Shown: positions 1 through 64,000 of the stretch, piece after piece
Layout: each line of letters begins with the position of its first letter
Numbering within the stretch: position 1 is the first letter of the stretch
Assembly (NCBI GenBank): GCA_964106915.2
Contig: OZ066914.1
Strand: one strand, 5' to 3'
DNA: 64,000 nt
Source: Podarcis gaigeae
Lineage: Eukaryota
Notes under the pieces: generated by a model
The model's input: the letters and a program-made list of their open reading frames with translations, nothing else
Database searches by the model: none
Told to the model about the DNA's origin: nothing
Program-made: the position numbers and the translations under genes

Positions 1-289
1 GACCCACTGAATATTTTTGGACTACAAACTCACATAATCTCTGATCATGCTTCTTAGGGCAGATGGAATATGGAATCTAACAACAACTGAATGGTCACAG
101 GTGCTTCCTCCCTTATTTAGAACTCTTTTAAAAAAGGGTTCTGTATTGATATATATATATATATATATTTGTTACAACAAAATAGGCAAAGTATGACAAT
201 TGAGGGATGGACTTGAATCAAGATCAGCATGACAGATCATCCCCTTCACTTTGACTATAGCAGTCTTACCCCTGAGAAGACTCCTAAGG

Positions 290-447
290 CAGGATAAGCC
301 AACATGGTGCGCTCTAGTAATAGTTGTAGTTGGACTACAACTCTCATCATCTCTTGACATCATCTCTCATCTTCACCATGTTGACTACGGCTGGTGGAAG
401 CTGTAGTCCAACAATAGATGAATAGGACCACGTTGGCTAAGGGTATT
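290..447. mobile_element. Short palindromic squamate MITE (ctacaactcccatc type; further copies near 1-110, 5845-5955, 26220-26300, 27510-27620, 34000-34115, 49090-49165)
   Basis: tagttggactacaactc...gctgtagtccaaca with inverted agccaac / gttggct ends. Confidence 0.6.
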
Positions 448-1040
448 CTAAGAATTAGAAACCCCTCTCAAAGGTCTGAAGTGGGACACAGAGTTCTGTA
501 AAGAAGAAATCATGGCACATCTTACATAAGTGGAAGTGCTTTTTCATTCATACGCAGCACCTTTGGACCCCACTAAAAATCTCCTTGTTTGATAAGCTGG
601 TTTAAAACAACTTCTAGAAATATTTAACATCTAAAATGTGAAAAGCAGCCTAACAACAAAAATATAGGTTACTGGCACAGTTTGCAGTCTGGTCCAAAAA
701 GTGCTTAGTATATAAGCTCTGAAGTATACTGAAAGTAGCCTTAAAGTCTGCTGCCATGTGTGTTTACTCAGAAGTCAATCACACCGAGTTCAAAAGGGCC
801 TCCCCCCCCCCAATAATAGGGTATAGAACTGCAAGATTAGCCTATTAAATAGTCTCACTTTCTCTTGCCTTATTTATCAAGGCCGACATTGTCAGGATTC
901 TGCAACACTAACTGTGAAAGTCTTCACAAGATGTCAACTCCTACAACCAGGATATCCTTCTGCTCCCCCAGTTAAATCAATTGCAAATTTTATATGGCTG
1001 AGATGTATGCTTACCCTTCTGCTCTACATTTTTAAAAGTA

Positions 1041-1352
1041 CAGTGGTGCACTGCAAGACGAATGCCTCGCAAGACGGAAAACTCGCTAGACGAAAGAGTT
1101 TTCCGTTTTGGAGGTGCTTCGCAAAACGAATTTCCTAAGGGCTTGCTTCGCAAGATGAAAATGTCTTGCGAGTTCCTGCGGGTTTTTCCCCCCTTTCCCC
1201 CCCATTTTTCTAAGCCGCTTAGCCGCTTATCCGCTAAGCCGCTAATAGCGCTAATCTGCTTAACCGTCAATGGGCTTGCTTCGCAAGACGAAAAAAACGC
1301 TAGATGAAGAGAATCTCGGAACGGATTCTTTTCGTCTTGCGAGGCACCACTG
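1041..1352. mobile_element. Tc1/mariner-type MITE, family 2
   Basis: TA|CAGTGGTGCACTGCAAGACGAA...TTCGTCTTGCGAGGCACCACTG|TA; internal tcgcaagacgaa and taagccgct repeats. Confidence 0.85.
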
Positions 1353-1515
1353 TATAATATATTTAGCAAAAAAACAACAACCTTGTTACTTTTTCTCTAT
1401 TAAAATTTTATTTTGTTTCATAGTTTATAATGTATCCATAGCATTAAATTTGTTCCAAAGTTTTCTCATGAATTGTAATTTGCTGACATACTAAATGCTT
1501 TACACATTTTTAATA

Positions 1516-1747
1516 AAGGGGCACCTTGATTCCCAAAAGGCTTGGCTCCCAAACAAATTGGCTCCCAAACGCCGCAAACCCGGAAGTAAGTTTTCCGGTT
1601 TGCAAACTTTTTTTGGAAGCCAAACATCCGTTTCGGCTGCCCGCATTGTTTCCGGGGCCAAACAGAAGCTGTGCCTTGGTTTGCGAATGTTTTGGAAGTC
1701 GAACGGACTTCCAGAACGGATTGCGTTTAGGAACCAAGGTACCACTG
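1516..1747. mobile_element. Tc1/mariner-type MITE (left TIR degenerate)
   Basis: Right end GGAACCAAGGTACCACTG|TA; left end TA|aaggggcaccttgattcc. Confidence 0.75.
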
Positions 1748-2941
1748 TACTACATTCAAAACTATAGCACATCTTACTCTTTTACAAACTCTAACTTAAA
1801 TAGTGCCAATGTTGACCAAGTTTTGGTTATCAGTCTTTTGCTTTTAGCAGGGCAATCCAACCTGGTCATGGGGGAAAGTATCTGTGGCAGGTGAAATGGC
1901 AAATATGAAGCCCTACTGGGCTCACGTCAGCAAAAGGGAAGGTTGGGTGGAGCACTGGTGCTGTTGTTGAAGGAGCAGTAAGGCTTTTGCTCCAGCAGAT
2001 CTTAAGTCACCCACGGTTTACCCCTTGAACACCTCCTTTTAGGCACTCCCACCACGGGATCACAAACAGTGGAGAAGCAGAAGTTTCTGTGGCTGCTAGG
2101 GGAGGCTTGAGAGAGAAGACCTCCATCTCTACCCTCCCTCCCCAAAGGAACATGAGATTCTTCCCTAAGAGGGTTTTTTTTGTTTTGGATAAACAAACAT
2201 TCCTTAATCCTCTTGTACTTCTGTAACAAAGCATTAAGAACCCCCCCAACCCTATTCCTCAAGGGAATATGTTGTATTAAAGTAGATGATTCTTTTATCA
2301 TTTAAAAAGGAAAAAAAAAATGTTTTCTATTACAAGACGGGGGGGGGCATCAAAATCTACATTTAAATGGAAATATTGTGAAATGTACGGGACAAAGAAA
2401 ATAGCTGTTGAGTAGATTCAGTTTACATACATTCTGAAAACACACTTTGAAAATGCATTTACAACTTTGCGGCAATAAATATGCACAGTTTGTAAACGTT
2501 CAGGAATGCTGAGGGAACTTTGGTTTTAACATGAAAACCTTGTGCAGCTGAAGCTCTTTGCATAATACTGGGGAGATTGTGTACTGGGGAGAGATCATAT
2601 ATGGTAGGATTTTTCAAACTTGCTAGTATTTAACATAATCACAGACTTGGTTGGGGTCTTGAAGGTCATCTAGGGATTCTAGTTGATCTAACAGCTCAAT
2701 GCAGAAAATCCAGAGGTCTAGAACATCTCCAAAATGTAATTTTCCAGCCTCACCTCCAGTGAAGGATTGCCTACCCGCCCACCCTTCTAGGTAAGTTGCT
2801 CCACTGTTAAAGTGCTATTCCTGACAAGAAGTTATTCCTAACTTCAACAAAAATCAACCTTCCAGTACACTGCAATACCTCAAGGACCGCCTCTTTCCAT
2901 ATGAACCTACAGGCCCTTCTTCATGTGTCTCCTCCTCCTCC

Positions 2942-2979
<38 letters not shown>

Positions 2980-3305
2980 TTATTATTTATACCCTGCCCA
3001 TCTGGCTGAGTCTCCCAAGCCACTCTGGGAGGCTCCCAATCAAATGTTAAAAACAGTACAGCATAAAATATTTAAAACTTCCCTGAACAGGGCTGCCTTC
3101 AGATGTAAGATAGGATAGCTGCTTATTTCCTTCACATCTGAAGGGAGGGCGTTCCACAGGGCGGGCGCCACTACCGAGAAGGCCCTCTGTCTGGTTCCCT
3201 GTAACCTCACTTCTCGCAATGAGGGAACTGCCAGAAGGCCCTCGGCGCTGGATCTCAGTGTCTGAACGATGGGGGTGGAGACGCTCCTTCAGGTATACAG
3301 GACCA
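2942..3305 (-). mobile_element. L2-clade LINE 3' fragment with (ATT)n tail
   Basis: Minus strand encodes GPVYLKERLHP and EVRLQGTRQRAFSVVAPALWNALPSDV; (AAT)n at 2942-2978 is its tail. Confidence 0.8.
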
Positions 3306-3416
3306 TCTCCATGAGAGGTCTGGAGGGTGGCAACACGAGAACGGGATTTTTTCTTCAGTGGCTCTCTGCTTATGGAATGCTCTCCCCAGGGAGGTTGGCC
3401 TGGTGCCTTCATTATA

Positions 3417-3647
3417 CAGTGCTACCTCAGGTTAAGAACTTAATTCGTTCTGGAGGTCCGTTCTTAACCTGAAACTGTTCTTAACCTGAAGCACCACTTT
3501 AGCTAATGGGGCCTCGTGCTACCGCCACGCAATTTCTGTTCTCATCCTGAAGCAAAGTTCTTAACCCGAGGTACTATTTCTGGGTTAGCGGAGTCTGTAA
3601 CCTGAAGCGTATGTAACCTGAAGTGTCTGTAACCTGAGGTACCACTG
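3417..3647 (+). mobile_element. Tc1/mariner (pogo/Tigger-like) MITE, family 1
   Basis: TA|CAGTGCTACCTC...GAGGTACCACTG|TA. Confidence 0.9.
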
Positions 3648-3994
3648 TACACCTCTAGGTGCCAGGCAAAAACGTTCCTCTTTAACCAGGCCTTTGGCTG
3701 ATTCTCATCCAATGTCTTTTTTAAATGTGTGGGGGTGTTTTTTTTGGGGGGGTGTTACTCGGTTGTTTCTGCTTTTATTTTGATTGTGTATTCTGTGGTT
3801 TTATATTGTGATTTTACCCTGTCAACTGCCCTGAGAGCTGCAGGTTTAGAGCAGTATATAAATTTTATAAAATAAAATAAAGCCTCAATCTGCAGCCCTT
3901 TAGACCTGGTCTTTGGGCAGCAGAAAAAAGTATTTGCTCTCTTCTACAATACAGTTTTTCAGGTATTTGAAGAGTGCTACCATGTGGTCTGGTT

Positions 3995-4352
3995 GGGACG
4001 CAGGTGGCGCTGTGGGTTAAAGCCTCAGCGCCTAGGACTTGCCGATTGAAAGGTCGGCGGTTCGAATCCCTGCGGCGGGGTGCGCTCCCGCTGCTCGGTC
4101 CCAGCGCCTGCCAACCTAGCAGTTCGAAAGCACCTCCGGGTGCAAGTAGATAAATAGGGACCGCTTACCAGCGGGAAGGTAAACGGTGTTTCCGTGTGCA
4201 GCTCTGGCTCGCCAGATGCAGCTTTGTCACACTGGCCACGTGACCCGGAAGTGTCTCCGGACAGCGCTGGCCCCTGGCCTCTTAAGTGAGATGGGCGCAC
4301 AACCCTAGAGTCTGTCAAGACTGGCCCGTACGGGCAGGGGTACCTTTACCTT
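3995..4352 (+). mobile_element. Sauria SINE, full length, subfamily A
   Basis: tRNA-derived head with A box TGGCGCTGTGG and B box GGTTCGAATCC; (ACCTTT)n tail; 13-bp TSD TACCATGTGGTCT at 3978-3990 and 4353-4365. Confidence 0.93.
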
Positions 4353-7325
4353 TACCATGTGGTCTCTCAGTGTTTTTTTCCCTTCTTCCCAAACTTAACA
4401 CACCCAGTTCCTTTAATCTTTTTTCACAGGACTCTTTTCTCATTCCACTGACCATCTTTGCTGTTCTCCTCTATACCCATTCTAATTTGTCTACATCTTT
4501 ATTAAGAGTGTAACACCCAGAACTGGACACAGTACTCCAGACGATGTCTGACTAGCCCAGAATAAGGAGGAGCTACTGCTTCCTGGGATGGTTCTGCCCA
4601 GTATCATGTGGTTTTGACCAGTAAAATGCCCCTCTCAACAGCTGAGATGTATAAGATTTTTTATTTAATGTATCCTGCCCTTCCACAAACAGAGCCCAGG
4701 ACAACATTTTTTTTTAAAAAAAAAAAACAAACCCAAAAACAAACCTCTAATTACCCATGAAATAACAAGACGCAGTGATGCTATTAAACAGATGGAGTCG
4801 TTCAAACTATGAGTCAAAGGCCTGTGAAATAACTGGGACTGAAGTGGTCTCTGAAATAAATACAAAGTAGGGTGCAGTTGGATCTCAACCGGGATCTAAT
4901 GGCTTCCAAGGCATTAGATTCTGGAATTTCAGAATCAGTGATGTTCCCAGAATCTCTAGGACATGCTTACTATCATAACCATCATTCTTGTCAAGACACA
5001 TACAAATATGACTGCATCGTGACAGCTTTAAGATCCAAACTGAGCGAGAGCTGCTCCGTAAGGCATGAGCACCAATTTCATAATACCAGTCTAAATTGCT
5101 ATTGAGAACTAAGTAGAACAACAACAACAAAAAGCCATTTGTATTATCAGGAGCTATTGCTCATTACCATGTTCTGGAACAACAATTTAGGGTTTGGGTG
5201 ATTTTGGTTACTGTTTTAATCAGATACTTATATATAATTAATCTTGGTTCATCTGGAAGGCTCTGTGGCAAGAAAATCCATATTAAAAAAAACTAATGAG
5301 AAGCACAACAGGACAATTCTGAAGTAAAATCAATTCTGACTACAAAAAGGAATATGCTAATCTTCCAAGACAAAACTGTGGTGAGTTACACAATTTAAAC
5401 ACCTTCAATAAAATGACGTACATTGTCTCACCATCCAGCTAAATAATAAATGAAATTCCTTTTCCATTTGAAGAACCTAAAAAATAGCAAAGAAGAAGAT
5501 ATTGCAAAAGGCAAGAGACAGTGTTTGAGTGGAACCTTAATTTCAAGCTTGATGACTGCATCTCTCTGAGAATAATGGAGGAAAACTTTATGAAGCATAG
5601 GGTAAAGGCTTCGATAAGAACTGTGTGAGAAAGAGGTTCCTACAAGGAGCTAGTCATTAAGGAAAACAAAGCCTGTAAATAAATAGAATCAAATTTCTAT
5701 CTTAGCGCTGGCAATATTCACACAATGAAATCTGTCAAAACAACGAGATCTCAAAAGCACAACCTAGCATTTTTCAGTTCTTGCCGCACGTCATGAGCTG
5801 AACATCAAGAATAGAGTTTAATAGCAATGACTCACAATACCAACCTTCCCCAGCCTAGTGTTTTGAACTAAAAGCCCCTTCAGACCCTCCATAATCGCCA
5901 CTGGTAAGGGATGGTGGGAGTTGTAGTTGATGGACGGCCCCAGATTGGCAAAGAATGGTTTATAAAGTATACAATGTGCCATCTTAAAGGAAAACAAAAA
6001 ATGCAATTTAAAAGAAAATCAATTTGTAGTAATTCTTTTACTGGGCAAGGCTTGCCCATAAGATGGGAGCCTGGAACATAAAAGAGGCATAGGCACTCCA
6101 ATGCCAATGTGCCGACATAGCCTTAACTTTGAACTGAGCCTAAGCCAAGCCATGGCTAAGCGTCAATGCATAAACATGCAGGTACTCACAACAGAATTTG
6201 CAGCCACCTCACTCCTTCCTCAGGCCTTCTGCTCTGAGCTACCCAGAGCTAAGGCATCATTTGGCAAAGCTTTATGTTCAGGCCTGGACTTGTGGTCTGT
6301 CAGTCAGTTTCAATGCCCCCCTCTCAAAACCCTTGAGCTATGACCCAAGGTTTGCTCCTGGCTTACCACTTACGGTCTGTCTGGGAGAGATAAACCATAT
6401 GTCCGAATTCTGGCAAAAAGCTAAGCCAAATGATGTCTTAGCTCTAGGTAGCATGGCATTAGAGGAAACAAGGGGAAGACTGAAGTGGTTGCAATTTTTT
6501 CCTGCTAGGAATACTTGCACATTCAAACTCAGCCATGGTCTGACTTAGTGTTGCGTGCAAACTGCACCATACAAATGTGAGTTCACATGTTTTGCTTCCT
6601 GCCTGCCCCTATGGGTATTTGTGGGGGCCTGGGAGTCTGGATGGTGGAGGGCAGCTGAATCATGGAGACTGATTCATTTTTGGACTGGGGGTTGACAATT
6701 CACCAGCTCCCTCCCCTCCATTTTTTTTAATGTTCTCCTAACTTATTAAACTGAAAGAACAGAAACGGCAGCAACAGAAAGCATCTGCTAGCAAGTTTTA
6801 AGACTGAAAGAGAGACAAAACTGGATTCCTTCTCCGGGGGCTAGGGATGTAAATGGAAAGAAATGTGGAATAAAATATGGGGGGAATGGGAAGAAAATGT
6901 CATGAAGGAAGTTCATGACAAGGCCTGTCTCCTTTTCTCCCTCCCAGCACCCTGGAAGCTGTAGATAATATGCTCTCTCTTATCTTCTAAGGAGCTAACC
7001 ATTCTCAAAGGCTAGAAAGTGCAGAAGAGGAGCAATACCAATATCTGCCATACTAACAAGGAGCAGGCAAACGACAGTATTAGCAGCGCAGGGGGAAAAT
7101 CCACTTTTCTTAACATGTGTTTACAAAACAGAGATATATTTACTATTTTAGAAGGTAAGTTTCCTTGTTCTGGGTAAAGAGATATTCAATATTGCGGGTA
7201 TTTAAGATATGGAAAAGTCAAGTTACGCAATATGAAGCCAATGGTTCTGTATTCAAAAGAAAATTATTCAGTAATAATTATTAGATCAATATAGGGCCAC
7301 GTATGTTGTGATTGATATATATATA

Positions 7326-7611
7326 AAGGTAAAGGTAAAGGTACCCCTGCCCGTACGGGCCAGTCTTGACAGACTCTGGGGTTGTGCGCCCATCTTACTC
7401 AAGAGGCCAGGGGCCAGCGCTGTCCGGAGACACTTCCAGGTCACGTGGCCAGCGTGACATCGCTGCTCTGGTGAGCCAGAGCCGCACACGGAAACGCCGT
7501 TTACCTTCCCGCTGGTAAGCGGTCCCTATTTATCTACTTGCACCCGGAGGTGCTTTCGAACTGCTAGGTTGGCAGGCGCTGGGACCGAGCAGCGGGAGCG
7601 CACCCTGCCGC
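7326..7611 (-). mobile_element. Sauria SINE, subfamily A, 5'-truncated
   Basis: (AAAGGT)n tail; about 95% identical by eye to 4068-4352; flanking duplication at 7293-7325 and 7612-7644. Confidence 0.92.
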
Positions 7612-9229
7612 AGGGCCACGTATGTTGTGATTGATATATATATATATATATATATATATAGTGTTGAACAAGACAAAGGCAACATCAGTTCAAGGACAAA
7701 GGGATGGAAATAATTTTTTAAAAAAAATGTATGTATGGAAAAAACGGCTAAGAACAAATTTTATTACCCCTTTATTAAAAGTTAAAAGCAAAGGCACTAT
7801 ACACTATTAATTTCCCTTAATTTTTCTACACACCTGTCACTCCACTCCTTGCATGCACACACACACACACACACACCCCGCAATAATGACACTGTCAGCA
7901 TCCCTTATGTAGCTCCCTCCTAGTTGCATGGTCTCTTCACCCTCCTGCTGTCCCCATAAATACATAGAAGTCCCTGTCTCAGCCACTGGAAGCAAGGAGA
8001 CTAAGTGCGATAATAGAATTTGTGCATGAACAGTTCCTTTTATTGACAATTTTCAAAAGCTTTTCCAGGTCTGGATGTCTTAAAATTCAGTGAACAGGGA
8101 CCAAATGTCCATGGCTTAAATTATATAGTATATCATCAATAACACACCATGCTGTACTGCCATAAAGTAGGGTAATTGAACCTATGTCACACTTTCTGTT
8201 ACATGGCACTATTTTCTGAGATTCTGTACTTTGTTTACTAAGGTTTTCTTTCTCCTTGTAGTGATCACACTCCTGCCTTCTTCTCCCCCCTCTTCAGGCA
8301 TCCTAAATGAATGATAATGTGGCAAAGCTTGAAAACAAATTAACCTACTTACTACTTCTTTTTTAACATCAATTTCTGAAGTCTGAATTATTATTTTTTA
8401 CTGATGTCTGTCTTCAGCACATTGCCCGAAATGAAGTTTTCCCAAAATGCTTTTCTGTTCACCACAGAACAGATACCGTACTTAATGCTTAAGTTTTCAG
8501 ATCAGTTCCACAAAAGTGTTGCTTGGATCTCAGAAACCACTTAAATAACTATGGCCTTAATCCAAATACAGTCAGGTGCAACAATGCACACACAAGCCGA
8601 GATGGGGATTATGGATGCAAATTCCTATTGCCGTGCAAATAATCCATATTGTTCAGTGTAAATGGGGGAGTGAGGTTTTCCACTGAATACTTTGGTATTC
8701 ACTGCAATGCAAATATGCATCCAGATGCACATTTGTCTCTAATCTGCACATGCAGATCAAGCACGCAGAGTAGCTGCTTCTGCATTTGTTTCTCTCTTGC
8801 TGAATCAGGAAGATTGATTAAGCCATTTTACTATGATGACACAATCTACTCTACTCTCTCCCATTTGCCCCAAAATGCACACTCCCCACCCCCGACTCCC
8901 TGCTGATAGGTTTCAATGAATCAGTAAGATTTGTACTATATTTATAAATCAGTAACATTTCATTAGATTAACAGCCACGGAGCTGTTTCTCAATGGCAGG
9001 ACATCTGAGCGCTACCAGGAATTATTTCCTTCACACGCAATAAGGATTATCAGTCACAGAAAGTCACAGGCATTGGTGTGGTTAAGTGAGTGTGCAATTC
9101 TACCTGAGCAGCAATCGAAAGAAAGGAAGGTGGACTGAGCTGCCAAGTGTCCGCCCCATGCCTGAACACAGCTTTCAAGAGGCATCTCCACTTTGTGACT
9201 GTGCATACCACTAGACAGCTCATAAAGAG

Positions 9230-9590
9230 AAAGGTAAAGAGACCCCTGACCGTTAAGTCCCGTTGCGGGCGACTCTGGGGTTGCGGCACCCATCTCGCTT
9301 TACTGGCTGAGGAAGCAGGCTTTTGTCCACAGACAGCTTCCGGGTCACGTGGCCAGCATGACTAAGCCGCTTCTGGCGAACCAGAGCAGTGCACAGAAAC
9401 GCCGTTTACCTTCCCGCCGGAGCGGTACCTATTTATCTACTTGCACTTTGACGTGCTTTCGAACTGCTAGGTTGACAGGAGCAGGGACAGAACAATGGGA
9501 GCTCACCCCGTCACGGGGATTCGAACCGCCGACCTCCTGATTGGCAAGCCCTAGGCTCTGTGGTTTAGACCACAGCGCCACCCACGTCCC
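9230..9590 (-). mobile_element. Sauria SINE, subfamily B
   Basis: aaaggtaaagagacccctgacc...ggattcgaacc...cagcgccacccacgtccc. No TSD seen. Confidence 0.9.
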
Positions 9591-9718
9591 TCTTACACAG
9601 GCACAAAATATAACCAAGGTAAAACTGAGGTGGCCCATTCCCTTTTTTATTGCCTCTTAACCATAGTAGGTGCAAGTGCAATATACACCAACAAAGAGAC
9701 AAAAGACCCAAGCTTTCA

Positions 9719-9780
9719 ACACACACACACACAGACACACACACACACACAGACACACACACACACACACACACACACAC
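9719..9780. repeat. Interrupted (CA)n microsatellite
   Basis: Read directly. Confidence 0.95.
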
Positions 9781-11867
9781 CTCTATTCTGCATTGCAAAA
9801 GGTAATCTTAACTACATGAAGAAATTAATTCAATATTGCATGGGCTTTAGTGTGCAACTATGGTTGAACTTAACTATTCACTGCATACACCACAGATGCA
9901 CATGCACACCTTGTGATTAAAACAAGAGCTCTCCTGAAGTGCAACGGAATGCCTGCTTGTAAATACATAGACTGTGCAAAATACACGACAATAACTTTGC
10001 CCAACCATTTCTACCTAAGCTGAAAGCATCGCAGCAAAAACAGAACTGCATCTACAGTATCCACAAGCATTTTTTCCCCCTTCTAAAAAAACTGATCCTC
10101 AATATGGCAAGACAGAATCGTGTGTTTTGGCAGCAAAGAAACAAGGCTCCAATATATGGAGAGGGTGCTACTCCAGGAACATGTGAAATCTATCTTTAAA
10201 GGCAGTTATACTATATAGTTGACAGGTGACACAGCTTCTATCTGCATTTAGCCTACGGGTGGCTTATTAAAACAAAAACTGCAAACTCAAATAAGGAGCC
10301 TCATTGTCTAGGTTATCTTATCTCACCCCATTTTTGTAAACAGCAGCTATAAGTTAAAGCCCCAATCTAGCAAGCCTCTGGGCACATTCATACAGAATGT
10401 GCATCTGTGTTAACTTTGTGCAAATAGTACCATGCGCAGACCTTTTTAAACGCTTGGAAAATGTATTGTGAGCAATAAAGTGAGCAAAGTTCTTCCAACA
10501 GTTTTCACAGGGTAGTTAATCAACTGCAAATGTACTTGACCAGAACCTACGCAACACCCCCCCATTATGCTGCTATGTTTTTTTCTTCTTCTTCTTCCCA
10601 CTGAGTGGTTAATCAACTGCAAATAAACTTGGCCACAAGCCAGATTATTTGCATTTGCTTCTCAGATCTAAAACAAAAAAAAATTACTTTATGGAAATCA
10701 CTTCTTGCTACATCACTTATTACATCCCCACCCCCGGCCTTAATTACACTAAACCCACGCTTTAGTACAACACATATATGTATAAAAGAAGAGGAGTCTC
10801 ATGGCAAATGTTGCTCTGAAAGCAGTTATTGATCCTTTTTCTGAAGCATAATTCACTATTCTGTAAAGCAGTACTTTGGGGGATGATGATGCAGGCAATG
10901 AATAAGTCACCCTGGCAATTGGGTAATAAATAATGGCTGGCCCACTTTTCCCAACAATACCTCTCTCTTCCCCATCAGTATAACATGAAGGGTTATGCTG
11001 ACAAACTGGATACTCCCAGAACCAGAATATATTTAATATGGAATACAATCAAGAACGAGTTGAAATAAGGTTGGAGGCGGGGGAAGTGGGGGGCGGGGGG
11101 AGAAATATATAACATTTCACATGACAAACCGAAATGCCTTTCTCTTCTCGTGCTCGGAATCACCAATAGTTTTGGGAAGTTGTTTGTTAGGAGAGTGTTC
11201 GGGGGTGCCTCTTGTGATCTAAGAAATCATCATCTTTTGTGTTTGCTTGCTTGCTTGCTTTTTGTTGTGAAGAAAACACACACTGATAAATTGCACATTT
11301 TAAAAAAATCAAAACTACAGACGGGTAGAGGGCAAAACACAGGAAGGCTAAAGGCTTTTACAGATTTTATATAGCCATGGAAGCAAAAATTGAACGTTAC
11401 ATAGCTCAAGCCACAAGCAACCACCCCATTCTGCCCAACTAACCAGGCAAAATCTTTGCAACAAAAGGCTGTGTCAGGGATGCATAAAGCTCATTCCTCT
11501 ATAGCTAAAAGTACTTTTATACTTACCCTGGAACAATGCAGCTGAAGGACCGCAAGACCTGGCCTCTCATCGGCAGGGGACCAAGGGCCGCTGGGTGATT
11601 GCACCCCCTGCTCCCCAAAAAGCACAGTATGGCAAGGGGAAGACAGCCTGGCCCAGTCTATCAGCCAGTGGGAGAAGAGGCCCTGTTTGAAACCCTGACC
11701 ATCAGTGTAGATAATAAGGCAGCTTCTTACATTCCCAAGAGCCACTAGCTGCCGTTCAAGATGCCTGACCAGAACATAAATGTTTGCTAATAGCATAGCA
11801 CTTCACACATAAGGAGTGTCCTGCTGGATCAAGCCAAAGGCCCATCTAGTCCAGCTTCCTGTCCAAA

Positions 11868-12151
11868 CAGTGGCGGTTGGAGAGGCAGCGTAGCAGGGCA
11901 GTGATGCCCATCTGCCTTCCAAACATTGAACATCACTGTTGGTTCCTGAGAAGGAAAGCAGGTGGAGGTAGCAGTGTGGTGCAAGCATGGCAGCAGGAGG
12001 GTCAGATGGGCTCCACTGCCACACCCATACCAAACCACTAGACCCTGTACCTCCACCTCCTTTTCTTCTCAGGAACCAGCAGCAGCCTTGGGTGTTCTGA
12101 TGGCAGGTGGGCAACACCATTCTGCTTGTGCCGCCCTACCAACTGCTACTG
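11868..12151. mobile_element. Foldback MITE inserted in a CR1-type 3' end (host about 11805-12230)
   Basis: Ends CAGTGGCGGTTGG / CCAACTGCTACTG; inner arms ggttcctgagaaggaaagcaggtggaggta / tacctccacctccttttcttctcaggaacc. Confidence 0.7.
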
Positions 12152-12518
12152 GTGGCCACCCAGATGTCTGTGGAAAGCCCACAAGCAAGATCTGAGCACA
12201 ACAGCACTCTCCCCAATTGCAATACTCCCACATGTGTCTTGCCCTTTTAGATTGCACACTAATGGCGTGGCCTCTGTCTCTCTATCTCTCTCTATTGATG
12301 CAAGCTACTTTGAAAGGCAAGATTAAATAAATAATAAATTTTAAGATGCCAGGCAGATGGACTAGATAAGGTTAATACTTATCACACAAGCACACACATA
12401 TATACACACACAAAGGCAAATCTTTGGGGGGGGGAATGGGAGGGTCTAATCAAATCAAGTACAGTAGGCCTATTTAGGAGATCAGTGGTTTATGGGAAAG
12501 CAGACTTCATACATGCTA

Positions 12519-12854
12519 AAGGTAAAGAACCCCTGACCATTAGGTCCAGTCGTGGCCGACTCTGGGGTTGCGGCGCTCATCTTGCTTTATTGGCCAAGGG
12601 AGCTGGCGTACAGCTTCCGGGTCATGTGGCCAGCATGTGGCGAACCAGAGCTGCACACGGAAACGCCGTTTACCTTCCCACCAGAGCGGTACCTATTTAT
12701 CTACTTGCACTTTGAGGTGCTTTCGAACTGCTAGGTTGGCAGGAGCAGGGACCGAGCAACAGGAGCTCACCCCGTCACGGGGATTCGAACCGCTGACCTT
12801 CTGATCGGCAAGTCCTAGGCTCTGTGGTTTCATCCACAGCGCCACCCACGTCCC
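12519..12854 (-). mobile_element. Sauria SINE, subfamily B
   Basis: B box and tail present; 12-bp TSD TCATACATGCTA at 12507-12518 and 12855-12866. Confidence 0.92.
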
Positions 12855-13480
12855 TCATACATGCTAGCAGCCTATCAATTATCATCAAAAAGGAGGAAGG
12901 TTAAGCTGTAGTTGAGTGGGAGCAGTTCAAAAGTGATTTGGCAAGTAGAGTTGCCACTTCTCTACCAGCACAAGGCTGGAAATCCTTTAAAGGTTCCAAT
13001 GCTGATAGGAAGGAACAGGCACTTCCTTCTGAACACCAAAACAGAACTAAAAAACAAACAGAAGCTTACCAGTCTCATCCTGCCTCTGAACTCCTAAGAG
13101 ATCCAGTAGGCTAGAATCTCCCTGAAAGTTCCCCTCCATTTCCTGCTCCCGAGCATTCCCAATGTGCCAATCTATGGAAAGGAGCTTTCGTTAGACATCC
13201 AATGACTCAACTCTCTGGGCAAATTCAATGGAACTATTTGAAGGAAAATGTATTTTAAAAAAAGAAAAGGCAAGAGTTGGGCGGAAGAGAAACTTATCAG
13301 GATTCCTTCCCGTGTTTTCACTGAAGCATAGAAGGAAACCTGTTTGTATCTTCCTGCTCTGATAGCCTGCAACGTAGCTGGCAACAGCTGACTGCCCTAT
13401 TTGCAAAGTTCAAGAACGAAACAAAGCAAAGCAAAGACAGAATTTGCTGCAACAGATACCCCTGGTATTCTACCTACTTA

Positions 13481-13832
13481 AGGTAAAGGTAAAGGGACCC
13501 CTGACAGTTAAGTCCAGTCGCAGACGACTCTGGGGTTGCGGTGCTCATCTCGCTTTACTGGCTGAGGGAGCCGACTTTGTCCACAGACAGTTTTTCCAGG
13601 TCATGTGGCCAACATGACTAAAACAGAGCAGCGCACGGAAACGCCGTTTACCTTCCCGCCGGAACAGTACCTATTTATCTACTTGCACTTTGATGTGCTT
13701 TTGAACTGCTAGGTTGGCAGGAGCAGGGACCGAGCAACGGGAGCTCACCCCGTCGCGGGGAGTTGAACTACCAACCTTCTGAACAGCAAGCCCTAGGCTC
13801 TGTGGTTTAGACCACAGCGACACCCGCATCCC
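13481..13832 (-). mobile_element. Sauria SINE, subfamily B
   Basis: 13-bp TSD TTCTACCTACTTA at 13468-13480 and 13833-13845. Confidence 0.92.
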
Positions 13833-15454
13833 TTCTACCTACTTAGGAGCTGCTAATAGGGCTGTGAAGATGGTGCATTTGCAGCTATCACCAGCATATT
13901 GCAGACCTTCTTGTTATATAATAAAAATGTAACAGTATCATAATGCAGGGGAAAGGGGGTGAAGGTAAAAATGGGGGTTGCAAAAAGAGTAGAATGCATG
14001 AGAATGGGAGGGAATGGGGGTACGAAAGGGGCTTCTGAAATGAGGTTGGGAAAGTGAAAGGGGAGCTTGGTCTTTGCATGGAGTTGAAAGCAGAAGCTCT
14101 TAATGTGGGCTGGATAGTGAGATAGTTGGTGTGAAGGGCAAGCCAGGACACAGCCCCAGGTGTCCCAGTGAAGACTAGGATGAAAGTGAGAATGCATGTG
14201 CATATATATCTGGACCAGTTTAATGTACCTATTTGCACATTTGTTTTGCATCACAAAATATGGATTTAGAAACATCCACAAAAACACTAAACGGGTCTAT
14301 TTTCATCCTAGATCCTCATTAGGATAAAGTTGCCTGAGAGCTTGTGCTTACATTTAATGTGCGTGCGTAATTCCCTTGAACATCAAACCATCGGTGATAA
14401 TTTGTGGTTGATGGGTATTGTACCATAAAGAAGCAACCATACTTCTGAGAAAACTTGCAGTCCAGTTGATCTCAGCAAATCCCATCTAGTCCATTGTTAT
14501 ATAGCACATAATGCAGATGCTCACCACGGTGGCCTCATTCACAAAGAACACTTAGACAAACCATGGCTGAGCATACACACTTTGCTCTTTCCCTGCTCCT
14601 GCTGCTGTCATGCTACCAGCACCTAGGGTACACTTTGGCCTAGTGTTTTGTCCAAACACAGACCAATGGTTTGTCTTCTTCTACCAAACCGTGAGTTGCA
14701 ACCAAGGTTTGTTCTTGGCTTACTATTTGTTTAGACTGAGACAAACTACGAGCCCAAGTTCAGATGCAATCCTAAATCAAACCATGGCTTAGTAGTGTGG
14801 CAGAAGAGTGAAGCTACCAAGATTTTCATTTTCTTTTTTTAAAATAATTTTTATTAACTGGCCAATCACATCAAATTAAATCACATCGCATAAATTCCAA
14901 ATTACAAAGCCAAATTTTTAAATTTTGTTGGGGGAACCCATACTTCAAGATCCAAAGGGGGATTCAGATCATCTTCTTATTACTGCGTTAATGTCCAAAT
15001 CAGTCCCAATCAGTCCAAACAAAGTTCATAATTCTATCCAGTCTTATCTTGGTGTTTCCACATCATATCTTGTTCATATAATTTCTCTTTTTCCTTTAAC
15101 TACCAAGATTTTCTAACTGTGCACCAGCACATTTGCTTGTTCATGTTAAGCATGGTTTGGCTTCCTGTTATGTGCCAAAGAGGCCACTTACTTTCTCTCT
15201 CTTATTTTAAAAACATAAATTTTATTAGTGTTTATAAAGAAAAATACAAAGAGATAAACGAAGTCACTTTCTCAAACCAAGTAGCAACTGTCTTCATATG
15301 ATTATCTGTCCCATCCCCGTCCCCCCGCAAAATTATCTATCTCCAGGCCACCTTGTGCAAGGAGTTCCTGGGGCTGGCATTGGTGCAACCAGAGGTCTAT
15401 GGCATGGCCAGAGGGCCGGGCAAGCAAGCGAGGAGGCACTGGGCAGGCTGTGGC

Positions 15455-15947
15455 CAGGGGCGCCGACTTATAAAAAATATTGGGGGGCGGGGGCCCATAC
15501 CGACTTATAAAAAATATTGGGGGGCCCAAGACCTCCAAACCGCTGCTGCTGGGGGAACAAGGGACGAGCCCTGGGCTGCCCCGACCTTAAGTGAACCTGT
15601 GAGGGCCCGCCCTTTGCGGCAGCTGATTGGTTGCCGCCGTGGGCGGTGAATATTAATGAGCTAGGGGGAATCCCCGCTTCTGACGCCAGCCCCGCAGATT
15701 GTTGATGGGTCGAGAGCCCGCAACCCCACCCCCTCTCTAGATCGGGAGTGGCTTTGTTTTAACTCATTACTGAATGTATTTTAAAAGGTAACTATCGTCA
15801 AACAAGGAGAATAAAAAATAGCAACATAATTTTGTGATTTTACAAAGCATAATAATTTTCTTAAATTATTGGGGGGGCAGAGCCCCCCCCAAACGAATTT
15901 TTGAGGGGGCTCGGGCCCCCTCAGGCCCCATGGAGTCGGCGCCTATG
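15455..15947. mobile_element. Non-autonomous hAT element (493 bp)
   Basis: TIRs CAGGGGCGCCGACT / AGTCGGCGCCTATG; perfect 8-bp TSD GCTGTGGC at 15447-15454 and 15948-15955; internal direct repeat ccgacttataaaaaatattggggg x2. Confidence 0.9.
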
Positions 15948-17437
15948 GCTGTGGCACTGAGGCCTAACATACATGGACCTTGTTGCTACTGTCCATCTAA
16001 GTTGCAGGAGTCAAAGATCACAGACAATGTTTTTGGAACCACTGTTACTTTAGAAAAATCTTTCCACCAAATTTTCCATTTCACAACTTTTTCCACCGAC
16101 ATAACACTGGGGCTGGAGATATACATGATACAGGCCAAGCTGTAACAAAACAGTTTGGATGCACTTGTGACAGTGGGAATAATGACTAAGGCTACTGCTA
16201 AATCAGCACAATGGTGGCCTAACTGAAGTTTACCACTTTTCCATTACTCTGTAGCAGATTTTTTCCTCTTTTTTCAGCGTTAACATTCTAAATTGCATCA
16301 GAGACTTTATAAATGAACACATAAAAATGATTAAGTGGTAAAACTTTACAAACTTGGTTGAAAACAAGTGCAAAAAAACAGCCTACAAAATTAAAATGTA
16401 CAGTGGATAAATTCCTTTTCATGACATATTTCTTTTAGTCAGAAACCACAAGAATGTCCTTTCATAAGCCATCTAAGATGAAAATCAAAGAAGGTTGTTT
16501 TCTGTTTGGTTTTTTTTTTGGTTGTTTTTTTTTTGGTGGAGTGCTATAAAATTATCACTGACATTTCAATTTAAAAAAGAAAAGAACTATACGTAGAATA
16601 AATAGGACATTTCCCGTAACTGTCTGTAGTGGGTGCTCTGTCACTTCTTTGTAGAGTCTTAGTAAATTACACAAGTTCTCAGCTAGGCAGAGCAGCTATA
16701 ATTCATTGTCCCCAGTAATGTAATCTACATTTATCATTATTTTAATTAAACTAAATCTTTAATTTGCTATCTTCACTTCCAAGGAAATATACCTTGCTCT
16801 CTTTATCACCCTCACAGACAGCATGTGCTCTTAGAGTACATCAGAGCTTCCCTTTAAAAATATTTCTTCTTTTCTCTTCAGCTTGGAATGAGATACCAAC
16901 CACAAGATTTGTATTATGTATTACCGGTTCCCTTTTACTTGGGAGTAAGCACCACTGAGCATATCTGCATCATTAAGGCTTGATCTCATGCTTGCTACTT
17001 AAAGGTAGGCCCCACAGAGTTCGTTAGAGCTTAGACCAAAGTCAATGTGCATAGGGCTGTAGCTTCCATAGGTGTTTCAGAAAGTTCTGGCTATGTTCCT
17101 ATAATTTTAATGCCCCACAATATAAGCTATTTTGTCACAATTGCCTTACGATAGTTGCTGTCACAAACCTGGATGTGCATATTGGCTATCTTGATTTGGA
17201 TGTGCAAATCGATGGAGTGAAGGGGCACTTAGGGAAAGGAAGCAAGCTCTGTGTCACTAAGAGAAGGTCTGTTTATGTGACTTATGCTGCAACTGATATG
17301 AAAACAGACCATATATATCATCCTTAAATTGGTTCATACACAATGCTACATTTAGTTAATGTATTTCTCTTTCAAGGAAACTTGACTGCAGTCTAGTACA
17401 GTGGTACCTTGGGTTACATACGCTTCAGGTTACATAC

Positions 17438-18197
17438 TGTCAGGGGTTCAGAAGGAGAGACACAGGAGGGGGAGCAAATGGAGAGTGAGGAGGAAGAGTC
17501 CGAGGGGGGTGGAGGCAGTGACAGTGGAAAGAGTTACTCCACAAGCCTCTCCAGCGAATCGGAGGACTCACAGAAGGGAGCGCCAATGGCCAGAGCGAGG
17601 GGGGTTCCAGGGGGGAAGCCCCAGGAGGAAGGGGCTAGCGGGGAGTCCCTGAGCAGCAGTTGGAAGTCAGGACCAGCTTCCCCACCAGAGCGCAGTGGGG
17701 AGGGGGAGTCCCAGGAATCGGGACCAGTGTCCTCACCACCAGCGGGAGGAGAGGAGTCAGGTTTGGCCACGCCCACATCGGGAAGCGGGGAAACGGTCAG
17801 GAGGAAGGTTACCGGCTGGGCGCGCGCGCCAAGTTCAAATGTACAGGCGAGCGGCACAGCAGGGAGCCCGGGAAGGGAGCCAGGTCCTAAAGCCCGCCGG
17901 AAGGAAGGGCAGGACTCAGGGGGCTCAGCGTCAGAGGAGTCCAGGAAGGAGGAAACCCCAGAGGGCAGAAGGACCCAGCGAAGGAAAGAACAGCGCAGGA
18001 GGTGGAGCCGGGCTAGGATCTTAAACTGGTGTGGGAGGAGCAGTGAGTCAGAGGGGACTTAGCCGGTCTAGAGTCAAGACGTGGGGCGGCACGCCCAGAG
18101 CTTTGAAATGGAAACTAAACTTCAATAAAGACTTTTGTACATTACATCCACCGGGCGTTGGTCCTCTGTGAGCTGGGACCTAGAGGCAGTCCTGACA
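17438..18197 (+). mobile_element. Solo LTR (760 bp; probably Ty3/Gypsy or ERV), inserted in a MITE
   Basis: Termini TGTCAGG...CCTGACA (7-bp inverted repeat). 5-bp TSD CATAC at 17433-17437 and 18198-18202. GC box near 18082-18089; AATAAA at 18124-18129. The host MITE resumes exactly after it. Confidence 0.85.
17478..18062 (+). CDS. LTR-encoded ORF, 194 aa from ATG (frame open from LTR base 2); acidic / S-G-P-rich / Arg-rich protein of unknown function
   Basis: Stop-free for about 620 nt of the LTR: MESEEEESEGGGGSDS...EGRRTQRRKEQRRRWSRARILNW...stop, ending before the GC box and AATAAA. No known domain recognised. Confidence 0.5.
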   Translation: MESEEEESEGGGGSDSGKSYSTSLSSESEDSQKGAPMARARGVPGGKPQEEGASGESLSSSWKSGPASPPERSGEGESQESGPVSSPPAGGEESGLATPTSGSGETVRRKVTGWARAPSSNVQASGTAGSPGREPGPKARRKEGQDSGGSASEESRKEETPEGRRTQRRKEQRRRWSRARILNWCGRSSESEGT

Positions 18198-21100
18198 CAT
18201 ACGCTTCAGGTTACAGACTCCACTAACCCAGAAATATTACCTGGGGTTAAGAACTTTGCTTCAGGATGAGAACAGAAATCGTGCTCTGGCGGCAGCAGGA
18301 GGCCCCATTAGCTAAAGTGGAGCTTCAGGTTAAGAACAGTTTCAGGTTAAGAACGGACCTCCGGAATGAATTAAGTACTTAACCCGAGGTACCACTGTAC
18401 CCACTTCCATAAGAGTAAGCCATGGAGCTTACGCCTGGACTTCTAAGTAGCTTCTACAGTTTCTATTAAGTTATAGATGTTAGAAGTGGAGCTCACCCAT
18501 TCCTATTCCTAGCTGACCGAATCTATGTTTGTTAGCACATTGTGATTATCCTTGTACACACAATATGATTTCACTATCAGCATTTAATTTCTAGAAGCTC
18601 CCTGCTTCTGCCCTTAGAATAGTCTTGAGTAGCCACTAATGGTTATTCACGGTAAATAATTTACTTTAACAATGCAAGACTTGCGAAACACAAAAAGAAA
18701 CTTCAAACATTTTCCACAATTGCACTGAATCACAACCTTAAATCTACCCCCCTCCCAAAATAATACTTTTAAAAGCAACATAAATACAGATAAAACAAGA
18801 ATAAAATTGCAGGCATAGATTTTGCTAAATTTGACATAACTTGAGCTATGGTTTGGCTTTTGTAATGCAGTATCTTTTTCAACAGCCAGAACTAGGCATT
18901 TGATAAGGGAATGGGGGAGTTTAAAAGTACAGTTTGTGTGTGCTGCCACTACTCATACTCCATGAGTATTTAAGAGAACTGGATCCCTAAAAACGAGAGG
19001 GGCACACAAAGTGATCTCATCCGACCTACATGATTCCAAATAGGATTTCGTTATACCTTATGATCTTCTCAATGGATGTAGTAGTGCCCTCAGAAGACCG
19101 TATTATTCATTAAGTTCTCGTAATTAAGCAACACAAAAGGGAGTTTAATTACAATGATCTGTAAGTGCGGGAGACAATTCAATACAGTTGCACAATTATG
19201 TCCAAGTCTATGTGACATCAACCTTCATAGAGGTGAGTTATTAAGACTACACACATATAATTCCAGAGACATATTCTCAGCTAAGATGATGCTATGAAAC
19301 TCAAACTACATGATCTACCAAAACACGAATCACATGATCGGTCATGCCAGGGGTGACAACATTTTCCAGCCTGAGGGCTGCAATGATCCGTGGTTAACCT
19401 GGACTGTGTCTGATAAAAAGGTGTGGCCAAGCGGACATTTAAGAGTTTTGAAGGGGGTCATAAAAACCTTTTGACATTCCAGAATCACAGAAGGGGTTCC
19501 TTGGGAGTGCTAAAAAAAATTTTTAAAACTTTTTTGGAAAAAGAAATGATGGACAAATTGGGGAGGGGGCACAAAAAGTTTCTGACATAACAGCAAGGGA
19601 CAAGTCAGTTTAAAATGTAAAAATGTATTAAAAACCTTTCTTTTTTTAAAAAGACATTGGGGTTTTTTCAGGCGGCCTGCACAAAAAAAATCATCAGGGG
19701 TGGGTGGGTGGGTGGTCCATGATCCAACTAGCCCTGTCTTATGTACTGCATAACTTCATTTGCCTCTTTGTGGGAGAGCTGGCCGGTGACAGGCTCTAAC
19801 AAACCTGAACTTTTTATTTCTTTAAAGCTAAAGTTCCGACAGATATTACAAGAATGTGTGCGCTGTTCAAAGATTCCACCGACCAATTACTGATATAAGA
19901 GCAAATCTGAAAAAAATCAGAGAACGGCCTTTTGCTTTTCATAATTACTTTTCAGAAGGTAAAACAGCCGCCGAAAATCAAATCATTTATATGAAGAAAT
20001 AAGATTTTGACTAGGCTAAGGATACATCTAGCATCTTGCCTTTTCTGGCCCTGAATGTTGTTTAAAAGCTCCCAGCCCCGTGATACTGCAAACGGGCAGC
20101 CTACAGAGGGCAGTGTTGTATCAGCTTTGGAGCCTTCCTTGGGCTACAGTGGCATGAAAAAGGGAACTGTCAAAAATATCCAATCCACAGTGTACGGGAG
20201 GGGATGCAAATGTACTAAACCTAATACATTTGTAAGCCAAAAACACTGAAGCAAGGTTTCTGAAAGACAACTGGACTTGAGGTGGGGGGGGGGGGGTTTC
20301 GAGGAGAAGAAGAAACTTCACATAACAGACTGTCAGACTGAAAAAGCTACCGCAGTACGTACATATGGCATTTTCCTTTGTAGTTTGCCCAGTGAGAAAA
20401 GGTAACTAATCATAGCACTTCCTTATTCTTTGCAACGACAAAAAAAGCACCAGGTTACTGGAACCCGAGTTAATATCAGTATGAAGAACCAGCGTGAGCA
20501 GTTCTATCATTAGGAATAAGTACATTATCACTATATATTGGGGTGGTTTTTTTAAGGCCAATTCTATTTTTCAATCATGTGCAGGTTGGGCACTTCTACT
20601 AAGGAATGTAAAAATATAAAGCTCACATTTAAAAACAGTGCTAAAGACATGATTGAAAACAAACAATATTTTACAAAACATTACACCCAACATTTACTTC
20701 ATTTTCAACCTGCCCTTCATCAAACAAGTGATTCCTGCGTGGGTCACATCAAATATAAAGCAAGCTAACAATGCAATAATTGCAACAAAAACATTAAAAC
20801 AATTCCAATAAAACATTACATGGTGGTGTAAGGGTAATTATTATTTTAATAATTATTATTATGTATTTTGCTGATCAAGGTAGTGCAGAGATTTCATTTT
20901 TTGAAATAGTCATGTTTGAAAGATGCCAATGTAAAATCATTTTTTCTTTGACATGTGGACAAAATAGCAGCAGCTTTAGTGTACTTATTAGGAAACAGGA
21001 TGCCAGTTCTATACTCATAGAAAGCCACTGCCCCTCACCTGTAATTCAGTACATCATCACAAACACTGACATCCCATTTATTTCAATGGGACTGAAGCAT

Positions 21101-22856
21101 GCATTCCTGTGCTTTGCAATGCAGCAATGTGAGATGACTAAATAATACACACACACTTTTTCATTCAAATATATTGCTGCTGATTATTAATACCATCATA
21201 CAGAATATGCAACTCTGTTGACTATGAAGTTCAATCCCAAAAAGAAATGTATCATTTTTGTTTGAAACAAGAAGCAAATTTCAAAGTTGTTTTTATACAG
21301 ACACACATTATTTTCACACACACACAAACACACCCATCAACATGATCATCATCATTTATAAACACTGCTCATCTGCCTTATTTAAAATTGCTTGCTAAAA
21401 TTCTTAGCTTACTGAAGTTGCATAAGTTCAGGCATGCATGTTTCACAAAAAGCCGAATTCTGGATATACCCAACAAAGAAACGCTTAGATAACTTTTGAA
21501 AAATAGATCTGAACTATTTAACAGATTTTCCTATTAATTGTACATGCGGCAAAAAAAGGGGGTAAGATAATTCCCAATTTCCGAAGTCGTTTCCAAAGGG
21601 TATTTTAACGAAATCTGTTATTGCCCATGTAGCAAGGCAACATTACAAAACTGACTAATGTACTAAGATCCTGATTGTGAACAAAGCTGCTGCTAGACTG
21701 AAATGCAGCACTGTTTATTCATATACAAGCATTTCACTTAAGGGATAATGGCAGTGCTCCTAAAGGAATATAAAAGCAAAGTGATTAGCAATCATTACTG
21801 TTAATTAGTGTTCACTTTGCATTTAGAAGGATGAGCCTCCTCTTTATGAATAAATGGAAAGTTTCTTTCTGAAGCCTTGCCAGACCTGCACTAGGTAAGC
21901 CTTGGACTGATAAGCAGACTTTAAAAGAAACAGTGGGGTGGGTGGGGAGGTGGGTGGAGAGAGAGAGAGAGAGGGAGATCTAGAGACAGATCAGCATCCA
22001 ATTAATAAAGCCCAATTCTTAAACAGGAAAAGGTTTGAAAGGAATGAGTACAACTGGAAACTCATACTTCACATTGTGCAATCTCCCTGATAAAAGGAGG
22101 AAATGTGTGTTTATCAATGTGCTGTGAGCGCACAGTTCATTTGGCGTCCTGTAAACAATGCCTGGTTGCCCGTTTCCGAATACATGTGAGAATCTCGCAG
22201 ATCCAGAGCACCAAATTCAGCAGCCAAGGTCACACTAGCAGTGCCCTGGAAATGGGAAATTGGGGGGGGGGGGAGACAACCCTGCAATCAGAGGTTTAAG
22301 TCTGACCATATATAAAAGACCCCCAGGCTTTCTTGACATCTTTCACCACTAGCATTGCTGTCTCTGCTTATTCAATATTAACAGAGCAGGGCTGGGGGGA
22401 ATGAAAAGGCACCCAAACAGGGACAGATTCACTAAAAATGATGTTTACATAGTGCTGCATATTTCTCATGGTACGAAACCACCTATGGGGATCAAAAATG
22501 CAACAGACCCTGTTCCCCACCGCCCCGCCCTAGAAATCACCCGCTGGAATTTTCTGTTAAAACGTAGGGAATTACCGGCACTAAGGAGCTCTAGGAATAT
22601 CTTAGGGGAAAGTCGTCTTCTAGAAGCACTGTTCCCAGCACAATCCTCACTGTGTTCATCTACAAGTATCTTGCATGGCTTTCAATACAACCTACTTTTT
22701 AAGTCATTATGCTTGCGAGACTTAATCGTGTTTTGGAAACTGTTTGACGCTAAAGCCTATTAACTTGGGAAAGCATTCCATCAGCAAAGGTCACCTCTTC
22801 TATACCCTCCTCAGAATCCACCTTTTCTGCAGGGCCTTTGGCTTATCCGGGTAGGC

Positions 22857-23135
22857 CCAATCGCCTTCTAAATCCTGCCCGTGGACGGTCCAGGAATCAG
22901 CATGTTTTTACATGAGCAGAATGTGTCCTTTTATTTAAAATACATCTCTGGGTTATTTGTGGGGCCTGCCTGGTGTTTTTACATGAGTAGAATGTGTGCT
23001 TTTATTTAAAATGCATCTCTGGGTTATTTGTGGGGCATAGGAATTTGTTCATATATTTTTTCAAAATATAGTCCGGCCCCCCACACCTGAGGGACAGTGG
23101 ACCGGCCCCCTGCTGAAAGCGTTTGCTAACCCCTA
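22857..23135. mobile_element. hAT-Charlie-type MITE fragment (OC1-like end)
   Basis: Right end tatagtccggcccc...ctgagggacagtggaccggccccctg...gtttgctaacccct; internal ~60-bp direct repeat at about 22904-22964 and 22974-23035. Confidence 0.65.
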
Positions 23136-24147
23136 CCTTACCATCACCCCCAGATGCAACCAGGTTTTAAGCACACACAACTGCACTGGCTTCATTTGTC
23201 CCTTCCCTTCTTCTGTTGCTTCCTCCTTTTCTGGTTGCAAGATCCTTGGGGACAAATAGAGCTGTCTATTTTTGCCTATGCAATGTATAGTTTTTAGGCA
23301 CAGTGTTGCCAGCTGTGAACCTTCAAGGTGAAAAGAAGAAACAAAGAGCATTACGCCACCTGAACGGTTTTAACGCTCAGGGCGGCAAGACATCGAAGTT
23401 GCCGAGGATCCTGGAGCCTGTCGTGCTATCAGTAAATATTCTTGATTTTCTCCAAGATGACTCCGCTTTCTAAACTCTGATAACAAAAAGTTGAACTGGC
23501 AAAATTGTATACACGGTGCTGTCAATTAGGATTGAGCCACTTGCATTTAAAAGGTCAGGTTTCTCTGCAAAAGCAAACGAAACAAAAATCATGGGTGCAG
23601 TATTTAGAAAAAGAGAGAGAGAAGGTTACGTGTATTCATAACACAAATCAGTTTTGGTCTATAAATTACAGCAAGGTCTGACTTACAAATTATCGGGCTG
23701 GTTGTTATTTTTAACCATATAATGGGCTGTATCCAACATCGCATGAATGGAAAAAATGATAGAGCAACTGATCTTCCCATCGCTCTTCTCCCTCTGCAAT
23801 CATCAGCATCCACCATCTCCCTGAATATCAGGCTGGGATCCTACCTAAGATTGTGGGAGAGTCATCCCCAAATCGACTATAGAAAAATCAGCAAAACAGC
23901 TTACCATGGGGTAATAGCTGCTACAGAGAACAATTAAAAAAGGCCTTTACAGAATGCCCTTACCGTGTAGCCCAATCTTGAATGTGGAGACACAGTAAAT
24001 GATTTACTACAACTCCATCGAAGCCAAAGCTTCATTTAAAAAAAAAAAACTTTCATTAATCCTAATCCATATGTAAACCATACTGGATTTTTACTTATTT
24101 TTTAGCCCTTGGTATGCACGCGCCTACATAAAAAGTGAAAGTGAGGA

Positions 24148-24909
24148 GCAGAAAGTGAGGAGGAATTAAAGAACCTTTTAATGAGGGTGAAAGAGGAGAG
24201 CGCAAAATATGGTCTGAAGCTCAACATCAAAAAAACGAAGATCATGGCCACTGGGCCCATCACCTCCTGGCAAATAGAAGGGGAAGAAATGGAGGCAGTG
24301 AGAGATTTTACATTCTTGGGCTCCATGATCACTGCAGATGGTGACAGCAGTCACAAAATTAAAAGACGCCTGCTCCTTGGGAGAAAGGTGATGGCAAACC
24401 TAGACAGCATCTTAAAAATCAGAGACATCACCTTGCCAACAAAGGTCCGTACAGTTAAAGCCATGGTTTTCCCAGTAGTGATGTATGGAAGTAAGAGCTG
24501 GACCATAAAGAAGGCTGATCGCCGAAGAATTGATGCTTTTGAATTATGGTGCTGGAGGAGACTCTTGAGAGTCCCATGGACTGCAAGAAGATCAAACGCA
24601 TCCATTCTTAAGGAAATCAGCCCTGAGTGCTCACTGGAAGGACAGATTGTGAAGCTGAGGCTCCAATACTTTGGCCACCTCATGAGAAGAGAAGACTCCC
24701 TGGAAAAGACCCTGATGTTGGGAAAGATTGAGGGCACAAGGAGAAGGGGACGACAGAGGATGAGATGGTTGGACAGTGTTCTCAAAGCTACAAACATGAG
24801 TCTGACCAAACTGCGGGAGACAGTGGAAGACAGGAGTGCCTGGCGTGCTCTAGTCCATGGGGTCACGAAGAGTTGGGCACGACTAAACGACTAAACAACA
24901 ACAACAACA
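24148..24909 (+). mobile_element. BovB (RTE clade) LINE, 5'-truncated
   Basis: Uninterrupted ORF AESEEELKNLLMRVKEESAKYGLKLNIKKTKIM...FTFLGS...DAFELWCWRRLLRVPW...GVTKSWARLND, the typical BovB RT C-terminus, followed by a (CAA)n tail. Confidence 0.95.
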
Positions 24910-25330
24910 TCAAATTCAGCAACAAGGATAGGATGCAGAACTTTTCCCTTTCCCCCTTCATCGGGTTTCACATTTTCCTGTAAAATGTGCATTCCTTTGC
25001 AACATATGGATGAAATCATGACCAACTGGGAAGATGTCCTAGTATTTAAATACGAATATTTCCCCCTTAAAGCATTTTATATGAACAGTCATATGATAAT
25101 CCGATATTCATGAAAGGAAAAAAAGGAGACAATAATTCTCAAATGGCTGAAAAGTTTTTATAAAAATAAGTACATCCCACTTTTCTACTCAAAGTGGCTA
25201 ACAATGAATTCATTAAAAAAATCAAAACAATTTATTCATTCCAGGTATTTGTACACTTCTTACTATTCAGAATTTCTAAGCAGTGTGCATAAAAAAATTA
25301 ACTATGTAGAGAGTAATAAAAATTTAAATT

Positions 25331-25335
<5 letters not shown>

Positions 25336-25379
<44 letters not shown>
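25336..25379. repeat. (AG)n microsatellite
   Basis: Read directly. Confidence 0.95.
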
Positions 25380-25381
<2 letters not shown>

Positions 25382-27184
25382 AGCTTAAAATGCCTACTGA
25401 AATAGGAAAGACTTCGTCAAGCAGCTGAATTTTAGCAAGGAAGGGCATTCCAGAGGATTGGTTCAGGCATGCATCTGAACCATGGGGGACCACAAACATA
25501 GACTCTCCCAAAGATCTAAGTTATTAGGGATAGATACTAATTACAAGTAAAATGTAACACAGGAAAAGACACGTTCAGCTTTCCAAATGTTCCCCCCACG
25601 AGCCTGAGAGCTTTGGACCCCAAAGTCCAGCTTTTCATCCAGCTCTGCAACACCAGCAGTTTTAGCAAAGTCCTGACTAGCATTTAAGGCCCTCTTAGCA
25701 AAGCCTCAAAAAAAGTATTCTCTTTTCCCTTTAAGGTATTAGCCCTGCAGTGTCTCCACACATGGCACTCTCACTGAACTCAAAAGAATGCTGCAAGTAT
25801 GGAAAAAGTTAGAAGTTAAAAAAAAACCCTATAAAGGGATTCAAATAAATCTTTCAAAAATTTAAAACTCATTATTCAGTATTACCGTGGTAGACGTCTA
25901 TTAGAGTAATGACAGCTGAAAGGAGAAAGTGTTCTATTGGCAACACCAGGTGTATTTTTTCCATACCTATATGACAAGTCGTGAGTTGTATAAACGGTTT
26001 TATAGGTTGAGAAAACACATTAAAAGTTTAATACCTAATGAACGTGTTGGTTATGTCCTGGTTTCTCTGACAGATAACGTATAAACAGGCAAAAAGGCAG
26101 GGGGTATTTGTGCAGAGTATTTGCAGAAGACATACAGTGAATGGAACAAAATAATAAATTGCAGGGTTTTCTCCTACACACAGACTCATCAGAGCTGAAA
26201 TAACCAAAATAACCAAAATGCTGCCGCCCAGATGTTGTTGGGACTACAGCTCTCACCAGCCCAACCAGCATTGCCAGTGATCAGTCCTGCAATATCATAT
26301 TGGCAGAAGGGTCTATAAATATGACACTTCGTTCTCCTCCGCCCCCAGCCAGTCATGCATTTGGGAGTTCCACATGTATGACTCCCTATAGTTCACAGCA
26401 CAAGCTGAACTTAAATAATTATTTAGAAAGCCAGGGCCTGTTTTAAGCCCTTGGGGTGAATGACAGAAGGCACTACTTTAAAAGATTCACTATCCGGGCT
26501 GGTGCAAAATGGAAGTCCCCATTCTTGCTTAATTTAAGAAGCAGAACAAAATTATGTGACCCTGTCATTATTCATCGGTCAGATAAGAAGAAAAACACTC
26601 TTCAGGTGTTCCATGTAGGGGAAAATAAACACTTAGTGCCACCACCTTCCAACTTGTGGAAGAACACTGTTTGCAGTTGGGAGGGGGGTTTTTGCATTTG
26701 CAACCAGCATATTTTAGAACTCTGGGTTGGAAAGTGACGGAAAAGGAAACAGAGACAGGTGACATAGAGCTAACACACTTGTTCCCTCTATTCTCCATCA
26801 CTTGTATGGGATGCCTGAAGAGAACCAGCAATACCAAGAGATCATAATGGAGATCTTGGTAACGCTAACAATTAACCTATCTTACATAGCAGCACCCAGA
26901 AGCAAATTGCTTACCTATTAATACAGTACTGGCAATTATAATGATGCACATTTGCAAGAGGGGAAGAAAAACATTGAAAACACAGAAATCACAAAAATGC
27001 ATATTTTTTAAAACTCGCATAAGCTTTTGCCACAGACAGAAGCTGATAGGAGTTGGGGTCCAACAACGTCCAAAAGGCCATCCCTGCCCTAGACTATGTC
27101 CCGGACCAACATTTATGCACACCATGGTGATGCCAATATGTCTGTGTTTGTGTGTAAAATTTGTATACCACATATCACAATGCA

Positions 27185-27295
27185 AAATGAGAACAAGGCA
27201 GTCCTTGTAGTATTGTGGTCTTGGGCTGTTTAGGGCTTTATAAGTCAAAACCAGCATTTTGAATTAGGCCTAGTGACTAATTGGCAGTCAGTGGA
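27185..27295 (-). mobile_element. L2 RT C-terminal fragment
   Basis: Minus strand encodes FKMLVLTYKALNSPRPQYYKDCL, resembling the L2 motif ...LLTYKALN...P.YL. Confidence 0.6.
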
Positions 27296-29391
27296 CCTTT
27301 TCAATCATGGTGCCCTCCCTAGAGAATCTACTGGCTGTCAAATGTTCTTGCCTGTATCTTTTCAGGAAAGGGCAAAGACATTTAAAAGATTCCCCCTGCA
27401 TGTTTTATAATAGGTTTCAGTGGTGTTTGGGTGGATTTACTGGTTTTTACTGGTTGCCTTTTTAGAGCTTCTATTCTTAACTGTTGATTTACCCCAAGGA
27501 CTGCCAACATGATGCTCTTAGGATGGACTCCCAGCTCCCATCGGCCCCAGCCAGCATGGCAAATGGTCAGAGATGATGGGCGCTATAATCCAACAGATGG
27601 AGGGCACTACAATGACTGCCCCAATTTGGACTGTATGCTCACCTGGCAGTTTTACTGGAAGGCATTTTAAACAAATAGCAGTACTTTGGGATATTTTTTT
27701 TCCAGTACACAAAATATTCAAATTGTAAGACGTCTTATTCAGAAGCACAGCCATTAAAACATATTCTCTCCACTAGTTCCAATTACTATATACAGTTCAG
27801 TAAGTGCTGTACAACTCAAAAAAGAACTAGTCTGCATTATATCAAAGCATTATTTCATGGAAATAAACCATCTTTTCTTATATTATAGATGTTTGGCTAC
27901 TGCAAAAAGCATTAGCCCGATGTATCAATTACAGTTTCAGACCCTGAGCAACTCCATAACAGGAGGCTATAGTTTAAGCTAACCAGAACCAGTACACTTT
28001 CGTTCCTTGCCAGCTAAGCCATGGTTTAGCCAGCCATAATGAAGATGTCCGAAAGAGCCCTACTTCAGTAATTGATTTTGTTTTCAAAGGGAGGTCAAAA
28101 TAATGCTACTTCTAAAAACTTTACATCCCTCTTTTCTTTTAATAATTCTTTAAAAATTATTACTATTTCAACAAAATAAGCAGAATATATATGTACAATC
28201 ACCAACATTAAAGAGGGATTGTATCTCAGGGAGGTTAAATAACATTCAGTGTGTCCTTGTGTATGCCTTCAAAAGATTTAATTTGATTCCAGTATATTAC
28301 ATTGCCCTTTTGTGATAAACACTCAAAAATGTATTACAGCTAACAAAAATACCCATGCCCCAAACCAGAAATGGGAGATTAACAAACAGGTATCTTTTGA
28401 GGTACACTGGGGTGCATATAGCCTCATCCCGTCGCCAATTAGTGCGTGCAACTAGTTATCCACAGCAAGAACTGGATCAGGGGCTTCATCCTTTTCCCAT
28501 GTGAATAAAAAACCTAACATGAATAACTCCTACATTCTTTTTTCCTATAAATTACCCAATTATTTATTGGCATATGCAAGATTTCAAGTACAATTTTAGA
28601 ACTGTTTTAAATGAATTCAGCTGTAAAAGCACAGTTATGGAATGTCTATCATTAATGCAATTGATTCCATATATTTATATCTTGAAATTTTCTTGAAGTG
28701 AAATTAATATCTGTTCAGAGCAAAAAAACCAACAACGTCACTTATTTAGTCCAAGACAACTTGATAACATCTCTTTCAACCATAGTTATAAATATCTTGC
28801 ACAAACTTCCAAAGCAGAAGTTGTCAAGATATAACATTAGCATTAATTTATGTCATAACTGACTGTTATTCTCAAGATAATAGCAAAGTATTCAGTCCAT
28901 GCTGTCTGGAGAAAAATGAAAAAAGAAACTTTGTCCTGTCACTAATCATTTAATTAAATCTATCAATAACACGTTCTCTTTTACACTTCTTACAACTTGA
29001 TCCTAAGATGTGCTGTGCACTGAGGAAGTTAAAATGAATATACCAAGAACTATGGTTGCTGTGTATTTCCACAATTGTAATGCTACACTAGCACTGCAGA
29101 GAGACAGGTGCCTCAACACAAACAAGCAGAGTAAACAAAACAAAAAAAAAAGAGCTATAAAAGTTTTACACTAGTAGGAGCAGAATCTTGCCAACGAGAG
29201 CCAAACTGGTCAGGCAATGAAATATTAGCTGTGCTTGAGCACAGCTCTAATGCTTGAGCACTACATACAGAGGCATCCACGAGGGCAAGAGATGTGTTAG
29301 ACTCATGTGCTTCCTCATCCCATTCCTGTTTTAACCTTCTCTTTCAAAGAAACTTGGCTCAGCTTTAAATACAAAGCAGAGAACCTTACCT

Positions 29392-30440
29392 TTGCTAAGG
29401 TTCTCTGCAACTTCCATCATAGAGCTTCAGTTTGCTGATGACAACATAGTGTGTGCACACTCAGAGGATGACCTCAAAAGCATCCTAAAAATATTCGCAG
29501 AAGCTTATGAGAAGCCTGGCCTATTGCTCAACATCCAAAAACCCAAAGTGCTGCACCAACAAGCGCAAAACAACCCCTCTGCAGCGCCACAAATCCAACT
29601 CAATGGTGTAACATTGGAAAGTGTCAATCACTTCTCCTACCTGGGCAGTTATCTTTCCACAACGGCTCACATTGATGCCAGAATCCAGCATCGCCTGAAC
29701 TCTGCAAGTGCAGCTTTCTCCCTACTGAAGTGCAGTGTTTGAGGACCGGGACATTTGCAGGGAAACCAAAATGCTTGTCTACGAAGGCATTGCACTTATC
29801 AACATTACTGTACGAATGTAAAACAGGGACCACTTATAAACGCCATCTCCAACTCCTTGAAAGATTCCATCAACCATGTCTCCAAAAAATTGTACACATC
29901 ACTTGGGAAGACAGGCAAACTAATGCCAGTGTACTAGAAGAAGCAGAGATCACCAGTGTCGAAGCAATGATTCTTCAACATCAACTTCATTGGACTGGTC
30001 ATGTTGTTCACATGACTGATTATTGTCTTCCAAAGCAACTACTCTATTCTGAACTTAAAAATGGTAAGCGTAATGGAAAGTGTAATGAGAGTGGTCAACA
30101 AAAGAGGTTTAAAGACTCAAGAGACAAATCTCAAAAATTGTAGTATACAGACAACTGGCAAACACTGGCCTGCAAGCGCTCCAATTGGAGAACAGCCTTT
30201 ACCAAAGGTGTCATGGATGTTGAAGATGCTCAAACTCAGGAAAAGGGGAAAGTGTGCTAAGAGGAAGGCACGCTTGGCAAACCCTCACCATGATCAACTC
30301 CCGCCCAGAAACCTATGTCCCCACTTTGGAAGGACGTGTGGATCCAGAATTGGCCTCAACAGTCACTTACGGTCTCACTGTTAAGACCGTGTTCATGAAG
30401 ACAATCTTACTCAGCTAAGAGTGATCACCAAAGAAGAAGG
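29392..30440 (+). mobile_element. RTE-clade LINE (non-BovB), 5'-truncated, frameshifted
   Basis: LQFADD (RT YADD box), FSYLGS, a C-terminal C2H2-like LCPHFGRTCGSRIGLNSHLRSH, short (GAA)n tail. Probable TSD core CAAAGCAGAGA at 29372-29382 and 30441-30451. Confidence 0.9.
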
Positions 30441-30878
30441 CAAAGCAGAGAGCCTATCTTAAATCAAACAATGGTTAAACATGCAAGGTTTGAGTCTGAC
30501 TGGTTTATCTTTGAACATCTGTTTTTAAACCAGGATTCCTGATTTGTACACCAACACTAAGTGGAAAGTTAGACTAAGCAGAAGACTCTTCCTGGCCACA
30601 AGGGAGAAGAAAAAGGAGGTGGAGATGCACTATGGCAGACACTCAAGTCCTAACTCTTAAAAATAATCTGATGGACCTTGTCATGTTAAGTCGATGTCAG
30701 GGGTTTTCATACTGAAGTCTATGAGCTTCAGTCAGGTGCTTCATGGTGTATCTGTGGATTTGTGGTTGAAGATCGGAGATGGCACATGCATCACATTAAA
30801 TCACCATACTTAATTTTAACCGTATTTCTATTGTAGCTTATTATAATTTGAATTCTATGGCATTAAAATTCTAAAATG

Positions 30879-31385
30879 TGTCATGGTATGATTGGAAACA
30901 GAGGAACGGTGGGAGGAACCAGCTGGGAAACCCCCAAGGGAAGAAGGTTGGAGCCAGGGAATTGGTGGTGGGACGATGATGAGTGGTCCGAGGGAGAAGA
31001 CTGAGAGGAGGTGTTGGAAGGTGGAGAGGTAACAGGGCTTAGGGAGGGGTGAGTCTGTGGCTGATAGAAGAATCAGAGGCAGAAGTTGAAGGAGAGGAGG
31101 AAGGCCAAGAGGCAGAAATGAGTTTGGCTGGTGAAAAGGCACAGGCGTCTCCCCCTCCTGCTGCGACAATTTCCCCTCCCACCTGGTCTCCCAGAACCAG
31201 GAAAGGTATGAGCAGGGAAAAAGGGAAGTTATCTTCATGAAGGTGAGGCTCAGATTGCTTGGGGAAAACCCTGGAGAGGCAGGGACTAGGGCAGCTGTGG
31301 GGAGGCAGGGACCTTTAGTTTCAGCAACTGCTTCATTGGGGCAAGACCTGCCAGAGATGAGTTGCTTTGCTTATTAGGCCTGACA
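30879..31385 (+). mobile_element. Decayed LTR-like element with frameshifted acidic / SP / basic ORF remnant
   Basis: Starts TGTCA; CCTGACA at 31379-31385 (true end uncertain; no TSD or AATAAA seen). Purine-rich. Fragments translate as LETEERWEEPAGKPPREEG, WWWDDDEWSEGED and EESEAEVEGEEEGQEAE...SPPPAATISPPTWSPRTRK. Confidence 0.55.
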
Positions 31386-31489
31386 TTCCTGTGCTGATCC
31401 TGTTTTTGCTGCTCCAAATTGCTCAGTGTGATTTTACCACTGGCTCGCTCCTGTCATTGCATTCTGGCATGTACAGCCGAAATCACATG

Positions 31490-31782
31490 CAGTGGACGCT
31501 CGGGTTGCGAACATGATCCGCGCAGGAAGCACGTTCACAAACCACAGCATTCGCAACCCACAGCGTTCGCAACCTGCAGCGTTTGCAACCTGCAGCGCAG
31601 TGTGTGTGCACAAGCGGGTCACAATTTGGCGCTTCTGTGCATGCACAAAGCGCGATTTAGCGCTTCTGCACATGTGCAAGCGCCGAAACCTGGAAGTAAC
31701 CAGTTCCGGTACTTCCGGGTTCGGTGAGGTGCGAAACCCGAAATCGCACAACCTGAAGCGTCTGTAACCCGAGGTATGACTG
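31490..31782. mobile_element. Tc1/mariner-type MITE related to 42696-42938 (inverted)
   Basis: CAGTGGACGCTCGGGTT...AACCCGAGGTATGACTG|TA. Confidence 0.78.
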
Positions 31783-32720
31783 TATAGTCAAAACAACCCC
31801 CTGGAACTGCTCCTGAACTATCAACCTTACCTTCTGAGATCTCATGAAGGCCTCCAGAGACCATGAGAGAGTCTCCCGTAGCCCAGTCTGCCACAGAAAG
31901 AGCTTTTAAGCTATCTGCCTTCTTTGACTTTAATCTGTGTGACATCAGCTACCAGGCCACCTGGCACATAACACTGTGATTGAATGTGTCAAATGCACAC
32001 AAGTTGCGATCCTACCATACAATAAAATACAAAATATAAGAAAGGAAAGAAGCAATAAAAGGACAATTAAAAATTGCATCTAGCACTGCACAGTAGAACT
32101 GCTACAATGGGCAGACATTTTTGTTAGGTGGTCCTCCACGATCCTCAGCAATTTTCAAGTGGTCCATGGAGTTAAAATGTTTGGGAACCACTAGTCTATT
32201 GGATTACTGCAAAGATTTCTGAGTTACTGGTCACACAGAACTTGATCCTCCTGGAGAAGAGTTTGAAATTTATGTCCTACTCTAAGGACAGTAATTTTTA
32301 AAACTTGCTTATTCAATGAACCCTTTCACCATTGATAGTCTGCCATGAAACTTCTGTTGATTCAGATAGAACATTGTACAGGCCTACTAGACCTCACTTT
32401 TGCTCCCAAGCGACCCGAAAGTTCACCCAAGGATACATACAACCCTGTCCTACACATGCACATTGCAGAGGAAGACTGGTACTGATGGCCAAGCAGTCTT
32501 CTTACTGATCTCTTTACTGAAGAACCCTAATAAAGTCCAGGGCTACCAAACACAGTTTGAAAGCCACTTCCTCAGAACCACTGCAAGCTTTTCCCTTTCA
32601 CACTAAGAAGCAATTCAAATTTCTTTTTCAGGCCCCTATTGGAACCAATTATTTTACAATTCAACTAGGGCTAAGGGAACATTCCATCAGCGCAAGGATT
32701 CCAGCCTGCACTACAGAATG

Positions 32721-32804
32721 TTTCCCCCCTCTATTCCCCACACTACCCCTTAGAAAGTCTGTTCCCCCCTCTATTCCCCATACTTCCCCTTAGAAAGTCT
32801 GTTC
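32721..32804. repeat. 40-bp tandem duplication
   Basis: ttcccccctctattcccca(c/t)act(a/t)cccttagaaagtctg x2. Confidence 0.9.
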
Positions 32805-33204
32805 TTCTAGGGATTCCCCCAACCCTCTGGAGAAGATTCAGGGAAGACACAGAGCATGCATAGGAGGGAGAGGAAAGTCCCACTGTGCAAGCAGAAATCC
32901 TTATAATACACTATTTCCTTGAACCTGTGGACACACTAAAAATATTCTGCTGAGACCCATCACTGATTTTTCTTAGCTGAGTGGAGCTCAAACAAGCTAT
33001 TGTCCTGCAAAGGAAATCCAAGTTTAGAAACACAAGGATTGCTATTATTCTGACCAGTAGAAGATTTTCTACAAAGTAGTAGAATTTCTCTTACAGAGCA
33101 ACAACAAGCAGCATCCTGCTTGGAATTCATCCTCTGCTGTAACACCACCAGTGCAGTAATGACCGTGGCCTCAAAAGTCTCAGGAGGCAGAACTGTGCAC
33201 CACA

Positions 33205-33356
33205 AATAATAATAATATTAAATAATAATTTATTATTTCTACCTGCCCATCTGGCTGGGCTTCCCCAGCCACTCTGGGCGGCTTCCAACAAAAGATTAAA
33301 AATACATGAAAACATCATTCATTAAAAACTTCCCTAAACAGGGCTGCCTTCAGATC
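33205..33356 (-). mobile_element. Short L2 3' end (similar copies near 43190-43336 +, 51715-51800 +, 48590-48750 -, 54990-55065 -)
   Basis: Shares cccatctggctgggcttccccagccactctgggcggcttcc and an AAT-rich tail with the 2942-3305 element. Confidence 0.7.
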
Positions 33357-33722
33357 CAGCACCACAGAAAACTCACAACGTAGCACTACAAACATAACAC
33401 AACATCACCTTCTAAATTAAACCCCTTTTATCCAGACCACAGTGCAACTATCTTAATTCAAATCACGGTAGAGCTCAAAACAAAACTATAAGACAGAAAA
33501 TAATTTTATTTTTGTTTCACATGTCAGCATAGCTTCCCCATTCAGAGAGTGGAAGATGCCAAGAGATCTGCTCAGAGACACGCTCTCTCCATTAGGTTAG
33601 TAGGAAACCCCATTTTTCTAGGAGCTTTGCTGGTTAGTTGAAAAAAAGCCAGTTTTATAAAAAAACTTGCAGAGTTTTATAAAGACTGACATGAAGCTAA
33701 CTTGCTCCAACCAACCAGAGTA

Positions 33723-33964
33723 CAGTGGTACCTCAGGTTAAGTACTTAATTCGTTCCAGAGGTCCGTACTTAACCTGAAACTGTTCTTAACCTGAAGCAC
33801 CACTTTAGCTAATGGGGCCTCCTGCTGCCGTCGCGCCGCCGGAGCACAATTTCTGTTCTCATCCTGAAGCAAAGTTCTTAACCTGAAGCACTATTTCTGG
33901 GTTAGCGGAGTCTGTAACCTGAAGAGTATGTAACCTGAAGCGTATGTAACCTGAGGTACCACTG
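33723..33964 (+). mobile_element. MITE family 1
   Basis: TA|CAGTGGTACCTCAGGTTA...TAACCTGAGGTACCACTG|TA. Confidence 0.92.
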
Positions 33965-34872
33965 TAACTTAAGACTAACCACGGTTTGGGCATTAAAACA
34001 AAAGTGGGGAACCTGTGGCTTTCCAGATGTTGTGTGACTACAGTTCCCATTGTCCATTGCCATTGGCCATGCTGGTTGGGGATGGTAGGAGTTGGGTTAT
34101 GTGTTCCTCATCCCTGCATTAGCATTTCATTTCAGCTAGTAGAGTCTAGAATGGAATCAACAGCTTCCTAGCTCCTCTTCATGGCACAGGAGTAGGGAGT
34201 GCACGAGCCCAAGGTTTGATGTTGTTCACTCCTGTAACAATAGACCATGGCTATCGTAACATTCAAACAAGGCCAATATATTCTATTTATGCTTGCTACT
34301 TAAAAAAAACCTAGGTAAAAATGCCACTAATAATTCAGAATATCACCAATAACAAAACTGCAATTGAAAAAGTACTATGTAAGGCTCCGAGTAAGGAACA
34401 CAATATAAATAATAAATTCCTTCCTCTTTGATTTTGCTTTAAAATTCATTGGCTTATTCCCGGAGAAGACGTGTTCCCTACAGTTGAGCACAGAAACAAA
34501 AGATACGAAACCTAAGATATTGGAAGCAACAAAACATAATATATCAGCAGTGTAAAACCTGGAAGACATTGAATCACAAGGAGCATACAATTCTTCTTAT
34601 GTTTCTCTTTTGTACTTCTTAGCATAAATCAGTTTTACTACTATAATGGGGTCTTTAGCCTGAAGTCAGGAAGCAACAATAAAGTGCAGAATAAGCTATA
34701 AATTAAGACCCATTTCATCTAAGTTTATTCTCTATAGGAAACAGCATGTAGAGCAAAATATATGGAGAGGAATACAGGAATGGTGGCTACAGGCCTCGGG
34801 CCTACAGTCTAACTATATTGAACATTTTTTTTTATTCTTAGCTTTAAGAAGAAGAATTCTCACACAACCTAC

Positions 34873-35066
34873 CTTAACAAGTTTCAGAAGTTTATAAAGA
34901 TCTTCAACCTCATCACCTTCACATCTGGTATATACTTTGCCAGTTTCCACACTGGTGCCCTTAATAGTGCGGCGATAAAGTGGCAAGCCCATGGCTTCTG
35001 CATATAACTCTATAGCATGGTGCCCCACCGTTTGATACATGTAGCTGTCCAGCTCATCAGTCCCTT
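34873..35066 (-). CDS. DPH6: DPH6 coding exon 3 (194 nt)
   Basis: gtcttccag|AA GGG ACT GAT GAG CTG GAC AGC TAC ATG...CTT GTT AAG|gtaggt, encoding (E)GTDELDSYMYQTVGHHAIELYAEAMGLPLYRRTIKGTSVETGKVYTRCEGDEVEDLYKLLKLVK. In frame with exon 2. Confidence 0.97.
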
Positions 35067-35165
35067 CTGGAAGACAGACAAAAGTAAAGCTGTATTAGCT
35101 AATATTTACAATATGTACTAATAAGGCAGGAGAGCCTGCTCCCAGTTTTGTTTCAAATAGAACCC

Positions 35166-35402
35166 ATCTGCACTATACATTTAAAGCAGTATTATACTAT
35201 TTCAATCAGTCAAGTCTTGCCCCAAAGGATCCTGGGAACTGTAGTTTGTAAAGGGTGCTGAGAGGAGTTCGAAGACCCCCGTTTCCCTCATAGAACTAAA
35301 ATTCTCATCACACTAAAAAACCACAGTTCCCACAATTCTTTGGGGGGGGGAGCCATGACTGTTTAAAACATTATAATAATGCTTTAAATGTTTCGTGCAG
35401 AT
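35166..35402. mobile_element. Long-TIR palindromic MITE (related copies near 39202-39371, 46085-46632, 60990-61150)
   Basis: atctgcac...catttaaagca...tgggaactgt / acagttccca...tgctttaaatg...gtgcagat. Confidence 0.7.
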
Positions 35403-36346
35403 GTAGTTATAGATGAATCAACCTGACCACTTTTGTACATGGATGGGAATTACTTTATTCTCCAGCTTTGTGCAACTTTCCAACAAGTGTTTTGCCCCCC
35501 AAGTCACCATGGGAACAGCAGTTTCATGTTTTGTGGGTTGCTACTTATGTATTTCCACCACTCTCCCAACAGGAAATATAAGTGATAATGTCACAGGGGC
35601 AGAATCAACCATGTAATAACAACACAAAACAAAGCTGGCTTTGTAAACAATCATCTGTATCTCTCACATAGCAGCTTTGAGATGTTATAAATCACTTTTG
35701 ATGTTTTATTACCGTCAAATGGTAGATAAATGTTGCGACATAAATAGTAAAGTACATCAAATCTATATGCATACACAGAGCAATCAGCTTCTACTTTGTG
35801 TTGTTAGGTCTAATCCATGCAATTCTTTAAAAAGCCAAAGCCCTAAAAAGCTGCAAATGACAACTCCATAAAATAACCCATTATCCAGTAATAGAATAAA
35901 ATAAGACTACAGCAAACCTGTCTTAAAAGAAGTCAAGAGATACTCCCAGCCTCCAACTCATGGAAGACAACCCAGAATGGCAACAAGGGACAGAGCTAGG
36001 CCCCTCATCCCCACTCCATTTTTTTGTGCATTATAACTTTGGAGAATGCCTGAAGAAGGCTTTAGAATTAGAGAACTGCAAGCCCAGAAATTCATGTTGT
36101 GTATCAGAACTGAACAGAGCTGATAGTCCTTCCACAAAAAGAAATGCAACTCCTGGGTATGCCAAGCTCAGAATAATTTAGGTCAGCAGCAAAATCATTA
36201 TTTGCTCCTATTATTAAACATCCGGGAGTCAGAAATCATTGCCGATCTAGGGCAAATCACTCAGAGATCTACCGGTAGAGATTCAACACTAATCCTCCAG
36301 CACAGTGAGTAGGGTGGCAGAGTTTGAGGGAATGTGAAATTCTCAC

Positions 36347-36441
36347 CTTTGTTTTCAGCAGGTCTAAGATTGGCTAAGGCAACAATCTGGTGTCCAGCAG
36401 CAACACAATGCATCATATTGTAACAGCTGTCTTTCCCACCA
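36347..36441 (-). CDS. DPH6: DPH6 coding exon 2 (95 nt; PP-loop SGGKDS)
   Basis: tttattccag|T GGT GGG AAA GAC AGC...GAA AAC AAA G|gtgaga, encoding (S)GGKDSCYNMMHCVAAGHQIVALANLRPAENK, near-identical to vertebrate DPH6. Confidence 0.97.
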
Positions 36442-37619
36442 CTGGAATAAAAAGAATCAGTTATATAAAAACAGCTCGGTAATGAGTTCAACAGTCATTT
36501 CAAAATGATAAAATATACAAATGAGAAAATGTTTACTGGTTTTTTTTTTGGTTTTTTTTTAAAGACCACTTTTCAGAAATCCTTAAGAAAGTTAAAAGTA
36601 GCACATATATAATTTGGATTTTAAGTGTTTCCACTCCAACCTATCACTTGATGAATACACACTTGATATCCAGGCAGTGTTCTATACATGTAGGGGAGGC
36701 CTCATTTCTTTAACTTCACACAAGGCTCCCTGTGCCCAATTATTTCCACACAGAATAAATGGGGAGATCAAAGTTCCAATTGCACAGAAGAGCATCACAG
36801 AACTTTGGATCCCAACCAGTGCTTTTTCAACATTGGGACTCTTGGGCTTATAATTATCTGGGCTAAACCTACATGGGTCCTTTAAAAAAAAAATACTCTG
36901 CAGCCAGGTCACAAGTTTGCCTCTGTGCACAAATAATGCATTTTACATTTCTCTGACTCAATGCCCAATTGGGTCTGTAATTGCTAGTGTGAAAAATGTG
37001 CATAAAAAAGAGTAAGATTGGTATGAAGAATAAAATGTCTCAGATTTTGCAGACTTGAGCTTTATACAAAAATGAGCCAGCGTTGTGCCATTCTGCTTGA
37101 GTGAAGTTATTAAAAACAAACCTTGAGAATAAGATAATTTACTGCAAGCAAAGCAACAAGCTTTAAAAGCACTTAAACCCCCGTTTTCAGTGACTTCACA
37201 TAGGGTGAATCTCAAATGCAAAACAACGTTGTGTGGGTGCAAGACTGCCATCAGAGACAATTTAGCTGCTAAGGACATTAGATGGAATGAAAGCTACTAA
37301 ATACCAAAGTACTTGTGATGCACAAATGCTTGATTCTTTACAGGTAATTTCCCTGGCTTTAAGAAAAGATGCTCCATTTGCTATTACTTCTCACAGCATT
37401 AATAGGGCTGTGCTCTTTAAAGAAAAGTAAGCACATCTAAAGTGCAAACCCCCCCAAAAAAAGAAAACTACACAAATATACTTAAAGCACAGTCCTGTAC
37501 ATGTCTATTCAGAAGTATGTCCCATTGAGGTGAATGGATTTACACCTCAGCAAGTAAGTATAGGATTGGTCCCACTGAATTCAAGAGCAGGTTATTAACA
37601 CAAGCAGCAGTGTCTAAGT

Positions 37620-37804
37620 CGGGGGTTGTCAACCTGGTCCCTACCGCCCACTAGTGGGCTTTCCGGATTCAAGGTGGGCAGCAGGGGGTTCTATGGCACA
37701 AGCTGAATCCTCCTTCCATCGAGCACTGGTAGAAGTTAAGGAAATTTTACCATCAAGAAAGATGCATTAGTGGGCAGTAGGTATAAAAAGGTTGACTACC
37801 CCTG
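37620..37804. mobile_element. hAT MITE (DPH6 intron 1)
   Basis: TIRs CGGGGGTTGTCAACCT / AGGTTGACTACCCCTG; 8-bp TSD GTCTAAGT / ATCTAAGT. Confidence 0.85.
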
Positions 37805-38057
37805 ATCTAAGTGCATATACTGTACAAATAATGTAATTTTTTTTAAAGTCACAGATTGTGTTCTACCATCTCCCTGGGTACCTGAACTGGGCTACACGTT
37901 GCTGCTAAGATGGCTTCCTTCAGTCAACCATATTAACCATGGCTACCCAGTCCCTGGTCAGAGCATTACCAGCATTCTACTCTGGTATATCTGCTTGTGC
38001 CACCCACAGCCAGAGATTGGGTTGGAAGCAGCAGGGTTCATTTTTGACATCCCAATA

Positions 38058-38283
38058 CAGTGGTACCTTGAGTTAAGAACTTAATTCGTTCCGGAGGTCC
38101 GTTCTTAACCTGAAACTGTTCTTAACCTGAAGCACCACTTTAGCTAATGGGGCCTCCCGCCGCCGCCACGCCACCAGAACATGATTTCTGTTCTCATCCT
38201 GAAGCAAAGTTCTTAACCCGAGGTACTATTTCTGGGTTAGTGGAGTCTGTAACCTGAAGCATATGTAACCCGAGGTACCACTG
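38058..38283 (+). mobile_element. MITE family 1 (DPH6 intron 1)
   Basis: Same TIRs and TA TSD; one fewer 16-bp subterminal repeat. Confidence 0.92.
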
Positions 38284-39977
38284 TATTTTCCTGCTGGAAA
38301 CCTTCTCAACTACACACAAGCAACCCACTTTACCAATAAATACAGAACACAAACCCACTTTCCCACAAAAGCCCTAAATCACCACTATTTATCGAAGGTG
38401 ACAATCTGTCCTTATGTCCCATTTCAAGGGTTTGTTAATTTGTATGAAACATGGCATCAATGTACCCCCAGAGAAATTCTGCAAGAGGGAGGAGTCAAGT
38501 TGTAGAAGAAAATCACTACCTAATATGAAACGCAGGTGGTTGTGCATGAAACCCCTTCAAGCAAATCAAACCATAAAACAAGGCCCTCCATGGACTCCTG
38601 GCCTTCAAATGTCTGAGTAAGCTGCCTATGGGCAACTGCTCCCCTTGGCCTTTGAATGTGTTTACACATGCATGCAAAACTTCCAACATTTTAGCTTACT
38701 TCTCAAACTGAAGGAAGCAGACATATATGCATCCTATGAGAATGCAGGACAATAGCTAAAGCAGGAACTTTTGTGCACTTTATTGATGATAAACCACTAA
38801 TTAGCCAAAGTGCAAAATTCTGCAAAGTGTTGATAGCCACCTTCACTAACAGATGAATGAAATGGCGGTCACCCACAGGCCCATTTACCTCAAGCTGGTG
38901 ATTAAGATGTACAGACAGTATGGTGGACATGAGTCGGGGAGAAAATGTACATGTGTGTGTGTCTGTTTGTGATAAGTGGTCCCCAGGTCTGTGGTAACTT
39001 GGCAGGAGGGCGAAGCACTACAAACTTGTGAGCTGAGCAAGCCCATTCCCTGAGGTTTTCAAGGTTCAGGAAGGCACAAAACACCCAATACATTTAGAAA
39101 TAGCTCAGTTTCTTCAAGTTTGAGAACAAATCCCTGCAAAAACAAGTGTTTCCAAGGCCAGCTCCATCTCTTTCCTTTTGTAAATGTTGCCACGTTGTGT
39201 TCACACTATACCCTTAAAACACATTCAAAACACATTATTTCCTTCAAAGTATTCTGGACACTGTAACTTTTTAAGGGTTGTTAGGAACAGTAACTCTGAG
39301 TGGTAAACTACAGTGCCGAGGATTTTTTGAGGGAAAGAATGTGTTTCAAGTGTGCTTGAAAGGTATGGTGTAGGACACAGCATAAACTTAGCCCACAACT
39401 TCCCAACCCTACCCACAGAGAAGCAAGGGGTGAGGTGGACATCTGGGTGGCCACTGTGAGCTAGACTTGAGGGGCCAAATGACCTGATCCTGCATGCTCT
39501 TCTTATTGTTCTTAGGTGCAAGATCAAACAGATGGTTGTAAGAAAATCTCAGCACCTTCTATATTAAACCACACAGGCATAGAAAAAGCTGTCCTTGGTC
39601 CCACTATGCACAGGGCTGAAAGGGGAAGCAAAAAACAAAACCCCAAGGCGCATATGCTGCAGAGATGACCCGCAAATGCTGCACGGTTTTAAATCAGCCA
39701 GTCGACTCCGGAGAGAGCAAAGTAAAGCAGGAAGCGTGAGGTCAGAGGGACTGAGAGGGGGTAGAAAGGAAATTGCTGATTACAAACAGAAAGGTGGTGG
39801 CGGGAGGGAAATCTGATCCGAGGAAGCTTATCTTTGCTTGCCCCCTCACTTCACTCCGCCAGCCACCCCCGCGCTATATGGGGCTCCAGCACTTCTCCCT
39901 TATGTAGAAACCTTGCAGTGGAAATACTAGTCCATTGTGGGGGCAGCCCTTACACACACACACTGTTCTTTTTTTAC

Positions 39978-40000
39978 CTGATTAAAGCCACTACTTTCAT
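39978..40000 (-). CDS. DPH6: DPH6 coding exon 1 (MKVVALI-S, 23 nt)
   Basis: Minus strand reads caac ATG AAA GTA GTG GCT TTA ATC AG|gtaaaa. This matches the DPH6 N-terminus (M-x-V-x-A-L-I-S-G-G-K-D-S). A at -3; GT donor at 39977-39976; the phase-2 junction completes Ser with exon 2. Confidence 0.93.
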
Positions 40001-40118
40001 GTTGCACAACACCTTGGGCTGGATTTAAGTGCATGCGAAGAGCGCCCGGGGTTAAGAGTGCAAGCCACCAACTAGGCGCAAACACACACTGCCTCTTCCA
40101 ACCCACGTTGCTCTCGGG

Positions 40119-40145
40119 CTGCTGCTGCTGCTGCTGCTGCTGCTG
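40119..40145 (-). repeat. (CAG)9 trinucleotide repeat upstream of the DPH6 ATG
   Basis: ctg x9 on the plus strand. Confidence 0.95.
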
Positions 40146-41078
40146 TCTGATGCTTCCTTCCTTCCCCGGGAAGTCCCGCCCGCCTGGGTCTGTCTTCCGA
40201 GCTGCCTGAACAAAACAATCACCTTTCTCAGCCGTTATGAGGCATTCCCTCCGTCCTTTTGGCAGCATGAAGTCGGTCCGCAGGCGACAAACTGCAAGAG
40301 CCAGCCCTGCCGTCATATGAGCGGACGGGTAGTGGGGTGGCTAAATTTCAGGCACAGCGTCGGACAGCTATGAGCTGGCACTGAGGCGGTTTGTAGTGAG
40401 GGCAAGGCTGAGCGCACGTGTGCGATTGCTGCCTAGCTGCTGCGTGATTTAGAAGCGCTTTTCCAGGTTCTCGCACGGCAGCGCTTAGACTGTGACACGC
40501 TCCCCTCTGGGATTTGCATGCCAGGTTTCAGACCCAGAGCGTGGGAAGTAATAAAAAGACTGCCTCTGAGCATGTGCCGGGTGCATTTCCGTCGTCGAGC
40601 AGCCAGAGCCAGTCAGTGTGTCGATTATGAAATGAAGGGAACTTCTACGTTACAGCCAGGCTTGAACGCCAAAATCCCCCCTTTTCTTTTAGTAAATCAT
40701 TAGGTGAGCAAGTGTTGGAGGTTTACAGCCCCAAACCTAAACATGCTGTTAGAAAGGTTGGGGGCAAGCCCCATGGGCGTAGCCAGGAAATTTTTGCGGC
40801 TAGGCAGGCAAAGTTGTTGTTTTTTTTTTTTTTAGGAAATGACCCCATAAAGAGGACATTTACGGGGTAATTTCAATGCTTTTCAATAATATTTGTGGAT
40901 GGGGGGGGGGGGGCAACAGCACACACCCACACCATCTCTCTGCCCTACTCTATGCCAAGCAGTAGCAAGAGTCCAGGGGAATTCCATGCGCTTACCCAGT
41001 GTCTGTGTTCCTTTGCAGAAAGTAGGCACAATGGAGGTTAGTACTTTAATGGTATATGCTTTATTTTACACACATATA

Positions 41079-41323
41079 CAGTGGTATCTGGGGTTAAGTA
41101 CTTAATTTGTTCTGGAGGTCTGTCCTTAACTTGAAACTGTTCTTAACCTGAAGCACCACTTTAGCTAATGGGGCCTCCTGCTGCTGCTGCGCCGCCGCCG
41201 GAGCACGATTTCTGTTCTTATCCTGAAGCAAAGTTCTTAACCTGAAGCACTATTTCTGGGTTAGCGGAGTTTGTAACCTGAAGCGTATGTAACCTGAAGT
41301 GTCTGTAACCCGAGGTACCACTG
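41079..41323 (+). mobile_element. MITE family 1
   Basis: CAGTGGTAT...GTACCACTG with TA TSD. Confidence 0.92.
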
Positions 41324-41898
41324 TACAGCCTTTAGGCTTCAGTGGAGGGGTGCACAGCAGCAGCACCCCAAAACGCACCAGCTTGTCCTTAAAGCAGCAT
41401 TACCAGCATCCTTTTTGCTCTACTGCCCATCTTGGTGTTCCAGGCACATAAAATCTTCCTAGTAGCATCTCATGGTACCTGGTATTCATTTGCATTCTAA
41501 TGGTCAGTTCATTTGAAATACTAGTGGTTAATCCCCACCCTCTGGCATCACCTAGCAAAGGAGTTCCTCTGACTTCATCAACACTTTGACTAGGATTAAA
41601 GACTTGTACACACTTAGGACATTTACCTAGGTTAACTCTTCACATACTCATTGCCGATGCTGAGAAGTAGGTCCACACATTTCAATACACATGGATCTCA
41701 AATGTTCTCAAAAGTCTGATACACAGTCTTTCAACATAAACACTAATTAAACACCTCACACCCATTACCTAACCCGCTTTTAATATAAATAAATAAATGC
41801 TATATTACTCATTTCACAGTTTTAATGGCTCTAGCTCCAGTTAGGCTCCCTGCTACTTTATGTAATAGGAAATTGCCAGGCAGGGGAGAAAACAAGTA

Positions 41899-42139
41899 CA
41901 GTGGTACCTTGGTTTTCGAACGTAATCTCTTCCGGAAGACTGTTGAAGTTCTGAAGCGTTCCAAAAGTAAAACTCAATAGCCGACAGCTAGGCCTCAGGA
42001 TCTTGCACTCAGCGGAAGCCGCGTGGCATGTTTGACTTCTGAGGTGTGTTCAAAAACCGAAGCATGTACTTCCAGGTTTACGATGTTCAAGTTCCGAAAC
42101 ATTCGGCGATGGAAACGTTCGAAAACCAAGGTACCATAT
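41899..42139. mobile_element. Tc1/mariner-type MITE
   Basis: CAGTGGTACCTTGGTTTTCGAAC...GTTCGAAAACCAAGGTACCA. Confidence 0.85.
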
Positions 42140-42695
42140 GTATCTAATGTGTACAGAAGTATAAAAGTTTTAGGAACTTCTGGTTGTCAGAGGAAGAGAG
42201 CTAGATTTGAAGCCGTATTTATGTACTTAGAATCATGGAGTTGGACAGGATCTCTAAAGGTCATTTCCAATCCCCTGCTGTTCAGACTAGTCCATAGATA
42301 ACTGAGTGCTTTGATTGTAATTATAGGTGTGTGACATACACGTCCTGCTATAGTTTTTGTATCCAAGTGACAGGAGGTGAATAGCCTGGAATTAGCTTGC
42401 TTAGGAGAGATCTCCCCAAATGCCTCTTCTCCAAAGGAGCTGCAGAGAAAGATGGCCTGTATGCATTTTGGTGAATTTGTGACATCACACTTAATTCCCT
42501 CCTATGTCCTTCACCACCAAAATACAAAAGTAACAAAAATACAACTGCTATGTCTTCCATGTGGTGCTAATATGGTCTGTATTGCCTGCAAGAGACTCCT
42601 TTTTTATTGGGGAGTAAATCAAGTAAAATGATTTTTAATGAATGGATTTATATAAGAATAAATCTGGCTGCAAGCCTTTGGATCGTTTTAAAGTA

Positions 42696-42938
42696 CAGTC
42701 ATACCTCTAGTTGCGTTAGGTTCATGTTGCGGATTTTCGGGTTGCGAACGCGGCAAACCTGGAAGTGTATACTTCTGGGTTTCGCCGCACGTGCAGAAGC
42801 ATTCTGCACACTTTGTGCATGCGCAGAAGCGCTCTATTGCGGCACATGCACACGCAGAAGCAGCACTCTACTTATGGACTTTTCGGGGTACGAACGGCAC
42901 CCTGGAACGGATCGCGCCCGTAAGTAGAGATACCACTG
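42696..42938. mobile_element. Tc1/mariner-type MITE with asymmetric TIRs
   Basis: TA|CAGTCATACCTC...GAGATACCACTG|TA; internal gcagaagc repeats. Confidence 0.82.
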
Positions 42939-43303
42939 TATTTGGAGAACTGTGGAACCTGAACAACCCAACATTTGAAGGCCAATTCTGAGCATGATAA
43001 ACTAGTACGGACCAATGTGTTGTGCAGACAGGAAGAAGAAAAGCAAAAACCGAACTTTGATGCCCGGTGGACGGGGGCACAGGATAAGAAATGCAGGGTG
43101 ACAGAAATGTGCAGATTAGAGGACTGGCACTGTGGAAGAATGCCATCTTAAGAGCTACTATTTGGTTTGCCTGAGTGTGGAACCTGCAGTCATTCAGATG
43201 GAAGCTTTTAATGTTCGATGACTTACTGTATTTTAATATTTTGTTGGAAGCCACCCAGAGTGGCTGGGGAGGCCTGGCCAGATGGGTGGGGTATAAGTAA
43301 GAT

Positions 43304-43336
<33 letters not shown>

Positions 43337-44741
43337 CCTGGCACCAAATGGCTTCCCCCCCCCCCCCCACATTTAATACTTACCATTCTTACATTCTGCT
43401 GGGCATTTAGATTGGGTTAGGCTTGTCCTGTTTATGCTATATGTATTTTTTTTCAGAGGGTGTTGATATTGCTTTTTGAATTGAATTGAAACATTACTGG
43501 TTTCCTGTTCTTAATTCATATATAAATATAGATAATACTGTTTGTATTTTATACTGCAGGTCACATCAAGACTGTGTGTTTTTTAGTATAAAGCATAGCA
43601 GATAAGAAATGGAAATAACAGTGATGGTAGTTATTATAAAAATACAAATATTCATATAATAATCAGGATTATTCCCATAATTCTTAGGAACTTCCAAATA
43701 AAGTGGATGATCCAAATCAGATTGCATACTATGAAAGCTTGTGATTGTCCAGAGGGAAGGATTGTAACTTTTTGCTATTATAGCTGTGAAAAGAAGCAAT
43801 CCAGGCATGTTCTTAATTAAAGCACTAAGTCCAGAGGATATGTAGAAGTTTCAGACATAAAATGCTTAGTAAAGCCTGCTGATGGGAAATAATCACCCAC
43901 TCAGAAACACCGTAAAAATGTGACACTTGTTTTAAAAACACTTAAAAATGTACACTGAGTTGTTATTTGAGCTGCAATCATCCACACAATTGTTTGGAAA
44001 AATGTATTAATGACTGACTTGATTTAATGGAGAAGCACTACACGGGTATTTTTATTTATGATAGTCTACAAACAAGGACAAATATTTTAAACCTGATGGG
44101 CTAACATGATTAGAACAGCGGGGGACAAGCCTACAAAGAATATTGTAAACAAGTTATTTGTGCTCCTCTTTGGAAGTCCATAAAAGTCGTTATTTTATAA
44201 AGGCTTTGTAATGCAGGTTTCGACAGATCAGTATTTTTGCAACATATTCTTCCTTAGCAACATTAGTTTCAGCAAAACTAAAAACAAAAAAGTGTTGTTT
44301 TCCTTCCTTAGAGGCTCTGCTATTAATATTATTGCCTAAAATAGTACCTAATACAGAAGTTATTTTCTGTCTTCTAGTTTGGTTGCATTCTCTTATACAT
44401 CCTTTCACGTTTATTTTTAGCTGTAATCTGCCCGTCATTTTTCAGTATCTTAATAGAACAGAAGAAACTGAAGGCATACAACTTAGACTTGATTTACTCT
44501 TTGCCCTGACAGGTGTGACCTGAAAGTGACAGAATGGAGTGGTTAGAAGAAATAACCTTGGAAACATTTTGCCGAGCAATGCCAGAGCTTGCTGAATAGG
44601 CAAAGCCTTTCTGACAATATTTTAATGCAACAGATGTACAGTTGTTATTGGTCTCCCTTTGCTCAAGGGAAACCCTCCATTCGTGGGCTGGATGTTTGCA
44701 GTTAAGAATCTGCATAGAGAAAGAGCCCGTGGCTCAGTGCT

Positions 44742-45050
44742 GGGGTACATGGTTTGCATGAAGATGGTCCAAGCTCCAGTCCCTGGTATTTCCTGTTGAA
44801 GGATCTTGAGTAGAAGACCTGAAAAAGAGCGGCCTCTTGAGATCTTGGTTGGCTGTTGCTAATCAAGGTGGACCAGGGATAGGGAGCACATGGCTCTCCA
44901 GAGGTCTCCAACTCCCATCAGTCCCAGTCAACATAGCCCACGCTCAGAGATGATGGGGGTTGTAGAGCATTTGGAGGGCCACAGGTTTCCCACTCCTGAA
45001 GCAGACAATATACAGTGGACCAATACTCTGATCCAATATAATATGTATTT
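44742..45050 (+). mobile_element. Old tRNA-derived SINE (Squam3-like) interrupted by a hAT-type mini-MITE (44874-44998)
   Basis: gtggctcagtg A-box head; insert bounded by inverted ends cagggatagggag...tttcccactcctg. Confidence 0.55.
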
Positions 45051-45089
45051 ATATGAATGTCAAAAGTCATGTATTTGATAGTTATTACA

Positions 45090-45422
45090 GTCACTCGCTG
45101 ACAAGGTCTATCCCGAATTAATGTGGCTTTAGAGTTCAGGGGTCCACAGTTGACATGATTTTCTCATTGTACCAGCTTCAGGAGGTCTGCTAAGAGCAGA
45201 GGTAGCCTTTGTACATCACCTTCATAGATCAGATGATGGCCTTTGACCTTGTCAGCTGAAAAGGACACAGACTGTTCAGCCAGGCCGGATGCCCACCTAA
45301 GCTTCACAAGATGATCCTTCCACAAGAACATGCACAGCACCATCCAGTATAACGGCTCATCCTTGGACACCTTCATTATAAAGAACAGTGTGAAACAGGG
45401 CTGTGTTCTTGCCCCGATTCTC
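45090..45422 (+). mobile_element. Old RTE-clade LINE RT fragment
   Basis: Degenerate translation with stops and frameshifts: LADKVYPE..CGFR...STVDMIFSLYQLQE...LYITFID...AFDLVS...GCPPKL...VKQGCVLAP. Confidence 0.8.
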
Positions 45423-45703
45423 TAGAGCCACAGCAGGCATTGTAACTCTCCATGTTTTGACTTCCCGCACAACCACAAAGGCATACTCCTTCATTGTCTC
45501 CCAAGACAGATAGATGCCAATATGCTGCTAGTGTTGGGGAAAAATGAATGCACGTGTGATTTTGTGACATTTTTAAAAACTGGTTTTGCTTTATTTTATT
45601 TTACTTCCTTAGAGGCTGACTCTTCTCTGCTCAAGCTTAGGAACACTCGTGTCTTCACTCCACACTCTGCTGTGATTCTAAGTTAAGAAGAAGATACCAG
45701 CTA

Positions 45704-45945
45704 CAGTGGTATCTCGGGTTAAGAACTTAATTTGTTCCGGAGGTCCGTTCTTAACCTGAAACTTTTCTTAACCTGAAGCACCACTTTAGCTAATGGGGTC
45801 TCCCACTGCCGCTGCGCCACCGGAGCACGATTTCTGTTCTTATCCTGAAGCAAAATTCTTAACCTGAAGCACTATTTCTGGGTTAGCGGAGTCTGTAACC
45901 TGAAGTGTATGTAACCTGAAGCGTATGTAACCCGAGGTACCACTG
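45704..45945 (+). mobile_element. MITE family 1
   Basis: CAGTGGTATCTCGGGTTA...TAACCCGAGGTACCACTG with TA TSD. Confidence 0.92.
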
Positions 45946-46217
45946 TACTGATATATATATATTTCCCAACTGGAACAGTGCCGTGTGTAACCCATGAATA
46001 TCTATGGTTGAATTTAGGATATTAGTGGTGGGGCATGTTGGTTCTGGAGCTAAAGAGTGGCACAGGTCAAGGCCCTATCCATATCATACATTCAAAGCGC
46101 GGTAATACCACTTTAACAGTCATGGCTTCCCCCAAAGAATCCTGGGAACTGTAGCTGGTTAATGATGTTGGGAATCATAGCTCTCTGAGGGGTCTTTTAA
46201 CAATTCTCAGCACCCTT

Positions 46218-46580
46218 AAAGTAAAGGTAAAGGTACCCCTGCCCGTACGGGCCAGTCTTGACAGACTCTGGGGTTGTGCGCCCATCTCACTCAAGAGGCC
46301 AGGGGCCAGCGCTGTCCGGAGACACTTCCAGGTCACGTGGCCAGCGTGACATCGCTGCTCTGGCGAGCCAGAGCCGCACACGGAAACGCCGTTTACCTTC
46401 CCGCTGGTAAGCGGTCCCTATTTATCTACTTGCACCCGGAGGTGCTTTCGAACTGCTAGTTTGGCAGGCGCTGGGACCAAGCAGCGGGAGCACACCCCGC
46501 CACAGGGATTCGAACCGCCGACCTTTCGATCGGCAAGTCCTAGGCGCTGAGGCTTTACCCCACAGCGCCACCTGCGTTCC
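46218..46580 (-). mobile_element. Sauria SINE, subfamily A, inside a palindromic MITE
   Basis: Near-identical to 7326-7611 and also carries the tRNA-derived head. Confidence 0.92.
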
Positions 46581-49500
46581 TAGGATTTTTTGGGCAAAGT
46601 CGTGACTGTTAAAGTGCTTTCAATGTATGGTGTCTCAAGAATAATATCAACAGCATTAACAAGGAAGCATGTGAGCCTATAGGTACAGGTCAGGATGATG
46701 AGCACTGAGAAGCCAGTTAGTATAAAATAAACCAAGCTAGCATAGTGCAGCGATGTGCCACAGACTCTACGTTATGTGTTACAAAATGGAGCTCTTTTCC
46801 CCAGGAAGATAAATTCTGCCTGCTAATGAATTGGTATGTGATCACTTGTAGGTTTGCTATGATAGACTGGGATCCGAAGGGTTACATATGTTTTCCAAGC
46901 AAACTACACACACTCTCCCCAATGCAGCCTTTTATGCGCTCTGAAGAGCTGTTTCTGAGTATTGCAGGAATATTTGGAGTTAGCTTTGGTATTGCAAAAG
47001 AGGGTGTAGCTGGAAGGGAAGACGCTAACTCATTCTGTGCACAGGAAAGTGCTTTCTGGTAATTCACCCAGCTAATTTTTGCTTTTGCTTTTTTCATGAA
47101 AAGTGGTGCATAAAATTATAAAATAAAATAACAACCCTTTAACTCACTTGAGTCAATGGGTTCAAACAAGGATGCCATGAACTATTTGCAAGAGGAACGC
47201 TACTGACCCAAGACACCTCATAAATTTTGTGGACAAACAGTTCCTCATGTGTTAAGAATTGGAAGCTAATGTGACTCAAATTACCAGAAAGATTTTAGAA
47301 AACAATCATTTTTCATTGAGATTTTAGCATGCAGGAAGTGGCTTTCACAAAGCAATTTTATCACTTGAATGGAAAAATCATGACTATTCTTTCATCTTAA
47401 ATATACATGCTAGGATTAGCCAATAAAATGATGAGTACATCCATTAATCCATTCTTCTCAAATGTGCCAGGATGTGTTTTTCTAATTTGTATTAATCTAA
47501 AAAGTCTTGCAACTGTTGCAACACATCTCCCCAGCCCAATTATTTGGCTTCTTTGTAGCATAATAAAGCATTAGCATCCTTTTCTTGCCATTCTTGCATA
47601 GGTTTGTCTTGGAGACAGAGAACATCTTCTTTGCCAAGAATTATTGAGCAGAACAATATATGGCATGCCAGCTGGATAGACAACAACAAGGGAAGACAAA
47701 GTGGTCAGGATATTGACTGCTGAGGCATCGGGGAGGGAATTCTGAAGAGTGCATCTTCGGGAAATAACTCTGATATGTCAGCTCTCTTGTCAACATCAAG
47801 CTTTAATCAGTTCAGTCTTTTTTGTTGCTGGGTCTTCCACCTTGTAATTGAGCCTGACATATACAATTCATTCTTCCCGCTGGCTCTGGATATATAACTC
47901 CTGTCATGGTCAATTATTAGGTGATAGGGCCTGAAACCACTGGGATGGTTGCTTAAAAGCATCTTGTACAGACATCCCAAATGAAAGACAAAATTCTAAT
48001 TTGCCTGGAGAACATGAAATGCATTTCTCTCACACAAAAACCCTTTTAGCTATAGTAAGAGTATTTCCATTAAATGTAAAGGAAAAGGAACTGATTTTAC
48101 TTTAAACCAGTTTGCAGGGAAAGGGCTAGGTAGGTTATCCATGCAGGCAAAATTGTGATAAAGCATTTCCTAGGTTGCGGCGCTTACGACTGCAAGGGGA
48201 GGTTGCCGTGTTTGAAAGTGTCCCTGTATAAACACGCTATCACACAGTATCGGATGTCGAAAGCATAGCCTTACCCCCTGGCATGTTACTTGTTTAGTAC
48301 AGAGCTTTTTTTTATGAAGTAGCACTGAAACATACAAACTTCTACCTGCAGCCTGAAATGGTCAAGCATGGTCAAGTTCAATTCAAATAGAATTATAGCT
48401 TATTAACATTGCTGTTGGATACGAATGTCCTATCCCTCCAGAAATAAACATGAGACCACATGTACTGTTGGGTTATAACTTGCAACAGGACACAAGACCG
48501 CTGCCGTTTTTACCATATGCACTTGGCTGAAAATGACATTCTGTCAGTTTTTGTATCTCTGATTGGAAAGTTGCATTTGTATCAACATTATTATAATTTA
48601 TATACTGCCCTATACCTGGAGGTCTCAGGGCGGTTCACAGAATAAAATCAAAATATAAAACCACAAAATACATAATCAAAAAAACCCAACAACAACCCAA
48701 TAGCTCCCCACTCCCCAAAACCCCACATTTTAAAAGGGCATAGGATCCTCACAACATTTAAAGGAAGACAATTAATAAACCTGGGCAATTAATAAACCAG
48801 CCACTCGCTGGAAAGACCATGATCTCAGAAATGTCTGCAGCAATATTTATTGGCATCCAAATTGGCTGGGTTGTGGATTGAGAAGTACTTGTAGATAGCA
48901 GATATTGATATAGTGGATGTGGGTTACATGTTTATTCAGAACTTTTGTGTTGTTGAATACTCTTGCAGTCCATGGCTGTCCAGTTCTATACACCCTCAGA
49001 TTTGTCGACTAAGATCCATTTAAGAGTCTAAACATTCAGCAATTTATTGGAAAATCTCAGCCCTTCGCAAATTCATGAATTAGGTCTTCCACAATCTGGT
49101 GTCCTCAGACCCCAGTTCCTATCAGCCCCAGCCAGCATAGCCAATGATCAGGGATGATGGGCTGCTTTAGCAAAAGAAATTGATGTTTGAAGCACATTGG
49201 CCTTATATTTGCTTATGACTTATTTAATCCTAATTTAATTGTTTCTTTTGTAAATTATTGATATACTGCTGCTTAGCAGGAATGGGAGAAGAAAACAGGT
49301 GAAATGCCACAAAAGGGTCAAGTTACACTGCAATAGCTTTAAAGTTCAAGCACTGTTAAGTCAGTAATAAGCAATTTCTTCTCTAAATTTCAGCATTTGA
49401 CCAAAATTCATAAATAAAGCCTAAAATATTACCCAAAATGCATTTCATGGGGAAGGACAGGGGAAAGGAAACTGGATGCAGCATATCACTAAAGCTTTGA

Positions 49501-49837
49501 CACAAATCCAAACAAAATACAATTAATACTTGATGTAAAAATGGCAAGTATTTGGACAATAAATTGTGTGTAACTGAGGGAGCTGTGAGGGCAATTTGAG
49601 CTTTGGAAATGGTTTCATATCATGGAATAATGATATGTAATGGAGCCAAGGCAGCCTCTCCTTTCTCTCACTTGGGGAATTGCAAACCAAGCACAACACT
49701 CTCATTTTGTTTTTTCCACATCCTTCAATGGGCAGCCGGCCTTAAAACCTCTTAAAGGCAGCAAACATGCAAAGCTTTGTACATTTGTAACCCTCATTTC
49801 GAGTTTGTGTTACATCAATGGCAGGAATATTTGTTGT

Positions 49838-50057
49838 NNNNNNNNNNNNNNNNNNNNNNNNNNNNNNNNNNNNNNNNNNNNNNNNNNNNNNNNNNNNNNN
49901 NNNNNNNNNNNNNNNNNNNNNNNNNNNNNNNNNNNNNNNNNNNNNNNNNNNNNNNNNNNNNNNNNNNNNNNNNNNNNNNNNNNNNNNNNNNNNNNNNNNN
50001 NNNNNNNNNNNNNNNNNNNNNNNNNNNNNNNNNNNNNNNNNNNNNNNNNNNNNNNNN
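49838..50057. other. Assembly gap (220 N)
   Basis: Run of n. Confidence 1.
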
Positions 50058-53000
50058 ATAGCGCAACGGAGGCATCAGCAATGAGCTGGAAATGAGACGC
50101 ATAAATATGAAAGCAGAGCTAAGAAAATAGAACTGCACCCTTGGCCTTTCTTAAAAGAACATGTGCATGCCACAGCTCATTCACACTCTTAAAAGAAACG
50201 CCTTTTGTTTCAGCGCATTGGGGAAATGCATGAAAAGTCTGAATCACTATTAACACGCCTAGCTTCTTGGCATCTTTCTAATAATTAAAATAAAATTATG
50301 AATTTGTTCCAAGACATTTGAAGAGACATTTTCAATCAGCAGTGGTTAGAGGGATTTTTTTTTAAAAAAAGGAATGGCATCTGCTTCATTTGAGATACAA
50401 GAAAAATCTATTCTCTTTACAGATCTTAAAACATGACATACACACACACAAATGCAAGGGTCTTGGTAGTCAGGTAATAGCTGGATGAAGAGTCTGATTC
50501 CATAGTTCTTTGTTGTAATGTTTAAAAAGCTTACTTTTAGCAGTGCTAAGCAATGACATTGCGAGGCCAGGCATGAGGATATACCTGTTTTACTAACAGG
50601 AAACAAGAATCTGAAAAAGAAATAGTAATTCTGATCAAAGCTACCCGTAGGTGAGCAAAACCTACATTTTTAAAAGCCCCGTATTCAATCTTAATGTCAC
50701 ACATACACGTGTGTCTACGGCTAAACCACATCCCAATGGGACTACTCGGAACATTGCCCTTGACCATTTCTCGTGGTATATGTATCAACATCTTATCATT
50801 GTTTATGGGGAAGGAACATGCACAATGCAAAGCAAGTTGCTTAGTTTGTATAACTTTTACATTCGCTATGTGTCTAACGTGTGTAAACGCCTCCTAACCA
50901 AATGCTGATTTAGAAGAAGAATCGCTTGAGGTTTTTGGGGTTTTTTTTTCCCAAATCAAAATTTGCACAAAGTGATGATGGGCCAGTATACTTCTGATTC
51001 TTTATGAGGTAGAATGGGAAGGCAGGCAAGTTGTCAGCCTGATTTGGAAACTGAATTGTCAGGAATCTGCTTTTAATTTTACATCCTTCGTTTTGTAGGA
51101 GGATTTGCCTCACAGGGAGCTGCATTTCTCAGAGCTATCTAAAAGGCAATCAGAAGGCAAGATTCACAAAATCCGAGTCTGGGGTGTGGGGTGTGGGGTG
51201 GGATAGTGCATTTAACAATTAGTGATGTGCCAGGGCTTAAAATTTCGAAAGCTGCCTGTGCCCCATGCCAGTGACTCTTTCTCTGCCAGTAGTAGTCAGA
51301 GCTTTCCTGGGATGTCATCCAACCATAGTGGCATATAATGGATAGCAGACTACATTTTTACAGTTGGAGGTGAAATCGAAAGTTGCACTATGCAAAGAAG
51401 TGATGAATTTGCATCCCTGAACGTTGCCTAGCAATAAGCGATGGAATGCTAATGTCGACTTTAACCATAAAAAGGGGCTTTTGCATTCACACCCAAAATT
51501 GCACCATTTTTTAAAAAAGGAAAAGGAAAAAATTGAATAAGAGTGAACTGAAATAACAACACAATTTGTCTCTTGCAATCAGATTTTAAATGGGGAATTC
51601 TCCATGGATTAATGGAGAGGAGGGGGAAATAAGAAGGCGGAGAAAACATTCAAATCAATTTGATTTGAATTAATTTTATAATGAAATGATTTTAGAATGT
51701 TGTCCTATTTGATTGTTGTTAGCTGCCCTGAGCCTGGCTTTGGCTGGGGAGGGCAGGGTATAAATAATAATAATAATAATAATTATTATTATTATTATTC
51801 CTGGCCTGGGCTCCGTGTGGGTTTTAATGGGTGGAATTCAAGTTTTATTTAGAGTAGAGCCATGGAAATTAATGGATCTAAATTAGTCATGTTAATTAAT
51901 TTCCATGGATCTACTCAGAATAACATTTAGTAGAATACCACACAATGTAAATTATCCTTATTATCATAATTGCTTTTGGATTATTGATCCAAATTATTGC
52001 TGCTAATTTTTCTTATTGTTTTATCTTCCTTGTAAACTACTTTGAAGGTTTTGTGTTTTTGTTTTTTGTTTTTACAATAAAACGGTGTATAAATTTCATG
52101 AAATAAATAAATAAATCCCTTTAGGAACTCGCCTACAAAATTACCTATATGAGAATGCTTTTCTTTTCTATTTTGGTAATGTTCCTCCCTGGTCTACTAA
52201 AAGGAAACGACGGAAGGATAAATATTCTTTCTGAATTTATGGTAACAAGCCCTCAGTTTTGTTCTTTGTAGAAGAGGCACTGTTGGATTGGATTTTTGGT
52301 CTACAGTATTTCATTAACCAGGTGTGCAAGACGTGTGGCCATGCGTAAGCAATTCCATGGCAAAAGAGTGGGAATTAAGGCTACTTTCCCCACTTCACTT
52401 GACAATTTATGCTGTGTTCTGCCTGATCCAAACTGGCAACAGTCAGATATCTGTGGATAGGCAGCCATGGACAGCCACAGCAGTGTGTTTGGTTCTCCCT
52501 TTTTTTTAGCAGTGTGTTGTTGCAAATAAACATTTTCCACCTGTTTCAACAGCCTGGCATATTATTTTCTTGATATGTGATGATACAATACCTCTCAGGT
52601 TTGCTAAGTAGCAAAGGGAAATGTAAGCAAAAGAAAAGGTTTGCCGCTTTCACAGGTTTTCTGTGCTTGGGGTTCTGCTTGTCTGAGAACTGTAAGAATG
52701 GAAGCCATATTTTATAGTATTTCTTTGGCCTCTGCCATCTGGTGTAGGTTAGTTTTTCCACTGCCAACATTTCCCTGGAGCCTCCGATACCAAAATCTTT
52801 CATTCTCAAGTAAATGTCTGGACTGAATAAAGGGAGTTTAAAAAATGGTAATTATTATTTTTTGTACATTGCAGCCATCGCTAATGATGCCATCATGAAA
52901 TACACAGGAATGTGTCTGATATTGATGGCCATATAGCATATTTCTTTTTACACAGCTTCTAGATTATGTGACATCTTTAATATATTTTTTAATTTTTTTT

Positions 53001-53974
53001 ATGTGTGTGACTGTATTCCTACCACCAACACATTGATCCAATTAAAGTTGATATCTTAACCTATCTGTAATCATTTCAGCAGTGCCTGTACTGGACCAGA
53101 CCTGGTGCTCAAATAAAATGAACAGCATAGTTCAAGATGCTCTTCACAAACCACATGGTTTCTCAACAAAACGAAGAATATGAATGCATTTTCCAAAGCC
53201 TTGCCTGTTCTAAATCCAGCACAAATGTTTAGAAGAGGGATTAACCTCAGTGTCTCCATAAGAAATGCTTTCTACCCAAGGCAAACTTTGCAAACCAGAG
53301 TGTTTATGGTGCCAATAAACACTTCTGAGAAGCAAGTGTTAAGAGTATATACAGTAACCCCACCCCCACCAAGGTCAGATCAGCTATAAAAGCAAAGAGG
53401 AAAACCTTGAACAACCATTCCAAAACACTAGCATGAGGGACATATGTGATGTAAATCCCATTTTCCACAATAAACATGCCAAACTTAACTAAACCTACAA
53501 TTCTCCACATTTAAAAATCAAAACAAAAATGAGCTCACATGCTCTATTTTTCTGCGAATTATTCTGTGGATTTCCCCCACATTCCTTTTCCACATGTTTT
53601 CTTCCTGATCAGCAGCTGGTTACTTCAGATGGTGCCACCCTCAGAAACCCTTACTAGCTTCTCTGCTTTCCCCAGTGGGAAGAAGAAGAACAGCAAGGGC
53701 ACAGCTTGATGGGCCTCAGGTGGCAGGTATAGAATGTGTGGGCCAGTTGCAGTCATTGGCAATGTAATATTTGTAGCCCTCACTCAAAGAATGAACCTTA
53801 TCCATGGTGTTTATCTCATTCTATCCTGAAAACACTGCAAAGTAGGTTTCCTCAGAGGCTGGAAATTGCTCAGTGCCACCAAAGGAGCTTCATGGCCAAA
53901 GGCTGGTTCCTGAGAAACCTTTTACGCTTGCCAAACTACCATGTAAGTGAGCATTGTGTCACATGTAAACTGCC

Positions 53975-54419
53975 TGGCCTGAACGTATCTCCTGGTATGC
54001 CCCACGGAGGACCTTAAGGTCCACAAATGACAACATTTTGGAGGTCCCAAGTTGCAAGGTGGTTAGCTTGGTCTCAACTAGGGCCAGGGCCTTTTCAGTA
54101 CTGGCCCCAGCTTGGTGGAACGCTCTGTCACAAGAGACTAGGGCCCTGTGGGACCTGACATCTTTCCACAGGGCCAGCAAGACAGAGCTGTTCTGCCTGG
54201 CTTTTGGTTTTGACTCAGTCTGACACTTATGTTTCCCTCCCCTTATGGGTTTGATCTATAGGCTACTTTAAAAATGAGGCTGCACTTTAAATTGCATTGT
54301 AACCTGTATTTTAAATTGGTTTCCACCCCCCTATTACCGGTATGTTTTTACTGTAATTTTACTGGTGTTAGCCGCCCTGAGCCCGGCTCTGGCCAGGGAG
54401 GGTGGGGTATAAATAAAAT

Positions 54420-54452
<33 letters not shown>

Positions 54453-54453
54453 C
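53975..54453 (+). mobile_element. L2-clade LINE 3' fragment with (ACT)n tail
   Basis: TRARAFSVLAPAWWNALSQETR...KTELFCLAFG, then a 3' end gccgccctgag...ataaat and (ACT)n. Confidence 0.8.
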
Positions 54454-54729
54454 CAGTTCCTCTGTTAAAGACATTCCTGAGGCACATGGGCTTCTGCACA
54501 CGTGTGTTTAAGAGGAACAAGCAGAATGCCACAGTCAGGTGCAGTTCACATTTGTTATGCCACTTCTGTGTTTTGTACTTCCATGCATTAGAGAAGTCGG
54601 TGGGAATTTGACCCTGGGTGTAACAAACCCAAAGCCCATACTCTAATCACTTCATTACACTTTCTCTGCAGAGACTTTCCTGAACCCTTCCAGCCTCCTC
54701 TTAATTGTTTCTTTACAAATGCCATTGCT

Positions 54730-54900
54730 GGAGAGCCAGTGTGGCGTAATGGTTAGAGTGCTGGAATAGGAACTGAGAGATGAGGTTTTGAATTCTCACT
54801 CAGCCATGAAGCTCACTTGGTGACCTTGGGCCAGTCACCATCTCTTTGCCTAACCTACCTCACAGGGTTGTTGTGACTATGAAATAGGAAGGATCCTTGG
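54730..54900 (+). mobile_element. MIR/CORE-like tRNA SINE (older copy at about 59160-59320)
   Basis: gtggcgtaatggttagagtg head, then the core gtgaccttgggccagtcac...ctacctcacagggttgttgtga. Confidence 0.65.
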
Positions 54901-56871
54901 ACCTCAAGATCCTTGGAAGATGAAGGTGGCATATAAATGTAATAAATTTAAATAAATAAATAAATTTTAGTGTGTAAAGTTTTCTTATGTTTTTATTTAC
55001 GTTAGAAGCTGCCCAGAGTGGCTGGAGCAACCCAGTCAGATGGGCAGGGTACAAATAATAAATTACTTATGGTCTTTTCCTGGGCGGCCTTAGTGGCCTG
55101 TACTCTCCCCACCCAAGACACTTCTTTCATGCCTACATCTCACTGAAGTTTCAAAGCTGAAGCAAGAGTACTCTCTTCCATAGACCATTGTTAGGAGCTT
55201 TGTCTGAAAAATGTAAACATCCCTGATATATACCAGATTTTAGCTTTCCAGCTAGTATGCAAGTAGCTTTAGTATTCGGAGTTGCGTTTTATGGTTTCCA
55301 TTTCACGGGACAGTTACAGAACATGAGAACATAAGAAGAACCAGCTATATCAGGCCAGTGACCCAGCTCTCACAATGACCAAGGAAGTCCAGGCCCAGGA
55401 ACTCCTGTTGGCAACCTTGGGTGGGGCAATGAGGACACGCTGGTGGGAGCTGCTCCTGGCTTTTATGGATTGGGGTGGGGTGGGATGCCCTCTTTTAGTA
55501 TTCTGCCTGAAGGACTCAAGTCCAGTTTAATGAGCTGTAAGTAGGAAGAGCAGGAGTGGAGTCTGGAAGTTGCCTTTCACCATTTAGCAGACTGAGCAGG
55601 AGCACAGATCACCCGGCCACAGTCTTCTTCAGTGTGCTGAGATGTACTGCATTTTTATCTAAAATATACTAATGGATAGCCATCTGTCATGGATGCTTTA
55701 GCTGAGACTAAATGACCCTTCCAGCTCTACAATTCCACGATTCCATGCTTCTTAATTTGCATCTATTCATGTAAATTAGTACATTCAAATATTATGAAAA
55801 TGTGTATCCCCCTTTTTCTCTCTTTTTTGGGGGGTGGCAGTGAGGCGTCTAAGTGGCCATGCTTTGGAGGGGAAGAATGTCCAGAAGCAGCCAGGAAGGA
55901 AAATACCACAGAGTTTACTGCTGTGGACTCCCAACGGGAAGTTTTGCGTACAGGGTTTGTGCCTGTCTGGCCAACTGCTGAGCAACAGTTTTCTGTTAAG
56001 AAGCGAAAAGCTTTAGTCTACATTTGTTTGACTAGACAACTGAAAATATTTTATCTCACTTTGAAGTAAAAGGAGTGGGAAGCATTTCATGTTATTTGCA
56101 GTGAGTTGGAACCTCCTGTTTGAAATGATATTCCAGCAATTGGTTTTCTTCCTGGAACTAGGTCGTAATTTTTCTGGCCTTGACAGAACTGGCACACTGT
56201 TTCCAGAACTTATGTGCCAGCCTGAAGTATATTTTCAGTAACAGAGTTATCACTGCAGAAAATGAGGCCCTGTGAAGAGATAAGGTTGATAAAGGTATGT
56301 AAGAATTTTATTCTGCCTTCCTTTGTTCTTTTTTTTCTTAAAAAAGTACCAACTGATGAATATGACAGCTTCCAAGACCTAGAGATCACAACATAACCCT
56401 TGCTAGGCAGTTTAATATGGTTATTTTAGTGTATGTTTATTGAATTTATGAATCGCTTCCCATAGCAAACAGAACTTGGAAGAAGAATAAAATACAGTAA
56501 TAAAAATATATTAAACACGTATTAAAAACATAGTCAACGTACAAATATGCAATCATTGGTGCTGCCAAAATGCCCAGGAAACACAGGGAGACTTTTCCTG
56601 GTGCCAAAACAATGAAAAAGTTCAGGTGTGCCCTGGGGAGAGCATACCATAGACGGGGAGTTTATGCTGAATAGTTCCATAAGATCATAGGATTGTATTT
56701 TTCAAGGATAGTGTGGGCTTTGTGACTCACAGGCAATATGCCATCTGTTGGAACAGAGTGCCTCAGAATTGGGGCTACTACCAAGATGATTTGGCTGTTG
56801 GTAGAGGGCAGCTTACCTGATCTCCCCATGAGATGAAAGCAAGGCTTCTTCAGGACATGTTAAGTGGCAAT

Positions 56872-56977
56872 GGTAAAGGTAAAGGACCCCTGACAGTTAA
56901 GTCCAGTCACAGACAACTGTGGGGTTGCGGAACTCATCTTGCTTTACAGGCCGAGGGAGCTGGCGTTTGGCCGCAGA
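56872..56977 (-). mobile_element. Sauria SINE 3' fragment (subfamily B), next to a CR1-type 3' end (to about 57150)
   Basis: ggtaaaggtaaaggacccctgacagttaagtccagtc, as at 13481. Confidence 0.8.
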
Positions 56978-59900
56978 AAGTTTTTGCTCCGAATAGCAGC
57001 AGCTGGAAACTGCAGGAGGGAAGAGTGCCTTTGCGCTCGAATCCTTCATGTGGGTTTCCCATAAGCACCTGGTTAGCCGCTGTGAGAACAGGATGCTGGA
57101 CCAGATGGACCCTTGGCCTGATCCAGCACAATCTTCTTATGTTATGTATTTCAAAGAAATACAGCTCCTTATTTAGTATTTCTAAGGTAAGGTGTGTTAA
57201 ATTACAAAAAGTTCTGAAGTGATTTACAACCCAAAATCAACATTCCTCCATAAGGAACTGCTCCATGAACTAGCAAGCTTACATGACGTTATAAATGCCT
57301 AAGGCATTTAGGGCTTTAAGGATGGGAAGAACCAACACTTTGATTCTAAATTGGGGCCAGAAACATATATGTGAGCATATATGTGTATATTTGTTCATAC
57401 CTATTGATAGCTGGGCTGCTGCATGCTACACTTGTTGAACTTTCCAAACTATCTTAAAGTGCAGTTAGTGCTGGGTGTGTGTCTTCTGAAATAGACTTAT
57501 TAAGTATAACAACAACAACAACAACATATTATCTGGGCAGCTTTCAACAGAATATTGAAAACACAACAAAGCACCAGACATTAAAAGCTTCCCTATACAG
57601 GGATACCTTCAAATGTCTACAGATGCCTTTTGGGAGAGATTTTGGGGAGTGATCTTGTGTTATCCAGCCATCTCACTCTTTTATGTTTTAATAATTAATG
57701 GAATCTACTCAATACATTGAATTCAAGAATATTACATCCTATTTCCTTTGCCTAAGTTGGAGTAACTGTTCTGTTTTGAGTAATGGACTTGGACCAGGGG
57801 TACCTTGGACAGCTCCATTCAGGGCTCAGGCTAAGGACTACATAAGAGTAGCATTCATAACTTCATCAGCAGTTATCCTCAGGCTGAGCCTTAAACAGCA
57901 GGTACTGCTGTGTCTCAGTTGCAGTGAGAGGATGCTCTTCATTTCAGTGCAGCTAACCTGTTATAGCAGTTGCTGACTCCAAGGAAGCAGGGGAGATGAA
58001 GGTTTCACTAGAGCTTCTGAGCTTCTGGTGAGTCAGAGGTGGGCAACATGATGTTCTTGGGCAGGGGAGGCACCTCTGGCACAGCAGATTTGTTTCGTGC
58101 AAGTGCTTCTGGTTAATTGTGAACATCTGGGGATGGCCCTGAGAACACTTCCAATCTTCGTCCTCAACCCCTGAAGACAGGGAGTCCAATCCCAGGGTCA
58201 GGACAGCCAGGTCTGCTTGCGTACAGCCCTATAAAAGAACATAAAGGGTGCCAATCACAAGACAAAGAGGAAATTGAACCCAGGACGCTGTTACATCTTC
58301 AGCTGAGCAGCTGATTACAAGATCCCATCATTCTTTGAGAGGGGGGCAGTTAGGCCAGCAATTGGGGAACTGAAGAAGCAGTGCCCTTTTAAGTGGGCTT
58401 CTCAATCCATTGACTGAGAATCTGTAGAAGTGTACCTATAGCTCCTGTCTGGATCAATCCAACTGTAGAATCGTTGTGATGCACGTAGATTTATTGTTTT
58501 CTTTCTTCTTCTCAGAAACCATAACTGCTCCATGTATCTCTGCTAAATACATATGCAATCTATGCTGTGCAGGAAACAACTAAAGCAGCAGCCTTCCAGG
58601 ATCCAAACATCATTCCCAAACTGCCCTCTTTTGCATTTTGCTTAGCAAAACTTTCAAATTCTTTTACTTTGTTTCGTTTTCCCGATTCTATGATTTCCTT
58701 GCGAGTGTTTCAGCTCCCCAGGTGCCCATCCACTCTTAAAATTCAAACACCAGATGGTGCAAATAACTTGAGTAATTTCTCCTCCCAATCAAGTGCAACA
58801 AGCAGGTGGACTGCTGCTGGTTTAGACCCCCAGATCTCAAGGTATCAAAGACGCTGAGATAGGTGAGTGACAAGTGCCTGACAATGATAAACAATGCTCA
58901 GCAATGACAAGTGATGCTGTTTCAAGAACTTGCAAGCCTTACTTCTACTCTGCAGCAATTGCTTTTCATGATTAATTGATTTTGTTTACCGTGATCTACA
59001 AAGGCTTTAGAAAATAGGAAAACACAAAAATATATCTAGTTAGGATACTTACATTGACTATTTCAAAACTCATCTTTTATGTAGACTGTGAAAATATCAC
59101 TTTCAATGCTAGCATTCTGCAGAAGCTGACCTAGAACCTAAGTTGATCTGGTTTGTTTGGGAAGCTGCATAGTATACTAAAAAGTTTTGGACTTTGACTG
59201 GGGAAATCATGGGTGACCTGGCATCTTTGGATGTCTCAGCACAATCTACCTCACAGGGATGTTGAGAGGATCAAATGGGATCACACCACCCTGTAATGTA
59301 CTATGCACACCATCCTGAGCTCCATTTTTAACCAAAATGCAGCCCTATTTGGTAATAAAGTCTACCCATGATTAGGTAGAGAGTAGGGACATGATAGCTC
59401 ACCCAATCCCCTCGCTTGTGGCTCTGTTGTTTAGTCCTGCTGCCCTTCATGTATTAGAAGGCAAAGATTTGCATGCTGTACTCATGGAATTTTCCTATAT
59501 GATTTAGAATCCTGTACAATCAGGCTTCAAAATCACACAGGGAGCATTCATGTGTACAGGCGACTCCAGATTATCTATATTTGCCCTGCAATTCATGGAA
59601 GGCAGTAGGACTGAGTGACAGAGACTCCCCTTTGCCATCCACATATCTTCCAAATATTCACTGGACAATCTCCTCCACCCATCACAGCAGATCTGAGAGC
59701 ATCTTGGGTGGGGGAAGGGCTACAGTGGCCAAAAATTGAATCCCTCACTGTTCCATGGATGGAAGCCTTATGTAGGGGATACCACCCGTTTTTATACTGA
59801 CAACTTATGGTAGCGTCTTTCCACTAAAGTCAAAATAGAAGCTCGTCATGGGGTTTTGGGTGTTGGTAAGACATTGGGTGGTGTAAGGCTTATAGCATCT

Positions 59901-62900
59901 CCTTGTTGTTTACTGAAATGCACTGACATGGAGGGACAAAGTTTGCTCTGCCATGTATACATGTATATACGTTGAATCCATTTAGTAAAAATACAACAGA
60001 AGTACTGGAAATATGAAGGGATTTTTTGGGGGGTAGTTAAATGATATCAGTAGCCCTTCTTACAAGTAATGCTTCCTCAGTTGCTTGGGTCTTTTAAAAT
60101 TGGATTGGGCTGTAGAAGAGGATCTTGCTTTGGAAGGTAAAAGGAATGGGTTTGACCTTCCAGGTCAATTAACTCCCTAACTCGTATAAATCTGTGGGGG
60201 AAAATTCCTTTCCAACCCACGCTGGCAATCTGCTTATATTCTCAGGCATGATGATTGACATCCCTTTTAACCTAGAGAGGCACATATGCAAGTGTTATTC
60301 CTACATACAAATTATAAAAGCATTTTTAAAATTATAAATCTCTCTCAGTTCAGGGAACATATCCAATGGAGTTTCGGAGTCAGCTTCTGGGGAATGGGGA
60401 AGCGAGAAGGGGCTGGAAGCAACAAGAGACAAAAATCCAAGATGGGAGAAGGAGGGGAATTTATTCATTTCTATGAAAAATAGGAATGGTTTGGGGCATT
60501 TATGAAAATGCAGAAGAAAGGAAAGAGAATGGAAGGAACAGAGGGAAATGTAATTAATTACGGAGGAAATTAATATTAAATTTAAATTTTAAAATGCTTG
60601 GGAAATAAATGGATTTTTTAAAAGAGTGGCCTGCTTTCAATCACTTTAAACCATAGGTAAGACTATTATGGCTGAAAGGTGAACTATGATTTACAAGTGT
60701 AAACTTTGCTCCTCTTCTATTCCTGCTGCTGCCATGATGCTGGAAACGTGGCCATAGGCTGGCTTATAGAGCTGCCAGATCAGGAGCACCCCAAACCTGA
60801 GACCTAGGGGTGGCTCCTGGTGATGTCATGTGCAGAGACACACACCCCGGTGATATCACAGGGGGAGGGCCCAGAATAAGAGGTTAATTGGGAAAGGGTA
60901 ATAAATAAAAACAGATCCCACCCACCCTCAGGTCAGACCCTATTGGCTTAGCGTTATGTCTGATTCAGGGCTTGCGATTTGTATACTTGTCAAGCAGTAT
61001 TATACCACTTGAAACAGTCATGACTTCCCCCAAACGAATCCTGGGAAGGGTAGTTTATTAAGGGTGCTGAGAGTTGTTAGGAGTCACCTTGCAGAGCTAC
61101 CATTCCCAGAATTCCCTGGAAAGAGGCATTGATTGTTAAAGCGCTCTGCAAACTAACGGATTAAAAGGCAACGGGCACTGTGTGCCTTCCACAATCGGAA
61201 TAGCTCCTTCATTTCATGGAAGGCTTTAATCCACCTTTTGGCAATTCCCTATCCCTGCAACTCAAGCCCCAGTTCCAGAGGGTCCCTCAACCTCCAGCGC
61301 AGGTTCTCAAAGGTAAACATAGCTGCCAGGATAAGGGGAAAGTTGCATGGGAGTATCATCTGAGCAGAAATCTACTATTGGGATCCAAACCAGTACTTTT
61401 ATTGATCAGCTATTACTGCCCATTCTGCAGTCTTAATGTTTGCCTCAAAAATAGCAGTTATTGTGGGAGTATGAATGCGCATGATGCCACCTCTGCTTCG
61501 GCATTCAAATCCTCAAAACCCACCTTTTCCTGTGAAGCCTTCAACACTAGGCCCCTAGTTCCCATCTCCTACGGAAACTCAGCCTGTAACTAAGCCTCAA
61601 CACATGAAACCTAAATAGTTGCATATCTTTTCCCTGTCCCCGCTTGCTTTTCTTTCCATTGTTGCTTCTTTGTGTTGAATTTTAGACTGCAGGTTCCTCA
61701 GGGTAGGGATCTGCCCATTTGTGATCTGAAAAGCTCCATGCATATCTATGGTGTTATAAAAACAACAGCACAGCAGTGAACCATGGGGTCTCAAATTTCA
61801 GCAGTGCCCTGGGCATGCCAAAATCCAACCCTACCTCCCCCCACCTCTCGGCTTCTTTTCTACCTCATATTTGCAGCAGCTGCTGCGGTGCTCCCAAGAC
61901 TCAGAGGCGTCGCAACGGGGGTGGGGTGGGGGGGCAGTATGCCCTGGGTTCCATGCCTGTGGGGGTGACAAGAAGTCGTCCCGTGGCGGCTTGAGCAGCC
62001 ATCGCTCCGCCATAGCTGCCTTTGGAGGATCCTCTGTTCGCAGCTGCAGCAGAGACAGAGGGATCCCAGCACCATCCATATGGCACTGGAGCGCCACCAG
62101 TGGCAAACCACTATACAGTGCATGTGTGGCATCACTACGTGCGGCGCATGTGCCATATGTAGTGACGCCGGGCATGCGCCCTATGGCATGATGCCTGCCC
62201 CAGGTTCACAATGCCTTCCTTCGCCCCTGCCAAGACTCTGTGCCCAGTGCAACGGAACTAGTCACACGTCCCTAAATCCATCTCTGAATGACACTTAGAT
62301 TTTGCAAGTTATCTTTCTCTTTTTAAATCCTGCTTTGTATAATTTCCCACCAAGGTGCCTCCCCCCCCCCCTTGTCTTTCCTGGATTAGTTACTGTACTG
62401 GGCTTATTCCAGGAAATCCAGAATCAAGTACTGTATTGTATAGGCCGCATGCCCAAGAGTTCGTGATGGCAGCGCTCAAGGTAATCTAGAATAGCAAGAT
62501 TTTCATTGGCAGATCTCGCCAATGGGCTAAAGGGTGTGCATGTTCAGCCCTTCCAAAAATGAACCGTTTGGGCTCAGTCCTAATTATGAACATAGGTGTG
62601 TTTAAGATACAGTCTGCAACTGTTTGACTGTTTCATTTACATTAGAATCATAGAATGATCCTATCACAAGGGCCACCTAGTTCAACCCTTTGCAATGCAG
62701 GAATATTTTTTGCTCAATGTGGGGCTCAAACACACAACCCTGAGATTAAAAGCTTGATTTTATGTATGCATTGAAATTTTTAAAAGGGAGTATATGGGGA
62801 TTGTTATAAGCATTTTCAGAAAATGAAACATAAAAGAGGTCTGCTGCAAGAGATGGCTAAATTTAAGAAAGGACATAGGTTCTGCTTGGCACCTCTGGTA

Positions 62901-64000
62901 TGTGAAGGGGTGCGCACTGGGCACAGTACAGCACTTTTACTGCCCCTGAGCTTAACTTGGTCCAATTGAAATCAATGGGGCCTTAAAGTGTTTCACTGTG
63001 GCTTCCCTGTGCCGCCAATGTTTACCATCCTTTGAAACATAAGTAGTGGGGCGGGGGGGGGGGGAGAAGAGGCTGGCTTCAAGCGAGGTAGAAGCCATAT
63101 CATGAACGTGAATGAACGTTGCTTCCATTAGCCTATTAATGCCGTACAGAATATCTTGAAACTATTTAACACAAATCATCTCAGTGTCAACAACCCATCA
63201 TGGATAAACTATCTAATTAACAGAAGCCATCATACTATTTGGAAGTTGAGTCTTGGCTCAGTTGTTAGAGCAGAAGGGCAATCCTTGATATGCAAAAATT
63301 ATCAAATCAACTTTTTTAAAAATAAAAAAGACTCTACAAAGTAGATTCTGCTGTTTTAAATTAACCCCTCTTCAGCTTGAAATTTTCAGGCTTTTGTTAA
63401 CATTTCCTTAGATATCTCCCTAGTTTCTATTGTGCTGCATATTCAGTTAGAGTTCCCCTCCTCCAATCAATATTAAAGGCTCTGAAAAGTTTACCAGAAG
63501 ATTAAGTTGTCCACTCTTAGATTTACAGTTGTGACCACATGGGTTTGATCCAGACTTTGCCTTTCATGAACAGAAGGCTTCCTTCTATCCCTGGATATCT
63601 TCTGAGTTCTGAGCCCATGGAGGTATCCCAGTAGCAGAAACGGAAGGAGCTGCTCCCATGCTGCCAATGAATATTTTCATGGAGGTCATGGAAGCTTTTG
63701 CTTCAGTTGAATGTTCTCAAGTGGCTTATGTGACCTTGCCTTCATTCTTGGCACTACTGACCGGAGCCCAGTCTAAAATTGCAAGGGGAAAATCAGCTGC
63801 TCAGTGAACTAGGGAGGGGGAAGAAATTTGAGTCCATTCACCTTTAAAGGCACGCCTATCTAATTTGTGCTTTCCAGAACAATACACAAACCGAAACACA
63901 GTTATCCTTCAACATCTGCACTTCTCTGAATTTCACAATGCAGCTCTGCAGCCAAGTTATGTGTACAAAAATGCATTTATTGGAGGAAAATGTTCATTGA

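Follow-up and report, generated by a model that had tools for sequence, protein, structure and literature searches.

We propose that the open frame occupying most of a solo long terminal repeat (LTR) in the window, by which we mean the whole stretch of 64,000 nucleotides analyzed here, is the C-terminal tail of a Pol polyprotein that is read through U3, and that the arginine-rich end of this tail likely serves the integrase as a nuclear-import or chromatin-tethering signal. We place the probability of this combined reading at roughly 0.8, and the part of it that makes the LTR frame a tail of Pol is very probable. An LTR can be almost wholly protein-coding and under selection while it also provides the promoter, the self-primer and the end used in integration. 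As a short candidate signal by which vertebrate Ty3/gypsy integrases might enter the nucleus or choose sites, we point to the basic end of the frame.

The LTR is 760 bp long, begins with TGTCAGG, ends with CCTGACA and has CATAC on both flanks (Table 1), which bears out the TG...CA element with a 5-bp target-site duplication described in a first-pass annotation of this DNA, and 5-bp duplications also flank other copies of the family. It is a solo LTR, since no internal part of the element was found within the 64,000-nt window besides the LTR itself. Copies of its subfamily, A, are 99-100% alike among the best 40 scored of 3110 candidates from a first-look DNA search. The small DNA transposon split by the insertion, which we take to be of the Tc1/mariner type, carries a 16-base tandem duplication at the LTR insertion site. 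The GC box and AATAAA that had been noted after the frame are both present; the GC box (GGGGCGG, 18083-18089) is situated downstream of the inferred start site, and the related copy L066 lacks it.

Table 1. Features in and around the solo LTR, in window coordinates.
Feature	Position	Strand	Remark
Host element split by the LTR: small DNA transposon	17399..18397	.	terminal inverted repeats, TA on both sides
Left target-site duplication, CATAC	17433..17437	.	sequence read
Solo LTR, young Ty3/gypsy chromovirus family, subfamily A	17438..18197	+	
207-codon frame, in full-length copies the Pol/integrase C-terminal tail encoded by the 3' LTR	17439..18062	+	covers all U3
In-frame ATG	17478..17480	+	absent in subfamilies C2 and D
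Antisense frame, 174 codons	17534..18058	-	third codon positions common with the Pol frame
Arginine-rich motif	17967..18017	+	predicted to act in nuclear import or chromatin binding
TTAAA (TATA-like), 29 bases before the inferred start site, with the Trp codon 23 bases before it	18021..18029	+	promoter role inferred
12 bases complementary to the PBS of full-length copies: inferred self-primer, start of R	18050..18061	+	complementarity
AATAAA polyadenylation signal	18124..18129	+	
Right target-site duplication, CATAC	18198..18202	.	sequence read

The frame opens at the second base of the LTR and closes with a TAG at 18060-18062, giving 194 aa when counted from its ATG, and both this stop-free run and the polarity ascribed to its product had been described correctly: net charge is -11 over residues 1-50, about zero in the middle and +9 over residues 177-199, that is, an acidic head, a neutral Ser/Gly/Pro middle and a basic end. 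The arginine-rich 17-mer has 10 Arg or Lys in its 17 residues, which was matched by 7 of 10000 residue shuffles. No Pfam family was found in the 207-residue frame at an E value of 1, nor in an extended frame of 409 residues, and the 207 residues, of which four are leucine, hold no pattern match to a leucine-rich nuclear export signal. A search of solved structures with the Pol end gave nothing credible (a single match at E 0.61), and in a protein atlas the best score was 0.81, with Chromo clusters at 0.76-0.77, which are leads only. We read the 174-codon antisense frame as a shadow of the Pol frame.

Frame length by itself says little. The first-pass annotation had cautioned that G-rich, T-poor DNA has few stops by chance and had proposed a comparison with shuffled sequence, in which a plus-strand frame of at least 207 codons appears with a probability of 0.0044 (base shuffles) or 0.030 (dinucleotide shuffles), and one in any of the six frames with a probability of 0.10 or 0.053, respectively (5000 shuffles each). 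The frame is longer than those of most plus-strand shuffles, but judged from the single window copy its length is borderline and weak evidence against chance; hence the caveat was fair, and comparison across the family decides. A chance frame in the promoter DNA of a young family would fit the 3-10% of shuffles that yield such a frame and the more than 99% likeness of subfamily A copies, and it is the divergent subfamilies that speak to it.

From 152 LTR copies, most of them found by protein searches that favor intact frames, 12 clusters were formed, and the frame is intact in 134 of the 152. Among eight natural subfamily representatives that are 61-96% alike, dN/dS in the coding frame is 0.16-0.41 over 28 pairs, which share representatives and are not independent, while the same pairs give 1.05-3.73 in the +1 frame, 0.34-1.55 in the +2 frame, and 1.24-2.64 and 0.97-3.11 in two antisense frames; the antisense frame with common third positions gives 0.23-0.50, as expected. 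A codon model over 11 representatives gives 0.32; for the basic motif (23 codons) the value is 0.15. Where indels in U3 can be aligned, their net lengths are 3, 15 and 63, and single-base indels are found past the stop (the DNA alignments of A with D and of C with D are too fragmented for indel lengths). Purifying selection, frame-keeping indels and conservation of the arginine motif were points that the first-pass annotation had proposed to check, and each is borne out, the indels in the alignable part. In the single pair L066 and L225, dN/dS is 0.21 for U3, 0.22 for the internal acidic tail, 0.18 for integrase and 0.07 for RT-RH. The LTR frame is real coding sequence under purifying selection, and the excess of third-position changes, the low dN/dS down to 61% identity and the frame-keeping indels refute a chance origin, which is exceedingly improbable, unless the alignments are an artefact.

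The parent element was sought, as had also been suggested, in full-length copies with two LTRs. These are about 6.6 kb long, with a gag of 360-370 codons and a pol in the -1 frame that encodes protease, RT, RNase H, integrase and a Tf2-type SH3 domain; Gag matches Retrotrans_gag, DUF4939, Ty3_capsid and a zinc knuckle, the best solved relative is Ty3 Gag-Pol, and no env was found in the full-length copies examined. The family of the window LTR is thus that of a young Ty3/gypsy chromovirus that lacks env and whose primer-binding site (PBS) is of the self-priming type. This integrase lineage is presumably the one behind the PEG10/RTL-type genes, given the DUF4939 match, and the gag-pol overlap contains GGGAAAC (L031:2613-2619), which we take to be the same heptamer as the PEG10 frameshift site. 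After the integrase comes a chromodomain-like region that gives no Pfam Chromo match at E 0.01, aligns with PF00385-bearing relatives and lacks the three cage aromatics. Near 14.1 Mb on contig C31, close to the contig end, two loci (L033 and L034) hold nested and repeated insertions of A, B and C elements into each other.

The PBS of full-length copies is complementary over 12 bases to LTR position 613 and is not tRNA-like. In subfamilies A, B and D it starts with the splice-donor-like GTAAGT (L066:1293-1298), which is absent in the L146 family; GTAAGT is the splice-donor hexamer consensus. With PBS-LTR complementarity as the single basis, we infer that R and the RNA start at the self-priming site, window position 18050; the R-U5-PBS fold as a whole is not stronger than that of shuffles (z -1.6). 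A start at 18050 would make the whole frame U3 plus about 12 bases of R, present only at the 3' end of the RNA, and protein coding and the putative TATA-like promoter would overlap at 18021-18029. In four families the Trp codon precedes the self-priming site by exactly 23 bases (by 24 in D, where the match is shorter), and this fixed spacing suggests that part of the conservation of the basic motif may be that of promoter DNA. The Arg codons upstream of the Trp vary synonymously, so that conservation of the arginines is at the level of the protein.

These elements are closest in plan to the Tf1/sushi chromoviruses (Metaviridae; V-clade Amn-ichi and Sushi-ichi), which likewise have Gag followed by PR-RT-RH-IN-SH3, lack env and carry a PBS complementary to the LTR and not to a tRNA, the self-priming arrangement described in the available portions of PMC4600332 and PMC6317226. 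In contrast, Pol of the window family runs about 360 residues past its degenerate chromodomain-like region, through all U3, and its U3 is rich in G and A, unlike the Sushi LTR model, which is described as T-rich (PMC3601003, available text).

Evidence that the frame is a tail of Pol comes from intact full-length copies, in which Pol is one frame of 1525-1548 aa that passes from PR-RT-RH-IN through the chromodomain-like region, an acidic tail, a purine tract and all U3 and stops within the inferred start of R. The natural copy L066 has a single frame of 1528 aa from the protease to the U3 stop, and in subfamily D, whose LTR is 61% alike, a 1548-aa Pol runs through U3 in 6/6 copies, which were chosen for long frames; the earlier suggestion that the frame begins upstream of the 3' LTR thus proved right. 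Among 150 listed rows there are 56 frames of at least 1300 aa, 18 of them with 1525-1528 aa, 16 with 1385-1392, 13 with 1326-1336 and 9 of other lengths. A UniRef entry labelled Podarcis muralis (P0001) has the tail fused to Pol, and protein searches matched only UniRef entries with that label (two of the searches scored the best 8000 candidates).

The junction itself is variable in phase. In the first full-length copies read (L031 and L032) Pol ends 17 codons into the LTR in another frame, and of the 47 long Pol frames that fall into three phase classes 29 are out of frame; the classes go back to four G runs of the purine tract that vary in length. In a set of 30 loci picked by likeness of the pol tail to an out-of-frame copy, regardless of phase (L086-L115), 13 junctions are in frame and 17 are out of frame through scattered changes in G-run length, and the commonest form is in frame (11/30), each out-of-frame form occurring at most twice. 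A single dominant in-frame form is the pattern expected if in-frame elements amplify and out-of-frame ones originate singly, in individual copies. A larger count of 35/68 in frame is inflated, as it includes copies chosen for long frames, and the counts for subfamily A, that of the window (7/18 in frame, 11/18 out), and for subfamily C (0/9 in frame) tell against a clean in-frame picture. A single G7 run inside pol is off length in 3/16, fewer than at the junction tract, which holds four such runs. Relative to L066, short-read contigs of related DNA have no indel of at least 5% listed in the purine tract, and relative to the out-of-frame L095 they differ in G-run length, with the shorter-run form also present at a few percent; this is modest support, since the contigs are short. 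We also considered that all out-of-frame junctions are assembly errors, which is doubtful given that the G6/G7 runs of the L146 family are unchanged in 11/11 and that the shorter-run form is present in short-read contigs.

HIV Rev has an arginine-rich motif, and nef, MMTV sag and the foamy virus bel genes overlap U3. An accessory regulator of this kind, encoded in U3, was the reading of the first-pass annotation, and the window frame has in common with these systems an arginine-rich stretch and coding within U3. A separate gene might be expressed through a spliced transcript or through re-initiation, either at the ATG before the LTR or at 17478, or its product might be an RNA-binding regulator that the protease frees from Pol. 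It would account for a U3 frame that is still open although the majority of junctions put it out of phase with Pol, and for the strongest constraint falling on the arginine motif, and means of expressing it could be seen in the in-frame ATG five bases before the 3' LTR in subfamilies A-D and in the GTAAGT at the PBS. However, no single junction form is commoner than the in-frame fusion, which turns up in each of the tail-bearing families examined, while other tail-bearing families have GTG instead of ATG at the junction and lack GTAAGT. The LTR frame has no conserved start of its own, since the 17478 Met is lost in C2 and D and no Met occurs in the D LTR frame, and unlike Rev, nef, sag and bel it is in frame with Pol in an env-less element and has no export signal. 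That U3 codes for a protein under selection has therefore stood, but that this protein is the product of a separate gene is unlikely. As for the related idea that solo LTRs spread the regulator genome-wide, transcription is inferred to start downstream of the frame, which would then not be expressed from the LTR's own promoter; in a solo LTR it is likely a silent passenger. Hence open frames in solo LTRs of this chromovirus group should be annotated as Pol remnants and not as accessory genes.

The Pol-tail layout is not confined to the window family. Pfam-guided searches of this genome found more distant chromoviruses, which were placed in an RT tree of this genome's copies and three UniRef proteins only, and in families whose RT-RH is 55-71% alike Pol likewise enters U3 and closes with a basic motif. 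Those at 65-71% (L146/L147, L148, L149, L150 and L151) have G-(V)-D-V-R spanning the LTR start, with the GTG junction mentioned above, and continue Pol for 83-109 codons of the LTR, where it closes on a basic run plus L-x-C-W. Junctions in the L146 family are of identical length in 11/11, and its U3 differs from that of L147 by 7 synonymous and 13 replacement codons, which is weak constraint. The L146 family (L146:567-6051, contig C19) is very young, with LTRs that are 100% identical, and is probably active now; about 117 of its loci are among the hits listed, mostly with a 1331-aa Pol. A more distant family (L267-L270, RT-RH 55%) has an intact group I chromodomain and a Pol that continues 117 codons into U3 with acidic-to-basic polarity, and RRSARL stands at the basic end in 26/30 motif reads; RRSARL is absent from the window's family. 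We had considered the tail as a simple substitute for a lost chromodomain cage, but abandoned this since the L267 family keeps both an intact cage and a tail. The frames at L267:5862-6216 and in L239-L270 stop just before a TATA-like box.

A further possibility is that the Pol-encoded tail is mainly a spacer, which keeps the 3' untranslated region short and may shield the RNA from decay, its residues mattering little. The LTR part of the tail does differ in length, from some 83 to 232 codons, and its middle cannot be aligned between families, and Pol stops close to the inferred R start in each tail-bearing family, the window stop lying about 60 bases before AATAAA. Against this, dN/dS of about 0.3 along the frame and 0.15 in the motif argues that residues are kept and not merely openness, and at least one family (L155:5122-5600) has the ordinary layout, a useful comparator, in which Pol stops right after the chromodomain and before the purine tract. 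We consider a spacer very unlikely.

A tail of Pol with a functional basic end thus remains the preferred reading, and the following course is envisaged. RNA beginning at the self-priming site would carry U3 at its 3' end, Gag-Pol would be made by a -1 shift, and the protease would free an integrase in which the chromodomain-like region is followed by a disordered acidic tail of about 360 residues, whose basic end might bind importin and/or the nucleosome acidic patch, by analogy with the Ty1 integrase tail and the CR motif of plant CRM elements. Given a Pol tail, nuclear import or chromatin tethering is the role that we favor, with some reserve, for the arginine-rich end, and a nucleic-acid chaperone role for the tail is a weaker candidate. 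When the last 45 residues were modelled in complex with H2A-H2B of this genome, the score was 0.02, which is uninformative. On expression the sequencing runs are likewise uninformative: none listed as containing the sequence is an RNA run, and one whose RNA nature is guessed (X1) covers 15/30 bins and shows no joint.

Among cases studied in detail, Ty1 integrase comes nearest. In the parts of the sources that are available, it is described as having a disordered C-terminal domain with CK2 sites and a bipartite import signal at its end (PMC9673352), and a targeting segment in that domain (PMC10050235, PMC7459421). The window frame, with 7 CK2-type sites, is likened to this large disordered tail with a basic import signal by layout and not by sequence; Ty1 differs as a copia element with a tail before RT and outside the LTR. 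A comparable layout is that of group A of the plant CRM elements, defined in the available text of PMC3059260 and PMC3605345 by a Pol that continues into the 3' LTR, so that their CR motif is LTR-encoded. CRM elements use a tRNA-Met primer, whereas the window family is self-priming with a PBS that matches its own LTR, has a vertebrate host, keeps a chromodomain-like region upstream of the purine tract and extends Pol over all U3, and the two are likened by the Pol-into-LTR layout and not by CR-motif sequence or centromere location. This layout of plant centromeric elements is hence also present in several, probably active, lizard families. We found no description of Pol entering the 3' LTR in vertebrate chromoviruses, although subscription papers, Repbase or Dfam entries and supplements may hold one.

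RRSARL, the hexamer of the distant L267 family and not of the window's, is the core of the HMGN/Dsup nucleosome-binding (acidic-patch) motif RRSARLSA (PMC12487698, available portion), and may confer such binding there; for the arginine anchors by which viral proteins bind the acidic patch, see the review PMC9040877 (likewise available in part). As a tentative extension, vertebrate self-priming chromoviruses may have made their U3 promoter code for an integrase tail with an acidic-patch arginine anchor, a module convergent with the plant CR motif and exact to the HMGN motif in one family, whose variants could set the insertion sites of each family, for example chromosome ends or contig C32.

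The uneven spread of subfamilies A and B over chromosome ends and C32 fits targeting and may be retention. In counts of the top-ranked matches only, from which rows on small contigs were dropped, loci off C32 that lie within 1 Mb of contig ends number 16/43 for A and 16/78 for B, where about 2.6% is expected; crowding is weaker in D (8/91) and not seen in the L146 family (5/116). On C32, A (7/50), B (8/86) and D (26/117) are enriched and the L146 family is not.
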